A stretch of 64,000 nucleotides of DNA, from NCBI GenBank assembly GCA_040285745.1, contig JAUFOR010000008.1:248001-312000 (forward strand), written 5' to 3'. Origin of the DNA: Barthelona sp. PCE (Eukaryota). The notes beneath the pieces were generated by a model. It worked only from the letters and a program-made list of their open reading frames with translations. It searched no databases and was not told where the DNA came from. This document shows positions 1 to 64,000 of this stretch, piece by piece. The first letter of the stretch is position 1, and each line of letters begins with the position of its first letter. The position numbers and the translations under genes are program-made.

Positions 1-214
1 GGTAGAGACCCACAGTTAGTTAAAAATTACTAATTAAACTTTTTTTTTTTTCAATAAATTTTACAACCCCTAAATTAACTTATACAGCTTAATCATATAC
101 GCACACACAGTTACTGTACTATATATAACTCAAAAGCACTACTATTCTTTACTAATCGTTCATAGTTTTCTATGGGCATTAGTAGCAAATGGCCTCCACC
201 AAAACTTTTGAAAA

Positions 215-278
215 GGTAGCAGTGCTCCCGGCCTCGTCGATGCTAACGACGCGCTACTACCACTGAGCTACACACTCC
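215..278 (-). tRNA. Truncated tRNA-Ala(AGC)-like element, copy 1 (one extra base in the D stem)
   Basis: Same as copy 2, but the + strand reads gcgctactac instead of gcgctctac. Confidence 0.65.
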
Positions 279-635
279 AAACTCCAAATTGTTAGTTTGA
301 CGGAAAAGTTCAAGCCAAAGTGTCAAGTACCGTATTGGTTATTCACAATTTCCGGTCAGTTTTCTCCCCCATCTCACGTAATTAGAGGTTAAGTATATCG
401 AAAATAGTGGTATAATCAAACGGTAGAGACCCACAGTTAGTTAAAAATTACTAATTAAACTTTTTTTTTTTTCAATAAATTTTACAACCCCTAAATTAAC
501 TTATACAGCTTAATCATATACGCACACACAGTTACTGTACTATATATAACTCAAAAGCACTACTATTCTTTACTAATCGTTCATAGTTTTCTATGGGCAT
601 TAGTAGCAAATGGCCTCCACCAAAACTTTTGAAAA

Positions 636-698
636 GGTAGCAGTGCTCCCGGCCTCGTCGATGCTAACGACGCGCTCTACCACTGAGCTACACACTCC
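636..698 (-). tRNA. Truncated tRNA-Ala(AGC)-like element lacking the T-loop and canonical 3' acceptor strand, copy 2
   Basis: Minus strand reads G-GAGTGTG TA GCTC AGTGGTA GAGC G CGTCG TTAGCAT CGACG AGGCC GGGAG CACTGCTACC TTTT. Perfect A box/D arm, 5-bp anticodon stem with AGC, AGGCC variable loop; no GTTCRA. Confidence 0.75.
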
Positions 699-1056
699 AA
701 ACTCCAAATTGTTAGTTTGACGGAAAAGTTCAAGCCAAAGTGTCAAGTACCGTATTGGTTATTCACAATTTCCGGTCAGTTTTTCTCCCCCATCTCACGT
801 AATTAGAGGTTAAGTATATCGAAAATAGTGGTATAATCAAACGGTAGAGACCCACAGTTAGTTAAAAATTACTAATTAAACTTTTTTTTTTTTCAATAAA
901 TTTTACAACCCCTAAATTAACTTATACAGCTTAATCATATACGCACACACAGTTACTGTACTATATATAACTCAAAAGCACTACTATTCTTTACTAATCG
1001 TTCATAGTTTTCTATGGGCATTAGTAGCAAATGGCCTCCACCAAAACTTTTGAAAA

Positions 1057-1119
1057 GGTAGCAGTGCTCCCGGCCTCGTCGATGCTAACGACGCGCTCTA
1101 CCACTGAGCTACACACTCC
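1057..1119 (-). tRNA. Truncated tRNA-Ala(AGC)-like element, copy 3
   Basis: Identical to copy 2. Confidence 0.75.
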
Positions 1120-1478
1120 AAACTCCAAATTGTTAGTTTGACGGAAAAGTTCAAGCCAAAGTGTCAAGTACCGTATTGGTTATTCACAATTTCCGGTCAG
1201 TTTTCTCCCCCATCTCACGTAATTAGAGGTTAAGTATATCGAAAATAGTGGTATAATCAAACGGTAGAGACCCACAGTTAGTTAAAAATTACTAATTAAA
1301 CTTTTTTTTTTTTCAATAAATTTTACAACCCCTAAATTAACTTATACAGCTTAATCATATACGCACACACAGTTACTGTACTATATATAACTCAAAAGCA
1401 CTACTATTCTTTACTAATCGTTCATAGTTTTCTATGGGCATTAGTAGCAAATGGCCTCCACCAAAACTTTTTTGAAAA

Positions 1479-1541
1479 GGTAGCAGTGCTCCCGGCCTCG
1501 TCGATGCTAACGACGCGCTCTACCACTGAGCTACACACTCC
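1479..1541 (-). tRNA. Truncated tRNA-Ala(AGC)-like element, copy 4
   Basis: Identical to copy 2. Confidence 0.75.
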
Positions 1542-1898
1542 AAACTCCAAATTGTTAGTTTGACGGAAAAGTTCAAGCCAAAGTGTCAAGTACCGTATTG
1601 GTTATTCACAATTTCCGGTCAGTTTTCTCCCCATCTCACGTAATTAGAGGTTAAGTATATCGAAAATAGTGGTATAATCAAACGGTAGAGACCCACAGTT
1701 AGTTAAAAATTACTAATTAAACTTTTTTTTTTTTTCAATAAATTTTACAACCCCTAAATTAACTTATACAGCTTAATCATATACGCACACACAGTTACTG
1801 TACTATATATAACTCAAAAGCACTACTATTCTTTACTAATCGTTCATAGTTTTCTATGGGCATTAGTAGCAAATGGCCTCCACCAAAACTTTTGAAAA

Positions 1899-1961
1899 GG
1901 TAGCAGTGCTCCCGGCCTCGTCGATGCTAACGACGCGCTCTACCACTGAGCTACACACTCC
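1899..1961 (-). tRNA. Truncated tRNA-Ala(AGC)-like element, copy 5
   Basis: Identical to copy 2. Confidence 0.75.
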
Positions 1962-2318
1962 AAACTCCAAATTGTTAGTTTGACGGAAAAGTTCAAGCCA
2001 AAGTGTCAAGTACCGTATTGGTTATTCACAATTTCCGGTCAGTTTTCTCCCCCATCTCACGTAATTAGAGGTTAAGTATATCGAAAATAGTGGTATAATC
2101 AAACGGTAGAGACCCACAGTTAGTTAAAAATTACTAATTAAACTTTTTTTTTTTTCAATAAATTTTACAACCCCTAAATTAACTTATACAGCTTAATCAT
2201 ATACGCACACACAGTTACTGTACTATATATAACTCAAAAGCACTACTATTCTTTACTAATCGTTCATAGTTTTCTATGGGCATTAGTAGCAAATGGCCTC
2301 CACCAAAACTTTTGAAAA

Positions 2319-2381
2319 GGTAGCAGTGCTCCCGGCCTCGTCGATGCTAACGACGCGCTCTACCACTGAGCTACACACTCC
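2319..2381 (-). tRNA. Truncated tRNA-Ala(AGC)-like element, copy 6
   Basis: Identical to copy 2. Confidence 0.75.
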
Positions 2382-2738
2382 AAACTCCAAATTGTTAGTT
2401 TGACGGAAAAGTTCAAGCCAAAGTGTCAAGTACCGTATTGGTTATTCACAATTTCCGGTCAGTTTTCTCCCCCATCTCACGTAATTAGAGGTTAAGTATA
2501 TCGAAAATAGTGGTATAATCAAACGGTAGAGACCCACAGTTAGTTAAAAATTACTAATTAAACTTTTTTTTTTTTCAATGAATTTTACAACCCCTAAATT
2601 AACTTATACAGCTTAATCATATACGCACACACAGTTACTGTACTATATATAACTCAAAAGCACTACTATTCTTTACTAATCGTTCATAGTTTTCTATGGG
2701 CATTAGTAGCAAATGGCCTCCACCAAAACTTTTGAAAA

Positions 2739-2801
2739 GGTAGCAGTGCTCCCGGCCTCGTCGATGCTAACGACGCGCTCTACCACTGAGCTACACACTC
2801 C
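2739..2801 (-). tRNA. Truncated tRNA-Ala(AGC)-like element, copy 7
   Basis: Identical to copy 2. Confidence 0.75.
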
Positions 2802-3109
2802 AAACTACAAATTGTTAGTTTGACGGAAAAGTTCAAGCCAAAGTGTCAAGTACCGTATTGGTTATTCACAATTTCCGGTCAGTTTTCTCCCCCATCTCAC
2901 GTAATTAGAGGTTAAGTATATCGAAAATAGTGGTATAATCAAACGGTAGAGACCCACAGTTAGTTAAAAATTACTAATTAAACTTTTTTTTTTTTCAATA
3001 CATTTTACAACCCCTAAATTAACTTATACAGCTTAATCATATACGCACACACAGTTACTGTACTATATATAACTCAAAAGCACTGCTTGAAAATAAATGC
3101 TACTGAATA

Positions 3110-3290
3110 TTGCATACCGGCAATCCCTCCTGTGTAGTGCATGGCTGAAATGCCGTTTTAGCCGACGAGGTGTGCCGTTGATCACATTGACCACCCACAG
3201 GGTCTTACGTCATGCTCTTGAATGCAGGAAATCCGAGTACACATTAACAACAGACAGAAAAAGCGTTGCATTCATGTATCTTATTTTTTT
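3110..3290 (+). ncRNA. Candidate structured non-coding element flanking the array (unidentified)
   Basis: GC-richer island with stems 3128-3134/3196-3202, 3143-3151/3155-3163, 3169-3174/3183-3188 and 3219-3227/3266-3274, followed by a long T run. Confidence 0.3.
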
Positions 3291-3459
3291 TTTAATTTAT
3301 TTCTAATTTAAACATTAAATTAATTTTTCTTGTTTAAACTACTTTTTACAGCTTCAAAATTGTTATTTTACCATTCAATTTTCTATGATGACAACAAATT
3401 GATTATTAAATTGATACAAAAATGAATATGTGAGACGATTAACTGTAGTAAAAACTGTT

Positions 3460-5370
3460 TTATGATAATTCATTGTATTCAATAACACTAAAAGCCTCAA
3501 AAGTAGTGATTTCTGAAGTCATAAGAAACTCAATGATATTAATATCCCTCTGCTCATGCTCAATTTCGAAATTGTCAAAAGTATAAATGTGCATTCTTAC
3601 ATTGAATGCATCTAAACTATACTGCATTACAAATACACCAGGTGCAGGGGAATGGCATCTACAGACGTTTTTTGTATTCAGTGAACCGAGTTCCAGTTCC
3701 AGAGTCTGTGATATTATAGTGTCTACATTAGAAGTTTTGAATGCATGGATAATGTTTTTATAAATAAAAACACTCTTATCAATAAAGCATTTTCTGACGT
3801 TATATTCGGTAAAAACTTCCATATCTCTGCATATAATTAACTTATTATCTTCTACTTTATATCGAAAAAAAAAAGGCAAACATATACCAATACGAACTGT
3901 TTCTACGAATATCTCCTCATTTGCAAAAGGATTAACAGTCAAAGATTCAATTCTCCCCTCCAAAGTATGTGAACAAAATTTTAAACATCCAGTCTCTTTG
4001 CATAAAAATAAAATATTGATCGTTTGGTAATTGCTGTACCACAAAAAGTTACCAGAAATGATGGCATTATCAACATCGTTCAATCGTCTAGCATTTATGT
4101 ATGTTGATAAATTGTTGGTGTATAGTAAATGATCCTTGTTAAACATAATGTCATCACATGGATAACATTCTAACTGAAATAGCAGATCTAAGTCATCAGT
4201 GTACATGTTATATGTCTTAAAATCTTCTACAACGAGATACAAATTGCACCACTTCTTTTTGCGAATATCATACTCCCTGCGATAGTCCATCAGCGTACAG
4301 TTCTCAAAGAGTAAAGAAGAAATTAGCATTGTGCACGTGCCATTGTAAAAATCGAAATGAATGGGGGGAGTGAATGCACAGTTTCCTATGAGTTTGCTAT
4401 GAACAGCGAATAAGCCTTTAACTTGATGTTTAAACACCGGATAAAAGGTGGAACTCCCCGTAAAGGAATCATACTCAGTGCAAAAAAGTTCACCAGCAAT
4501 AGAAACGAAATTCCAATTTTCACAAAAAATTTCGCCATAATGTGTAACTTGATCAGGATTTATCACGGTAGAACCATACACACGCACAATTTCCAAAGTA
4601 AAATTACTTAAAAAGCTGTTTCTGTATCTCTTATTGCATGCTTGTAATACAGAAGCAGTAACATTATAGTATATAACGTTGTCGTCCTCAACTTTGCAAT
4701 AGCAGTAGTGGCCATTCTGCTCAATTATAAATCTATTATCTCCAGGAGTTCTGTCAATTGCGAAAAAAATAACATCTTTTAGAGGGTGCTTTTTAATGAG
4801 AAAAGGTAAGTTGTCAATAATTAAAAGGTACTGCAGTATTTTTTTTTCTGCCCAATCAACCAAATATGCAACTTCATCTTGAACAAAGAACGAATAAGTG
4901 CTGCTTCGAGAAGTTACTTGAGGTAAAGGCATGGACAATACCGTTTTTTGATCCTGCTTTAGATCAACTAAATCAATGCTGTCACCAAAGCATATTCTCA
5001 TCCACAGTCTGCTATTTATCATCACACCCTCTGAGCTGTAGCTTTCGGATCTTGGTACAATAAAATTTTCAACAAGAATGAAATTTCGTTCCATGAACTG
5101 GAACAGCTCAATCTTAATAGTTTCGCTATTAATGTACAGGGTTCGGTAAAAAACTTCTCCTTCCAGTAAAGTAGGTCTTAAACGATAACTAACATATGAT
5201 TTAATCCAGCATGGATTAACAGGAGAACTTTGTACGGCACCCTCCATGTGCTTGTCGATGAAACACAGTTCTACAGTGTTTAATCTTTCATCAGTGCTTC
5301 GAACAAGTATATTATCAGCATAACAAGAGAAAGAAAATTTTTCAGAGTGTCTAGAAATAGAACGTGGCAT
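3460..5370 (-). CDS. Hypothetical 636-aa beta-rich protein; paralog of 45561..47414
   Basis: Long ORF. Shares motifs with the paralog: MPRxI start, DRTPxxNRFI, WxFxSxxGExxCxEY, HSPxPG, DIxIIxFL. Confidence 0.85.
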   Translation of the reverse strand: MPRSISRHSEKFSFSCYADNILVRSTDERLNTVELCFIDKHMEGAVQSSPVNPCWIKSYVSYRLRPTLLEGEVFYRTLYINSETIKIELFQFMERNFILVENFIVPRSESYSSEGVMINSRLWMRICFGDSIDLVDLKQDQKTVLSMPLPQVTSRSSTYSFFVQDEVAYLVDWAEKKILQYLLIIDNLPFLIKKHPLKDVIFFAIDRTPGDNRFIIEQNGHYCYCKVEDDNVIYYNVTASVLQACNKRYRNSFLSNFTLEIVRVYGSTVINPDQVTHYGEIFCENWNFVSIAGELFCTEYDSFTGSSTFYPVFKHQVKGLFAVHSKLIGNCAFTPPIHFDFYNGTCTMLISSLLFENCTLMDYRREYDIRKKKWCNLYLVVEDFKTYNMYTDDLDLLFQLECYPCDDIMFNKDHLLYTNNLSTYINARRLNDVDNAIISGNFLWYSNYQTINILFLCKETGCLKFCSHTLEGRIESLTVNPFANEEIFVETVRIGICLPFFFRYKVEDNKLIICRDMEVFTEYNVRKCFIDKSVFIYKNIIHAFKTSNVDTIISQTLELELGSLNTKNVCRCHSPAPGVFVMQYSLDAFNVRMHIYTFDNFEIEHEQRDINIIEFLMTSEITTFEAFSVIEYNELS

Positions 5371-5467
5371 AATTCCCGTGCTATGATCCGTTACACATAT
5401 TTATATGAACGGTGGAGAGGTGAAAAGAGAGATATATTGGGAAACACCTGCACTACTTGATTTGTAT

Positions 5468-6571
5468 TTACTCTTCAGTTTTGATAACATCAAGGCCAGC
5501 TGCAGTCGCAGCAGATTCGTCATGGTAGAGTTTGACGCTGTCCGGAAGAGTGGAAAGCTCAATCGCCCACTTAGCGTCTCTTCTTTGTTCATAAGGCATG
5601 AGCTCGATATAAGTGTTTAGATTTGCTTTGAAGCGCTCGTTCTCCATGCATCTATCGGTTGCAATCCAGATTAGATTCTCAAAGCTGTCAAAAAAGGATT
5701 CTCTCACCTTGGAAACAAGTATCAAATCAACAATGACGTTCAACAGAACGTCAAAGTTCTCGTTGTCGTGCCAGCGCGCCACTTCAACGTCCTCCAGCAA
5801 AGGAAGAGTTGCTAGAAACATAGATATGAAGCGGTCACTGTATGCGCTGTTGGCCTCGTCGCTCAAGTGCTCTACAACGCCCCAAAAGTCAGGGGTGTTT
5901 CCAGTTTTCAAGTCACATACATATGAAACGAAGGGGAGGTGGCAGAACAAAGTGTCGTACTGCTTGTGTTCATAAAGTTCACAGTCTGTCATCATCATGG
6001 CCTCTGCTAGCGAGTTCTCCAGATCCCTCTCGTGTGTTAGCAGGTATTTAATCGGGAAATTAACTACAAAGTCCGTTAATGCTTTGGTATTCCTGCTGTG
6101 GAAGCAAAAATCAACGACAAGGTTAACGAGCAGCGTGCAGTAGCGTGTGACCCAGTACTGGCTTAACGACATCGCAATTGCAGCGCTGGTTATGACCTCG
6201 AGCTCAACATGACCAACAACCTCTGCAGCGTTGAACTCGCACAGTTTTGTGAGGCATGTGAGCAACTGGTGGATATAAATTGGTTGATGCTCATTGAATA
6301 TGGTTGTTACAGCGCGGAGTTGAAGAGACAAAATTGGAATGAGGCGCATAGCATCCAGATCCGACATTGAGAAAGTATGGGTGTCTAAGAAGAGCACAAT
6401 AAGCGCTACAACAGAGGCTCTTACCTCCATAGAATCACGGACGCCGAGTTCATCCACAAGAGCAGCGACATCAACAATATTTATATCAATCGTGTGTTCT
6501 GCGAACATCAGGTCCTTACAGTACTCCAGAATTTCGTTATCCGGCAGAGAATGCAGGTTGTAGAACGACAT
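5468..6571 (-). CDS. Hypothetical 367-aa helical (possibly ARM-like) protein
   Basis: Long ORF with ATG start; Leu/Val/Asp-rich; no recognised motif. Confidence 0.75.
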   Translation of the reverse strand: MSFYNLHSLPDNEILEYCKDLMFAEHTIDINIVDVAALVDELGVRDSMEVRASVVALIVLFLDTHTFSMSDLDAMRLIPILSLQLRAVTTIFNEHQPIYIHQLLTCLTKLCEFNAAEVVGHVELEVITSAAIAMSLSQYWVTRYCTLLVNLVVDFCFHSRNTKALTDFVVNFPIKYLLTHERDLENSLAEAMMMTDCELYEHKQYDTLFCHLPFVSYVCDLKTGNTPDFWGVVEHLSDEANSAYSDRFISMFLATLPLLEDVEVARWHDNENFDVLLNVIVDLILVSKVRESFFDSFENLIWIATDRCMENERFKANLNTYIELMPYEQRRDAKWAIELSTLPDSVKLYHDESAATAAGLDVIKTEE

Positions 6572-6634
6572 TAAGGGTTAATTATGGAAAAACGCAAAAG
6601 TTCGTGAACTACAGGGTTAGTAAAGCTAAAATCA

Positions 6635-6937
6635 CTATAGTACGACATCACGTGATTTCTCTGCCTTGTTAAAGGCAATATAGGCACCAAACATAGCAGT
6701 GAGTGCCATGAATATGATATTCAGACAGAGAACAGTAATAAAACCGATCCCGTGGTGCATAGTGACTGTTCGGCACACAAGCCCGTCCTCGTAGAAAAGA
6801 TGTGCAATTGGCGCATCACTTGTAAACAGATCGCACTCCCTAGACATAAGTTTGCTCCCCACTCCAAAAAAAATAAAGTATGCAGATAATACAAAGAAAA
6901 ACATTGTGTTACGCAGTACCCTGGTGAGTAGATCCAT
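6635..6937 (-). CDS. Small hypothetical membrane protein (2 hydrophobic segments)
   Basis: 100-aa ORF filling the gap between genes, with a pyrimidine-rich leader before the ATG. Confidence 0.55.
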   Translation of the reverse strand: MDLLTRVLRNTMFFFVLSAYFIFFGVGSKLMSRECDLFTSDAPIAHLFYEDGLVCRTVTMHHGIGFITVLCLNIIFMALTAMFGAYIAFNKAEKSRDVVL

Positions 6938-7056
6938 CAATTAATGAGTGTGATATTTGAAAAAAGAGAGAAAAGAGAAACAAAAAAATTGAGTTTACTA
7001 CTGATGAAAAAGGATTAATGAGATGCATAGCTAATAAAAAATAAAAAAAAAATGGG

Positions 7057-8133
7057 TTAGGTGTGTGTGCGCTGGATTTTTTGTGGAGGACTTGAACCTG
7101 CAGGCGTACTTGCTGCATGTTCAAGGCTACGAAGAATATGACCACTTACCGGTCTTTTCTCAACGCCTGTACTGAACCATGGGTGTTTAAGTGCGTTTTT
7201 AGCTGTGATTCTTAACGGAGAATGGATGTTTAAGCAAGAAAGAATAATGTCACACAAATCCCATGACCATCCAAGATCATTTAGGCTCTTCTCAACCAAT
7301 TTTTTTAATTCTTGATTGTCATCGGGCCCAAAATCATCATAGAACCGATCAAAGAACCTAAAACGTTGGAAATTTGGAAATTTGTCAACATCAGGTATAC
7401 CAACTAGATCGTGGATTTGACTTATCAGTTCTCCGTCACTGTCACCATTCAGCACATTGATCTTGGACACCATTAGCAGCATCATTACACCAATGGACCA
7501 TATATCGATGGAGGTATTGTAACAACTTTGTCCATATACCAGTTCTGGTGCTCTGAATCTCAGGGTGACAACGTGAGATCGCATAGGGATCTCGTTGAGG
7601 CAACCAGTTAAAGGGGAGAGACGACAAGCGTGTGCAAGCCCGAAATCAATGAGCTTGAGTTCGCCAGTTGGAGTGATCAGTACGTTTGAGAATTTAAGAT
7701 CACGGTGGACGATATTGGCGGTATGGAGGACGTTTACGGCCTTGAACAGCTCATAAAAATAAAATTTCAACGTTGCTTCACAAAAATCCAATTTCAAAAC
7801 CTTCAAAAAATCATATGGTGCATAGTCTAGCACAAAGCATATTCTGTTATTGATGGGAACGGCTGTATGCAGTGTGATAATCGAACTTGTCTTGCGATAT
7901 CTTGAGAGCATAATGAGCTCACTTGCAAGATCAGTGCTAAGCACCGGTGATTTAGGAATTTTCACAGCTAACTCTATGTTCCCGAACTGCTCGAATCCCT
8001 TATTGGATCGTGGACCTTCATCGGTTTTAAGTTTGAAGACTTCACCATATGTTCCCGATCCTATGCGCTTTAATGAGTCCATCCTGACGTCTGGGGATAC
8101 CCACTTCGATATATATTCACTGAGTGGTCTCAT
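7057..8133 (-). CDS. CDK-like (CMGC) Ser/Thr kinase
   Basis: GSGTYGEV, AVK, HRDLKFSN, DFGLA, VVTLRFRAPE, DIWS motifs; non-PSTAIRE helix (STDLASE). Confidence 0.92.
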   Translation of the reverse strand: MRPLSEYISKWVSPDVRMDSLKRIGSGTYGEVFKLKTDEGPRSNKGFEQFGNIELAVKIPKSPVLSTDLASELIMLSRYRKTSSIITLHTAVPINNRICFVLDYAPYDFLKVLKLDFCEATLKFYFYELFKAVNVLHTANIVHRDLKFSNVLITPTGELKLIDFGLAHACRLSPLTGCLNEIPMRSHVVTLRFRAPELVYGQSCYNTSIDIWSIGVMMLLMVSKINVLNGDSDGELISQIHDLVGIPDVDKFPNFQRFRFFDRFYDDFGPDDNQELKKLVEKSLNDLGWSWDLCDIILSCLNIHSPLRITAKNALKHPWFSTGVEKRPVSGHILRSLEHAASTPAGSSPPQKIQRTHT

Positions 8134-8547
8134 AAAAAAGGTAATAAAAGAAGAAACACCCTATCAATTGCATAATTGATACAATAAAGTAGGTTACTGT
8201 TTGATACTTGAATGGCATTTCCCGTGGGGGAGCATGGCTTCCTGCCGCTCTAAGTGGATGGAATCGGAGCTTTGAGAGGAATGAGATTTTGTGAGCATTT
8301 CGGTATAATGTGTTTTTGAGCAATTTGTTCCATAATTTGGGCTGGACATTGACTTATATACCACTGAAAGATGATATTTTGAATATTTTTCAGATTTTTT
8401 GCATCTGATGTTTCATCGACAGCTTGTGATGGTTAAATTAGTGTTATATATCTTTTATCGACCAGCAAGCATATTAAGCAAGGATATTAACGGTTTAAAA
8501 AATTGTTTTCTCAATTCTACCATTTTCTTTTCGTTTCTATTCAACCA

Positions 8548-11061
8548 ATGGGCAGAGAGAGGAGCAAGGCCGAACTTAGCTCCATCTTTTCATCCGTATC
8601 ATTGCGCGAGTATTTTAAGCGGTTTTTTGGAGGGGTGAATGTTGTTTTTGCAATATTAGCAATTCTTATCACTGCAACCAGCATATTCTTTCTGAACGCG
8701 TCATACTCATTGGGTGGAGATATTCGAATGAGACCTTTTGAACATTTTCTGTATTATCGAAATATTTCAAAGCAACCAAAGCGCACATTCATATATGCAT
8801 TCGACCAGGACTACAACAAAATCGACGCGCTACGGTTTCTTTCTTCATGTGCGGGAGCATGTGGTCGTTTTATGGGTTTTTTACAGGCAAACCAGCAGGA
8901 GACAGTTCTTTTCTTCGATCGCACAGTATTTCGCATTGAATCCAGCGAACACTGCCTGCAGCGAACACTGGAGTTATGTGATCCAACAATAATGAGGGTA
9001 TATAACATTGATTCGGACAGATATGCTCAGGTCAAACCACCTGAAAAGGTTGACGAGGGCTTTGTTCTTCAGGCTCACTCTACATCTGTGCGCGATGCAT
9101 ACCCACGTAATATGCACAAGGCAACTGGAGCTTCTGTTTTGGGAGAGTTACGAAAGACTAGAGTTTTAGTTGTCGATAGCGGTCTGTCGAGAAGGGCAGC
9201 TCGCTCCTTCCACAACCTGGGCGGCGTCACGGACATGACGTCGGATAACGGTAGTCCAGAGGACAAGTTGAACCATGGAACGCTTGTAGCCTCCATCATT
9301 GGTGGAGGCTTCTCGAAATGCCAAGGTGTCAACCCAAACGCTGCTATTTCAATGTACAAGGTGGTTAACTCTGCTGGAAAGGCATCCTCCATGGCTTTAT
9401 TAAAAGCGCTCGAGACAGCCAAGAGCACTAATGTGAGTATCATCAACCTCTCACTAGGCGGACGTGAGTTTAGCCATAAACGTATTCACATGGCTGCACT
9501 GGAGCTTGCTCGTGCTGGAAAGGTTGTTGTTGCTGCAACTGGAAACAGTGGCCCTAATTGGGGAACTATACTTTTTCCAGGTGATTTGATGGAGCCCTTG
9601 AGCGTTTCTGCTGCATCTGAAACAGGCCTGGCACCATTCAGCGCCCGCGGAGGATCAACATTGGTCTACAAATACGGTGTCGACGTTGCACCTCTGCCCG
9701 TCATTGATTGCATCGTCGATGGCGTTAATGTCTGGGGTTCGAGCCTCGCAGGCGGATGCACGTCCATGAGCGGCACCTCAGCAGCCGCCGCGGTCATGTC
9801 AGGGTATCTGAGCACGCTCCAAGAAGAACTTTTGCACCCAGCTATTGTCCACCAGATTGTTCACGCAGCTGCTGTTCCTCAAAAGGGGCTCAGTGTGTAC
9901 GAGCAAGGGGCGGGAGTAGTTACCCTCTCCACTCTGCACGAAGCTGCAGCGAAATTTGAGAGGGGTGTGACAATGTTCCCACACCATTTGAACCTGACTT
10001 CCGAATACTGGTACCCTCATTCGATCCAGCCACTCTTCTACAGCGAAAACAGCGCTATGATGCTTAACGTCACCCTGATATGTTCGCATGAAACGGATAG
10101 CATGAAGGTAACCAATGTTGTTGTGCATTCCGATGTGTTGAATGTGACAGCTCTTCGTGCTCCACCATCCAGCACCGGATTTCTCCCGCTGGGACTGCAC
10201 GTGACTGTCATTCGTCCGATGTCAGATGTTGAAACGGCGGAGGCTATTCTCCACATAGAAACAACATGTGGTGTGATTACCAAGACAATGCATGTTGCAG
10301 TGATTCCCACACCCCCAGCAGGAAAGAGAGTTCTGTGGGACGTTTACCATCAGAGTGCAAGGGCTTCAGCTTCGGCACCTTTTGATAAGCTCAATACAGG
10401 CATTTCTCTTTTTGAAAGTTTAAGGCGTTCAGGAGTGTTTGTTGACTTTGCAACCCGCCCTCTGTACGAGTACAACTTGAACGAATACGCTGCACTGCTA
10501 TGTATAGGCACTGAGTATGAACTTGAAGAGCGGGAGAGATCCGCACTGAGAACTGCCACTGCGCTCGGTATGGGGCTATTTTTAACCCCATCCAGATATG
10601 CAATCGTGACTAATCTTACCGGATATCTGTCTGGCACTGGATTTTCCATTAATAGCACCGAGACAACGACGAGAATGCTCAAAAGCGAAGGGTTCGGCCG
10701 TTTTACCCTCGAAACATCATTTTTATTCGAGAGAGGTGGGCCATCAGCGCTGTGCCTGGCAGCAACAGATGGAGCATGTGTCGGTGCCATTGCGGAGTTC
10801 ACAACTAGAGGCAGCGTAGCTTTTGTTGGTGGTTCCAGATGCACAGCAGCGACTTCGAGGTCCAACTGCCGCAGCTACATAAAGACCATCCTCAAGTTCG
10901 TCATGGGCCAGATGTACAGTGTCGGTCCGATCTTGACAACTGTCGATCCAGTTAGCGAGGCGACGTATTCTCATGTTATGTACTTTGGTGTTGTCACAAC
11001 AGTTATATTCTTTGTTTCATTGCTATGTTTATTGGATTTAAAACGTCAAATAAAGAACTAA
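8548..11061 (+). CDS. MBTPS1: Subtilisin-family site-1 protease (SKI-1/S1P)-like
   Basis: Catalytic D (VVDSG), H (NHGT), S (GTSA) and oxyanion N (GNSG). S1P-type motifs YWYPHSIQPLF and PPAGKRVLWDVYH; N- and C-terminal hydrophobic segments. Start placed at the first ATG. Confidence 0.85.
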   Translation: MGRERSKAELSSIFSSVSLREYFKRFFGGVNVVFAILAILITATSIFFLNASYSLGGDIRMRPFEHFLYYRNISKQPKRTFIYAFDQDYNKIDALRFLSSCAGACGRFMGFLQANQQETVLFFDRTVFRIESSEHCLQRTLELCDPTIMRVYNIDSDRYAQVKPPEKVDEGFVLQAHSTSVRDAYPRNMHKATGASVLGELRKTRVLVVDSGLSRRAARSFHNLGGVTDMTSDNGSPEDKLNHGTLVASIIGGGFSKCQGVNPNAAISMYKVVNSAGKASSMALLKALETAKSTNVSIINLSLGGREFSHKRIHMAALELARAGKVVVAATGNSGPNWGTILFPGDLMEPLSVSAASETGLAPFSARGGSTLVYKYGVDVAPLPVIDCIVDGVNVWGSSLAGGCTSMSGTSAAAAVMSGYLSTLQEELLHPAIVHQIVHAAAVPQKGLSVYEQGAGVVTLSTLHEAAAKFERGVTMFPHHLNLTSEYWYPHSIQPLFYSENSAMMLNVTLICSHETDSMKVTNVVVHSDVLNVTALRAPPSSTGFLPLGLHVTVIRPMSDVETAEAILHIETTCGVITKTMHVAVIPTPPAGKRVLWDVYHQSARASASAPFDKLNTGISLFESLRRSGVFVDFATRPLYEYNLNEYAALLCIGTEYELEERERSALRTATALGMGLFLTPSRYAIVTNLTGYLSGTGFSINSTETTTRMLKSEGFGRFTLETSFLFERGGPSALCLAATDGACVGAIAEFTTRGSVAFVGGSRCTAATSRSNCRSYIKTILKFVMGQMYSVGPILTTVDPVSEATYSHVMYFGVVTTVIFFVSLLCLLDLKRQIKN

Positions 11062-11828
11062 TGTTTTCTGAATGGAATTAAGTCGAAAGTAAGCATAGGG
11101 GGATCAAAACCATGTTCGACAGCCCAGCAAGTACCTCTAATCAGTTTTAGATTTCTACATTCGAGGTTTAGATCAACAAAATGCTTTAAATACTGTCTTA
11201 TGTCAGTGTATGGTTGTGGTATCGTGGAAACATCAAAATCAAGTCGAAAAACATACCCTTCAATAAGCTGACCTCCCATAAACACGCCTGGGAAGTCGTA
11301 ATCGATTGCCTTGATGATTTTCACAAGGCTTCGTTGCAGTTCCATCGGTATCAATCCCACTCGACTTGTTCCTGATCGAAAAACATCATCAGGATGCATT
11401 TTTCCACTTTCTACTGTCACTTTCTTTTCATATGTTCCGTCGTTCTCATACGAATATGATGAGAAAACGTTTGACGATCTGGATGTGTGTGGTATAAAGG
11501 GTGTTGCGATTGTTGTCGTCTGCAATGAGCTCTGGCGGGTGCGTTCAGTCTGTGGAGGAGGGACGATCTCATATGCATAATCACTGAAAAGCTCAGTGTT
11601 CCCAGATGGTACAAAGGATTGGGCATTTTTGGCTGTTTCTCTTAAAGGCGTGTGATTGTTACCGTTCCATGACTCTTTGACTCGTTCAGACTCCCTATTT
11701 ATGTCCCTGCGTCGTGAAGACGATGCGGTTTGCTTTTGAAAATTTTTTAATGACTGATGCTCACTATATGATCCATTATATGAATCTTCGTAGTCGTAGT
11801 CATAATCGTATTCCACATGATCGGTCAT
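11058..11828 (-). CDS. Hypothetical 256-aa protein (low-complexity N-terminus, compact C-terminal domain)
   Basis: ORF with ATG start; its stop codon overlaps that of the convergent S1P gene. Confidence 0.7.
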   Translation of the reverse strand: MTDHVEYDYDYDYEDSYNGSYSEHQSLKNFQKQTASSSRRRDINRESERVKESWNGNNHTPLRETAKNAQSFVPSGNTELFSDYAYEIVPPPQTERTRQSSLQTTTIATPFIPHTSRSSNVFSSYSYENDGTYEKKVTVESGKMHPDDVFRSGTSRVGLIPMELQRSLVKIIKAIDYDFPGVFMGGQLIEGYVFRLDFDVSTIPQPYTDIRQYLKHFVDLNLECRNLKLIRGTCWAVEHGFDPPMLTFDLIPFRKH

Positions 11829-11947
11829 TCCCCACTTGTTTTATCTACAAATATCATAAACGAAACTGAAAAGGGAGCGAAAATGTTTAAACAGGTTTGC
11901 AATTTTATTAAGACATTCAGTTGCTAATAGTTGATATTGTTTTGTGT

Positions 11948-12826
11948 TCATAATTTAAGGTATTCTAAAAAAACATTGGAAAAATTTTTGACATGCTTAA
12001 AGCTCGGAAAATAATTGAAATCAACGAGCAAAAACTGACCATCCACTAGTATCACGTCAATTCCAAACACATCCATAGCAGATAAATTGTTTAAACGTGT
12101 ACATAAGGCTTCTAAATGGCATTTAATCTCCTCTGACAAAGAAAATGCACTAGAATCGTTTGCTGAATGGTCTTGCGTATTGTAACAGTTGAAAGGGAAC
12201 TGTTCTTTCACCTTTATATATACATTGTTGAAGAAGAAGTATATTTTGAAAAAAACACTGGTGTGATGAAAGACTTGGACTATCCAGTCCTTTAGAACAT
12301 GATTAGTGAACTCCTCCGAGGCCAATATGCGCCCCAGTTCATCGGCCGTCGAGTAACAGAACATTTGATGAGCTGGTTTTGAGCCACAAGCTATGAGCGG
12401 TTTAATAATACAACCACCGCTTCTGCTTAATAAATCAATGGCTGATTTGGTGTTTTCTATGTCAAGGGCGATTGTTTCTGGCATGTGCACATTGTTAGAT
12501 AAACACCAATTATAAAGCATCGATCGACTCACTAAAACGGAAAGAAAATCATGACCTCCCACTATACGTGCATTTTTCTGCTTAGAAACAAACTTATCGA
12601 TAGAATTAACCACCTTTAGTGCGGTTTTGTCTCCTATGCATGAAAAGAAAAGAGGTTCAGTGTATTTGTGGATAATAAGATCGTAATCAGATTCCAGTGC
12701 ATCTATATCGGTATGAGACAACAAGTTGCACACAGAAAGATCATGATTTGTGGATAAATATTCTGTAATAACACGAAAATGGTGTTTCTTAAGCTTCTTT
12801 GAGGGAAATAAAACTGCAACTTTCAT
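11948..12826 (-). CDS. ITPK1: Inositol-tetrakisphosphate 1-kinase (ATP-grasp)
   Basis: IIHK, IIKPLIACGS..HQM, FGIDVI and DFNYFPSF motifs. Confidence 0.88.
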   Translation of the reverse strand: MKVAVLFPSKKLKKHHFRVITEYLSTNHDLSVCNLLSHTDIDALESDYDLIIHKYTEPLFFSCIGDKTALKVVNSIDKFVSKQKNARIVGGHDFLSVLVSRSMLYNWCLSNNVHMPETIALDIENTKSAIDLLSRSGGCIIKPLIACGSKPAHQMFCYSTADELGRILASEEFTNHVLKDWIVQVFHHTSVFFKIYFFFNNVYIKVKEQFPFNCYNTQDHSANDSSAFSLSEEIKCHLEALCTRLNNLSAMDVFGIDVILVDGQFLLVDFNYFPSFKHVKNFSNVFLEYLKL

Positions 12827-13289
12827 AATGAAACAACCCGCGCAGATATATTGCGAACTAAGTGATAAAAAAACTTAGAATATGTGAGGGAAGTGAGATT
12901 CACAAAAGCAACTTTCATATCATCTGATTGATGTGTTATTAGTTTTGTTAAAGTTGCTCAGTGTGAAAATATATGTATTTAAGGCACCATTTCGACACTG
13001 TAGACCGCATAGCCTGTCAGATTTGTAAGATATGGAGATATGTGCCTGAATAGTATTTCAGTCTTTTTAAACTGGTTTTGTGCATCTTATCATACCACAG
13101 ATGAGCTGTATTGATGTCTATACTACTTTTAGTAAGGTTGTTGCCGGCTCAGAATCACTCTGCACATATAAGTGTATTTCCGTGGATATTTTGTTCTTAG
13201 TAGGTGTTTTGGTTTTGTTGGATCACGGTGAGAAAGTGCAGGTAATCATTAGTAGAAATTTGTTTGTTTTATTCATTTCGCCTCATTTA

Positions 13290-15347
13290 ATGGAAGAAAC
13301 CGATAGTTTTTTCGGTGAAACACCCACATTTAGACTTCAAGTCACAGATCCGTTGGACTTTTCCGTGGATGTCTCAACAGTAACTACATTGTTGCACGAA
13401 GTTTCATTTAAAGAGCGAAGAGACATATTTGGGACGCTTTTTCCAAGCATACTTGACATTACCAAATTTGGTCGCTTCTTTTTGGAGTCGAGCTCAGATA
13501 CTGAGTCACCTTTTGATTTTTCTCTTAAACAGAAGTTTTATCTTGAAATTATGGAATTATTGAATTCAACAAATAACAGGGGATACATCCAGAGCGTTTT
13601 TGCAGCGTTTGACCTTGAATCAATGAAGAAATTTGAATCATTAAGCAGAAATGGCGAGACTCTCACTGATATTCAAAAAGTTTTGAGTTTATTTTTGTAT
13701 TTTGGATTGGATTTAGTATCAGTAGGTGCAGTTTCACGTGCGTTTGTGCATGAAATCCTTTCGATAATTGGACGTTTGAAGTTGAATGTAGTTGCACAAG
13801 TTACTGCCTTCATTTCATATTTAAATTCCAGTATTTTCATTTTACTATCCCAAAACGTTAAGAATCTGGTGAAAATGGCATTCGTTGAGATGCAATCAGA
13901 AGACTTTATTTCCAGGAGTTTTGAAATGAAGGAGGTTCATATGCAGACTCTTGACAAACTCATATTTGTTCAATCACAACTTTATCAGGCAAACAGTGCG
14001 GAAAACGTAAGCGAGAACAGCTCAGGACAACGTGCATTCAAGTATCGCAACATTGATCTGAAATCAGGATTGGTGATGGAGAAACCCACTAACGGCGTCA
14101 TTCCTCATGAGATGTTTTTTTTTGACTTTCTGGAAGATATGTGCGAATCTGAGCACATATTTGGGCAATTCCTGCACTCCATGGATGATAACGACACTCC
14201 TAATGGAATGGTACTCATGCAGAGTTTCAATTTATTCCCTTCTGCATTGAAGGCAAAGATTCTGTCGCACGAAAACACAATCTTACAGCAGTCTACAGAT
14301 CGCAAGGAACTGTGCATTGATCGCAATAACTTGTTGAGGAGTGCAATCAACCAACTTGTCGTTGCAAGCAGTGCTGACGATATCAGTGGCCGTTTCCGTA
14401 TTAAATTCATGGGAGAGGCAGGCATAGACGAAGGAGGCTTGATTAGGGAGTTTTTCCAGCTAATCACTGACGAGCTTTTAGACCCCTCGTTTTTTATTTT
14501 CGAGCAGGAGGAAAACAATTTAATGTGGATCAACCCAGTGACTTTTGAGGACAATATGACGTTCCAGCTCATTGGAATTCTCATGGGTATTGCGATTTCT
14601 AACGACGTCACAGTCAATTTTCAGTTCCCAATTGTTTTTTATAAGAAACTTCTAGGAAGACCTGTGTTCACCGAAGACTTCAGGGAGATCAAACCAGTAA
14701 TGTACGACAGTATCATGAAGCTGCGGGAGTTCACTGCAGAAGAGATCGAAGCGACTTACTTGACCTTCGATGTCATACACGATTTCCCTGGTAGCGACAA
14801 AATCGAATCCCTTATCCCAGGCGGGTCAGAGATCCGGGTGACGAAGGAGAACGTTGATTTGTATATTGATAAATTAATCTCTTATTACTTGAACGATTCC
14901 ATTTCGGATAAGTTCAATGCCATTCGATTTGGTTTTGAGAAGGTCATGTGTAAGTCCAAGATGATTGGTCTATTCCATCCTGAGGAGTTAGAGAAGCTTA
15001 TATGCGGATTACCAAATTATAATGTTGAGGAACTTATTTCTTCATTCAAATACGTTGATTTTGAGAAAGATTGCGAAGCCATGGTATATTTCTTTGGACT
15101 TTTACGTAGTTTTGATATCGAAGAAATGAAACGTTTCCTTAAATTTATTACCGGTAGTGATAGAATTCCAATTGGCGGTTTTAACTCCAGACCCATCACA
15201 TTGCGACGCGTTGGCAATCAGAAGGCATTGCCCGTGGCGCACACATGTCAGTTGTTGCTTGATATTCCTGGATATCCTTCTCAAGAGATATGTGAGGCGA
15301 AGGTACGACTTGCCTTGCAACATTGCGACGGGTTTCATCTTATTTAG
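13290..15347 (+). CDS. HECT-domain E3 ubiquitin ligase
   Basis: FMGEAGIDEGGLIREFF, FLKFITGSDRIP and LPVAHTC (catalytic Cys), C-terminal GFHLI. Start set at MEETD after a T-rich leader; upstream in-frame ATG also possible. Confidence 0.93.
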   Translation: MEETDSFFGETPTFRLQVTDPLDFSVDVSTVTTLLHEVSFKERRDIFGTLFPSILDITKFGRFFLESSSDTESPFDFSLKQKFYLEIMELLNSTNNRGYIQSVFAAFDLESMKKFESLSRNGETLTDIQKVLSLFLYFGLDLVSVGAVSRAFVHEILSIIGRLKLNVVAQVTAFISYLNSSIFILLSQNVKNLVKMAFVEMQSEDFISRSFEMKEVHMQTLDKLIFVQSQLYQANSAENVSENSSGQRAFKYRNIDLKSGLVMEKPTNGVIPHEMFFFDFLEDMCESEHIFGQFLHSMDDNDTPNGMVLMQSFNLFPSALKAKILSHENTILQQSTDRKELCIDRNNLLRSAINQLVVASSADDISGRFRIKFMGEAGIDEGGLIREFFQLITDELLDPSFFIFEQEENNLMWINPVTFEDNMTFQLIGILMGIAISNDVTVNFQFPIVFYKKLLGRPVFTEDFREIKPVMYDSIMKLREFTAEEIEATYLTFDVIHDFPGSDKIESLIPGGSEIRVTKENVDLYIDKLISYYLNDSISDKFNAIRFGFEKVMCKSKMIGLFHPEELEKLICGLPNYNVEELISSFKYVDFEKDCEAMVYFFGLLRSFDIEEMKRFLKFITGSDRIPIGGFNSRPITLRRVGNQKALPVAHTCQLLLDIPGYPSQEICEAKVRLALQHCDGFHLI

Positions 15348-15355
15348 TGAATAAA

Positions 15356-16273
15356 TCAATCGAAGAATGGGTGGCGCAGAGCATCGGCAGCAGTGATCCG
15401 TGTTTCGGGATTAATGTCTAGTAACCGATACAATAAGTCAAGACCACATGGGTCTAATCGAGTGCAGAACTGAGATGGCGGTATTGGGGCATCGACAGGG
15501 AACTCTCTGATGTTATTCCACATCTTTGTTGATCTTTTTAGGTCAGGCCACGATGAAGGGGTTGGTGTACCCAATTTCTCAAAGATTCTGTTCTGCATTT
15601 TCACCTCGGTGTCACCTTTGAAGCACACCATGCCCTCTGCAAGTTCAAAAAAGGTGCAGCCCACAGCCCACAGATCAATGGCAGGAGTGTACGGCGCTAC
15701 TTGCATGAGCAGCTCTGGAGCTCGATACCAGAGCGTAACGACGCCCGTTTTAAACGACCGCTTCTCAGTGAATGACCGTGCAAGCCCAAAATCTCCCAGA
15801 ACAACGCTTGGGATTCCTGGTGAAATGAATATATTCTCAGGTTTTATGTCTCTGTGTATAATTCTGTTATTGTGCATGTGGTCCACTGCAAGTAGGATCA
15901 TTCTCATGATAGTTTTTATCTGGTTGACTTGGAGAGGATTGATGACAATTTTTGAGGTATCAATGAACTCTGCCAAGTTCATTTCGTGGTATTCAAAGAC
16001 AATCCACAGCTTCTTCGTGCCACCATCTACACTGTAAAAGCTGAAATTCTTTAGATTAACTGTGTACGGTGAGTCATTCAGAAGCTTGAGAATCCCCAGT
16101 TCCCGCAACAGAGTTGGTGGCATTCCCTCACTTTCGTCATCCCAATCCTGATTACACTCTTTTAGAGCCACAATCTCATTGGTTTCTATGTCAGTACCTT
16201 CAAAAACAACGCCGTATGCACCCTCTCCGAGCTCTCGCCCAACTTTATACGTGCGTCCCCCAATTTCAAGCAT
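15356..16273 (-). CDS. Cyclin-dependent kinase with PPTLLRE cyclin-binding helix
   Basis: GEGAYG, VALK, EGMPPTLLRE, HRDIKPEN, DFGLAR, VVTLWYRAPE; 305 aa. Confidence 0.95.
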   Translation of the reverse strand: MLEIGGRTYKVGRELGEGAYGVVFEGTDIETNEIVALKECNQDWDDESEGMPPTLLRELGILKLLNDSPYTVNLKNFSFYSVDGGTKKLWIVFEYHEMNLAEFIDTSKIVINPLQVNQIKTIMRMILLAVDHMHNNRIIHRDIKPENIFISPGIPSVVLGDFGLARSFTEKRSFKTGVVTLWYRAPELLMQVAPYTPAIDLWAVGCTFFELAEGMVCFKGDTEVKMQNRIFEKLGTPTPSSWPDLKRSTKMWNNIREFPVDAPIPPSQFCTRLDPCGLDLLYRLLDINPETRITAADALRHPFFD

Positions 16274-16332
16274 TCATTAGTTGTAGAAAAGGATATAATA
16301 ATCAAAAACGCTACTTTTTTACTCATTCATAC

Positions 16333-17673
16333 TTAGTTACGGGGAAGAAATCTTACAACAGCCTGATAGAACTTGTACAAATCGTACATGTCCCTAACAT
16401 GTCCAGTTTCGTTTGAAGAGTGCATAGAAAGGAGATATACACCATAATCAATTGTGGGCACACCGGTCAAGCCTCCCAAGAATGGACCCATTGTTGAACC
16501 TCCGGGAGAAGCGTTGCTTGCCATGTATGTGTGCATGTTATCGAGCTTATCCTCGACGGTCTCGTTGTATACGTCGACGGCATGTTTCACCAACGCTATC
16601 GTCATTGGTGTAGTTCCATTTCTCATATTAAATGATCTCTTGATGACAGGTCCGCCCTTGCCAAACGCCTGGCAATTCTTGCTATCGCTCTTTGAAGCGA
16701 AACCCGGGTGTATGGCATGGGAAACATCAGCGCTGAGCAAAAGAGAAGAACCACAGAACTGCATAGTGTTTGCACCAACACTTGTGCTCAAAACCTCAAA
16801 AAGCATTGGAACAAAACGGCTGAAGGCACCTTGCAAAGTTCTGTTGCCGATTTCTTCGTGGTCACACATTGCCATCATGTGGAAATCACGCTCAGAATTT
16901 TCTGTATCAATGAGTCCGATAATACCACCGTACGCACAGCAAAGGTCGTCCAGTCTCGGGCTCGTGATGATATCGTCGAAACGCAACACTTTGGTGGGTG
17001 CTTGAGAATAAAGATGGGCGTCGATCTCAACAACGTTCTCGGTATCAATACCTTCCTTCTTGAGAAGTTCCAAAACAAGACCGTTCAGGTACTCCTTCTT
17101 CTCGTCATCGGTGGCATCTTCCGCGGGTTTCAGGGCAGCCTCGGTCGAGACGATGGGGATGCAGTTCATGCCGTCGTATTCCGGCTTGCGCTCAAGGTGG
17201 ATGGCGAGACTTGGCAGAATGGCAGCGTCTTCGATCTTGAAGAGTTCAGGCACGACCTTACCGTCAACAACGCGGTATAAAGTACCTGCACAGCCCATTA
17301 CAGTGTCCAGAAATCTTGACCAAAGGATACCACCGTACTTGTCAACATTGAGCGTATTGTAACCGTTGGAAGCAGAGGCTTGTACTGGTTTAACGCGTAA
17401 GTTGGGTGAGTCACTGTGTGAAAATTGAGCAATAAGCCTACTGTTGGGGGAACCATTTTTAGGGGTTTTAAACGCATACAGAGATGTCTCCATGTGCTTG
17501 ACAAAGTAAAAACTGTCCATTTTGATGTCCCACTCACTGGGTGTTGAGTGATCTAACTCAATCGCTCCAGCCTCAAGGTACAGCTCACGAACGTACTGGA
17601 CAGCGTGTTGTGGGGTGACACTGCTGGTCAAGAACTTGACTATGCCTGTCTTAAACTCTGCAAAAGAAGTCAT
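16333..17673 (-). CDS. DNPEP: M18-family aspartyl aminopeptidase
   Basis: HSDSP, YGG, LAIHL, RLDD, DHEEIG, SADVSHA, GGSTMGP and MHS motifs. Confidence 0.92.
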   Translation of the reverse strand: MTSFAEFKTGIVKFLTSSVTPQHAVQYVRELYLEAGAIELDHSTPSEWDIKMDSFYFVKHMETSLYAFKTPKNGSPNSRLIAQFSHSDSPNLRVKPVQASASNGYNTLNVDKYGGILWSRFLDTVMGCAGTLYRVVDGKVVPELFKIEDAAILPSLAIHLERKPEYDGMNCIPIVSTEAALKPAEDATDDEKKEYLNGLVLELLKKEGIDTENVVEIDAHLYSQAPTKVLRFDDIITSPRLDDLCCAYGGIIGLIDTENSERDFHMMAMCDHEEIGNRTLQGAFSRFVPMLFEVLSTSVGANTMQFCGSSLLLSADVSHAIHPGFASKSDSKNCQAFGKGGPVIKRSFNMRNGTTPMTIALVKHAVDVYNETVEDKLDNMHTYMASNASPGGSTMGPFLGGLTGVPTIDYGVYLLSMHSSNETGHVRDMYDLYKFYQAVVRFLPRN

Positions 17674-17943
17674 TATGGTGAAAAGGTGAAGTTTTGTATA
17701 ACGGATGCATTGTCTTTGTATCTGGTATTAAGGAAGTATTCAAGATATTTACCCACATTATCCATCATATATATTGATTTAGAAGAACAGCAGCGATTTT
17801 TCTTTTTCTTTTCCACATATTACGACATAGTCACTTTTTTACCCTTCAACTGTCATATTCTTTACAGAAGGAGATAGGTGCATGTCTGAAAACATATATC
17901 AGCTGTTTAGCCCGTTCAAACGTTTCTCACCACATACACGACT

Positions 17944-20427
17944 ATGGACGATTATTCGACGCCCATAAAGAAAGGTTCGAGGGCCTCTCGTAGGAAAATA
18001 GCACCACAGGTGCAAACACCGTCGCAACTGTTCACAGCAGAAAGATTTATTCCACAGACGGCTAAGAAGGTATCACAATCGGATTTGGACGTCATGTCAT
18101 TACAAAGCTCCATTTCTCGATACGGTGGGATCCTGAATTACTCGCAGGCACAAATTGACCATGCGCGTTTTTTGCTGCCTCAATTATTTGAGCTTATCCA
18201 GCAATCTGAAGAGGAGATGGTGCTCAACGAGGATCTCTTTGTTGCATGTATTTTGTATTTAGTGAATTTGGAGTTTTGCATTGATACTTTTAAGTTGAAT
18301 CGTGTTTTTGAGTTATTTAAAGGATTTTCACCAAAAGACTTCTTTGATTTCCTTAAATTCTGCTCTGTGCGCACCTCACAACGAACGAAGGACCTTATCA
18401 TACATTTGGAGCAACGTTTCCTTCTTTTAGGTTTATTGTTTAATGGTGTGACTTCAAAAGTCGATGATATGATGAAGGAGCTGCTCTCAATCTCCGAATA
18501 CGAAGATAGATTGATGACTTTTAACACAAAGCAGGCAATGGAAATTCTGTGGTTGCTCTTGATAGGTTACCTCCACCACACAGACCCTGATCTGACATTG
18601 AAGAGCCATGAGCTGTATCTTACAATGATTATGCTCATATGCACGTTCTTTGATGACCTGGGATTTAAATACAGAGCTATGGAGACTGGTTTGTCGTACG
18701 GGATTGAAACAACAAGCAGTTTTTGGTTTTTGTTAAATGATGATCTGCAGGCTATGCTTGACCTCGTCGAGCCTGCCAAGACTTCTGTTGACATATATTT
18801 GAATTTATTAACAAGTGATGAGGTGCTAGTGACATCAAACTCGAATGCTTTTGTGTGTTTTGTTACTCTTGATGAATCACAAGACAAGCTTAACAATTAT
18901 TATGAGGCGCTAGACTACATATTTGATGAGAGAATATTCCTTAACCAGCTGGAACTGAAGAAAAAGAGCTTGTTTGACGAAGGTATTGAGATGCAAAAAA
19001 ATAAGCTGAGGAAGAAGATCTCGTTCGACTCTGATAGCGAGAGCGACAGCGAGAGAATGAGATCTATTATGGAGAGTGATCCTGAGTCAGAGTACGACAG
19101 TGAAGCAGACTTTCAACAACAGGACAGGAAGCGTGTTGAGGAGGCAGAAGTGTACCTGATTAGAAGTTACACCGCAAAGAAGTATTTAGAGAAGGTTATC
19201 ACACAGATGAAGATGGAAGATGAAGAATTCATGGAAGATGTAGTTTTTAAACCTTTGCATGATGGGTTTAGCGAAGAAGAGAATGAGTTATTTGTGGATT
19301 GTTGCAGATGGTTCTTCTATAATTTATTTATTCGCTCACAAACAAAGCAGAAGGACGTCAATACACTTTCTCAAAATGTTTCGCTTTTTAACGGTGTTCG
19401 TTTGCTTTGGACTGTGGTTCTTCGCTTTTTACAAGAGGACGGCAGCCTATCAACATCGATGGAACTCTTGAGCGACGATCTGCTATTCGATAGAGACCTT
19501 GGCTTGTTCAAGGACAGTGATGAGAATAGTGTTTTCAGTATTCTGTTTTTTGGGTTCTTTAAGGTACTACACCTGACGTTCAGGTACTTTACAGACGTCC
19601 CAGTTTACATTCTTGATCATCTGGAGCTAATACTCACAGATTTGCTCCAGTATCGTTGTTTTTGTACGCCTGTTTTGAACAAAGACGAGAGTGTACATTC
19701 CATGTTTGTGGTCTCAGAAATGGCATACACAATCGAGGGGCGTGTTGGTATGCCACCTGTTGCACATGATAAGAGGCATACGACAGTTCTACTTCTTGTC
19801 AAACGTCTTCAAAATGTCATTGAGTTCAGATTCAGATACATGTTTGACATGGTGAGGCGCCAAAGGAAGCTGTTGGTGCGTGCCAATGATCTGCAGAAGG
19901 CTATTGTTAACTGCACCAACTTTTTGGTGAGCTGTTCGTTAAGGTCGCAAAACAGTTTTATTACGTTGTTTAAAAACAGAAATATCGATACGCTCGTTAT
20001 ATGTGTGCTGTATGCATACCTGAGGATGGTGCTGGGAGATGACAAGATTACATTTAGAAAGTTGTGCACTTTGTACCGACGCTACATGTCTAAATCTACA
20101 CATTCAGAGATCTTTAAGTACAGATACAAAACCATTTATCGTGAGATTCATGTTGACGGTGGTAAAAAGATTGATATAGTCCATTTTTGGAATGATATTA
20201 TGTTACCAAGCGTAGGTAAACTTTTGATTAAGCAGCTGAGCGGGGATAATGTTGGAGGTTCTATTGTTATGAACAGCCCTAATGTTTTAACTAGACCAGC
20301 ATCACAAGTATCACCTGTCTCCAAAAAATTGTCCCTCATGCTTAACCCACAAAATGATGAAGGTGAGGGCAATGAAGCCTCAAGTATGTTCTCACCACAT
20401 GTCACAAAGGTTCAGAGAAGAAAGTAA
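17944..20427 (+). CDS. Retinoblastoma-family pocket protein (divergent)
   Basis: A-pocket-like FFKVL...ILDHLELI. B-pocket-like FKNRNIDTLVICVLYA...ITFRKLCTLY...DIVHFWNDIMLP. S/T-P sites cluster at both termini. Confidence 0.72.
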   Translation: MDDYSTPIKKGSRASRRKIAPQVQTPSQLFTAERFIPQTAKKVSQSDLDVMSLQSSISRYGGILNYSQAQIDHARFLLPQLFELIQQSEEEMVLNEDLFVACILYLVNLEFCIDTFKLNRVFELFKGFSPKDFFDFLKFCSVRTSQRTKDLIIHLEQRFLLLGLLFNGVTSKVDDMMKELLSISEYEDRLMTFNTKQAMEILWLLLIGYLHHTDPDLTLKSHELYLTMIMLICTFFDDLGFKYRAMETGLSYGIETTSSFWFLLNDDLQAMLDLVEPAKTSVDIYLNLLTSDEVLVTSNSNAFVCFVTLDESQDKLNNYYEALDYIFDERIFLNQLELKKKSLFDEGIEMQKNKLRKKISFDSDSESDSERMRSIMESDPESEYDSEADFQQQDRKRVEEAEVYLIRSYTAKKYLEKVITQMKMEDEEFMEDVVFKPLHDGFSEEENELFVDCCRWFFYNLFIRSQTKQKDVNTLSQNVSLFNGVRLLWTVVLRFLQEDGSLSTSMELLSDDLLFDRDLGLFKDSDENSVFSILFFGFFKVLHLTFRYFTDVPVYILDHLELILTDLLQYRCFCTPVLNKDESVHSMFVVSEMAYTIEGRVGMPPVAHDKRHTTVLLLVKRLQNVIEFRFRYMFDMVRRQRKLLVRANDLQKAIVNCTNFLVSCSLRSQNSFITLFKNRNIDTLVICVLYAYLRMVLGDDKITFRKLCTLYRRYMSKSTHSEIFKYRYKTIYREIHVDGGKKIDIVHFWNDIMLPSVGKLLIKQLSGDNVGGSIVMNSPNVLTRPASQVSPVSKKLSLMLNPQNDEGEGNEASSMFSPHVTKVQRRK

Positions 20428-20589
20428 ATAGTTAAGTTAGAAGCCGGTGCTGGAGTCTTTGAAATTTGAAATATTTGATGCAGGCTAGTCAAACAACTAT
20501 CAATAAATGACAATGAAATAACAAACTAAACGTAAAAACACTTCAAAAAACATGTTTACCATTTTTTTTCCCTTTTTCCTTTAAAATAT

Positions 20590-21072
20590 ATGAATTTTTG
20601 TAAGTTAATTTTAAGTGTTTTGTGGTTTCCCATTGGTCTTGCTGTTGCACTTTTGTATTTAATATTTGGAACGATTTTTTTTTTCAGCCGGACTCTGCGA
20701 GATTCTTTCTGGGCAATAGCGTGCATCTGGATGTTCCCATTTGCTTCTTTTGTCGTCTATGAGACTAATAATCACAATCAAACACTGGCATTGATCGTCA
20801 ATGTCTTACTGTTTCCAATTTCACTTGCCTGTTATATAGGCATTGTTGCCATGTCAGTTGTTCTCATGATAACAATTGTATTCATACCTTTTGCCACCGT
20901 TTTATTACGAATTTCCTCAAAAACTGCTTTTTTCCCCATCGGCAAGCGAGTTTGTACTGTCAACGAAATGGATCAGTTTGTGCGTCACCATCGCATCGTT
21001 TACCAGCCTATTGTTATCCAGCAGCATAATAACATTCATACACATAACAATCCTTTGTACCCATCAGTGTAA
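20590..21072 (+). CDS. yccF: YccF-like (inner membrane component domain) membrane protein
   Basis: Two repeats of the YccF pattern: LWFPIG...WMFPF and NVLLFP...ITIVFIPF...FFPIGKRV. Confidence 0.7.
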   Translation: MNFCKLILSVLWFPIGLAVALLYLIFGTIFFFSRTLRDSFWAIACIWMFPFASFVVYETNNHNQTLALIVNVLLFPISLACYIGIVAMSVVLMITIVFIPFATVLLRISSKTAFFPIGKRVCTVNEMDQFVRHHRIVYQPIVIQQHNNIHTHNNPLYPSV

Positions 21073-21324
21073 ATATTATTTTTATGGCTGTCATCCGGGT
21101 AAATGCTTTTTTTTCTTGAACTAATTATGAATGGTTTTGAAAATTTGAGAATCATTAATTAGTAATCAGGGAAACTATTCTTGTTGACCTCTGACAAAAT
21201 CATGCGGTGTGCGCTTCTTTAATAAGTTATACAACCATTATTCGAGATTAGTATCAGGAATTGAAACCTTGTTTCTGCAATCAAAATTTTAACCTCTTTC
21301 AACTTGATTTAATTATACACAAAT

Positions 21325-21705
21325 ATGGGTGATACTGTCATTGTACTCGGGGCTAGTCCTAAAGAAGAACGTTTCTCGAACCGTGCTGTAGCTGCACTCA
21401 AATCACATGGACACACAGCCGTACCTGTTCATCCTAAAGCCGAAATCATCCACGACATCCCTGTGGTTAACGACATCGCCGGTTTATCCGCTGTAGAAGC
21501 CGATGCTGTGTCTGTATATCTTTCTCCCGCAAGATTCACAGTTGAATACGTTCAGAGCTTACTGGACACGCTTCCCACAAAGCCCAAGCGGTTCATCTTT
21601 AATCCCCACACCGAGAACGAAGCAGTTTATGCTGTTTTGAGGGAGAATTCCATTGAGATTGTTGAGGCATGCACCTTAATCATGCTTGATGTAGGCACCT
21701 GGTAA
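21325..21705 (+). CDS. CoA-binding protein (CoA_binding_2/YccU-like), bacterial type
   Basis: VLGASPKEERFSN, PVHP, VSVYL, FIFNPHTEN and EACTLIML motifs; 126 aa. Confidence 0.88.
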   Translation: MGDTVIVLGASPKEERFSNRAVAALKSHGHTAVPVHPKAEIIHDIPVVNDIAGLSAVEADAVSVYLSPARFTVEYVQSLLDTLPTKPKRFIFNPHTENEAVYAVLRENSIEIVEACTLIMLDVGTW

Positions 21706-21820
21706 ACTATTCTCAGGCAGAGATAGGATAAGCACAATGATTCATATCAGAATAAAATAGCATTTCTAAAGTATTTAAAGCATAAAAACAAAGAATGGAA
21801 AATTTACATCATGCACAAAT

Positions 21821-23875
21821 CTAGCTAGGGATACGCTTCTGAACAGCCTCTACTATTTCTGCCAGCGTTTTAACATCACTGCTAAACGCAGACAAGGCAC
21901 CCTTGATTGAGCCCAATTTTGTTCGTGATGTTACTGCTGGTACGATTATATACAAAACTGTCGCCACCATCTGCCTTACATTAACAACTGAATCGTGTAA
22001 ATGTCCCAACAACACTTGAACTATAGGATCAATGAGGGCTGTCAACTGCTCGACTTCATGAATCTCTGCGATACGCATTTCGGCAGGTGTCATTAGGAAT
22101 ACATCATAATTAACACAATCTTCAATAGTAATATTCTCGAAATTGTTGAAGAAGTTGTTTGTTCTCTGCAACTCACGATGAATAAGTTGCATCTTTGAGA
22201 AAGACTCTGTACTTAACCTCTCGGGTACAACGAGTTTTTTGGGGAATTCATTCAGCGCATGTGAGATATTATATAGGTTGAGACCTAAAATAGCCCTCTT
22301 GAAACCAACCTTGGTCTCGGCTATATAAGCCATCGAGTGGGAGTACGAGAAAAACCTGAACATCTCACCCAGATTGACGAGAGAGCCTAGCGCAAGTAAT
22401 GCGTTCTGCCTATGAAGATAATGTGTTGAGTTGGAGATGTCAATTAGTTTTGGAATAACAACCGTCATAATCATCTGTTGAGGCAGCACCCGTGACATGA
22501 ATCCGAGCGTGAACGCAGCCATGCGGCGCACAAAAGCAGTGTTACAGACGAGAGCTTCGAATACATCGGTCAAAAGGACGTCAACTTGCTTGCGACCCAA
22601 TATCTTGACTGCAAACGGAACTTGTAACAACAGCAAGCCTCTGGTGTGGAAGTATGAGCTCCTGAGGGAGTTCCTGAATGTTTCAAACAAGGGGGATGAG
22701 GCCAAATTGTTAACCGTAGCAAACACCAAATGTAGATATCGAGCCGCTGCTTCAGACACGAAGGGGTCCTCGTCAACCAGAAAGTTGTTAACCATCGTTA
22801 CGATCTTCTGACTGGCGAGGTTAGAGCCCATCAAGGGAGTTAAGAGACAAATACCCTTGGCGGTGTTTGCGCGAACCGCAGGGGCAGGATCGGTGGCGAG
22901 CACCTGCAACGCTGGAAGAACGGATCTCTTGAGGACCTCTGTGCTCAGGTTGGAGGCAAAGACGTAGATAGATGAAGAAATTTGCTTACGAATCTCCATT
23001 TCAGGATCCTGCAGTCTGTTTGTGAATGTGTTTACCAAATAAGTCTGGCATACCTCTCTTCCACACGCCTGTGTGATCCTCCTCCACTGTTTGCATACAG
23101 CAAGTCGAACCAGCCATTCGTTATCTGAACCAAGCTGTTTAAGAGCAGGAATACTGAGTGGGATGACCTCCGAGGCCGGAAGCGCGATGATGCTTGAGAC
23201 CAACGGCTGCACAGTTGTTGCTCGAGTCTCGAGGGACTCGTCATTCGTCAAATCAATGAGAATGGGAAGTAGGACGTTTAGTGCAGAATCGGGCTCAACA
23301 GCTAGGAATAAACTGGGCAGGTTGTGAGCAACAGCACGCTTAACCAGGGGCACGTTGTCCTTTGATAATTCTGTGAGGAACGACAAAAGCTCTTGTTTCT
23401 GATTACTGGTACAACAAGGATATACAGCAGGGAAGAGACGACAGCATGCGATACGGATCTGGAACTCCTCTGAGGTGGTGGACTTCTTGATCAGATCAAA
23501 ACCACGAATGCTGACGTCCTCTGAGTTCATTTCGGCTAAGACACATGTTAATGATTCAGCTGCTTTTTCATGAACAAGCATTTCTGGGAATCCTAGGAGC
23601 ATGGAGAGGATGTCAACCAGGACATGAGCATGCTCCGGACCACCGACAAGGGGGACGAAATTTGCAAGTTGGGCGCTGAAGATATACAGAGCGTCGTTAC
23701 CGAATGTGGGAAGCAGATTGAGTAGCGTTGGAAGCAGTATGTCGCGCGTATTCGATGCTCCTATCTGTTGAGCGATGAACCTTATTGCACCAAGACTCTC
23801 AAGCGCTTCTCGATCATCGTCGTTCGTCTGAAGGTCCTCCAAAAGAACTGTGACAAATTCTAGAGAATTGGACAT
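21821..23875 (-). CDS. PPP2R1A: Protein phosphatase 2A scaffold (A) subunit-like HEAT-repeat protein
   Basis: HEAT repeats with PP2A-A-like segments: FVPLVGGPEHAH, DNVPLVKRA, DNEWLVR, LQDPEMEIR, HYLHR, DSVVNVR. Confidence 0.85.
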   Translation of the reverse strand: MSNSLEFVTVLLEDLQTNDDDREALESLGAIRFIAQQIGASNTRDILLPTLLNLLPTFGNDALYIFSAQLANFVPLVGGPEHAHVLVDILSMLLGFPEMLVHEKAAESLTCVLAEMNSEDVSIRGFDLIKKSTTSEEFQIRIACCRLFPAVYPCCTSNQKQELLSFLTELSKDNVPLVKRAVAHNLPSLFLAVEPDSALNVLLPILIDLTNDESLETRATTVQPLVSSIIALPASEVIPLSIPALKQLGSDNEWLVRLAVCKQWRRITQACGREVCQTYLVNTFTNRLQDPEMEIRKQISSSIYVFASNLSTEVLKRSVLPALQVLATDPAPAVRANTAKGICLLTPLMGSNLASQKIVTMVNNFLVDEDPFVSEAAARYLHLVFATVNNLASSPLFETFRNSLRSSYFHTRGLLLLQVPFAVKILGRKQVDVLLTDVFEALVCNTAFVRRMAAFTLGFMSRVLPQQMIMTVVIPKLIDISNSTHYLHRQNALLALGSLVNLGEMFRFFSYSHSMAYIAETKVGFKRAILGLNLYNISHALNEFPKKLVVPERLSTESFSKMQLIHRELQRTNNFFNNFENITIEDCVNYDVFLMTPAEMRIAEIHEVEQLTALIDPIVQVLLGHLHDSVVNVRQMVATVLYIIVPAVTSRTKLGSIKGALSAFSSDVKTLAEIVEAVQKRIPS

Positions 23876-24117
23876 GGAACACGAACACAAAATGAAGATA
23901 AAAATGCAAAAACACACTCATGGATTGTTCAGAGATAAACTTTGGGCCTCAAACGGTTTTATTGTAGATTTATCCCTGTTAGAATACATAGATGTTGATA
24001 ATGCAGAACTAAATGCCTGTCGTAAATGAATCTCTGTTGCATTTCTGATTCCTCTGCCCATAATCAATGGGCACCCTCAAATATAATATTTACACACAAA
24101 AATGGTTGGAATAACAA

Positions 24118-25869
24118 ATGTTTGGTGATGTAAAACCTGTTGTATCATATATATCCCCCTATCACTGTTTAATGGAATTAGAACTCAGTAGTCTTCTTCC
24201 AGGGACACCCGTGCGGCGTAAAAGATCAGCTACAAACACTAAAATCAGAACAAACACACCCAGTCCAAAATTACAGGCCACGCTTTCATTTTCAGGTAAA
24301 GCACTATTCGAAAAGGGAGTACAATCAGCACTTTCAAGCTTTGATATTGATGAATTAATTAAATCAAGCACTGAAACGTGTGAAGCAAATTTGCAAGAGC
24401 TTGTTCCAGTGTTTAACTCACATCGTTTGAACTTAGTTCTTGAGACTGCGCACCGAATGAGCACGGCAACCCAGTTAGAACGGTCAGAACTGGCAAACAC
24501 TATCAATAATTTTGGTGGCATGAGTGAGTTTAGTGCCACCACATGGTATGCTAAGCGCTCAGCCAAACTAACACGCTTAGAACGCGAGAGAGCTGAGCTG
24601 ACGACGTACCAAAGGAAGGTTGCAGGTAGTATTCGTACCGCAAAAAAGAAACAACCAGAGACAGTACAAGCATTGAAAATTCATTCAGCTCTTATTTCTG
24701 AGCTTTCAAAGCAGCTGAAGGACGCCATCGAGGCACTACGTGCGGAGATCGAGACAAATAGATTTGAATTTGCTTCATTAATGCGCCGCAAGAGGATCTT
24801 TGATGAAAGCCAGAGTTGTCCCTTTTTTTCGGATATAGAGCAAGAATCAGACATCAAAATAGACCTTGACGATACTGTAGCGTTTGAGAAGGCAGTTATC
24901 GGTGGAAAATATCAGCAAATGACACTTAACGAAATGGTTCATGCACATGGTAGCATCAGTAAGAACCGTAAACGTGTTCTTTTCGCGAAAGACGAGCACT
25001 CAATGGCTTGGGACTTCATTGTAGTCGCTAAACTCATTGCTCGTGGTGGTTTCTCCACTTGCTTCGATGCGCTGGAATTCACAAAGGCCTCAGTTAGTCC
25101 AAGTCGCAGAATAGCTCTCAAGATTATTTCCCTGGACAACGACGAGTTCTGCGGATCATCAATCATGAACATGGGAAGGGCCGACCTACAATGGTTTGTG
25201 CGCCACATGTTTCAGGAGGTCGAAGTGTGGAGCCAGTTGGAGCACAAGAACGTAGTTGGGTTCTATGGAGTTGTTAAGTTCGACCCTTCACATATAGGGC
25301 TCAAGTCCGAATTTTGTGGTGGTGGAGACCTGCATACACTTATTGTGAAGAAGGTTTTGAACCCAAAGAGGATTAGAGCAATTGTTTATGATGTTGTTAA
25401 TGCTATTTCTTATCTTCATTCTAAGCATATAATTCACTACGACGTTCAACCAAAGAACATTTTATTAGGTGGCACTCTTGATTTAACTGCAAAAATCACA
25501 GATTTTGGTCTTTCCAAAATTACTAAACAAAAAACGCATGACGGGCATCTAAAGAGGGAAAATACTGCGGTGGGCGCAGGCGTGCCTCTGTTCCAGGCCC
25601 CAGAAACACAAATGTCCGGTGAGGTGACGTCAAAAGCTGATATTTGGTCACTTGGAATGGTTGCTCTCCGTTGCTTCGTTGACTACGACGCATGCGCACA
25701 CATACGGTCGCAAATCGCAGCAGGGCTGTCAACAAATGAGCTCATAAAGTGTATCGAGGAGAAAATTTCACCACATGCGCGGAGCTTCATCACTGCTTGT
25801 TTGGCGCGTAACGTAACTGCTCGTCCGAGTGTGGAAGACCTGCTTGCCCACGAGTGGTTCCAAACGTAA
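24118..25869 (+). CDS. Tousled-like Ser/Thr kinase (divergent)
   Basis: Coiled-coil N-terminus; RGGFS, IALK, IIHYDVQPKNILL, KITDFGLSK, GAG..., SKADIWS. HYD, GGFS and GAG are TLK traits. Confidence 0.75.
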   Translation: MFGDVKPVVSYISPYHCLMELELSSLLPGTPVRRKRSATNTKIRTNTPSPKLQATLSFSGKALFEKGVQSALSSFDIDELIKSSTETCEANLQELVPVFNSHRLNLVLETAHRMSTATQLERSELANTINNFGGMSEFSATTWYAKRSAKLTRLERERAELTTYQRKVAGSIRTAKKKQPETVQALKIHSALISELSKQLKDAIEALRAEIETNRFEFASLMRRKRIFDESQSCPFFSDIEQESDIKIDLDDTVAFEKAVIGGKYQQMTLNEMVHAHGSISKNRKRVLFAKDEHSMAWDFIVVAKLIARGGFSTCFDALEFTKASVSPSRRIALKIISLDNDEFCGSSIMNMGRADLQWFVRHMFQEVEVWSQLEHKNVVGFYGVVKFDPSHIGLKSEFCGGGDLHTLIVKKVLNPKRIRAIVYDVVNAISYLHSKHIIHYDVQPKNILLGGTLDLTAKITDFGLSKITKQKTHDGHLKRENTAVGAGVPLFQAPETQMSGEVTSKADIWSLGMVALRCFVDYDACAHIRSQIAAGLSTNELIKCIEEKISPHARSFITACLARNVTARPSVEDLLAHEWFQT

Positions 25870-25874
25870 CGCAT

Positions 25875-28730
25875 CTACTGATACAAAAGTGATTCAGAAA
25901 AGTTACTTTCCACGGTACCTTTACGACTCAGTGGAGGACGTTCACGACTGAAAAGATCAATGACGATGATGTCATCGTTGTACAGCGTGTGCAGGTCACA
26001 TTTCTCGTGCCACAGAGGTAGTTGGACAACACTACAGTGTTCTGTTGTTGGCTGATACTCCCAATGTAAAGCGCACATATCATAGATGTATCTACCACGC
26101 ATAGCCAGTGTAATGTTCTCGAATAGAAAGTCGTAGCGCTCAACATCTGACAGATTTTCCAGCTCGTCAACACCTATACTGAACTCGAGCCGTAAACCCT
26201 TTTCGACACTGAAATCATCATCAATAAGTTTGCTGCATGCAGCGAATGCACGGTGCAGCATCACGGCAGGGTCTTGGACAAAAGCGTCTATGAGAGCCTC
26301 CAACGTCTCATTTTCTGCTATACAAACCACAGAAAGCGTAAACTTATCATCACTAATGCATTCTCGCGTCTCGTGATAGATCTTGTTCAACCTGTTCCTG
26401 CAACGGGTGGCGATGTCTCCCTGACACACTTCATCATAGTTGAGGCGTACGTGAGGGCAATCGAACTGCTGGTATACAGAATTCCAGAAACGATCGAAAC
26501 AGTCTGCTGGGAAGATCACATAATCCTTGAACGGAAACAGTCCGTTCAAGGCAGGGTTGTAAGGGTCCATAGGGTTGAAAAGCAACCCGTTTGATTCTAA
26601 TTTCTTCATATTCAAAAGCGGCATTCTGTTTTCAGGCTTGGAAAAAGACAAGTTAATGACCACGTTGATGAATGCGCGTGGCAAAACTACCATATCCCCC
26701 ATGCTGATATCGTTGAAAGTGTCAACAGCAGTACCAAGTAAAATCTCTCCGTATGATTGATATTTCTTCTTGTTGAGCTCGGTTACCGTTCCCTTCCACA
26801 GACCTAGTTCCTTTAAATCTGCAATGCACTGAAGCGTGCGGTCCTTACGCTTCGACAGAACAGGCTCGTCATCATCAATTACAATTACCTGCTTCGAACA
26901 GTCTTTGCACTTCTTGACGTTTGCGCGAATCCATGTTGTGTTTGGAAAAAGCTCTGATATTGTAGGAAGCGCCTCCTCCCTAATTTTGCTCTTTTGGCGG
27001 CCAGTGTGCTGTCCATGCGGGCATATAAGCATATCATTCAAATCCAAATCCTTACTCATTTCGTACTGTTTCTGCGCAGCCTCGAACCTTATCTTATCGA
27101 TGAAATAGCTGGCGCTCGTTATCTTAGGACCTTTGTTAAGCTCATAAAACCTTGAGAAAAGTGTGTTATTGCTTGCATTCGCACTCTTTGCGGTTATAAA
27201 CTGATGCAAACACTCGCAACATATCTCAGCATCCAATACCGTAGAAAACGATGCTTTCCAGCCCATGGTGCTGTATGTGTCCATCAAGGCACGGTGGCAC
27301 GCCCCATCTATGCGAACGAACGGGTTTCCAGCAGAAAAACAATCTATCTTGCCGTGCTCACATATTGCTTGCTCCATGAAGCCATCAACTGAGCTGATGA
27401 CGAGTTCGTGTTTGTCAGCATTGATAACGCACCTCGGTGTGAGAATTCGCTCGATGCTTGATCGAGGTACCCAAAAACCGTCGGTTTCCGGCGCAGACTC
27501 AGGTAGCACCTTTTTTAGTTTTTTGGCCGCTGCTGCGATTTCTCTGAGTATTCTCTTGTGTAGACCGGATTCAATGACATTCTCGAACATACGTACCGAA
27601 TCAATGTCGAACACGTGTTTGATAGATTGCAATGGTTCATCAACGCCATCTGCGTTGTAAAGAATGGCAAAAGGGCTGCTCAGCTTGTACCATACAGTTT
27701 CAGCAGTGACAGTTACTCCGGTTGACGAGGTTGTATCCACATCAAATATCTGACGTTCAGGTTTCTTTGTCTTTTTGATGTTTTCGTCCGACATTCGGTA
27801 GAAGTTCCCGTTTAGAAAACGGAAGAATACATAATGTCCTGACTCCAACTCTCCTTGATGATTAATATATCCCTGGAGTGTATATCGTCTGTTTTTGACT
27901 ATAATTACCTCTGGTGTGAATATTTTAAACGCACGCTTAACAAGTGTACCTCTCAGTGGATCGTACGCCGCGAAGTCAAATCTAAATATGGCTGATGATC
28001 CAGTTTCATCAATGTGCATAACCCGAGCGTAGTCGGACTCCTTATGACAGAAACTGCATGTATATCCGTGTATCACCTGTGTAGAGCCCTCATCCAGTGA
28101 GGTAATAAAATTCTGAGATATTGGTAGTGATAGAGAGAGTTGCATATTATTACTGGCTGTTTTTGCGTTACAATGAACACACTCTCCTTCGAATTTGGTG
28201 CTGATACAAAAGAACTTTGTTGCAAAATCTGATTTAATTCGACGATCGATGAAATTGACCAAAAGCTCAAAAAACTCAATAGAGTCTTGTTGTATATGGA
28301 TAGGAAGCTTCAGCAGGTCAACGAGCGGGTTTGGATCAATAGGAGTTATTACATCATATCTTAAACGAAGCAATATCGTTACCATTTTGAGCAAAACATC
28401 ATCTGGTGTATCTTGCGGCAGAGTGGCAGCGAGAATCGCCGGGAACTTAGTGAATGCAAGCATCTGCAAACTCGAATTCATGTAACAAAGTTGTGAAACG
28501 TTGATCAACCCGTTTAAACGTGGTCTACGCTTTCCGTTCTCTGTCAAGTCTTTGATCTCAGCACGTGCCTTCTTGATTGCATCCTTATCAAAGTGATAAC
28601 AGTGAACATTCCCCAGGTTACCCTTACAGTTGCGATAATTACAAATGCCCCAATCAACAATAGTATTTATAATGAATTCACGGTTGTCTGTGGCTGTAAA
28701 CTGCAGCTTTAAAGGCAATTGATTGGACAT
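25875..28730 (-). CDS. USP48: Ubiquitin-specific protease, USP48/UBP26-like
   Basis: Cys box GLINVSQLCYMNS, QQDSIEF, His box HQG..SGHY; N-terminal RNCKGN; CEHG and CPHG motifs. Confidence 0.82.
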   Translation of the reverse strand: MSNQLPLKLQFTATDNREFIINTIVDWGICNYRNCKGNLGNVHCYHFDKDAIKKARAEIKDLTENGKRRPRLNGLINVSQLCYMNSSLQMLAFTKFPAILAATLPQDTPDDVLLKMVTILLRLRYDVITPIDPNPLVDLLKLPIHIQQDSIEFFELLVNFIDRRIKSDFATKFFCISTKFEGECVHCNAKTASNNMQLSLSLPISQNFITSLDEGSTQVIHGYTCSFCHKESDYARVMHIDETGSSAIFRFDFAAYDPLRGTLVKRAFKIFTPEVIIVKNRRYTLQGYINHQGELESGHYVFFRFLNGNFYRMSDENIKKTKKPERQIFDVDTTSSTGVTVTAETVWYKLSSPFAILYNADGVDEPLQSIKHVFDIDSVRMFENVIESGLHKRILREIAAAAKKLKKVLPESAPETDGFWVPRSSIERILTPRCVINADKHELVISSVDGFMEQAICEHGKIDCFSAGNPFVRIDGACHRALMDTYSTMGWKASFSTVLDAEICCECLHQFITAKSANASNNTLFSRFYELNKGPKITSASYFIDKIRFEAAQKQYEMSKDLDLNDMLICPHGQHTGRQKSKIREEALPTISELFPNTTWIRANVKKCKDCSKQVIVIDDDEPVLSKRKDRTLQCIADLKELGLWKGTVTELNKKKYQSYGEILLGTAVDTFNDISMGDMVVLPRAFINVVINLSFSKPENRMPLLNMKKLESNGLLFNPMDPYNPALNGLFPFKDYVIFPADCFDRFWNSVYQQFDCPHVRLNYDEVCQGDIATRCRNRLNKIYHETRECISDDKFTLSVVCIAENETLEALIDAFVQDPAVMLHRAFAACSKLIDDDFSVEKGLRLEFSIGVDELENLSDVERYDFLFENITLAMRGRYIYDMCALHWEYQPTTEHCSVVQLPLWHEKCDLHTLYNDDIIVIDLFSRERPPLSRKGTVESNFSESLLYQ

Positions 28731-28998
28731 AGCAAGAAAGGTCCAAAGGAAAGGGAACTATTTGTGAAAACGCTTTAACGAATATGTATCCTTCCTTATC
28801 GGTTAAACCCTTCTTAATATACCACCTGCGATACTGTAAAAGAGTTGAAACCTTTGTGAAAATCTATGGTGGTTAGTCATTCGATAGTGCTTGTTTATGT
28901 ACCAAATAAATGCTCTGTTGTGCTATTGGTACATTTATTACCCTCGATTCAGAATCTACGAACTGTATTATTTTTATCCCCTCTTTCATTTGCTTTGG

Positions 28999-31900
28999 AT
29001 GAGCATATCGTCCGATTCAGAGCTGAGAACATTGTTGGATATCGATAGCCACGACATGGAGTATAGTAATTCTAATTCTCGACGTTCTAGGAAGAAACCT
29101 ACGGGAGAAGCCCGCACAGTGATGCTAAATGCAAGCGTCACAGCACCACAGGTTCGGAACGTGCTCAAAAACACCCGTTATACATTTTTGACTTTTGTCC
29201 CTTTGATAATCTTCACCCAACTTAAATACACCATGAATTTGTGGTTCGTTGGTGTTATGATCTCGCAATATTTCAAAATTTTGCAAGTTGTGGACCGTAT
29301 AACAGTAACATTTCCTTTAGTATTTGTGATTACATTAACAGCAGCAAAAGAACTGTTTGATGACTACCGCAGAGCAAAATCCGATGCAAAAGAGAACTCT
29401 AAGCGTTACAAAATACTGAAACCTGGCGGTAATGGTCAACTTGTTTCGACAACATCGGCTGAACTCATTGTTGGTGATGTTGTTGAGTTAAAGAAGGGCA
29501 TGTCAGTACCAGCAGACTGCATCCTCCTGAAGAGCAATGCAAAGAACGGATCACTCTTCTTAAAAACAACACAGCTAGATGGTGAGACAGATTGGAAGGT
29601 TCGCTTATCGTGCCCTGGTACACACCGAATGAGTCTTTCTGAACTGTCAAACAGCCTGGGAACCAAGATATACGCCGAGGCACCGAGGAAGGAGCTCTAT
29701 ACGTTCGTCGGGCGAATCGATTATGATGATGGGGACTTCGACCCTCTCTCGCCTGACAATACCCTCTGGGCATCAACCACAATTGCCAGCGGTACGTGCT
29801 ACGGCCTCATTGTGTACACAGGTACCGAGACCCGCGCAAATATGAACCGTAACAAGGTAAGAATTAAGTCAACGAGTTGCGAGCGTGAAATCAATGGTTT
29901 CTGCAAGGTTATGGTTCTTCTCGTTTTTGTTTTATCGTTCACAATGATTGCTATGCATCGGCCCTTCCCATCCAATAAGATGCGCTTGGTGTCTCTTGTT
30001 CGATTCATCATTCTCTTCTCATACGTTATCCCTATTTCAATGCGCGTCAACCTTGATCTGTGTAACGTCTTTTTGTCGACTTCCATCAACAAGGACAAGT
30101 ACAGAAAGATGGTGTCAAGATCGACTGATCTGGTGTCAGCGCTGGGTCGTCTAGATTGCATGTGTTGTGACAAGACAGGAACGCTGACGAAGAACGAAAT
30201 GGTTATGAAGGCGCTCATTTGCCGAAACATCATCGATAACGAGTCTGAGCTTGTTAGAATAACAAGAGGTGCCACGCGTAGTGATATTAGTGATGCGCTT
30301 CTTGCACTGGGTCTGTGTCACAACGTCACGCCTGTCATTCAAAATAATGTGCGAGAGTTTCAGGGCGCATCGCCTGACGAGTTTGCATTTGTCGAATACG
30401 CTGAGAAATGTGGAGCTTTCCTCGTCGAGCGCAAGCTGGAGACGATGGACTTCAAACTACCCGGCCGCAACTCTGTTCGCTACGAGATCGCATGCGATTT
30501 TCCCTTCACATCGGCAAGAAAACGTATGGGAATCATCCTTAAGGACAACACCAACCGCTACCACTTCTTTTTGAAGGGCGCAGAGTCCGTCATCATCCCA
30601 ATGTGTGAGGCGACGAACCGCGTTGATCAGTTCTTCAATAACAGCTGTCTTGAAGGTATTGATAACATGGCTCGTGAAGGTCTTCGTACGCTGGCGTTTG
30701 CATACCGTCAGCTCACACAGGCCGAGTTCAATGCTTTCTTTAACAGGTATCGCGAGGCCAAAGCTGCTGTCCAAAACAGAGACAAGCACGTTTCCGCCGC
30801 TATCAAGACGATTGAAACCGACTTGAGACTTATTGGAGTTACAGGTATCGAGGATGCACTCGCCCCTGGTGTCCGTGAGTCTCTCGAGCGTTTCCGTACG
30901 GCCAACATCAAGGTTTGGATGCTGACAGGTGATAAATCGATAACAGCAGGCGTCATCGCCCGTTCATCGCGCCTGGTCGGTAAGAAGCAGAACATCCACC
31001 ACCTCATTGCACATGAGCGCACCGCCTTCCTCCAGAGGATGCGCCAGTTGCACAAGGTCAACCCCAACGACGCAATTCTAATTGACGGCGACACCCTCGC
31101 CATTGCGCTTTCGAAGGAGTACAGGGAGGAGTTCTCTAGCCTTGCAATGAAGATGAAGGCTGTTGTCTGCTCAAGATGTTCACCCAAACAGAAGGCTGAC
31201 GTCGTAGAACTGCTGAAGACCACTGGATTATGTGTAGGTGCTGTTGGTGATGGTGCAAACGATGTGAGCATGCTCGTTTCCGCCGACGTCGGCTTCGGTC
31301 TTTCAAACTCAAGGGAGAGCGCTTTGGCAGCTCTTTCTGCTGACTATGCTATTGAATCGTTTGATTGTATCTGGCATCTGCTGGGCTATCACGGGCTTAA
31401 CGGTTACATCCGTGTTGCACGTTTGACGCTACTAATCCTTAACAGAGGTGCCACGATTGCAGCCCAGCAGTTCTTTTACTCGGTTATTGTGGCAAGTTAC
31501 ATACCATTAACAGTCTTCCCCTCCATCCTTACAATGCTTTATTCGTCTGTATTCACTGCGCTTCCCAACTTTATGGTGATCCTCGACACCATCTTCGACA
31601 AGGATTTCACAAAGAAACATCCCCAAGTTTACATTACAAAGGGTCGTTACCTCAACCTTAGAGCATTCTTCACGTGGCTTACAGTTGCCGTCTATCAAGC
31701 AAGCGTGACAATCATTGTCACGCTTTTCTTGACTGGTATATACGAAATCGACATCAACGCATTCATCCGCGTTTGTTTTACATCCCTTGTGTTAACTGAG
31801 TTGGTTAATATTCTGATAACGATGCAGACATTCCCAAAGCTAATGTGGGCAGCCCAGATACTATCTCTTGTTGTTTATGGTATTTGTTTCTATATCTTAC

Positions 31901-32049
31901 CGTTTTATGATCCATCCGATCTTATTTCTTTAAATTACTGGTTGCAGGTACTTTTCATCGTCATACTTAGTGTTTTGCCAATTGTTTTACTTAATCTAGC
32001 TGGTAAATATTGCTGTCCTTCATTGCAAGAAGACAGTTTATCCCAATAA
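28999..32049 (+). CDS. P4-ATPase phospholipid flippase, ATP9/Neo1-like
   Basis: LDGETDWK, IPISMRVNLD, DKTGTLT, ASPDE, WMLTGDK, GDGANDVSM; multiple TM segments. Confidence 0.93.
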   Translation: MSISSDSELRTLLDIDSHDMEYSNSNSRRSRKKPTGEARTVMLNASVTAPQVRNVLKNTRYTFLTFVPLIIFTQLKYTMNLWFVGVMISQYFKILQVVDRITVTFPLVFVITLTAAKELFDDYRRAKSDAKENSKRYKILKPGGNGQLVSTTSAELIVGDVVELKKGMSVPADCILLKSNAKNGSLFLKTTQLDGETDWKVRLSCPGTHRMSLSELSNSLGTKIYAEAPRKELYTFVGRIDYDDGDFDPLSPDNTLWASTTIASGTCYGLIVYTGTETRANMNRNKVRIKSTSCEREINGFCKVMVLLVFVLSFTMIAMHRPFPSNKMRLVSLVRFIILFSYVIPISMRVNLDLCNVFLSTSINKDKYRKMVSRSTDLVSALGRLDCMCCDKTGTLTKNEMVMKALICRNIIDNESELVRITRGATRSDISDALLALGLCHNVTPVIQNNVREFQGASPDEFAFVEYAEKCGAFLVERKLETMDFKLPGRNSVRYEIACDFPFTSARKRMGIILKDNTNRYHFFLKGAESVIIPMCEATNRVDQFFNNSCLEGIDNMAREGLRTLAFAYRQLTQAEFNAFFNRYREAKAAVQNRDKHVSAAIKTIETDLRLIGVTGIEDALAPGVRESLERFRTANIKVWMLTGDKSITAGVIARSSRLVGKKQNIHHLIAHERTAFLQRMRQLHKVNPNDAILIDGDTLAIALSKEYREEFSSLAMKMKAVVCSRCSPKQKADVVELLKTTGLCVGAVGDGANDVSMLVSADVGFGLSNSRESALAALSADYAIESFDCIWHLLGYHGLNGYIRVARLTLLILNRGATIAAQQFFYSVIVASYIPLTVFPSILTMLYSSVFTALPNFMVILDTIFDKDFTKKHPQVYITKGRYLNLRAFFTWLTVAVYQASVTIIVTLFLTGIYEIDINAFIRVCFTSLVLTELVNILITMQTFPKLMWAAQILSLVVYGICFYILPFYDPSDLISLNYWLQVLFIVILSVLPIVLLNLAGKYCCPSLQEDSLSQ

Positions 32050-32067
32050 TGTTAATAAACCACCAAT

Positions 32068-33501
32068 TTAGTTTTTAATTTTATCAATCATAGCCTCAAC
32101 AATTGAAGACCAGTTAATACCGCAACCTTCCAACGCCGTGACAGGCACTGCTGTTGCTTTAAAGAATTCAATAATATTGTACTTCGTAACAATTGAGTGC
32201 TTATCATGTGAGTGAATTGCAATGAACTCCATTGGGTTGTCCTTGAAGTACTCGGTCATGATGGTGTAGTCCAATCCTGGGAGCACGTGTGGGACCCCTA
32301 ATTGTGATAAGTGCACGGCATGATCGATGTGAACGTCTGTATTCTGTGATCGTAGCATCTTAATGATATTTGCCTTCAATTTCTTGTTCTTTACGGATTC
32401 TAAAAGCAGCACAAGATCAGAAGACGCACATCCGTGGACCTCAGCCGACGACAGAAACGCAGAAATGTACTTTTGATTTTCAAGTCTGAGTGGTAGCGGG
32501 CAAAATTCTCCAAAACGTTTGACTAACGGCAGAATGGGAGCGATGTTCAGTTCCTCGCAACACAGCAGCGAAACAACACGATGCATTGTGACCGGAGCAG
32601 CTTCAAACAAATATTCCAAATTTGACCAGTCCAAGTCTGAAACAATCAACTGTTCCAATATTATGTGATCTGGGACAGCATCAAGCACGCCATTGATTGC
32701 CGGAACGATACATATTCCTTGCTCAATACAGCAGCGGTCCAGAAAAAAAAAACTGAACTTTGCTAGATACCTCAAAAGGTCAGTGCAATTCTGTATTTGG
32801 TTCATTTTCAACCGCTTATCAGGAATGGAGAGGAAGAATAAGCTGGTTTTTGCAATAGAAACATGATCTATATCTTTTAGAAAACATAAATTACGGAACA
32901 GAAAAAAACGTACTAACTCTGCAATTCCACTTTTTATCAATATGTCAATGAACGAAAGAGTAAAGCATTGATGACCCATAATATCTAATATGCAGAATAG
33001 AAAAATACTGAAGTTTTCTGATGTGATAATGACACACTCCCTAAAAAAACGAATTATGTTACTCAACCTGTGCATTTTCATCCCAATGCGTTCACCCCCA
33101 GACAAAACAAACTGAAATAACATGATTATTGCACGTAGAAGGTAGTTTTTCAGCAACAATAGAAAGTTTCTTCGATTTTTGCGCAATGTAACAAATAGAT
33201 ACTCAAAGCTCTCACCAATAACACTATCTATACTGGCCAGAGTTTCCCAATTAATTTCGGCGATAAGTGTTTTGTGCAACTTTTCAAGCAATAGTGAAGC
33301 AGACTTTTTGAGCGAGGTGATACCTGTTGTTGACAGATGCTCCATGAATCTGTTTCGAAGCGGGACAAGCAAGTTCAGTGTGGGAACTTCATTTCCATAA
33401 TTACAAATTGGTTGAACTGAAGAACTATTGTAAAAATCTTTCCATTTTTCGAAATCAATCGTCTTTTTGACAGGAACAAACCACGAGTTCACCATGCTCA
33501 T
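32068..33501 (-). CDS. Hypothetical 477-aa helical protein
   Basis: Long ORF; no recognised motif. Confidence 0.75.
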   Translation of the reverse strand: MSMVNSWFVPVKKTIDFEKWKDFYNSSSVQPICNYGNEVPTLNLLVPLRNRFMEHLSTTGITSLKKSASLLLEKLHKTLIAEINWETLASIDSVIGESFEYLFVTLRKNRRNFLLLLKNYLLRAIIMLFQFVLSGGERIGMKMHRLSNIIRFFRECVIITSENFSIFLFCILDIMGHQCFTLSFIDILIKSGIAELVRFFLFRNLCFLKDIDHVSIAKTSLFFLSIPDKRLKMNQIQNCTDLLRYLAKFSFFFLDRCCIEQGICIVPAINGVLDAVPDHIILEQLIVSDLDWSNLEYLFEAAPVTMHRVVSLLCCEELNIAPILPLVKRFGEFCPLPLRLENQKYISAFLSSAEVHGCASSDLVLLLESVKNKKLKANIIKMLRSQNTDVHIDHAVHLSQLGVPHVLPGLDYTIMTEYFKDNPMEFIAIHSHDKHSIVTKYNIIEFFKATAVPVTALEGCGINWSSIVEAMIDKIKN

Positions 33502-33668
33502 TGTAAATATACTGTAAAACAGTTAAAGAAAGGAAAAAAACTGAAAACAGGCATTTCTAACCAATGTGATGGATGAGGACGGGAACGATGCCTACATCAC
33601 ATACTGATGTGAAAAGCGAAAAAAGAACTTTTGCAAAGACTTTGCTTTAATAATTCACTTCCTTTTCA

Positions 33669-34400
33669 ATGGATCCGATTAAGCCTGACGAAAATCACCC
33701 CGCGCCGCTGTTTGACAGCATATTTAATGATGATGACAATGAAGAACAACAACTACACAAACAAAAGCATGTTTACTTTATGAAGCGTGCTCTAGATGCC
33801 GCTTTAAGAGCACTGAAGGTAGGAGAGGTGCCGGTGGGATGTGTTTTTGTGCGCAACAACCAGGTTATTGCTGAAGGGCATAACAATACAAACAAAACTA
33901 AGAATGCTACTCGTCATGCCGAAATCGAAGCACTGGATAAACTCCTATACGATAGGTCTATCCAGCCCTTTGAACACTCAACGATCAGAGAACAGCCAAT
34001 TAACAAAGATTTTGAGGATGTCGACGTATACGTGACCCTTGAGCCATGTATCATGTGTGCGGCTGCCCTGCGAAAGATGGGTTTCCGACGTGTTTTCTTT
34101 GGAGCATACAACGATAAATTTGGAGGTGCTGGTACAGTGCTTTCGATTTTACAGGATGAGAATCTGCCTGATAACATTGTCAATTGTATAGGAGGTCTCT
34201 GCCTCCACGAATGCATTGGAATCTTGCATAACTTCTACGAGCGAGGAAATTCCAACGCCCCAGAGAGCAAACGCAAGCGTCCCATTAGTTTTGGAGGTCT
34301 AGTGCTTAAAGGACAATTTGTAGATGATTATGACTTTGATGAGAATACTTTACAATCGTTAAAACAAGAAACAGACCCGGTAGAGCACATTTTTTTTTAG
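33669..34400 (+). CDS. ADAT2: tRNA-specific adenosine-34 deaminase catalytic subunit
   Basis: GEVPVGCVFV, NATRHAE, EPCIMC, NDKFGG and FYERGN motifs. Confidence 0.92.
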   Translation: MDPIKPDENHPAPLFDSIFNDDDNEEQQLHKQKHVYFMKRALDAALRALKVGEVPVGCVFVRNNQVIAEGHNNTNKTKNATRHAEIEALDKLLYDRSIQPFEHSTIREQPINKDFEDVDVYVTLEPCIMCAAALRKMGFRRVFFGAYNDKFGGAGTVLSILQDENLPDNIVNCIGGLCLHECIGILHNFYERGNSNAPESKRKRPISFGGLVLKGQFVDDYDFDENTLQSLKQETDPVEHIFF

Positions 34401-34401
34401 T

Positions 34402-35769
34402 TTAATAGAATGGTAACTTTTCAACTGCATTAACATTTTGTTGTTTAGCTCTGGACTTTCTCTCGTGCATAATCTTTTGATTAGCAGTCATTTGCATCTG
34501 TTCTCTGGGAGAAGGAGTTGTCTTTCGCAGTTTAGGTTGTTGTTGTTGAGATGATTCATCATTATTAGGTCTATAATCAGGTTTCTTACCCGTTAGCCCC
34601 ATTTTCTTTCTGTTCTTCTTACTCATTGATGGAATAGCTGCTTTTAAGTCAGGATTTGAAGTCTTGTTGAATCGTTTTGGTGTTCCATCAACTAACTCAT
34701 CAATGGATATCTCCTTCTTTGGCGACGTTGCTTTGAGTGGTACTCCTGATGAAGGACGGCTGACCTCTTTTTCAACTTTCTCAATTTCAGGTTCATGTTC
34801 TTCAGGTGCTTCAGGCACCTCAGGTTCTTCCTCTTCTTCATTAAAGTAAACCCAATCACCTGGCATTGAGATACCTTCTTTATAAATAATTACATGTCTC
34901 ATAGAGCGACCGAGATCTTGATATTCCGGGGCTACAGGGTCTGTTTTCCTATTTGAATACTTAAAGACCTTCCTCGCAGCTGGTGAGGCACCGTCTATAT
35001 CTGAAATAGTATTGGGGTTGCGTTTCTCCAGATCGTGGTTCATCCACTCCTCTCTTGCTCTCTTTGCGCCCGAGTATCCCATATCTATGTCATCGGTTCG
35101 AAGACTGAAGTCTTCGCTGATCTTGACACGGCTAACCTGCTTCGGTTTGCTCTTTGCTATTTGATTCTGCTCAGAACTAAGAGCTGGATAGATGGGATCA
35201 ACCGGGTTAACACAACGTTTGGACATTTTCACCTCGCTCTTTGATTCGAGGGTCCAGAGTGGGTTGCGCTCCTTAAATTGACGTTTTGGTCCACTGGTAA
35301 TATCAGTGTAGTTCATGTGATCGCGTATAGCTATTTTTCTCTTGGGCTTAGCCCTTGTTCCATCAATGTCATCAATCTTCATGGTGTCTCTGAGGAATTT
35401 TGGTACATAAGGCTCTGGTTCTTTGATTAAGGGGACTTCATATTGAGGATTGAGAGGATTAACACAACGTTTGGTTTTAAAGCTCTTCGGGCGCGGTCTG
35501 GCGCCGGGTATGTCGTCTACCCTGAGTGGATCACGTTTAAACTCAAGAATTCTCTTCTTGGGGATTGCACCCTTAATATCATCTACGTTAACAGTTCTCT
35601 CGATATCTCTACGCTTAGAATGGAACTTCTTCTTGGGTGTAGCTCCTTCAATATCTTGAACTGTCAGATTATCGCGAATAAGTGTACAAAAAGGTTTTTT
35701 CTTTGCTGAATCTCCGAGTGTATTCAGATACATGGAGCTCCCGAACTCTGTGGACTCTGTGAAGCTCAT
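34402..35769 (-). CDS. Repeat-containing hypothetical protein (DDIxGAxP and NPxxPxY repeats)
   Basis: 455-aa basic, low-complexity ORF with internal repeats. Confidence 0.8.
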   Translation of the reverse strand: MSFTESTEFGSSMYLNTLGDSAKKKPFCTLIRDNLTVQDIEGATPKKKFHSKRRDIERTVNVDDIKGAIPKKRILEFKRDPLRVDDIPGARPRPKSFKTKRCVNPLNPQYEVPLIKEPEPYVPKFLRDTMKIDDIDGTRAKPKRKIAIRDHMNYTDITSGPKRQFKERNPLWTLESKSEVKMSKRCVNPVDPIYPALSSEQNQIAKSKPKQVSRVKISEDFSLRTDDIDMGYSGAKRAREEWMNHDLEKRNPNTISDIDGASPAARKVFKYSNRKTDPVAPEYQDLGRSMRHVIIYKEGISMPGDWVYFNEEEEEPEVPEAPEEHEPEIEKVEKEVSRPSSGVPLKATSPKKEISIDELVDGTPKRFNKTSNPDLKAAIPSMSKKNRKKMGLTGKKPDYRPNNDESSQQQQPKLRKTTPSPREQMQMTANQKIMHERKSRAKQQNVNAVEKLPFY

Positions 35770-35908
35770 GTGTAGGATTAGTTTTCAAATTTACGCGGAA
35801 AGAGCAATTCAAAACAAAACAAGTTGATACAACCAATTTCTTTTCCTTTACAGGCTTACAGAAGCATTCACACCCGCAGAGTTCCACAATCAAGCTTATC
35901 TTTACATA

Positions 35909-37462
35909 TTAAGGGGTTACACGATCAGGGTTTCTGAAATACAGACAGACATCACGGATATGGGGTTGTCCGAGCACCCAGTTCATGAAACGCTCGACAC
36001 CCATGCCCCAACCAGCGTGAGGACATGAACCGAAACGACGAAGATCAGTATACCAATAGTAAGGCTCAACAGGGATACCTTCCCTGTTGTAACCTTCAAC
36101 AAGGGAGTCATAATCCCACACTCTCTGTGATCCACCAACGATCTCACCAACACCAGGTACAAGGATATCCATGGAGAGGGTAGTTTCGGGATCCTTAGGA
36201 TCTTTAGGCATATAGAAAGGTTTGAGGCAAACAGGGAAGTTATGCAGAATAACGGGCTCACCAATAGTGTCAATCATCTTACGCTCCTGCTCTTCGGGAA
36301 TGTCATCACCGAACTTGAAGTCAACACCCTCCTTGGTCTTGACACCGTGATCAATTAACCACTGGATGGCATCACGGTAGTGGAGGCGCATGAAAGGCTT
36401 AGTGATGGGCTCGAAATCGGGGTTGAGGGAGCGAACAAGTGCAAGGAGTTCGGGCTTCTCAGCAATCATCTGAGTGACACGCATGATGGAAGCCTCGACG
36501 ATTTCCTGGAGCTCCTCGAATGTAACGAATGGGCACTCACCCTCGAGATGGGTGAACTCAGTGCAGTGACGACGAGTACGTGACTTCTCAGCACGGTAAG
36601 AGGGCATCACACAGAAAACGTTACCCAAAGCGGGGATAGCGGTCTCCAGATAGAGCTGGGAAGACTGAGTGAGGTATGCCTCTTCACCGTAGTAATCAAG
36701 AGAGAAGAGAGTAGCACCTCCTTCGACCTGGGTCTGAACAAGGGTGGGGGGCTGGACCTCTTCGAATCCGTTGCCGTAGAAGTGCTGCCTAAAGAGGAAC
36801 AAGATCTGGGAACGGCACTTGAGGATAGCAGATGCCTTTTTGCCACGCATATGAATATGACGTTGATCCATGAGAATAGAGGGATCGCTCTTCTCGTTGA
36901 AAAGAGACTCTACCTCTGGGTGGGAACGCTGGATGTACTCCCAGAAGTCAGCAACAAGCTCAAAGCCACCTGGGGCACGCTCATCAGGGTTAAGGGTTCC
37001 GTAAACAACAACGGTTGACTCACGCACGAGCTGGAGGGCACTGAGGCACTGGGCGAGGTCATCGTTGAGGACAACCTGCATGTATCCAGTTCCGTCACGA
37101 ATGTCCATGAACTTGAGGGACTTACCCGAAGTTCTGTGAGAGCAAACCCAACCCTTGATCTGGACACGCTCGTTGGCGTACTTGTCCATCTCTGCGATCT
37201 TGATGGATGTGAAGGGGATAGTCTCATCGAGGTGGAGCTCAATAGAAGCAGCCTTGGTTTCACGTTCCCGCTCTACTTCAGCTTCTTTAGCTTCACGGAC
37301 GATGGCCTTAATCTCCTTCTTGCGATCTGTGACCATTTTCTTGGCCATTTTCTTCTTCTGCTTCTTAGAAAGCTCTTCGTTAGCGGGATCGGCGTTGATT
37401 GCGGCGAGGCACTCAGCCATGTCCAGTTCCGGGGGCAATTCAATCGATTCAGTGATTTCCAT
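35909..37462 (-). CDS. NARS1: Asparaginyl-tRNA synthetase (cytosolic)
   Basis: QTQVEGGATLF, YLTQSSQLYLE, YRAEKSRTRRH, GEIVGGS, YYWYTDLRRFG and GMGVER motifs. Confidence 0.97.
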   Translation of the reverse strand: MEITESIELPPELDMAECLAAINADPANEELSKKQKKKMAKKMVTDRKKEIKAIVREAKEAEVERERETKAASIELHLDETIPFTSIKIAEMDKYANERVQIKGWVCSHRTSGKSLKFMDIRDGTGYMQVVLNDDLAQCLSALQLVRESTVVVYGTLNPDERAPGGFELVADFWEYIQRSHPEVESLFNEKSDPSILMDQRHIHMRGKKASAILKCRSQILFLFRQHFYGNGFEEVQPPTLVQTQVEGGATLFSLDYYGEEAYLTQSSQLYLETAIPALGNVFCVMPSYRAEKSRTRRHCTEFTHLEGECPFVTFEELQEIVEASIMRVTQMIAEKPELLALVRSLNPDFEPITKPFMRLHYRDAIQWLIDHGVKTKEGVDFKFGDDIPEEQERKMIDTIGEPVILHNFPVCLKPFYMPKDPKDPETTLSMDILVPGVGEIVGGSQRVWDYDSLVEGYNREGIPVEPYYWYTDLRRFGSCPHAGWGMGVERFMNWVLGQPHIRDVCLYFRNPDRVTP

Positions 37463-37933
37463 GTGTGAAAGGGGAGGAAAAATGTGTAATAAAAGAATGA
37501 AGAAAGAACTGAACTTTAGGTCATGTTTAGGATAAAATAAAGCTTCATTTATGTCCAAAATGCCAGTGTAAGTTCATCCAGCCCTTGTAAATCAGAAGAT
37601 TCGGTGCAAACGCCAACCTGGACAAACGGCCAAAGCACATAGCACTTGTTTAAGCTGCATTGATATGTTAGAAGAGCTGTCAAATATTCGAATTTATCCT
37701 AATACTGGTTTGAAATATGGGATTAAATAGGAACCTTAGGTAGAAAATGCGTTTGTGGTCATTTACCCTAATCTTAGCTCATTGTACGAGTACATGATGT
37801 GAACCATCATATACACCGCAATGCACAAACAGATGCACACAAAAAATAAGACGGGGGCATGATTGAGCTTTTCCAAATTGTTTTCATTCTTTGTACCCAT
37901 TTTCAACAAGTATTTGGCACAATTGTTATTCAA

Positions 37934-39220
37934 ATGAAGCTCCTACTCTTAATACTTCTGGGTTTGACACTGGTCGTTACTTCGAATATTGTAGAGATTA
38001 CAAACGAGAACTACGCAATGTTAGCAAGTGACCATGCTCTGCTACTCAAGTTTTATGCGCCTTGGTGTGGTCATTGCCAGAAATTGGCACCCAAATACGA
38101 GGAAGTTGCAACTCACCTAAAGACACGTGAAGATATCATTGTTGGTGAGGTGGATTGCACCAAATCAAAGGCTCTGTGTACAAAGCACAAGGTCAAGGGT
38201 TATCCCACTATCCAGCTTCATTCAGATTCTAATTCATACACTTATCGTGGCCCTCGTGAGTCTTTGCACATTGGACAATGGACAGTCCAGATGCTTCTCC
38301 CCTTTGACGAACCCCTGAACCGTCACATCATCGAGCCCACCGTTAGTGTTATGCTTTTGGTCGAAGGTTACGATCCTGAGGTACACGCTGCTGTAGAGAC
38401 TGTGTCCAAGCGTTATTTCGGCTCCATCCCCGTGTTCATTGCTTCATTAAAGGATTTCGAGCAATATCCCGAGATTGACATTTCTGAGGTTACACCTGGT
38501 TCTGTTATTAACGTTCGTGATGGCAAGGTCACCGTCTGGGACATGAACGAATCTCTTGACACATTCTTTAACAGAAATGCGCTCAGTCGTTTCCCCGTCA
38601 TTGGTCATCACAACTACGATATTTTGTCCCGCAAACGTTACATGGCTATGGTTGCAGTCGACATCGACGACAAGGATTACATTGCTGATGTATACGAGCA
38701 GCTTAAACAACTCCCAGAGGCATTTTTCAATGATTTTTCAGTTGGAGTAATTTCCGTAAAGGAACACGCTGGCTATGTCCGTCAGTTCAACACACAGTTC
38801 CCCGCAGTCATTGTATTCAAGCAGAAATCACACGATCGCTGGATCCAATTCACACCCGAACCTGATGATGTTATTGAGTATATTCAAAATGTCAAGGCAG
38901 GGAAGGTTGAGAGTACAAGTGGCCCCAAGACATCGTTGATTGGTCATCTTCGTCGTGTTCTCATGCAGCACCCAGTTATGGTAATTGGTATCACATGCCT
39001 TGTGTTTATTGTCCTTATTTCTATTGTCCTGCTTACGAGCTCAAAGTACGTCAAGGAGGGTGAGGAAGAGTTAGATGAGAACAAACCCCTCGTCCTGGAG
39101 GGCACAGAAGAGGAGGTTAAGGAGATGCTTCAAGAAGAGGCTGAGAACCTACCCGAGATTGCTAACTTATCTGGCGAAGAAGAGGAAGAAGAGGTAGTCG
39201 AAGATAAGAAGAATGATTAG
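37934..39220 (+). CDS. Transmembrane PDI/thioredoxin protein, TMX3-like
   Basis: Signal peptide, FYAPWCGHC, one C-terminal TM segment, acidic tail ending KKND (KKXX). Confidence 0.88.
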   Translation: MKLLLLILLGLTLVVTSNIVEITNENYAMLASDHALLLKFYAPWCGHCQKLAPKYEEVATHLKTREDIIVGEVDCTKSKALCTKHKVKGYPTIQLHSDSNSYTYRGPRESLHIGQWTVQMLLPFDEPLNRHIIEPTVSVMLLVEGYDPEVHAAVETVSKRYFGSIPVFIASLKDFEQYPEIDISEVTPGSVINVRDGKVTVWDMNESLDTFFNRNALSRFPVIGHHNYDILSRKRYMAMVAVDIDDKDYIADVYEQLKQLPEAFFNDFSVGVISVKEHAGYVRQFNTQFPAVIVFKQKSHDRWIQFTPEPDDVIEYIQNVKAGKVESTSGPKTSLIGHLRRVLMQHPVMVIGITCLVFIVLISIVLLTSSKYVKEGEEELDENKPLVLEGTEEEVKEMLQEEAENLPEIANLSGEEEEEEVVEDKKND

Positions 39221-39262
39221 AACTTGAAAATAAATATGTTTTTGCACATGAATAAATTTATT

Positions 39263-40795
39263 CTATTCGGCCTTAGCAAAGAAGGCAGGGTAAGAAGCGT
39301 AGAAGGAAGCAGTTAAGACAATCTCGGGGATCATGACGGCCTCACCAATAACGTGAGCAGACTCCTCGAAACCACCACCGAGACCAAGCATAGCACAGTG
39401 AGAGAAGGGACCAACTTCGATCCACTTCTTAGAGTCGGGGATGGTGATCTCATCAGTACGAAGAGGGAAACCAACACCATCAGTTGAGAAAGTCCACTTG
39501 TCAACACGAGGCTCACGGGGAATGTGAATGGGGCTCTTAGACTCATCTTGACAAAGACCTTCGGGGATATAAGGGGTGATGGCGACCTTGTAGGTCTCCA
39601 TAGCGGATGTGATAGCGGGATGATCCTCGGGTGTCTGCCATCCGAGGTAGATCTGATCGTTATCAGCATTGACACCACGCCATGACTTCTCAGTGTAGCG
39701 GGGGACAGAGATGGTGACCTCAAGACCAGCTTCACGGCATGCCTTGATGGTGTCGAGACTCTCAATGGCCTCAATACAGAACTCGGGGGTTTCACCAACG
39801 GTCATACGACGATCAAAGCGGAACTTGAAGCTATCAGGAACAGCGCAGTCAGAAGGAGTGTCGATAACACTCCAGGAAGCGGTACGAGTACCCTTACCGA
39901 GGAACTCGTGATCAAGGATATCAATACCCTTTTCGTGACGATCGGCGGCCTCGGCAATGATCTTAGCACCCCACTCGAGAGGGTTCTTACCACGGTGAGG
40001 CATGGATCCATGACAGGATTGGCCGATGATTTCAACCTCGATTTGCATACGACCTCTCTGGCCACGATAGATACCAAGAGCACCGTGGTCAGCATGGCCG
40101 GTACCTTCAGTGAAGACACAGACGTCAGGAATACGCATTCTGGTATCGGGCTTCTTCATATCCTTACGAAGAATGTACATTGGGCCTCCACCATCGTTAT
40201 CCTCTTCAGCGACTGTTCCAATAGACTGGACAATGACACCACGGAGGGAACCAAGGTGCTTGGTCTCGAGCATGATCTTGGTAGAAACAATCTGACAAAT
40301 TACACCCTGAAGTTGATCGGCAACACCACGGCCAAAAAGAACTTCTTCCTCCCACAACTCGTGAGGGGGGCAGTAACCGAGCTCCTTGATGAACTCCATA
40401 TCGACCTTGCTCTTATCGAGTAAACCGTCAAAGCAATCAATACCACCGTTGGTCTTCTCCAACCAGGATTCGCGAAGGTGGGCGACAGTATCAGTGTGAC
40501 CATCGTACCAGACAACCTTCTTGTTCTCAGTGGTGTCTTCGGTGTCCTCAACCATCCAGATAATGTTACCAAAATCATCAAACCAGACATCCTCGGGCTT
40601 CTCAACAGCACCAATCTCAACGATACGGCGCTTGAGGTACTCTAATCTAGGGCCTTCATGGTTACTCATTCCGCAATTGGGGACGGTGTCCACGTGGTCA
40701 GCAGGAATCCTAACTGCTTCGCGAAGCAACTCCACAAGGAGTGGACGGTACTCGTGTGCCAGTTCTGCACATCTTACAGCTAATTCGTTTGACAT
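39263..40795 (-). CDS. ygeY: M20/ArgE-DapE family hydrolase, YgeY-like
   Basis: DGHTDTV, GRGVADQ, GTVAEED, IYRGQRGRM, SCHGS, EFLGKGT, DRRMT.GET, DKWTFST.GV and AH motifs match the YgeY family as I recall it. Confidence 0.88.
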   Translation of the reverse strand: MSNELAVRCAELAHEYRPLLVELLREAVRIPADHVDTVPNCGMSNHEGPRLEYLKRRIVEIGAVEKPEDVWFDDFGNIIWMVEDTEDTTENKKVVWYDGHTDTVAHLRESWLEKTNGGIDCFDGLLDKSKVDMEFIKELGYCPPHELWEEEVLFGRGVADQLQGVICQIVSTKIMLETKHLGSLRGVIVQSIGTVAEEDNDGGGPMYILRKDMKKPDTRMRIPDVCVFTEGTGHADHGALGIYRGQRGRMQIEVEIIGQSCHGSMPHRGKNPLEWGAKIIAEAADRHEKGIDILDHEFLGKGTRTASWSVIDTPSDCAVPDSFKFRFDRRMTVGETPEFCIEAIESLDTIKACREAGLEVTISVPRYTEKSWRGVNADNDQIYLGWQTPEDHPAITSAMETYKVAITPYIPEGLCQDESKSPIHIPREPRVDKWTFSTDGVGFPLRTDEITIPDSKKWIEVGPFSHCAMLGLGGGFEESAHVIGEAVMIPEIVLTASFYASYPAFFAKAE

Positions 40796-40981
40796 GATAT
40801 TAGTGATTAAAGAAAAAACAAAAAAACAAAAAACAATGCTTCTCTGAAGCTGTTGACTTGCCTCTGAGGTAACCAATTTAACCTTCGACAAGATTAAGGC
40901 AAGCGAAAATACCGTATCAGTGCATTGCAAGGATTTACATTTTTTTTGCTTTCTATAAAAAATTTCCTAATGAGTAAAGAA

Positions 40982-41298
40982 TTGTCAAGCGTCCGGTGAT
41001 GTCCACGATAACAACCTGCTGTTAAAAGCTTGAAGATACCAACTGTGAATTGGCAAAAATGAGCTTTGATGAGTGAGAGTCAGAAGTAGCTCGGGTTGCT
41101 GTGGCGCAACGGACGGAATTCATTGCGCGGAATTTGAGAGTCAAAGGGGATGGATAGTGCAGTTGGGGAAAGCGAAAGTCGCGCCTGAGTAAGAACTTCT
41201 GTTTGTTCAAAGTAGGTATCTTCACACTTTAAACAACAGACTGTTATCGTGATATCACAAGACGTTCAGCCATTGTTTATTCTGAAGTCAATTGACAA
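40982..41298 (+). ncRNA. Unidentified long rod-like structured RNA candidate (may extend to T6 at ~41444)
   Basis: Nested complementary segments, including CACGATAACA 41004-13/TGTTATCGTG 41242-51, TGAAGATACC 41031-40/GGTATCTTCA 41215-24, CAGAAGT/ACTTCTG and GCTCGGG/CCTGAGT. G.U pairs favour the + strand; TATAAAAA at 40954. Confidence 0.6.
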
Positions 41299-41608
41299 GA
41301 CCATGTGAAGAAACCACAATGGTGAGGAGTATGATATGGTATGTATTTCTGGACTATGTCAGGATCTTATTCAGGGTTAATTACAGGGCTATTACGATGT
41401 TGTGTGGTTAGGACATTGATTGAGTGAATGAGCGAATATTTTTTGCAGGCAATATATTCTCAGTGATTTTAACTATTCTGAGTACAATATTTTGGGAATA
41501 GCATCAACAGGTATATGTACCACGCCAAAGTACACCTATTAGTTATACAGAGTATTTAGAAGCTGTAATTACTTAAAGACACTTTTCTTTAAACTTTCCA
41601 TTCTTTTA

Positions 41609-43075
41609 ATGCCTCCAAAGAACTCAAACACCAACGACAAGCCGAAGAAGAAGGCAGTTCCCGGTTTTATTCGAGAAATCCGCGAGAAGAATCCTGGACC
41701 TGTTTTCCCTGAAGCAGAGATGAACGAAGCCAAGGAAAAGATCGAAAAGATCAACGCCGAAGTGCAACAGATCAATGCTCAAATTGATGAAGCAAAGGCA
41801 ACTAGAGGTGGTGCTTTCGATGCTTTTAACGCTGCACGTGAACAATCTAACATTGTCAAGGGCGTCTTTGAGGAGCACCTCGCCGCCTTCAACCAACTCA
41901 AGACCCAAAAGACGGAGAGCCTGGAGAATGTTTCCTTCATGCTCAAGGATTATCGCGGTTTGAACCCTCGTTCGGAAGATATCATCGCCCGTGTCGAGCA
42001 GCTCATTGGTGAGAAGGAGCGCAGCATCCGTGACGATCAAATGTCCTCCGCCCAAAGAGATCGTCTTGCACGTGAGTGTGAGAAGATCCGTCGTCTGGTT
42101 CCTTCGCTTCGTGAACATCTTGTCTTGCTCAAGGAGACCAACAAGGTGTTTGAGGAGATGCAGAAGGCCCGTAAAGCCTTGAATCTTCAGAGAGATGAAG
42201 TTACAAGACTGAAGGAGGAGTTGCCTCAGATCGATGACACTCTTTTCGAAAGGAGAAAGGCGTTAAGGAAGCAGAAGGATGAGCTCTTTGCTGAGAAGAA
42301 GAACCTCTACGAGAGACACAAGGCTACTTTGAAGGAGCACGAGAAGAAAATCCAGAAGCTTATTGATCTCGAGAAGTCACAATGGCACGAACGTGTCATC
42401 AAGAACCTTGAGGCAAGCTTCGAGAAGCGTGAGCAGTTCCGTATGGAGAGATATCTCAAGGCCGAAGATTCCATCAAGGATAAGGAGTACTTCCAGAGCG
42501 AGTTGGACGATCTGGAGAGCATGATCACATACCTTCGTTCATTTACAACAGTTGATGCCTCCCAACCCGTTTCTACCACTGTCAAGAGCGTCGCACCTTC
42601 TGGTCGTACCATAATGACCAAGGGTAACATTCCTCAGAGAAACATTAGGAAGAAGTCAAAGCGTCGCAACAAGCAACGTACTCGCGGTGAGAGACCTGAG
42701 GTAATTCCTGATTTCTTATTCTTGTTCTCCACGTTTAAGATCCAACCCCCTTCTTCATGGGATGATCTTAACCGTTGCATTGATGATGTTCGTGTGAAGA
42801 AGAGCGATTTCAGAAAGAAGATTGACGAGAAGAGAGGCGAGAGCAAGGAATGGCTCAAGACTGTCGAGGCTGAAATTGAAGAGGATCGTAAGCAAGATCG
42901 TGAACAATTGGATGCCAAGATCAAGGATATCCTTGAGAAGAAGACAAAGGCCGCCGAGCAACAACAACAAAAGACTGAGGTTGAGGTTGTTGTTGAGGAG
43001 ACACCTAAGGAAGAAGAGGTTGAGCAAGAGATTGAGGTCGAGGCTGCTGAAGTCGTTGAGACTGTTGAGGAGTAA
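41609..43075 (+). CDS. Coiled-coil protein, possibly Bfr1/proton-pump-interactor-like
   Basis: Long K/E-rich coiled coil. YFQSEL..MITYL and F..FKIQPPSSWDDL...KKSDF segments resemble the Bfr1/PPI C-terminus. Confidence 0.6.
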   Translation: MPPKNSNTNDKPKKKAVPGFIREIREKNPGPVFPEAEMNEAKEKIEKINAEVQQINAQIDEAKATRGGAFDAFNAAREQSNIVKGVFEEHLAAFNQLKTQKTESLENVSFMLKDYRGLNPRSEDIIARVEQLIGEKERSIRDDQMSSAQRDRLARECEKIRRLVPSLREHLVLLKETNKVFEEMQKARKALNLQRDEVTRLKEELPQIDDTLFERRKALRKQKDELFAEKKNLYERHKATLKEHEKKIQKLIDLEKSQWHERVIKNLEASFEKREQFRMERYLKAEDSIKDKEYFQSELDDLESMITYLRSFTTVDASQPVSTTVKSVAPSGRTIMTKGNIPQRNIRKKSKRRNKQRTRGERPEVIPDFLFLFSTFKIQPPSSWDDLNRCIDDVRVKKSDFRKKIDEKRGESKEWLKTVEAEIEEDRKQDREQLDAKIKDILEKKTKAAEQQQQKTEVEVVVEETPKEEEVEQEIEVEAAEVVETVEE

Positions 43076-43139
43076 CATCTCTAGCTTTTACATAGCAATA
43101 AACATTTTGTTTTTATACCCTTTACATGTCTTTTTAAAG

Positions 43140-43961
43140 ATGAATTTAACAAACGAAGAGATTGAGCGGTACGACAGACAGCTCAAAATGTGGGGAGTAG
43201 ATGGACAAAGTAGTATACAGAAATCAGTTATTTATGTGGTTGGAGCAAAGAATATTGGAGCAGAAGTATGCAAAAATGCGCTCTTATCGGGCTCCACAGT
43301 GTTTTTATCAGATGATACTATGGCAGTAGAGGGAAAATTGCATTGGTTTTACAGATACGAGCAGGGAAACACAATAGCACAATGTTCCTATGAAGGTCTC
43401 AATGTACTGAACGAGTTTGCAACCTTGGAGATAGTCACACCCGGATCCTTTAATTTTAACCGGGTTTCGTTTTGTGTTTACACAGAATCTGATGTACAGA
43501 CAGCTTTGAGCTTAAGCAAAGCATGTAGAGAGACAGGGGCACATTTTATCTGGTGTTTCTGTAATGAAAATGAAGGTTTAGTATTCTTAGATGCACATAT
43601 TCATGAATATTCCACCAAACAAATTGAAAGTCGTGGTAGCAGAAGGATGAAGTACGTGCCATTGGACACAACGGTGGTTGATCGCATTCAAGAATTATTA
43701 TCAAATGATATTGAAATTTTTTCTCAACTGAATACTTCACAAATGTGCTTTTTAACAGGTACAATGATCGGTGCATATGCTTCTCAGGAGATTTTAAAAA
43801 CATTGACACACATTGAACAACCTATATATAATACTTTTCATCTGGACAATGAAAACAGGCCTGTAGGCAGGGTTCAGTTTATCGGTGAGGAGTTTTCGCA
43901 TGAGTACGTTAATGCAGAGGAGGAAGAAGAAGTACCCAGGACAATGCATGTATCATTGTAA
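43140..43961 (+). CDS. SAE1: ThiF-family E1 subunit, SUMO-activating enzyme subunit 1 (Aos1)-like
   Basis: LTNEEIERYDRQLKMWG, GAEVCKN and GAYASQEILK motifs; 273 aa from the ATG at 43140. Confidence 0.78.
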   Translation: MNLTNEEIERYDRQLKMWGVDGQSSIQKSVIYVVGAKNIGAEVCKNALLSGSTVFLSDDTMAVEGKLHWFYRYEQGNTIAQCSYEGLNVLNEFATLEIVTPGSFNFNRVSFCVYTESDVQTALSLSKACRETGAHFIWCFCNENEGLVFLDAHIHEYSTKQIESRGSRRMKYVPLDTTVVDRIQELLSNDIEIFSQLNTSQMCFLTGTMIGAYASQEILKTLTHIEQPIYNTFHLDNENRPVGRVQFIGEEFSHEYVNAEEEEEVPRTMHVSL

Positions 43962-43999
43962 CCCATGAAACGAGTTGTAAATAAACATATGGATGAATT

Positions 44000-44299
44000 T
44001 TAACATAGTAAACCGACAAGCTGTGATGAATGCTTAATGAGGATGAATTGCTCAGATGCAAGGGTAATTGCACTCAATAATGAGCTGAATTGAGATTTAA
44101 CAACACGGAAAAATGCTGTTTGCTCATTCTCATTCATTTTAATAAGAGTAAGATCGCTTAGCGGGACTAAAAAACCCGCAAACTGTTTCCATGCTGTGGT
44201 GATAAGACTGATTAGTTCATCCTCACCGATATTTCTGAAAAACTCAATCGAAAAATACATGTATGGTGATTCTGCCCGTTCCATATGCTCTATCTCCAT
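44000..44299 (-). CDS. RPP14: RNase P/MRP small subunit, Rpp14/Pop8-like
   Basis: Pattern YMYFSIEF...AWKQFAG...TAFFRV...LLSAITL...SSQLVGL parallels Rpp14; 99 aa. Confidence 0.55.
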   Translation of the reverse strand: MEIEHMERAESPYMYFSIEFFRNIGEDELISLITTAWKQFAGFLVPLSDLTLIKMNENEQTAFFRVVKSQFSSLLSAITLASEQFILIKHSSQLVGLLC

Positions 44300-44367
44300 T
44301 TTTATGCAATACAGTTAGCAAAACTGTTGAGAAAAGATTAAAATGATGTAACAAAAAATTTTGATGT

Positions 44368-45306
44368 TTACTTTGTACTGGATGGGCGTTTGATCCTGCT
44401 TCGTGATCGTTTCAGACGCTTCCCACTTCGTGAAGATCGCCCACCACTGTGCGGTCTCTTTCCAGTTTTTGCCGGTTTGAGGGATTCAATCTCGCTGGGC
44501 AACATAGAAGAAACAGGACGCTTCTTCCGCTTGACCTCCACATTCGAAGCTAACATATTACGTAGTTTAGAAGCGCTAACATAACGAATTGTCGTTTGTA
44601 AAACAGGATGATTGTTACAATATTCTTCATACATACCTAGATCAATCAAACGCATCAAAACATCCATCATCGATACTTTTTCTTTCGATTCAGGTACTAA
44701 TCTGGAGTAATTGGAAAAATCACTGAACTTTGTTAATGATCCAAATTGTCTTATATGATCCAGTACAATTGCTTTATCCAGCGGCTGTGTGTATGTGTTC
44801 TGTGGGAAATTGTCATAATATAATCTGTATAGATGTGCAAAAAAGGAATGAAATAAAAACAATGGTCCTGTTATTATACAAAATTGGGATTTGTCTTCTA
44901 TTCCGCTTAACCATAGCAATTCAATGAGGTATTTCGGTACTTCGGTGACAAATGTACTTATTAATATCTCTAAATCATTGAAAGAATGCAATACATCTAT
45001 TGAGATTGCTTCATTAATACTACGATTTATCATATCAACAAAGCATATCACTGCTATCTCTATATTGGATACAAATGTCGTCCACTGGCGACCTAAAACA
45101 AATGTTCCCATGGTAACTGAGTTAAAATATTGTACAATTTCCGCAAAAAGGTCTTCATCAATAAAACTGGATGAAGAACAGAGCATGTCTCTCAGTAATT
45201 TCGGGAATCCAAAGAGTTTAAGGTAACGTTCGTTCGACAAATTCTGAACCTTCTTTTTCAGGCGAGATCGAATCAAAGGAAGGCATTTAGGATTGATCTC
45301 TCTCAT
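44368..45306 (-). CDS. Hypothetical protein with a basic, NLS-like C-terminus
   Basis: 312-aa ORF from the first ATG; KRKKR and R/S-rich tail. Confidence 0.7.
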   Translation of the reverse strand: MREINPKCLPLIRSRLKKKVQNLSNERYLKLFGFPKLLRDMLCSSSSFIDEDLFAEIVQYFNSVTMGTFVLGRQWTTFVSNIEIAVICFVDMINRSINEAISIDVLHSFNDLEILISTFVTEVPKYLIELLWLSGIEDKSQFCIITGPLFLFHSFFAHLYRLYYDNFPQNTYTQPLDKAIVLDHIRQFGSLTKFSDFSNYSRLVPESKEKVSMMDVLMRLIDLGMYEEYCNNHPVLQTTIRYVSASKLRNMLASNVEVKRKKRPVSSMLPSEIESLKPAKTGKRPHSGGRSSRSGKRLKRSRSRIKRPSSTK

Positions 45307-45560
45307 AAAACTTGCTGTGTGTGTGCTGAAATAAAAAAAAGCGAGAAACCCCAAAGAAATAGAGTAGAGAAAGATGAAACGTTTGGAGTTCTATCGTTTA
45401 GAATTTTTAGCAAACTTAAATAAGATATAGACGACTAATTAAAACTATGATCCAGATAAATATCGATAAAATACAAATTCACAACATTATTTCTGCAATT
45501 TCGCTAATTTCTTCTTTTTCACTAATTCTTTAACAGGAATTGGGCTCTTTATGGCAGAAA

Positions 45561-47414
45561 ATGCCACGCGCAATACCCAAAATAACATCAAACTTAACTT
45601 TTACTCCTTTTTTGGACAAATTTGCTGTTTCTAGCACCAAATATGATTGTTTTAACACCAGACAGCTGTGCATCATGGATAAGCATGAAAAAATTGTTGT
45701 ACTAGGACCAGATGTTTCGTTTCAGGGCAAAACTAAGTACGATATGTTAAAGCCCACACTTCTAGAACCGTCCATCTTTTATCGTACGATACAAATGGGC
45801 ATAGGAAGCAGCTTAACGACGATAGAGATGTTTGAATTTAATGATGGAGAGTTTAAGAAATTGGAAGTATATGAATTACCATTTTCCTTCAGAGGTTGTG
45901 TATTAAACAAAAGATTCGCGGTCAATGCGACACAGGAGAGAAGCAGTACACTTGAAATAATTGATTTTGATGAAAGATGTCATGTCATAGATCGTTTCGA
46001 AACTTTTTATCCAGTTTTTGATTTTCTAGTGCAAGATGGTTCAGTTTATGTCATTTATACATCCAATTATGATATTATCGCAAAAGTAACATTCACACAT
46101 GAGGGAATTCCTATGTTCATTAATGAATTCCCGCTTAAACACATTAATGTTTTCTTTTTAGACAGAACCCCAGAAAATAATCGTTTTATTACCGCATGTA
46201 GAGGAGAAATATGCCTATGTTCAGTAGATGAAGATGGAGCAGTATGCTATTCATCAGACCCACGTGAGTACCATATTTCTTGGGGTAGTAGAATTGAATT
46301 TGCCCAGGTTATGGGAGTTATAGTGCCTGATCCCAGTGCTTATGAGCACTTTCCCGATGTTTATAGCGAGGTGTGGGACTTTATTTCACTCAACGGAGAA
46401 AACTATTGTTCTGAGTATAATGAGGATAGTGGAAGTACCATTTTTTACCAGCTCAGCAAACGTATGATAAGTTGTTTATTTGTTTTATCATCATCATTTC
46501 GGAATTTCACCGATGAAGAACGGTCTTATGCGAAGTTTCCTGTTATTCTTGACGTATTGGGTAATTCAGCCACTTTATTAAACCCATCACCTGATTTATT
46601 TGGTAATGATAATGTACTAGTGAGTGTTCGTAGGTTTTATGATCTTGGTAGTCATGAATGGCGTCTGGGTTTCGTTTCTAATTCCAAAGGTGTGTTTTAT
46701 ATGTATGTAGGATGTGACCAAATTAACAGTTTTTATAACTCACAAAACAATTCAGAACCGCTTGATGTTTTCTTCTACAATAACCATTATATAAGTTATT
46801 TCAGAGATCGAGACGGAGGTGCTGTTTATTTAAATAACAAAAAAATTGGTGAGCATGCAAGGTTTCCAAAACTCGTTGGTAATACTGTATGGTACATCAG
46901 CAGTGAGTCAACGCTAACCATGCATGTCCTAGATCAGGAAACAAGTGAGATTGTTATAACTAATGAGTTTGAATTCGATGAGATAATTCATGAACTAATT
47001 GAGAATCCATATTGTGAAAATCAGTGCTACATTCGTTCCTTTGATGAATGTTTTATTGTGAATTACACAGAGGAGAACGATACATTTAAGGTATTAATGA
47101 TTGATAATGATAAAGATTATGTTCCTTGTTTTATAGATTCAGGTGTAATTGTTTGCAGTGATAGAGTAATTTATTTTTCTCAAGGAATTTATGCACTCAG
47201 AGAAATCCCTGTCAACGACGGCGGATTGCATTCGCCCCGCCCCGGTATAGCGGTTAGTTATAAATGCGAGGATGATTATAAAGTGAAATGCTCGTACTAT
47301 GAGTTGATTGGAGAAACTCACAGTTTCTCTGTAACCATTCAGGATATAGACATCATCAAGTTTCTTTCTCAGTGCAATATCACCCAAACATTTACTTCTT
47401 TCGGGAAGTTCTGA
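45561..47414 (+). CDS. Hypothetical 617-aa beta-rich protein; paralog of 3460..5370
   Basis: Long ORF starting MPRAI; collinear shared motifs with the paralog. Confidence 0.85.
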   Translation: MPRAIPKITSNLTFTPFLDKFAVSSTKYDCFNTRQLCIMDKHEKIVVLGPDVSFQGKTKYDMLKPTLLEPSIFYRTIQMGIGSSLTTIEMFEFNDGEFKKLEVYELPFSFRGCVLNKRFAVNATQERSSTLEIIDFDERCHVIDRFETFYPVFDFLVQDGSVYVIYTSNYDIIAKVTFTHEGIPMFINEFPLKHINVFFLDRTPENNRFITACRGEICLCSVDEDGAVCYSSDPREYHISWGSRIEFAQVMGVIVPDPSAYEHFPDVYSEVWDFISLNGENYCSEYNEDSGSTIFYQLSKRMISCLFVLSSSFRNFTDEERSYAKFPVILDVLGNSATLLNPSPDLFGNDNVLVSVRRFYDLGSHEWRLGFVSNSKGVFYMYVGCDQINSFYNSQNNSEPLDVFFYNNHYISYFRDRDGGAVYLNNKKIGEHARFPKLVGNTVWYISSESTLTMHVLDQETSEIVITNEFEFDEIIHELIENPYCENQCYIRSFDECFIVNYTEENDTFKVLMIDNDKDYVPCFIDSGVIVCSDRVIYFSQGIYALREIPVNDGGLHSPRPGIAVSYKCEDDYKVKCSYYELIGETHSFSVTIQDIDIIKFLSQCNITQTFTSFGKF

Positions 47415-47441
47415 GGAGAAATAATTTTGATTTACAAAAAA

Positions 47442-48302
47442 CTATACTAAAGTAATTGCAATTGCTTTAGTAACAAAGTAAGAGTTTGGGAACGTTACAA
47501 CAATGTTTATCTTGTATGAAATCTCAAATTCAGGAGTATCAATTGTTGGGCAAGTAAATCGTTGAGGGAAAGGTAAATACAAAGGAACTTTTAAGTTATG
47601 TTCTATATTTCCTGTTGCTACTTCAATGTTCTCAATCTCTGAACTTTCACGATCATCATTACCAACCCTTTCAATTCTGCTTAATTGAATCATAATACCT
47701 TCGACAGGAATATCACATTCAGTAATCTGGATCCAACCTGATAGGTTCTCATTGAGACTCCATATCGTTGAATCTAGCAGACCTACGATGTTTAAACTAT
47801 CAAACAAATCATTAACTTCGCAATTTTCTCTGGTAATACTAAATTTATGTGGGGTTTTAATGATTTCAGTAGAAGCAGGAGGTGCTGTGCGTATAATGAA
47901 GTCGATCTTATCAACCAAATCTCTTACAAAAAGACTTCCTTGTACTGTGACACTTAATGAATATTTCACCTCTATGAAATAACCCTCATATGAATCAATA
48001 AATGGCATAAGAGAATCCTCCAGGGGTACTTCGAATCTGTACTTTGTTTCACCTTCTGTCAAACGATCAGGAGGACATAAGGTAATTTCTTTGTTAAAAA
48101 CGGTACCCGGTGAGCTTCCAGGGTATAATTGGTTGTTTACGTTTACCTGATCGGTGTTTGTGAGCTGAATATGTCCAAATATGGTCAATAAAACACCATT
48201 ATGTTTTCTATTTGTTGTGGAGTTGATCAATACATCACCGCTAATAATGTCATGAGGATAAAACGTCCTGTTGGCCCGGTCTAGACAAATTTTGACACTC
48301 AT
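47442..48302 (-). CDS. VPS26C: VPS26C (DSCR3), retriever complex subunit
   Basis: RANRTFY, KHNG, YEGYFIEVKY, IQLSRIE and EIENIEVATGN..PLYLPFPQRFTCPT motifs. Confidence 0.88.
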   Translation of the reverse strand: MSVKICLDRANRTFYPHDIISGDVLINSTTNRKHNGVLLTIFGHIQLTNTDQVNVNNQLYPGSSPGTVFNKEITLCPPDRLTEGETKYRFEVPLEDSLMPFIDSYEGYFIEVKYSLSVTVQGSLFVRDLVDKIDFIIRTAPPASTEIIKTPHKFSITRENCEVNDLFDSLNIVGLLDSTIWSLNENLSGWIQITECDIPVEGIMIQLSRIERVGNDDRESSEIENIEVATGNIEHNLKVPLYLPFPQRFTCPTIDTPEFEISYKINIVVTFPNSYFVTKAIAITLV

Positions 48303-48828
48303 TACGTCCAAACTGATGAGAAAAGGGGATGAAAATGTGTTACACTTATTGATGATTTTACTGTTGCAGGTACCACAATTAGACCATTTTACACCTTAAA
48401 ACGTGGCAAGATACTGTGAATGTATCACAACAGTGTGCATTATGATGAATGTCAACGTATTTACGAGAATAGTTGTACTGTGGTCTCATTAGGGGGTCAT
48501 AATGGTTTTTATCCCCTATTTTCGATTCAAAATTACGTATTTTTGCCAAATTTGCAGAAGAGAAAATATCTTCGTGTAAAGGTAGAGTTTTAATTTTAAA
48601 ACTGTAAATGTGAATAAATCTTAGCATACATAGGGTTCAACCTAAAAAAGAAAGGAAATTGACCGAGATGAATGGGCTTTTATACAATACTGCATTCCAT
48701 CCATTTATTGCATTATAAGCTTAATAAATAGTGTTGAACACCTGTCAAAACATGAATTTATTCAATAATGTTCGCAAGTTTTTACTCTGTGCGTTTTTAC
48801 CCAAGTAAAAATCACCATATTGGCATTC

Positions 48829-49224
48829 TTAGAGACGACGACCACGACGACCAGCCTTACGTCTGGTACTGTCGTGAGGAATGGGAGTGACATCCTCGAT
48901 TCTACCGATCTTAATGTTGGCACGAGCAAGAGCACGGATAGCAACCTGAGCAGCGGGTCCAGCGTTACGGGACTTGGTTCCACCAGCACCACGGACACGG
49001 ATGTGAAGAGCACCGACGCCACGCTCCTTAAGGATGGCAGCAACATCGAGAACAGCCTGATAAGCAGCGTAGGGAGACTTCTCTTCGCGATCAGCCTTTA
49101 CCTTCATACCACCAGTAACGCAAGCGATAGTTTCAAGGCCCGCCATATCGGTAACGTGAATAAAGGTGTTGTGCTTAGAAGCTTTAATGTAACAGACACC
49201 AAAACGAATTTTTTCTGTGTTCAT
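48829..49224 (-). CDS. RPS14: 40S ribosomal protein S14 (uS11)
   Basis: [15 protein letters not shown] and [26 protein letters not shown] motifs. Confidence 0.98.
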
Positions 49225-49731
49225 CGTAAGTATGAGGTAACTACGAGTTAAAAAAGTAGAATAGAGTAGAAAAAACGAAAGGAAGAAGTTCTCAACAATA
49301 AACAATAGTATGCACCTACCTATCAACCAAGCACTCTTTATTTCACGATTAGTACGACCTTCATGCACAAAAAACTGGGAAGCAAACGAAACTGCAGCTT
49401 TAGCGAAAAAAACTCTTTTGCATGCTGTAATAGTTTGTTCCTCATTGGTATGAACCTACATTCCATTTACATTGACGTATGATATTTGTAAATGGTTCCA
49501 CAAGGTTTATATTTGGCGAAATGTTTGTTATCTTTTCGAAGCCTTTGATTTCCTTATTTTTACAGTTCCCACTGGGTCCAATTCGTAATGAAAACTCACC
49601 GAATAAGCTTTAATTATTCATAATTTAACAAAAATGTAGTTGCAGGTTTTTTTTTACCTTTTGCTAAAGATTAAATACAAGCGTAAAAATCAACGATACA
49701 TCAAAACTACTATGCACATATGTTGATATAT

Positions 49732-52700
49732 TTATTGATCAAAAATAAACTGCAGCATTTCAGGATCCAAATCAAGCTGGAACATATTTTCTGATGTTTG
49801 ATTGAAGCCATCACATATTCCGTTCAAAGAAATACCCATGAGGGTATCGAAAACACTGAGATATTCACTAAAGAAGGAGAAAAACCAACTAAAACCCATA
49901 GACCTCGAATTCAAAAAATTTGCACCATGGTTCTGCAAAAACTGTGGTAGATTTCCGTCAAACACAGCTGCAGTGTCTATGGCACCCTCATCTGAGTAAT
50001 TCTGGAGACAACGATATACGTACTCTACCAAGGGATAGAGCTCTTTGGATAAAATACTGCCATCAACCTTTGAGACGATAGTCATGACACCACCACATCG
50101 GTTGCAGAACGGGGCATGTGAGAGGAGTGTTGGAGAGAACCCTTCACTGGAACTATGTACACAGTCAGCACAAATAGAATTAAAATGAAGAAGTTCGTCA
50201 ATAATTGAATTAATTTTCAGCACAACGTTGTAGTAAATATCAACAGGGAAGATGTGTTCTTTGCACGCTGGACAACAATGGAAAGGTCTGAAAGCGGGAT
50301 TGCTTGACAAATATGTGTGCATCGTCATCTTGCTCAAACCAGAGCCTACATCCAGTGCTGCTGCTGCTGGGGTGGGAGCTGTGACCGTCTTACCCTGCTT
50401 TTTGTGTATCGCTTCAATTGAATTGAGTGTGCCTCTGAACAAAGTATCGTTGAGGCCATTAGCGGGAGAGGGGACGTGGAAAGGTACGACTACCTGATCC
50501 AAACCGAGTTTGGCGAACAAATCGTTACTGTCTGCGATAGAATTAAGCTCTTGCTGTGTGTAAGCACATTTTTCAACTTTCGAAACCTCAACCTTTGTTG
50601 AGACACGCTCCGGTTCGATGTCAACAACAACAACCTGGTCCTTCATTGTTTTACGGATTGAGCTGGCAACTTCATTGGGATACTCAACATTCTGTTGATA
50701 CAAATCAAGGAAAAGAGCGCTGAAGGCATTTTGCTCGTTCAACAACTTTAAACAATCGTAGTTTTCAATCTCACCACCTTCTTCACCAAAGTCTACATCA
50801 CAAAGAGGTTCTTCAGGCCAGATATCATCCGAGTGAGATTTATCGTAGCGGTTATTAACGATGTTATCAACAGTGACTCCATCAAGTGGCATGAAGTACT
50901 TTGCAGCGTCCGTGTACGTCTTATGCATGTCATTAACGAAGAAACCATCACGAGCTTTCGAATTCTTCAACCATGTAGGTTCCATCTTATCATGACAGAA
51001 GGGACATTTTAGATTGACGTCGAAATCAGAAAAGCGATCGTTGATTGTGTCAAAACGGAATCGCAACTCCTCATCAAAAACGTTAAAACTCATGCTGTTT
51101 TGCAAATTGACGCCAAGGATCTCAAACACAATGGGGAGGATCTCTGGGGCCAGAGGGGTGATCAGGCGTTGTAGTGGGGGTGATATTTGATGGTCCAAGT
51201 AGTACTGGTAATCAATCTTAGGGCGCTCCTCTTCCGGCAACTTCTGAAGCGTTTTCCACTCATCAAACGTGCAGCAACGCTTAGACACGTGGTTGTCGTC
51301 AACACCAGACGTGTTCACAGCGGTTGCGAAGACGGGCTTGTCACAAACAATGTAAGACATTACGGTACCCTTTAGAATGGGTTTTCCCTGTCTCTTGAGA
51401 CGAGATGCAACCACGAGCTGGGGCATGCGCAGCCTGTCGTTCTCCCTGTACTTCTCAAGTGGTTTGGAAAGTGCTTTTTTGATCAAAAACATCTTTGCAG
51501 GTCTTGCTTCATAGTTCTCCTTGAACGATAGAATATAGTCTTGCACAAACGTCAGGATGTCGTCCTTTGACGTCCTCTCAACGTTGAGTATTTCACTGAG
51601 CACCTTCTTTCCAAGGTACTTGGATACTTCACACCACTCACGTCGAACAATATCAATACCCTTATACACCTCGCCCGTTGTGTACGAGAAAGCCGCGTAT
51701 TTCTTCTTAGAAACAAGCAACATTCTTCCAAAAACGTCTTCAATGTCAAGATGTACAACTCGACGACGTTCGTTGACCTTGTGCATTATATCGTCAGCTA
51801 TTTGCTGAATCTCGTTCGGAATACGTCCGTTCAGCCTGATTAGGTCCTCCTTTGTTATTTTAAATTTGGTGTCAATCATAATAGAGTCGGTATCACCATA
51901 TATGATTGGGTATCCGAGCTGCTCGGAGATCTCCTTCGTCTCACCAAGAAGCATACGACCCTTCCCGGTGATATATGATGCAAGACATGGCTCGTAGAAC
52001 CTACCGCCTGTGAAACCAAGGTAACCGTAGATTGCATTAGCACAAACTTTGAGTGCCTTCTGTTTAAGGTTGAGGAGTGCCTTCTCTGCAGGTGTGTCAG
52101 CCTTCTTCATAGCCCTCTTAACGGTGTTTCTACCATCAACAAGAGCCTTGATTAGATCTGGTAATACCGAATCTGCGTTGGAATTAGGCCTGATCTCTTC
52201 GCTACCGTCCTCTGTGTGGCTTCCTGTCTTCTCAAACGTCGTGAAGCACACGTTGAACTCCTGGATAACAGACGGATACAGCGAGTTGAAATCAAGCACA
52301 AGGATCGATTGATCGTACCAACCGCTGATAGGATCAATGACGAAACCACCCTTGAACTTACCTTTGCCGTCACGCTTTTCCTTTTGGGGTGCTAGATATC
52401 CCTTTTTGTAGAATTCTCTACATAGCAGTTGCTCAGAACGGATATTCGTTCCCCTGGAACACACCTGGTTCCAACACACACCGGTCAGCTTGGCTATTTC
52501 CAGTGTGAATTTGATCACGTCTATCTTATTTGCAATATCAACAAAGAATAAAGTATTCATGTAAAATAAGTTCAAAAAAATGATTAGGTTTTCAGAAGAA
52601 CTAAAAAGACCAACCATATGGTCTCCCTCGATTGTGTTGATGGCGCAGTCGTCTACAACACACGTTTTGTTCTCCATAAACTCCAAATTCATCCTGTTAT

Positions 52701-54558
52701 ACTTGAATAGCGAGACCATAAGGTCAACGAGCTGATATGAGTCGCTCTTGATGTACTCCTGTGCAGATTTGAACAAATCAATGGATATCCTGCCCTTACT
52801 GAGAAGGTTAAACAAGGTCTGCTTTCCACCCAATTTTAATCTGCTGAGTTGTTGTGCGTTTATACCGTGACGTAGGATACGCTGGTAGATGTACTCGAAG
52901 TAATGATCCTGCTGGAAGTTGAGCACGATGTCGCTGTCATGCTTGTGGAAGAGCTTTAGGAACATTGCTAACATGGCCTTTTCATTTGGTAGAACGCGGA
53001 CGACAACGTTCACACGATCCTTGATTGCGTTCCACTTCTCGCTAAAGTCAACGGGCAGTGCCGAACACGATCTGTTGAGGAGAATAACAAAATTTCCTTT
53101 TCCTTGCTGCTCAATGCAATCTGTCAGTGTCTCATCAGAGGTCAAGTTGAAGCCCTCAATGTTGAGTAGTCCAATGGCGACGACCTTATCCTCAGCAGGT
53201 GCAAGACAAAAATTGGTGACTGAGCAATTAAGTGAAGGGGGTTTATGTTCATCACTCGGTTCAGAAAAAGCAACTTCATTAAAGGAGCAGTCAAATTGTA
53301 GTTTGGAGAAAGACCCGTTCTTCTTTGACTTGCCTGGGTTAATTGTTACTAAACAGGGGAGTCTGAAATCTTTAAAAAATGAATACTGTGAGAATAAACC
53401 AAGATCATGATTGGCAATGGCGTTAAATGCTTGTACAACCAGTTCATCACCGTCATCGTTTGTGATACGGACGTCAACGCTGGCGACATCATTATTCCTA
53501 AGATTGCCAATTCCTCTCAGTAACTCGACGGCCCGCATGGAACTCTTTGCTAATTTGAAAAATGAAATACGGACGTTTAACCAACGAGACTTCTTGAAGT
53601 TGCCCAAATCATCATCAAAAGGGTAACTACGTTGCTCAAATCGAAAAACAAAATCGCTTTCTCCGACTGTGATTCCATTCTTTCTAAAAAAGGAGGCAAC
53701 AGCGGGTTTGAAGGCATGGTACATCTTTGCTGGTTCCATATCAGGAACATCATCATTGATACGAAGATAAAAACTTGAAGGACAGTCGTTTAATGAAACT
53801 GACACTGTCCGTCCATCGCTATGTCGACCAAACAAGTAAATTTTGCCAGTGGAGTCATCCGCATCAAAGCAGTAGAAGGTACATGGTTCTGTTTCTGGCC
53901 ATTCATCTGTTTGTACACGATTTTGTTGGAAGCGCTTCTTCGTTTCGTCCTGCATCTTTTTGAGCTGAGACTCCATTCTTGCCTTGGACACTTCCATGAC
54001 CTTGGCGTTCTCACCACCCTTTGTGGACTTCTTACTCTTCTTTTTTTTGGGAATTTCAACTTCCTCTTCCAAATCACTGTCATCAAAATCCATATTCTGC
54101 AGCAATGATTTCGAAGGTTTCTTTTCCTCTTTCATTGAGAACTTGGCTGTCTTCTTCATTTTTGCAGCTAAAACTTGTTTTTTTGCAGGTGGTTCCTTGG
54201 AAACTTCTTTTATGGGTTCTTCCTCCTTTGTACCCTCGAAAACTGCATCTGTGGGGGTACTAACTGAGATGTTACGCATCCCCGCACCGAAATCAGTCAC
54301 TGGTGACATAACATCAGCGAAAAATGGATCGTCAACGGGGGACATCATATTGACAGCATCAAAAGATTTTAATGAGTCAGTGGTGTTTTTAGGTGCGTGT
54401 CCGAACTCCGAAAGTGTCATTTGTCGTGTTTTCTTCTTTCTACGTTCAACTGGCTGCATTTCTTCTTCTTCGGAATAGTACTTGGCTTCTTCTTCATAGT
54501 CATTGTCAGAGTAGCCGTCGGAAGCGTACTCTGCGTAATTGAAATCCTCAATCCCCAT
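49732..54558 (-). CDS. POLA1: DNA polymerase alpha catalytic subunit
   Basis: LDFNSLYPSVIQEFNVCFTT, QKALKVCANAIYG, YGDTDS, KKKYAA, KGIDIVRREW, YYLDHQISPP; C-terminal Cys pairs. Confidence 0.95.
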   Translation of the reverse strand: MGIEDFNYAEYASDGYSDNDYEEEAKYYSEEEEMQPVERRKKKTRQMTLSEFGHAPKNTTDSLKSFDAVNMMSPVDDPFFADVMSPVTDFGAGMRNISVSTPTDAVFEGTKEEEPIKEVSKEPPAKKQVLAAKMKKTAKFSMKEEKKPSKSLLQNMDFDDSDLEEEVEIPKKKKSKKSTKGGENAKVMEVSKARMESQLKKMQDETKKRFQQNRVQTDEWPETEPCTFYCFDADDSTGKIYLFGRHSDGRTVSVSLNDCPSSFYLRINDDVPDMEPAKMYHAFKPAVASFFRKNGITVGESDFVFRFEQRSYPFDDDLGNFKKSRWLNVRISFFKLAKSSMRAVELLRGIGNLRNNDVASVDVRITNDDGDELVVQAFNAIANHDLGLFSQYSFFKDFRLPCLVTINPGKSKKNGSFSKLQFDCSFNEVAFSEPSDEHKPPSLNCSVTNFCLAPAEDKVVAIGLLNIEGFNLTSDETLTDCIEQQGKGNFVILLNRSCSALPVDFSEKWNAIKDRVNVVVRVLPNEKAMLAMFLKLFHKHDSDIVLNFQQDHYFEYIYQRILRHGINAQQLSRLKLGGKQTLFNLLSKGRISIDLFKSAQEYIKSDSYQLVDLMVSLFKYNRMNLEFMENKTCVVDDCAINTIEGDHMVGLFSSSENLIIFLNLFYMNTLFFVDIANKIDVIKFTLEIAKLTGVCWNQVCSRGTNIRSEQLLCREFYKKGYLAPQKEKRDGKGKFKGGFVIDPISGWYDQSILVLDFNSLYPSVIQEFNVCFTTFEKTGSHTEDGSEEIRPNSNADSVLPDLIKALVDGRNTVKRAMKKADTPAEKALLNLKQKALKVCANAIYGYLGFTGGRFYEPCLASYITGKGRMLLGETKEISEQLGYPIIYGDTDSIMIDTKFKITKEDLIRLNGRIPNEIQQIADDIMHKVNERRRVVHLDIEDVFGRMLLVSKKKYAAFSYTTGEVYKGIDIVRREWCEVSKYLGKKVLSEILNVERTSKDDILTFVQDYILSFKENYEARPAKMFLIKKALSKPLEKYRENDRLRMPQLVVASRLKRQGKPILKGTVMSYIVCDKPVFATAVNTSGVDDNHVSKRCCTFDEWKTLQKLPEEERPKIDYQYYLDHQISPPLQRLITPLAPEILPIVFEILGVNLQNSMSFNVFDEELRFRFDTINDRFSDFDVNLKCPFCHDKMEPTWLKNSKARDGFFVNDMHKTYTDAAKYFMPLDGVTVDNIVNNRYDKSHSDDIWPEEPLCDVDFGEEGGEIENYDCLKLLNEQNAFSALFLDLYQQNVEYPNEVASSIRKTMKDQVVVVDIEPERVSTKVEVSKVEKCAYTQQELNSIADSNDLFAKLGLDQVVVPFHVPSPANGLNDTLFRGTLNSIEAIHKKQGKTVTAPTPAAAALDVGSGLSKMTMHTYLSSNPAFRPFHCCPACKEHIFPVDIYYNVVLKINSIIDELLHFNSICADCVHSSSEGFSPTLLSHAPFCNRCGGVMTIVSKVDGSILSKELYPLVEYVYRCLQNYSDEGAIDTAAVFDGNLPQFLQNHGANFLNSRSMGFSWFFSFFSEYLSVFDTLMGISLNGICDGFNQTSENMFQLDLDPEMLQFIFDQ

Positions 54559-54639
54559 TAGAAAAGTGAAAAAAAACGAAAACATGCAAAAAGTCTAATT
54601 AAAAACTTAAACACCTCTATTTTACATATGAATCAAGGA

Positions 54640-55809
54640 TTACTTTCTCTTTTTCTTAGTTTTACCCTTACCTTTCTTCTTACCCTTCTTCTTCTTCTTC
54701 TTTTTAAGGGTACCAGCCTTAGCATCCCTATAAAAGCACCATATATGCCAGGCAGCTTTCCTACGCTGGAATTCAATAATACTCTTTTCGATCAAATCTC
54801 TTTCGCGCTTTTTCTGTGCTTCAAGTTCTTTCCTTGCCTTTTCTTCTTCTTCTTCTCTTTCCCTATGCTTCAAATCAGCCAGGATAAGTCTCTTCTCATC
54901 CAGTTCCATCTTTAAAGATCGAGTTTGATTATCCAAGTTGGACCGATCCTGTTCAAGGCGTTCTTTCCATCTATCAGCTTCTTCACCTAAGAAATCCGCT
55001 CGATGCTTTAGAAACTCGGTGTTACGCTCAAATACAATACGTTCAGTCTCAAGCTGTTGCTGTAATGTTCTAATTTGATTTAATTTAAAATCAAGCTCAC
55101 GTTGACACAAAATAGCGATACTTTCTGTTTTTGCATTTTCATCAAGCTCAGAGTAACGGGTCTCATCCTTCCATTTCTTCTTCAGCATTTGTAAACGTGA
55201 TTTTAGATTTTCAATCTCAGAATTCTTCGTGTTCAACAAAATATCGTTTTCCTTAGTTTCCTTATCAATAACGTTCTTCAGTTGCTCAAGGTTGTTCACA
55301 GCCTCAGAGTATTTAGCCTCAGCTTCATGCAAACGTTGATTTAAATTCTTCTCATTCAACACCAATCGATATAAGGTTGTGAATGAATGAATGGGGTCAC
55401 GTAGTTCTCTGATGGTCTTCTGGATTAAATGATACAGGTTAGTTCTCTCTTCCTGGATGAGAGTCAAATTTTCTGAAACATTAGGGTTTTCTTTAAGAAC
55501 AGACATAAGTTCTCCTGAGTAATTGCGGATCTTCTTAGTAAGTTCTGCAATCTCATGCTCTTTTTCAGCAAGCTTAACCTTTGAAACTCCTCTTAAACTA
55601 TCACGTTCTCGAACTAATTCAGCGAACCGCTCTTCTAACTTGCGTTGGTTCTCCAAACTCTCTTCAACCTGGTCACCCAAGATGGCGGAGAGCTCAGTTT
55701 GATGCGTTGACACGTCGGGTGTGATGGTTGAGACCAAATTGAGTCTATCCACCAGTTCCTCAAGGATGGCGCAGACCGAGAGCGATGTTGACGGACTCAG
55801 ATGATCCAT
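54640..55809 (-). CDS. IQCG: Dynein regulatory complex subunit DRC9/IQCG-like
   Basis: Coiled coil, AILEELVDRL, NLTLIQEER, degenerate IQ motif AAWHIWCFYR, K/G-rich tail. Confidence 0.7.
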   Translation of the reverse strand: MDHLSPSTSLSVCAILEELVDRLNLVSTITPDVSTHQTELSAILGDQVEESLENQRKLEERFAELVRERDSLRGVSKVKLAEKEHEIAELTKKIRNYSGELMSVLKENPNVSENLTLIQEERTNLYHLIQKTIRELRDPIHSFTTLYRLVLNEKNLNQRLHEAEAKYSEAVNNLEQLKNVIDKETKENDILLNTKNSEIENLKSRLQMLKKKWKDETRYSELDENAKTESIAILCQRELDFKLNQIRTLQQQLETERIVFERNTEFLKHRADFLGEEADRWKERLEQDRSNLDNQTRSLKMELDEKRLILADLKHREREEEEEKARKELEAQKKRERDLIEKSIIEFQRRKAAWHIWCFYRDAKAGTLKKKKKKKGKKKGKGKTKKKRK

Positions 55810-55955
55810 TTGCTCTGAAAATGAAGTAAGAAAAGTAAAACAGAATTTTATTCATAAAAAACCTTTAGACAGAGGATTCTTTCATTCTCTGAGGTGCTTG
55901 GTACACGCAACCTTTCAATTGACCTATTCTTAAAAGCAGAAAACATTGTTTTACA

Positions 55956-58900
55956 CTAATGCGACTCACCAGATTGGCGCTTTTGACGGTTTCTCTTTGT
56001 CTTTCTACGAATCTTCTTGGTGTCATGGTCCTCAAAAGGAGCTCTGACAGGACCAGGGCCACTGGCAAAGGCTAAATTAGCAGGTAAAAGTCCTGGATTA
56101 GCTAAACGACCAGTTTGTTGACCAGTTTGAACAGTAGTTTTCTTCTTGGGACGCTTCTCGGCCACAGGTTCCATGGTCATCTGTATCTTCTTTCTTTTCT
56201 TCTTCTTGTTAACCTTTTTAACAGTAGCTTGTTGTAGCTCAATATTTAAAGGTTGAGAAGGTTCTTCGACTTTAACAACCTTGAACGGGAGGTCCTTAGG
56301 TTCCTGCTCAACGGGTGCTTCATTCTTTGCACCTGATCCTGTCGTTGCATGAACACCAACGAATAAAGAATCAATTATGTCGATTTTCTCTCTTGATACT
56401 TGATCTCTCTTCTTCTTGTTGTTACGACGCTTCTTTTTACCCTGCTGTTGGTTCTGTTGTTGGGGTTGGACAGGGTTGTGACCCTTGTTCACCTCAGAGA
56501 ACTGTCCAATGAGTTGAGGACGGCCAACAGTCTGTATTCTACGATAGATACCAGGAGAACTGGTGTTGAACACCGTCTCAATATCTTGCAGTGTGCAGCG
56601 CTGGGTGCCGGCTCCGAAAGCAATAGAAGTACCACTCCAAACCTCTTCCCAAAGAATCTGAACCTTGAAGCAGTCTGTAGAGCTCATGACAGATTTCTTG
56701 TTCGATGTGACTTCACGCACGTCCTTGGCCATAGCCTTGTTATGATGTGTGTTGCCGTTTGTGTTCTGAAGGGCATCCTCAATGGAGCGAAGGAAACGAG
56801 TTTCAAACGAGTTAGGGGAGTATCCAGCGACACCACGATTCTCTACGTACATGATTACACCGCGTGCACCAATTGGAACTGGGCCACTGTTTTCAAGCTG
56901 AATAACAACGTCACCGATCTTGGGGATCCTATGAATATATTCAAAATCTCTGAAGCTTGAAACCAACGGCTGGTCAGGGAATAGCAGGCGGTTCTGAGGG
57001 AGAGTAACCTGGCGTGAGTTGCAACAGAGCAATGTCTTGGACACGTTTGTTTCAGTCTCACGGACATCGTTAATGAGTGAATGAAGTTGACCTTCGCTCA
57101 TACCATTGTAGAACTCAGCAGCAGAAGAGCCACGGACAACGGGCAGGAGTTCAACAAGGGCGGCCTCTTCCTCAGGGGAGTTACGTTGCCTGGTAAAGCG
57201 CAGACGCTCAACACCGGCGTGGAAAGTGCGGAAGAACATCTTGAGCTCCTCACGCTTTTTGTTGTTAGCCTTTGATTTTGAACCAAATACGTGCTCTACC
57301 TTAAACTGTGGCAGTGTGCGTGCCTTACTATTTCCGTCCAGATAATTAACAACCTCTGGGAACTGCAAACGGAAATCTTGAAGCAGTTGAAGAACGCGCT
57401 CAGTATACTTATAGAAGATACGCTCACCATCAGCATACACGCGAGAGTAACCGGGAATGTAATCGTTGTAGTGGGTTTTGAAGCAGAAACCAAATGGTCC
57501 AAAACCAGGCCACTTGTTATCACCAACAAGCTTGAACACAGTCGACGGCTGCATTCCACTCTTACTGATTATTGTTTGCATGCCAAGAGCATACTCAAGA
57601 ATGGGAATTGCGTTGTTCTCGGCAATTCTGTCCCAAACATTACCAGGCTCATAATAGGGGAGGCTGAATGGCAGGTCGAACACGTGGCCGGTTACAGTCA
57701 TGTCAGAGTGTTGATGATCAACACGGAACACTTGTCCAAGACGCACTTCATCATCAGGAAAGTCATCAGTGACGATAGCGATAGCGTTTGGAGAAATCTT
57801 GAAATCACCCTCTCTCTTCTTCTTGTTGGGAAGGGCAACAGTTCCCTTCTTAAGAGCAGCTTCAATTGGATGTAGTTCAAGAACATCACGGTAGAAATCG
57901 CTGCCAGAGACCAAAACGTTCTCGGGCAACGAGCGGAAGATGTACTCTGCTGGAAGACAGACAGTTTCTCTCACAACGAGAGGATCGAACGAGTGGACGT
58001 ACGCAACCTCAATGAGGTACTTGAAATCCATCGATAAACCTCTGTTCTTCAGCATGAACGCAGAGACACGGTTGCAGCGAGAGTTGAAGGACTCATTACC
58101 CTTGTTCATATGAACCTTCCCGGTTGTCTCATCGTAAGAGATTTTAAACTGATGGGTTTGAATGCTCTTGATGATACTAGGACGGAAGTTGGGCCAGTTG
58201 GTCCAAACGAGACAGCCAAGCAGGTTATTGGTCTCGCTCTTTGCGTGATACATTGCAGTTTGGAAATCTACATTGGTGTAGAAATCGAGCCTATTGTTGA
58301 TATACTCCGCAAAGTCACTCTTTGGTGGTGTTAAAATAATAGTAGGATCACGCGATGTGAACTTAAAGATACTAACCACGTTGGATTTCCACTCGTGAGT
58401 GTACTCCCATCCTCTACCCATTGTAGGGAAACCAATATGCACAGGGACATCATAAATTGGTTTGAAACTCACACCCTCGAGATAAGGATGATTCTTAAAC
58501 TCACGAACGTATTCACTGACAACATCAGGAATAGGTGTTGGGAAGAAATCTTGGACAATGCAAGAGTGATTAACAATCTCACAGCGCCAAGGCATACCGG
58601 CTGGGGCCTCAATAATCTCATTTTCATCAAGTGTAGGATCATACACATATGCCTTTGAAACATGATGAGTGTTACCGAGCAATACGTTAGGATCCATAGA
58701 ATCAGTGTCGATCTGACCGATTTTCTCAAGCAGAAGATCAACGTCAAGGTATGGGAGTAGTACAACACCTTCCCATGTTCGACGAGCACCATCCATATCA
58801 ATGGCGAAGCGTTCCGGATACATGTCCTTCAGTTCATCGCAGTACATGAGTTCTGCAAATTCTGGTGGGAGAAGTGGCGCACTAGCTGGAGGGAGAACAC

Positions 58901-60377
58901 AAAGAAGCTGTGTGAAAGGGAGACTGGCTGGAAGTTCGGTGTTGAACGTTAGATCCAGGTCGTTAAAGTCAACTCGGGCAATATCCGAGACGAGAGGCGC
59001 GTAATGATAGGGATAATAAAAGTTCCAATCAACAACGCCAAGATAGTAATAGGAAAGGACCCAAACGAGTGATTTGACATAGATTTTGGCAAGACGATCA
59101 GGGAAGCCGGGGTCTTCGTTAATATCAACGTGGAACTTGATCAAATAGTACTTTTGGCGCAGTTCACTATGTGATGTGAACTTCATTTTTGAATAATTAC
59201 TGACAATGTACTGTTCGTCCATTCTGAAGATCTCGTCTTCATCGTCAAGCATCATGGAGGCGCCGTTGATCTCATCAAAGTCCATGCGACGCATTCCCTT
59301 CTTACCTTGAGCTTCATTAGAAATTTTCTTCTCAAAAGTTGTTTCTTCGAAAGTAGCAAGCTCAGACATGAACATACATAGGTTTTCAAAATTGATCTCA
59401 CCACAGTTGTTCAGATACCCATCATCAACGAATGCTGGTTGAACACGACCATAGATATTAAAGATCTCCTCGAAGGATTTGTTAACAATTGCTATGGACG
59501 GTAATGAAGGGAGGAAATCGTTACCAATTGTATAAGCGAGGAGGATGAAATCATCAATTAGACGCTCGATATCACAACCTTGCAAGTTTTTGTTCATCTC
59601 GATCTCAAGATAATCTCTAAAAATGGAAAGGTGGAGATATGTCCAGTTAATCTCTCTCATACTCTTGTTGGTGTTAGTCTTATCGAAGACCTGTTCTTCA
59701 CGCAACAATGAGAAGTTCGGTTGATGACAGGTGAGAGCAAGCATGATTAAATCGGCATCAAGACCAAGACAGCAGTGTCTGGTGGATGGATCATACCCAG
59801 GCTGGGCAGTCTCGTTACGGAGATACTCCATCACCTTATGCTCTCCCTCTCCAGGGACTTGACAGCTTGAATAAACGACTTTGATGCGCTGCCAATTGGG
59901 ATCTGTGTTTACCTTCTCAACTAAATAATGCTGGAGAATAGCATCTAAACGCATCATGAACTCGGTTCCAGGCGTGATTGCGTTAGTGTCGAAGATCTTG
60001 TCAGGTACAGTCTCACCACGCTCAATAGCAGCCTTCTTATCGTTCTCGGCATCCATAGCACTTCGGAAACGTCGTTCTCGCTGCTGATTCATCTTTGCAC
60101 GGGGAGCCGGTCCATCAATCGCAATGAACAGTAATTTCTTAGGACTGACGGTACAAAAAATGTGGTCAATCATCTCAATAATTTGCTCATAACACTTCTG
60201 CTCATCAAAATTACCAACCAAACCGTCGTGGTTGCCGTGTGTGGCCATGTGGATCAGGCCATTCGTATCTAGGTAAAGATTATCGAACTGAGGTCCTCCA
60301 GCAGTTGGAGGTACAACAGACTCATTTATCTGAGGATATCTTTGACTTATCCATCTGTAAAACTTAGGAATACCCAT
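55956..60377 (-). CDS. XRN1: 5'-3' exoribonuclease 1
   Basis: MGIPKFYRWISQRYP, FDNLYLD, PRAKMNQQRERRF, PGEGEHK, GLDADLIML, GNDFLP, YPYHYAP; long XRN1-type C-terminus. Confidence 0.97.
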   Translation of the reverse strand: MGIPKFYRWISQRYPQINESVVPPTAGGPQFDNLYLDTNGLIHMATHGNHDGLVGNFDEQKCYEQIIEMIDHIFCTVSPKKLLFIAIDGPAPRAKMNQQRERRFRSAMDAENDKKAAIERGETVPDKIFDTNAITPGTEFMMRLDAILQHYLVEKVNTDPNWQRIKVVYSSCQVPGEGEHKVMEYLRNETAQPGYDPSTRHCCLGLDADLIMLALTCHQPNFSLLREEQVFDKTNTNKSMREINWTYLHLSIFRDYLEIEMNKNLQGCDIERLIDDFILLAYTIGNDFLPSLPSIAIVNKSFEEIFNIYGRVQPAFVDDGYLNNCGEINFENLCMFMSELATFEETTFEKKISNEAQGKKGMRRMDFDEINGASMMLDDEDEIFRMDEQYIVSNYSKMKFTSHSELRQKYYLIKFHVDINEDPGFPDRLAKIYVKSLVWVLSYYYLGVVDWNFYYPYHYAPLVSDIARVDFNDLDLTFNTELPASLPFTQLLCVLPPASAPLLPPEFAELMYCDELKDMYPERFAIDMDGARRTWEGVVLLPYLDVDLLLEKIGQIDTDSMDPNVLLGNTHHVSKAYVYDPTLDENEIIEAPAGMPWRCEIVNHSCIVQDFFPTPIPDVVSEYVREFKNHPYLEGVSFKPIYDVPVHIGFPTMGRGWEYTHEWKSNVVSIFKFTSRDPTIILTPPKSDFAEYINNRLDFYTNVDFQTAMYHAKSETNNLLGCLVWTNWPNFRPSIIKSIQTHQFKISYDETTGKVHMNKGNESFNSRCNRVSAFMLKNRGLSMDFKYLIEVAYVHSFDPLVVRETVCLPAEYIFRSLPENVLVSGSDFYRDVLELHPIEAALKKGTVALPNKKKREGDFKISPNAIAIVTDDFPDDEVRLGQVFRVDHQHSDMTVTGHVFDLPFSLPYYEPGNVWDRIAENNAIPILEYALGMQTIISKSGMQPSTVFKLVGDNKWPGFGPFGFCFKTHYNDYIPGYSRVYADGERIFYKYTERVLQLLQDFRLQFPEVVNYLDGNSKARTLPQFKVEHVFGSKSKANNKKREELKMFFRTFHAGVERLRFTRQRNSPEEEAALVELLPVVRGSSAAEFYNGMSEGQLHSLINDVRETETNVSKTLLCCNSRQVTLPQNRLLFPDQPLVSSFRDFEYIHRIPKIGDVVIQLENSGPVPIGARGVIMYVENRGVAGYSPNSFETRFLRSIEDALQNTNGNTHHNKAMAKDVREVTSNKKSVMSSTDCFKVQILWEEVWSGTSIAFGAGTQRCTLQDIETVFNTSSPGIYRRIQTVGRPQLIGQFSEVNKGHNPVQPQQQNQQQGKKKRRNNKKKRDQVSREKIDIIDSLFVGVHATTGSGAKNEAPVEQEPKDLPFKVVKVEEPSQPLNIELQQATVKKVNKKKKRKKIQMTMEPVAEKRPKKKTTVQTGQQTGRLANPGLLPANLAFASGPGPVRAPFEDHDTKKIRRKTKRNRQKRQSGESH

Positions 60378-60575
60378 TTAAAGTGAAAATATTAAATAGA
60401 AAAGGATATTAAACTAAATGCAAATCTCTACATGAATTATGGCTGTATCTTTCAAATGAAATGCTTTTTATTCAATATTTCTACCCTTATATGAAACGAA
60501 ATGAACACAAAAGAATATAGTGAGACAAAGCCTCTAATCGGCTCAAAATGTTTGACGATCAATAACTCACTGTTA

Positions 60576-63500
60576 TTACATCATTTCGATACCATACAAA
60601 TCGTTGTCAAAGTGTGATTGACCAGCACTATACTTCTGATCGACGTTACGAACAATACGATGTATTATATACACTAGAATAAGACCAATACCCATAGAAT
60701 ACAAAACAAGAGACTTGAATTGACTCCCTGACAACACATATACAAAACAATCGTATCCAAATCGTGTTAGGAAGTATAATCCAAAAATTGACAGTGCAGC
60801 GCTGTTAATGAATTTTGATTGGAATGGCTGAGCCCAATAGATATATATTGCATAGCATATGAAGTATGCGGCGGTGAAGTAAGTTCCCCCAGCACCATAT
60901 AAACGAGTGTATAGATCAACAAAAATTCGCAAAAACAACCAGATGAAATCAATGAATAGATGACCTTGTTCATATCCTTTAGTATATAATCCAATGAAAT
61001 ATTGAGACTTGAAAAACCCTGAGCGTATGGGAAGCACAATAATATTAATACATAAAACGGCAATATTAATAAACATTTGCACTAATGATATTTTTGATTC
61101 TGAAAGAGAAAAGCCAGTAATATAAACAAAATCAACAAAAACGTGTAAGCTTGCAGTTAGAATCCATGGATAAAAGACAACAACTAAAAGAAAAAAGATT
61201 TTTTTGATTAGTAATGATCTTGTAAAAAATTCTTTCCAATATTCTTTAGAATTCTTGATTTTTATGAACGGAGTCAGAATAAACACAAAAGGGGCAAGGA
61301 ACCAACGGGTTACACTGGCCATTCGCAAACCATGATAAACCCAATAAATGACAGGGATAACAGCACATGCAATAGCAATATAAAAAATCAAAAAAGCACC
61401 TGTGAAAGTATACACAATGAACATGATTATTGATATAATTGCCCCTGTGATTGTTAATCCAGCAAATAAATCTTGGAAGAAGAAAATCATAAGAATTATG
61501 ATGAAAATACTATTAACAATGATTGCTAATGCATTGAAGTGAACGAAGCTACTCGTATTCATATCACCACCAAATATACATGAAGCTACTGTCATGATTG
61601 ATGGGAAAAGGCTACCTGCTTTATCAATATCACTGAAAAGAACTATTATACCTGGGAGAACATTGTTAAAAACCTTGAAAAGTACGGTTAGATGGTTAAA
61701 AATATCATGATCCAAAACATCATCATCTTTAATCCTAAAGATCTTAGTCCACGGTAGTTTGAAGCCGAGATGAAAGTATTTAAACAAAACAACAGCAATT
61801 AATATGTACCCAACCAGCCAGATTGAACTTTCCAACATACCAGGGCACGTGTAACACATAGCACTATAAATAGCAGGACGCATTATGGCACCAGTATTAT
61901 AGTCTTTTTCTTCGCATAATATACATTCCTTGCCATATCTGTTCATCAGACAACCGTTTATACTACGGACAGGAATGATGTTAGTTTCTTCGTTCCGTTT
62001 ATAGTTATAATAATCCCATAACCCCTTCTTACTAAACCCAGGGAAGAATGCCTCAACATATTTCATAGGCAGTGCAGTCATGCCTGACATTGTTGTACCG
62101 TCGCAGAAGGATGAATAAGCGCATACTTTAATGGATTTCATTACTGTATCAGCTTGGTAGGCCAAACTAAAATTCATTAATGACCCTGGTGTTAAATAGT
62201 ACTCTCCTTTAAAAAATGTTGTACTGTCAACGCACTGAAACGCAAATCCCTTTTCTTGCACAAAAATCTGAGTTAAAGGGTCGCACATAGAGCAAAAGTG
62301 TGAATTATCTCGGTTACTGTAAAAGAAAGAACATTTTGGAACAATTGGAATAGTAAAATTGTGTTTCATATACTGTACTTGAACATTGGTGTAGGTGACA
62401 GCAACTGGGTTTGTAGCAACTATGTACCAATACTTTTCTTTAATCATGTTCAAGTACAAAAACATTGGTTCAATTTGTAAACATGTGGAGTAGTCATACT
62501 CACGATAGGGCTTTGGTAACAAACATGATTCATGCTGTTTTGCTATTACCGTCCAGTCCTTATCATCAATATTCACTAGCGTGACTGCATTGTCATAGTT
62601 AATGGGAAACGATGTTTCACATCCTGTGCTATGTATTTGTGCAAGTTTTGAAGTGATTGATAAATTTGGGCTGTTTGTTACATGAAGTTCACAATCTCCC
62701 AGCACTCTATTAACAGTAATATCTCCACTAACACCGTCCATAGAAAGAAGGCTGCCAGTTATACCAAACATAAGATGTGACATATTAATGCTTTCCATTG
62801 TGCAATTTTTTAGAAAAAGAGTAGTGTCCATTGAAGAAGCCCATGAAGAGATATGACTGTTCTTAAAGTAACTATCATCTACATGTATCACAAAATCACT
62901 CGTTTGGTTACCAAAGAAAAAAGGAATGTTGAAAAAACAGTCGATTACATTTAGTTGTTGAATTTCTACAAGACCCACAAAATCATAAACAAACAAAAAG
63001 TTAAGGGAGCAATTAACACGATACATATCGATATTGACAGCTTTTACGTCAAATGGTGATGTACTAGCAAAAACAGATATAATTTCACTGTCTCGTATAT
63101 ACAAAGCTTCGACATAAAAATTTGAATTCAGCGACATAAGCATAAAGTCATTAACGTTGATGAACGTATTATTGACCATATTGATATTTTGATTCGTTCC
63201 GATTAAAGTTGCAAAATATGCACTTTGCTCATGATAAAAATTTTCAAAATAATTATTTTTCACATTTCCCCTAATATTAATGCACGGAAGCATGTATGTT
63301 GGAACACACTTACTATCAGTGAATGTATTATCCGTGAATATATTACAAGCAATATTAAGCTCAGAATTCGAAATAATATTTCTTTCAAAATTATTAATTT
63401 GTATCAGTCCATCAGTTACATTAGTGAACGTTGAATCTGTTATAGAAACAACTGATTCAATATATACTCTACCAGAAAATTCCATCCCAATCAAATCTGA

Positions 63501-64000
63501 TCCAGAACCAAAAGCTTTAAATATTACATTTTTCATTGATGAACCGGATATTTGGTATTTTCCATAGAACCCAATGGTTATTTCTGTGAATTTTGTGTCT
63601 AAGATTGTCATATCATCAGATGCTATTGAATATCCACTGATGAATGAATTATCTAACACAGAAAATGTATTGGCCCATAACAAATATTTGTTTGTTATAC
63701 AGTTGAGTGTGGAATTTTGAATGGTTGCTATGTTGATTCCAAATGAATCTAAACAGCTAAGTTTGGAATCAATTAATGTAAAATCGGAATTGTTAGACGG
63801 TAGTTCCAAGTAATTGATTGAAGATGAAAAATATTCTGTATTGGCGTTCAAAATCGTTATTTGACCTGCTATAGATACGTTATTAAATCTAATAGTGAGG
63901 GATTTGTCTGCATCGATAATTATCTTAACTGACTTGACTTCGAACTTAAAATCATCCAGCTCACAGTATGAAGCCTCGTAAATTTTAACACGACACAATT
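60576..64000 (-). CDS. Large membrane protein, 5'-partial: N/S/I/F-rich beta-helix-like ectodomain, Cys-rich segment, multi-TM C-terminus
   Basis: ORF of at least 1140 aa open to the window edge; AT-rich; CxxC clusters followed by many hydrophobic helices. Confidence 0.8.
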   Translation of the reverse strand, partial: LCRVKIYEASYCELDDFKFEVKSVKIIIDADKSLTIRFNNVSIAGQITILNANTEYFSSSINYLELPSNNSDFTLIDSKLSCLDSFGINIATIQNSTLNCITNKYLLWANTFSVLDNSFISGYSIASDDMTILDTKFTEITIGFYGKYQISGSSMKNVIFKAFGSGSDLIGMEFSGRVYIESVVSITDSTFTNVTDGLIQINNFERNIISNSELNIACNIFTDNTFTDSKCVPTYMLPCINIRGNVKNNYFENFYHEQSAYFATLIGTNQNINMVNNTFINVNDFMLMSLNSNFYVEALYIRDSEIISVFASTSPFDVKAVNIDMYRVNCSLNFLFVYDFVGLVEIQQLNVIDCFFNIPFFFGNQTSDFVIHVDDSYFKNSHISSWASSMDTTLFLKNCTMESINMSHLMFGITGSLLSMDGVSGDITVNRVLGDCELHVTNSPNLSITSKLAQIHSTGCETSFPINYDNAVTLVNIDDKDWTVIAKQHESCLLPKPYREYDYSTCLQIEPMFLYLNMIKEKYWYIVATNPVAVTYTNVQVQYMKHNFTIPIVPKCSFFYSNRDNSHFCSMCDPLTQIFVQEKGFAFQCVDSTTFFKGEYYLTPGSLMNFSLAYQADTVMKSIKVCAYSSFCDGTTMSGMTALPMKYVEAFFPGFSKKGLWDYYNYKRNEETNIIPVRSINGCLMNRYGKECILCEEKDYNTGAIMRPAIYSAMCYTCPGMLESSIWLVGYILIAVVLFKYFHLGFKLPWTKIFRIKDDDVLDHDIFNHLTVLFKVFNNVLPGIIVLFSDIDKAGSLFPSIMTVASCIFGGDMNTSSFVHFNALAIIVNSIFIIILMIFFFQDLFAGLTITGAIISIIMFIVYTFTGAFLIFYIAIACAVIPVIYWVYHGLRMASVTRWFLAPFVFILTPFIKIKNSKEYWKEFFTRSLLIKKIFFLLVVVFYPWILTASLHVFVDFVYITGFSLSESKISLVQMFINIAVLCINIIVLPIRSGFFKSQYFIGLYTKGYEQGHLFIDFIWLFLRIFVDLYTRLYGAGGTYFTAAYFICYAIYIYWAQPFQSKFINSAALSIFGLYFLTRFGYDCFVYVLSGSQFKSLVLYSMGIGLILVYIIHRIVRNVDQKYSAGQSHFDNDLYGIEMM

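Follow-up and report, generated by a model that had tools for sequence, protein, structure and literature searches.

The stretch of DNA that we analyzed, here called the window, is 64 kb long and lies on a chromosome-sized contig of 2,170,504 bp. The host, an anaerobic protist of the Metamonada related to Barthelona, has a small, gene-dense genome. The window opens with a tandem array. After a gap of 376 bp come housekeeping genes, which occupy 86.5% of the remaining window. The features of the array as a whole are as follows.

1..3084, no strand assigned: tandem array with a 420/421-bp unit, seven full units and a 140-bp partial unit (Tandem Repeats Finder, unit split and alignment)
461..472, plus strand: T12 run, present once in each unit (as T13 in one of them), with further runs at 40, 882, 1302, 1723, 2144, 2564 and 2984
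3079..3087, plus strand: 9-mer AGCACTGCT spanning the array end junction; it also crosses each of the tRNA breaks, there on the minus strand

A homogeneous tandem array

Tandem Repeats Finder gave the array a period of 420, 7.3 copies and 99% matches (score 6095). When we split the array at an anchor in the unit, the units started at 1, 422, 843, 1263, 1684, 2105, 2525 and 2945, with lengths of 421, 421, 420, 421, 421, 420 and 420 bp for the seven full units and 140 bp for the final partial one. These values bear out the initial annotation, which had described a tandem array of ~420-bp units at 1 to 3084. Since the array is cut by the window start and is possibly longer upstream, 7.3 copies is a minimum.

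The units run head to tail, and 12 of the 425 columns of the unit alignment are variable, the majority through differences in T- or C-run length. The array is non-coding, with no ORF of at least 200 aa overlapping it, and together with the head-to-tail order and high unit identity this gives it the properties of a satellite. No copy of the unit occurs in the remaining ~61 kb of the window, where blastn matches were merely 11 to 20 nt long with E values of at least 2.8. Repeats inside the unit are minor, consisting of an 11-nt direct pair and A/T-rich inverted pairs of 10 to 14 nt.

We gave very little credence to an assembly artefact, in which a long-read assembler would have spun out a short repeat at the end of a contig. 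The copies differ mostly in homopolymer length, which is the usual long-read error, and the array touches the window start, but the copies also have substitutions of their own (three in all, at columns 57, 58 and 287 of the unit alignment) and a single 1-nt insertion (column 259, copy 1), and the array passes cleanly into unique DNA at 3084.

The truncated tRNA-Ala(AGC) piece

Every full unit carries a piece of a tRNA-Ala(AGC) gene on the minus strand, followed by a trailer, and the unit has one B-box-like word.

211..277, minus strand: copy 1, tRNA piece (225-277) with trailer CACTGCTACCTTTT (211-224); D stem with a 1-nt insertion in its 3' strand
632..697, minus strand: copy 2, tRNA positions 1-53 (646-697) with trailer CACTGCTACC plus TTTT (632-645); Rfam tRNA, 26.2 bits, E 0.02
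728..736, plus strand: GTTCAAGCC, the sole B-box-like word of the unit
1053..1118, minus strand: copy 3, tRNA piece (1067-1118) with trailer (1053-1066); Rfam
1475..1540, minus strand: copy 4, tRNA piece (1489-1540) with trailer (1475-1488); Rfam and unit alignment
1895..1960, minus strand: copy 5, tRNA piece (1909-1960) with trailer (1895-1908); Rfam
2315..2380, minus strand: copy 6, tRNA piece (2329-2380) with trailer (2315-2328); Rfam
2735..2800, minus strand: copy 7, tRNA piece (2749-2800) with trailer (2735-2748); Rfam

On the minus strand of all seven full units the piece reads GAGTGTG TA GCTC AGTGGTA GAGC G CGTCG TTAGCAT CGACG AGGCC GGGAG, a 52-nt segment equivalent to standard tRNA positions 1 to 53. 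The D stem (4/4) and the anticodon stem (5/5) are complete, and U8, A14, G18 G19, U33 and the A box are all present, as is G3 of the alanine identity pair. The D arm (GCTC/GAGC), the anticodon arm (CGTCG/CGACG around TTAGCAT) and the A box TAGCTCAGTGG are those of a cytosolic tRNA. Past the break the minus strand continues CACTGCTACC TTTT CAAAAG TTTT, except that copy 4 has CAAAAAAG in place of the usual stretch and an A run of six, not four, after the first T4. The T4 runs stand 10 and 20 nt past the break in all seven copies. The initial reading of a minus-strand tRNA that stops before T54 and is followed by a trailer, TTTT and a second T run thus holds for every full unit, with the D-stem insertion of copy 1 and the variant of copy 4 as the departures.

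Six of the seven pieces matched the Rfam tRNA model (RF00005) at 26.2 bits and E 0.02, with high posterior over model positions 1 to 46; copy 1 was missing from these matches. The score lies below the Rfam tRNA gathering score of 29, and in place of the 15 nt that make up the T arm of the model the piece has 9. Searched at E of up to 10, the array gave no Rfam match beyond the tRNA piece. A word search with the anticodon arm found an intact tRNA-Ala(AGC) on a metagenome contig (L001, 604-678), where it sits in an ordinary Tyr-Ala-Asn tRNA cluster. This tRNA is identical to the piece from GTGTAGCTCA to CGACGAGG save for an extra D-loop A, by a count made by eye in which 25 bases were forced by the search pattern. 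Judged from sequence, a tRNA likeness of the piece beyond chance is confirmed.

The remainder of the gene is lacking. The T arm, with the T-loop/B box GGTTCGANNCC, is absent from the piece, and CACTGCTACC comes after GGGAG. Standard ARAGORN gave 0 tRNA genes. With lowered thresholds or introns allowed, it produced a 'tRNA-???' with a 4-base anticodon, a 97-nt tRNA-Phe and a tRNA-Pro with a 334-nt intron, all of which we rejected as implausible. The plus strand of the unit has a further stretch that might be a decayed tRNA, but we set it aside as weak (17/500 shuffles, in one of six comparisons).

In the systems studied, a B box downstream of the A box is the main anchor of TFIIIC. On its minus strand the unit has no B-box word after the A box. 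The word GTTCAAGCC lies on the strand opposite the A box, 31 to 39 nt upstream of the 5' end of the piece, and by our own arithmetic ~0.1 such words per unit are expected by chance. Because T4 runs are frequent on the minus strand (6 per 421-nt unit), a T4 10 nt past the break is not telling.

The array end at 3084 is not at a tRNA break, so the break is not simply a duplication junction. The 9-mer AGCACTGCT has nine matches in the window (the seven breaks, the array-end junction and one elsewhere) versus 0.48 expected, and the sharing of this inverted 9-mer by the break and the array end points to a more specific event. We rejected the flank at 3085 to 3127 as an inverted, decayed unit copy, since 184 of 300 shuffles scored as well.

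Candidate RNA and possible partners

One explanation for these features would be that Pol III transcribes a small RNA derived from tRNA-Ala from a gene in many copies. This armless tRNA mimic would start from the A box, perhaps with help from the B-like word, and end at the T4 runs. The A box TAGCTCAGTGG is intact, T4 runs follow the break at the same two distances in 7/7 copies, GTTCAAGCC lies a short way upstream on the opposite strand, and the tRNA piece is undecayed. In its lax metazoan-mitochondrial mode, ARAGORN also called an 'mtRNA-Ala(agc)' in three of the three units scanned; it was the only program to call a tRNA, and it did so with a different, weak acceptor stem. Against such a gene, the A box lacks a downstream B box and the D stem is damaged in one of the seven copies.

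The predicted folding also argues against this gene. The 66-nt candidate RNA does not fold better than shuffles (z-score -1.15, with 28 of 200 shuffles folding at least as well), and its most stable structure has the trailer paired to the D-loop region instead of the acceptor strand. The initial annotation had paired AGTGT of the acceptor strand with GCACT of the trailer, with a loop in place of the T arm. The complementarity is real, but the resulting armless fold lies 8 kcal/mol above the best fold (-14.1 versus an MFE of -22.3 kcal/mol) and has a pair probability of ~0 (0.0). The acceptor variant of ARAGORN and Rfam reaches -8.3 kcal/mol, with three G-U pairs, three Watson-Crick pairs and one mismatch on the terminator T run. 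This variant and the 5-bp AGUGU/GCACU pairing are the best acceptor candidates, both far above the MFE, and the piece has no 7-bp acceptor stem with a 3' strand. The copies are near-identical, so there is no covariation to test. The armless mimic thus went unsupported by the folding without being refuted, and we consider a Pol III small-RNA gene distinctly unlikely. We hold it highly unlikely that the array encodes, in multiple copies, a nuclear RNA of ~60 to 66 nt that has the acceptor 5' strand, D arm and anticodon arm of tRNA-Ala(AGC) together with a tail and terminator of its own, is made from an A box without a B box, and acts either as a trans-joined 5' piece or as a tRNA mimic. We know of no precedent for such a tRNA-derived RNA gene in a eukaryotic nucleus.

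The piece had also been proposed to be the 5' half of a trans-spliced tRNA. In a split tRNA-Ala of this kind, the trailer CACUGCUACC would pair with a complementary leader of a 3' piece from another locus, and the two would be trans-joined. The clean break at 53/54, the 10-nt trailer before the T run and the presence of G3 are consistent with such a half, but no 3' partner was found within the 64-kb window. Matches to partner-like sequences there are near expectation: TTCRANTCTCCC with up to two mismatches had 37 matches versus 31.5 expected, and its only exact match, at 3946, lies inside an ORF and continues CTCCAAAG, not CACAYTC; outside the array GGTAGCAGTG had mismatched matches only, three versus 2.2 expected. 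The 24-nt break junction had 0 matches in metagenome, viral or prokaryote genome contigs. Seven or more copies of one half would also have no reason to be kept. To our knowledge, split tRNA genes come from archaea and permuted ones from a few algae, and we know of none from metamonads. Within the window the trans-spliced half is therefore unsupported, though not refuted, and a split tRNA at this locus would greatly surprise us.

The window holds no tRNA genes, with 0 Rfam tRNA matches at the gathering level. In 3085-64000 there was no tRNA-like match at E of up to 10 (three weak Rfam matches there were not to tRNA), and a search of 3085-3330 gave one noise match. In the 29 long ORFs of the window, GCT and GCC make up 485 of the 914 alanine codons, a share that calls for a working GCY decoder, and the broken piece cannot serve as one.

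Origin of the array and known systems

We think that the array is probably a young, homogenized satellite that was amplified from a segment with a truncated tRNA gene. A tRNA-Ala(AGC) gene would have been severed at the start of the T loop by a rearrangement or insertion, and a segment of ~420 bp with the remaining 5' 52 nt would then have been amplified head to tail. Unequal exchange or gene conversion would hold the copies near-identical, and the tRNA piece would be a passenger. We infer this order of events, a lack of transcription and an intact tRNA-Ala(AGC) gene elsewhere in the genome, where a working copy should sit. The A box is still present in the piece, but its B box, T arm and 3' acceptor strand are gone, and good TFIIIC binding, abundant RNA and charging are accordingly not expected. 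A tRNA-derived satellite was among the options of the initial annotation, and this part of it fits all of our tests, as the array is head-to-tail, 99% homogeneous and non-coding, lacks a T arm and B box and includes one damaged copy. The accessible text of a study of squamates documents satellites made from parts of tRNA-derived SINEs (PMC10702118). Several observations weigh against this origin. The flawless 52 nt means either a very recent event or selection, and the break falls precisely on a domain border, with two T4 runs after it, which is the layout that a Pol III gene would have. The 64 kb also contain no intact tRNA-Ala(AGC) gene, and the position of the array end away from the break and the inverted 9-mer common to both count against it as well.

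A SINE-like origin is, in our judgment, highly doubtful. A tRNA-headed retroposon, with a head, a body of ~170 nt and an A12-13 tail, would have landed and then been tandem-amplified with ~180 bp of flank. Read on the minus strand, the T12 run becomes an A12-13 run that lies ~225 nt downstream of the tRNA piece, AGTTT stands both before the head and after the A run (by eye), and SINE-derived satellites do exist, as the squamate report states in its available part (PMC10702118). However, a 5-nt repeat such as AGTTT is within chance, the head lacks the B box that SINEs need, and T4 runs fall within the would-be transcript. The other 61 kb of the window holds no dispersed copies, and there is no reverse transcriptase among the 29 ORFs of the window.

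A structural role is compatible with the young satellite and would add a function to it. At a chromosome end or centromere the array might buffer the end, stand in for a telomere or serve as a platform for the kinetochore, with the tRNA piece as a relic of its origin. The array touches base 1 of the window, as a contig end would give, and the contig is of chromosome size. In the accessible portion of the genome report, Barthelona sp. PCE has a telomere repeat, the odd TATATGGTCT, at the ends of only two contigs (PMC11316075). Against this role, the window contains no telomere-like repeats, TATATGGTCT included, and lacks the repeated gene families that are commonly found close to chromosome ends; housekeeping genes begin close to the array, and just 3 kb of array is visible. 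We regard a structural array as unlikely. Synteny with Barthelona sp. PCE was discarded as a guide to position, as PCE1_002702, the match of the gene adjacent to the array, lies on a 766,953-bp contig, whereas PCE1_000787, which an M18 peptidase gene 13 kb away matches, lies on one of 2,128,580 bp. The word 'tRNA' is absent from the main text of the Barthelona/Skoliomonas genome paper and from a satellite-DNA review, and we found no report in the literature of a truncated-tRNA array in metamonads.

If the array is a satellite with a passenger, it shows in a small and clean case how a tandem repeat can be seeded by a broken Pol III gene, and it is a useful marker of chromosome structure for barthelonids, a deep-branching group with odd, barely described chromosome ends. 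Transcription of the array would bear on two questions, namely whether Pol III can be driven by an A box alone and whether split or armless tRNAs exist in eukaryotic nuclei.

The T-armless tRNAs of nematode mitochondria are organellar and charged and have a proper 7-bp acceptor stem, with a loop replacing the T arm. In the proposed armless fold the array piece would resemble them in its acceptor, D and anticodon arms and in the loop that would stand for the T arm, but it is nuclear, and its acceptor stem is 5 bp at best and disfavored by 8 kcal/mol. In the split tRNA genes of Nanoarchaeum and the permuted tRNA genes of Cyanidioschyzon, the 5' part is encoded apart from the 3' part. The array likewise has a lone 5' part with an extra tail able to pair with a partner, but no partner lies within the window. 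We know of no tandem amplification of one half in either of these systems.

The closest known cases are SINE- or tRNA-derived satellites and the tRNA arrays of Entamoeba. The human tRNA VNTR at 1q23.3 is also a tRNA-bearing tandem repeat and, in the available part of its description, is discussed as a chromatin boundary rather than a tRNA source, but it belongs to a vertebrate genome, and its 7.3-kb unit contains complete tRNA genes as well as a CTCF site (PMC4041453). The squamate SINE-derived satellites (Vassetzky et al. 2023, PMC10702118) are, in the text available, tandem repeats made from portions of tRNA-related Pol III elements, with modest copy numbers and a suggested subtelomeric position. 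They derive from known dispersed SINE families, whereas the tRNA part here would be an undecayed gene fragment and not a SINE head. The Entamoeba arrays, as the accessible parts of two accounts describe them (Tawari et al. 2008, PMC2652664; preprint 10.64898/2026.07.06.736064), are likewise tandem, short, tRNA-based units in an anaerobic protist and occupy one end of every chromosome. Their units hold one to five intact tRNA genes, some with 5S or snRNA genes, and are the main tRNA source of the cell, whereas the unit here holds a single truncated piece and no intact, expressed tRNA gene. If the array here proves to lie at the ends of chromosomes, tRNA-based end arrays would be known from a second, independent case besides Entamoeba.

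A homogeneous array with part of a tRNA in each unit

Tandem Repeats Finder described a head-to-tail array at window positions 1 to 3084 with a period of 420, 7.3 copies, 99% matches, and a score of 6095. Cut at the unit anchor, it consists of the following:

1, 422, 843, 1263, 1684, 2105, and 2525: starts of the seven full units (copies 1 to 7), 420 to 421 bp each
2945-3084: final partial unit, 140 bp

Since base 1 of the window already lies within the array, the array may extend further; its edge at 3084 is a clean switch to unique DNA. The units vary at 12 of 425 alignment columns, mainly in the length of T or C runs; apart from run length, we counted three substitutions and a single-base insertion. 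The G+C content is ~36%, and an ORF scan showed no ORF of at least 200 amino acids overlapping the array.

On the minus strand, all seven full units read GAGTGTG-TA-GCTC-AGTGGTA-GAGC-G-CGTCG-TTAGCAT-CGACG-AGGCC-GGGAG (copy 1 with one extra base). This tRNA piece is 52 nt long and corresponds to standard tRNA positions 1 to 53, with anticodon AGC and G3 present. It is followed on that strand by CACTGCTACC, then TTTT, CAAAAG, and TTTT. Our minus-strand reading of the units agreed with the initial annotation's description of their sequence in all details checked. For comparison, an exact anticodon-arm match led us to a metagenome contig with an intact tRNA-Ala(AGC) gene. Bar one extra D-loop base in the metagenome gene (counted by eye), the two are identical between the acceptor-strand end and the beginning of the variable loop, after which the metagenome gene goes on into a normal T arm. 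This identity argues that the piece is, by sequence, genuine and undecayed, comprising three quarters of a tRNA-Ala(AGC) gene from its 5' end. Positions 514 to 755 of the metagenome contig hold clustered tRNA genes in the order Tyr(GTA, with intron), Ala(AGC), Asn(GTT), spaced 0 to 2 nt apart.

Six pieces matched the Rfam tRNA model, each scoring 26.2 bits (E 0.02), below its gathering score of 29, with 9 nt occupying the place of the T arm. The copy 1 piece (225-277), whose extra base lies in the 3' strand of the D stem, was absent from the Rfam listing. There were no Rfam matches in the window at the gathering level, standard ARAGORN called no tRNA genes in the whole 64 kb, and the piece does not qualify as a cytosolic tRNA.

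Functional readings of the tRNA piece

The initial annotation had proposed that the piece could be an armless tRNA mimic, with AGUGU of the acceptor strand pairing with GCACU in the trailer (the sequence between the break and the first T4). The A box is intact, but a scan of the unit found no B box downstream of it; the sole B-like word, GTTCAAGCC at 728-736, lies upstream of the piece on the opposite strand. The best fold of the 66-nt candidate RNA has -22.3 kcal/mol (z, -1.15), a value equaled or bettered by 28 of 200 shuffles. This best fold pairs the D-loop region with the trailer. The proposed fold, with D and anticodon arms, reaches -14.1 kcal/mol; the ensemble probability of its acceptor pairs is 0.0. 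ARAGORN called an 'mtRNA-Ala(agc)' solely in metazoan-mitochondrial mode, with an acceptor stem that is built on the T run and has one mismatch and three pairs each of the G-U and Watson-Crick type (structure, -8.3 kcal/mol). Each unit has six T4 runs on the strand of the piece, and the supposed terminator is therefore uninformative.

Alternatively, the piece could be the 5' half of a tRNA that is joined in trans. The T-loop and 3'-strand motif predicted for the partner did not stand out, with 37 matches in the window versus 31.5 expected, which is chance level; its single exact match lies inside a coding region and has a continuation other than the predicted one. Matches to the trailer complement in the window outside the array were all mismatched and at chance level, and positions 3085 to 64000 gave no tRNA-like matches. 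The break junction had no match in metagenome, viral, or prokaryote collections. We regard these bold functional readings, taken jointly, as quite improbable.

The array boundary and its surroundings

The 9-mer AGCACTGCT lies on the minus strand across every tRNA break, the point where the T loop should start (seven sites, e.g., 639-647). It recurs on the plus strand at 3079-3087, across the point where the last unit meets unique DNA, in inverted orientation relative to the breaks, so that the final 346 bp of the array are flanked by a 9-bp inverted repeat. With one further match at 14367, the window holds nine copies versus 0.48 expected, a count reached by no shuffle. These positions hint that one short word was the site of a single type of event that produced both the break and the array boundary; a template switch would be one example, cutting at short inverted repeats another. 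Comparison with shuffles did not support the flank beyond the 9-mer as an inverted copy of the unit. This flank contains the following:

3128-3203, plus strand: tRNA-Ala-like stretch 45 bp past the array, collinear with tRNA-Ala positions 4 to 46

In this stretch, TGTGTAG, TTAGC, and CGACGAGG follow the order of a tRNA, and the two ends close over 7 bp (TCCTGTG/CACAGGG). Under lenient scoring, its score was reached by 0 of 1,000 shuffles and 0 of 161 real chunks; under stricter scoring, by 57 of 2,000 and 10 of 161, with significance limited to the lenient scheme. The Rfam tRNA model had no match there. Either chance or a decayed tRNA-Ala gene, oriented head to head with the pieces of the array, may account for the stretch. 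It lies within a G+C-richer island (about 3100-3283) terminated by a T10 run at 3284-3293. Each unit also carries, on its plus strand (e.g., 798-893), GGTATAATCAAACGGTAGAGACCCACAGTTAG, which weakly resembles the 5' part of tRNA-Ala and leads into a T12-13 run. Seventeen of 500 shuffles were as good, which is without significance after six comparisons; it might be an older tRNA relic, now decayed, or else a short Pol III unit.

Outside the array, long ORFs on both strands make up 86.5% of the window. The domains of these ORFs are ordinary housekeeping ones (kinases, HECT ligase, M18 peptidase, P4 ATPase, class II aminoacyl-tRNA synthetase, DNA polymerase B, and XRN1), and no reverse transcriptase or transposase was found among the window's long ORFs. 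For the M18 peptidase, the best match was a protein of Barthelona sp. PCE (60% identity), with the second-best match at 34%. The two genes nearest the array are as follows:

3460-5370, minus strand: gene adjoining the array, without a Pfam domain
5468-6571, minus strand: gene without a Pfam domain

At 25% identity, a protein of Barthelona sp. PCE is the sole outside relative of the first gene, which looks lineage specific and fast evolving. Together with the M18 peptidase match, this places the window, on a contig of 2,170,504 bp, in a barthelonid-like metamonad whose genome is compact. Farther away, the plus-strand ORFs 41609-43075 and 42912-43961 overlap by ~160 bp, the second starting with a ThiF-family domain; they may be a single gene with a frameshift, intron, or sequencing error.

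The Barthelona sp. PCE genome paper describes 10.2 Mb in 8 contigs and an odd telomere repeat, TATATGGTCT, at two contig ends, and its main text makes no mention of tRNA (PMC11316075). This telomere repeat is absent from the window.

Origin of the array and comparison with known systems

The tRNA-derived satellite that the initial annotation had listed is, apart from the location proposed for it, the best reading of a head-to-tail, homogeneous, noncoding array with a broken tRNA. We think it probable that the array is a young satellite and the tRNA piece a passenger. Run lengths aside, ~3 substitutions and one indel across 3 kb indicate recent amplification or active homogenization, which can explain the undecayed piece without selection. 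Damage to one of seven copies indicates that individual copies are unprotected. A SINE-like origin would make the piece the tRNA head of an element that continues through a body to the A12-13 run ~225 nt downstream, with AGTTT at either side; it is a thin possibility that we rate as very improbable.

GCT and GCC account for 485 of 914 alanine codons in the window ORFs, and 33669-34400 (plus strand) encodes a 243-amino-acid protein of the Tad2/ADAT2 fold with cytidine/deoxycytidylate deaminase and MafB19-like deaminase domains. We therefore expect a functional A34 tRNA-Ala elsewhere in the genome. The protein could be a candidate Tad2/ADAT2-type A34 deaminase that edits tRNA-Ala(AGC); its sharing a window with the array is probably coincidence.

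The array is like the Entamoeba tRNA arrays in form but lacks their defining feature, an intact tRNA gene per unit. For those arrays, a structural role of the chromosome end or centromere type has been proposed and is now reported (PMC2652664; preprint 10.64898/2026.07.06.736064). An added structural role of this kind would depend on the position of our array, to which synteny with Barthelona sp. PCE is no guide, and we consider it unlikely. In its behavior, the array resembles the tRNA- or SINE-derived satellites described in PMC10702118.
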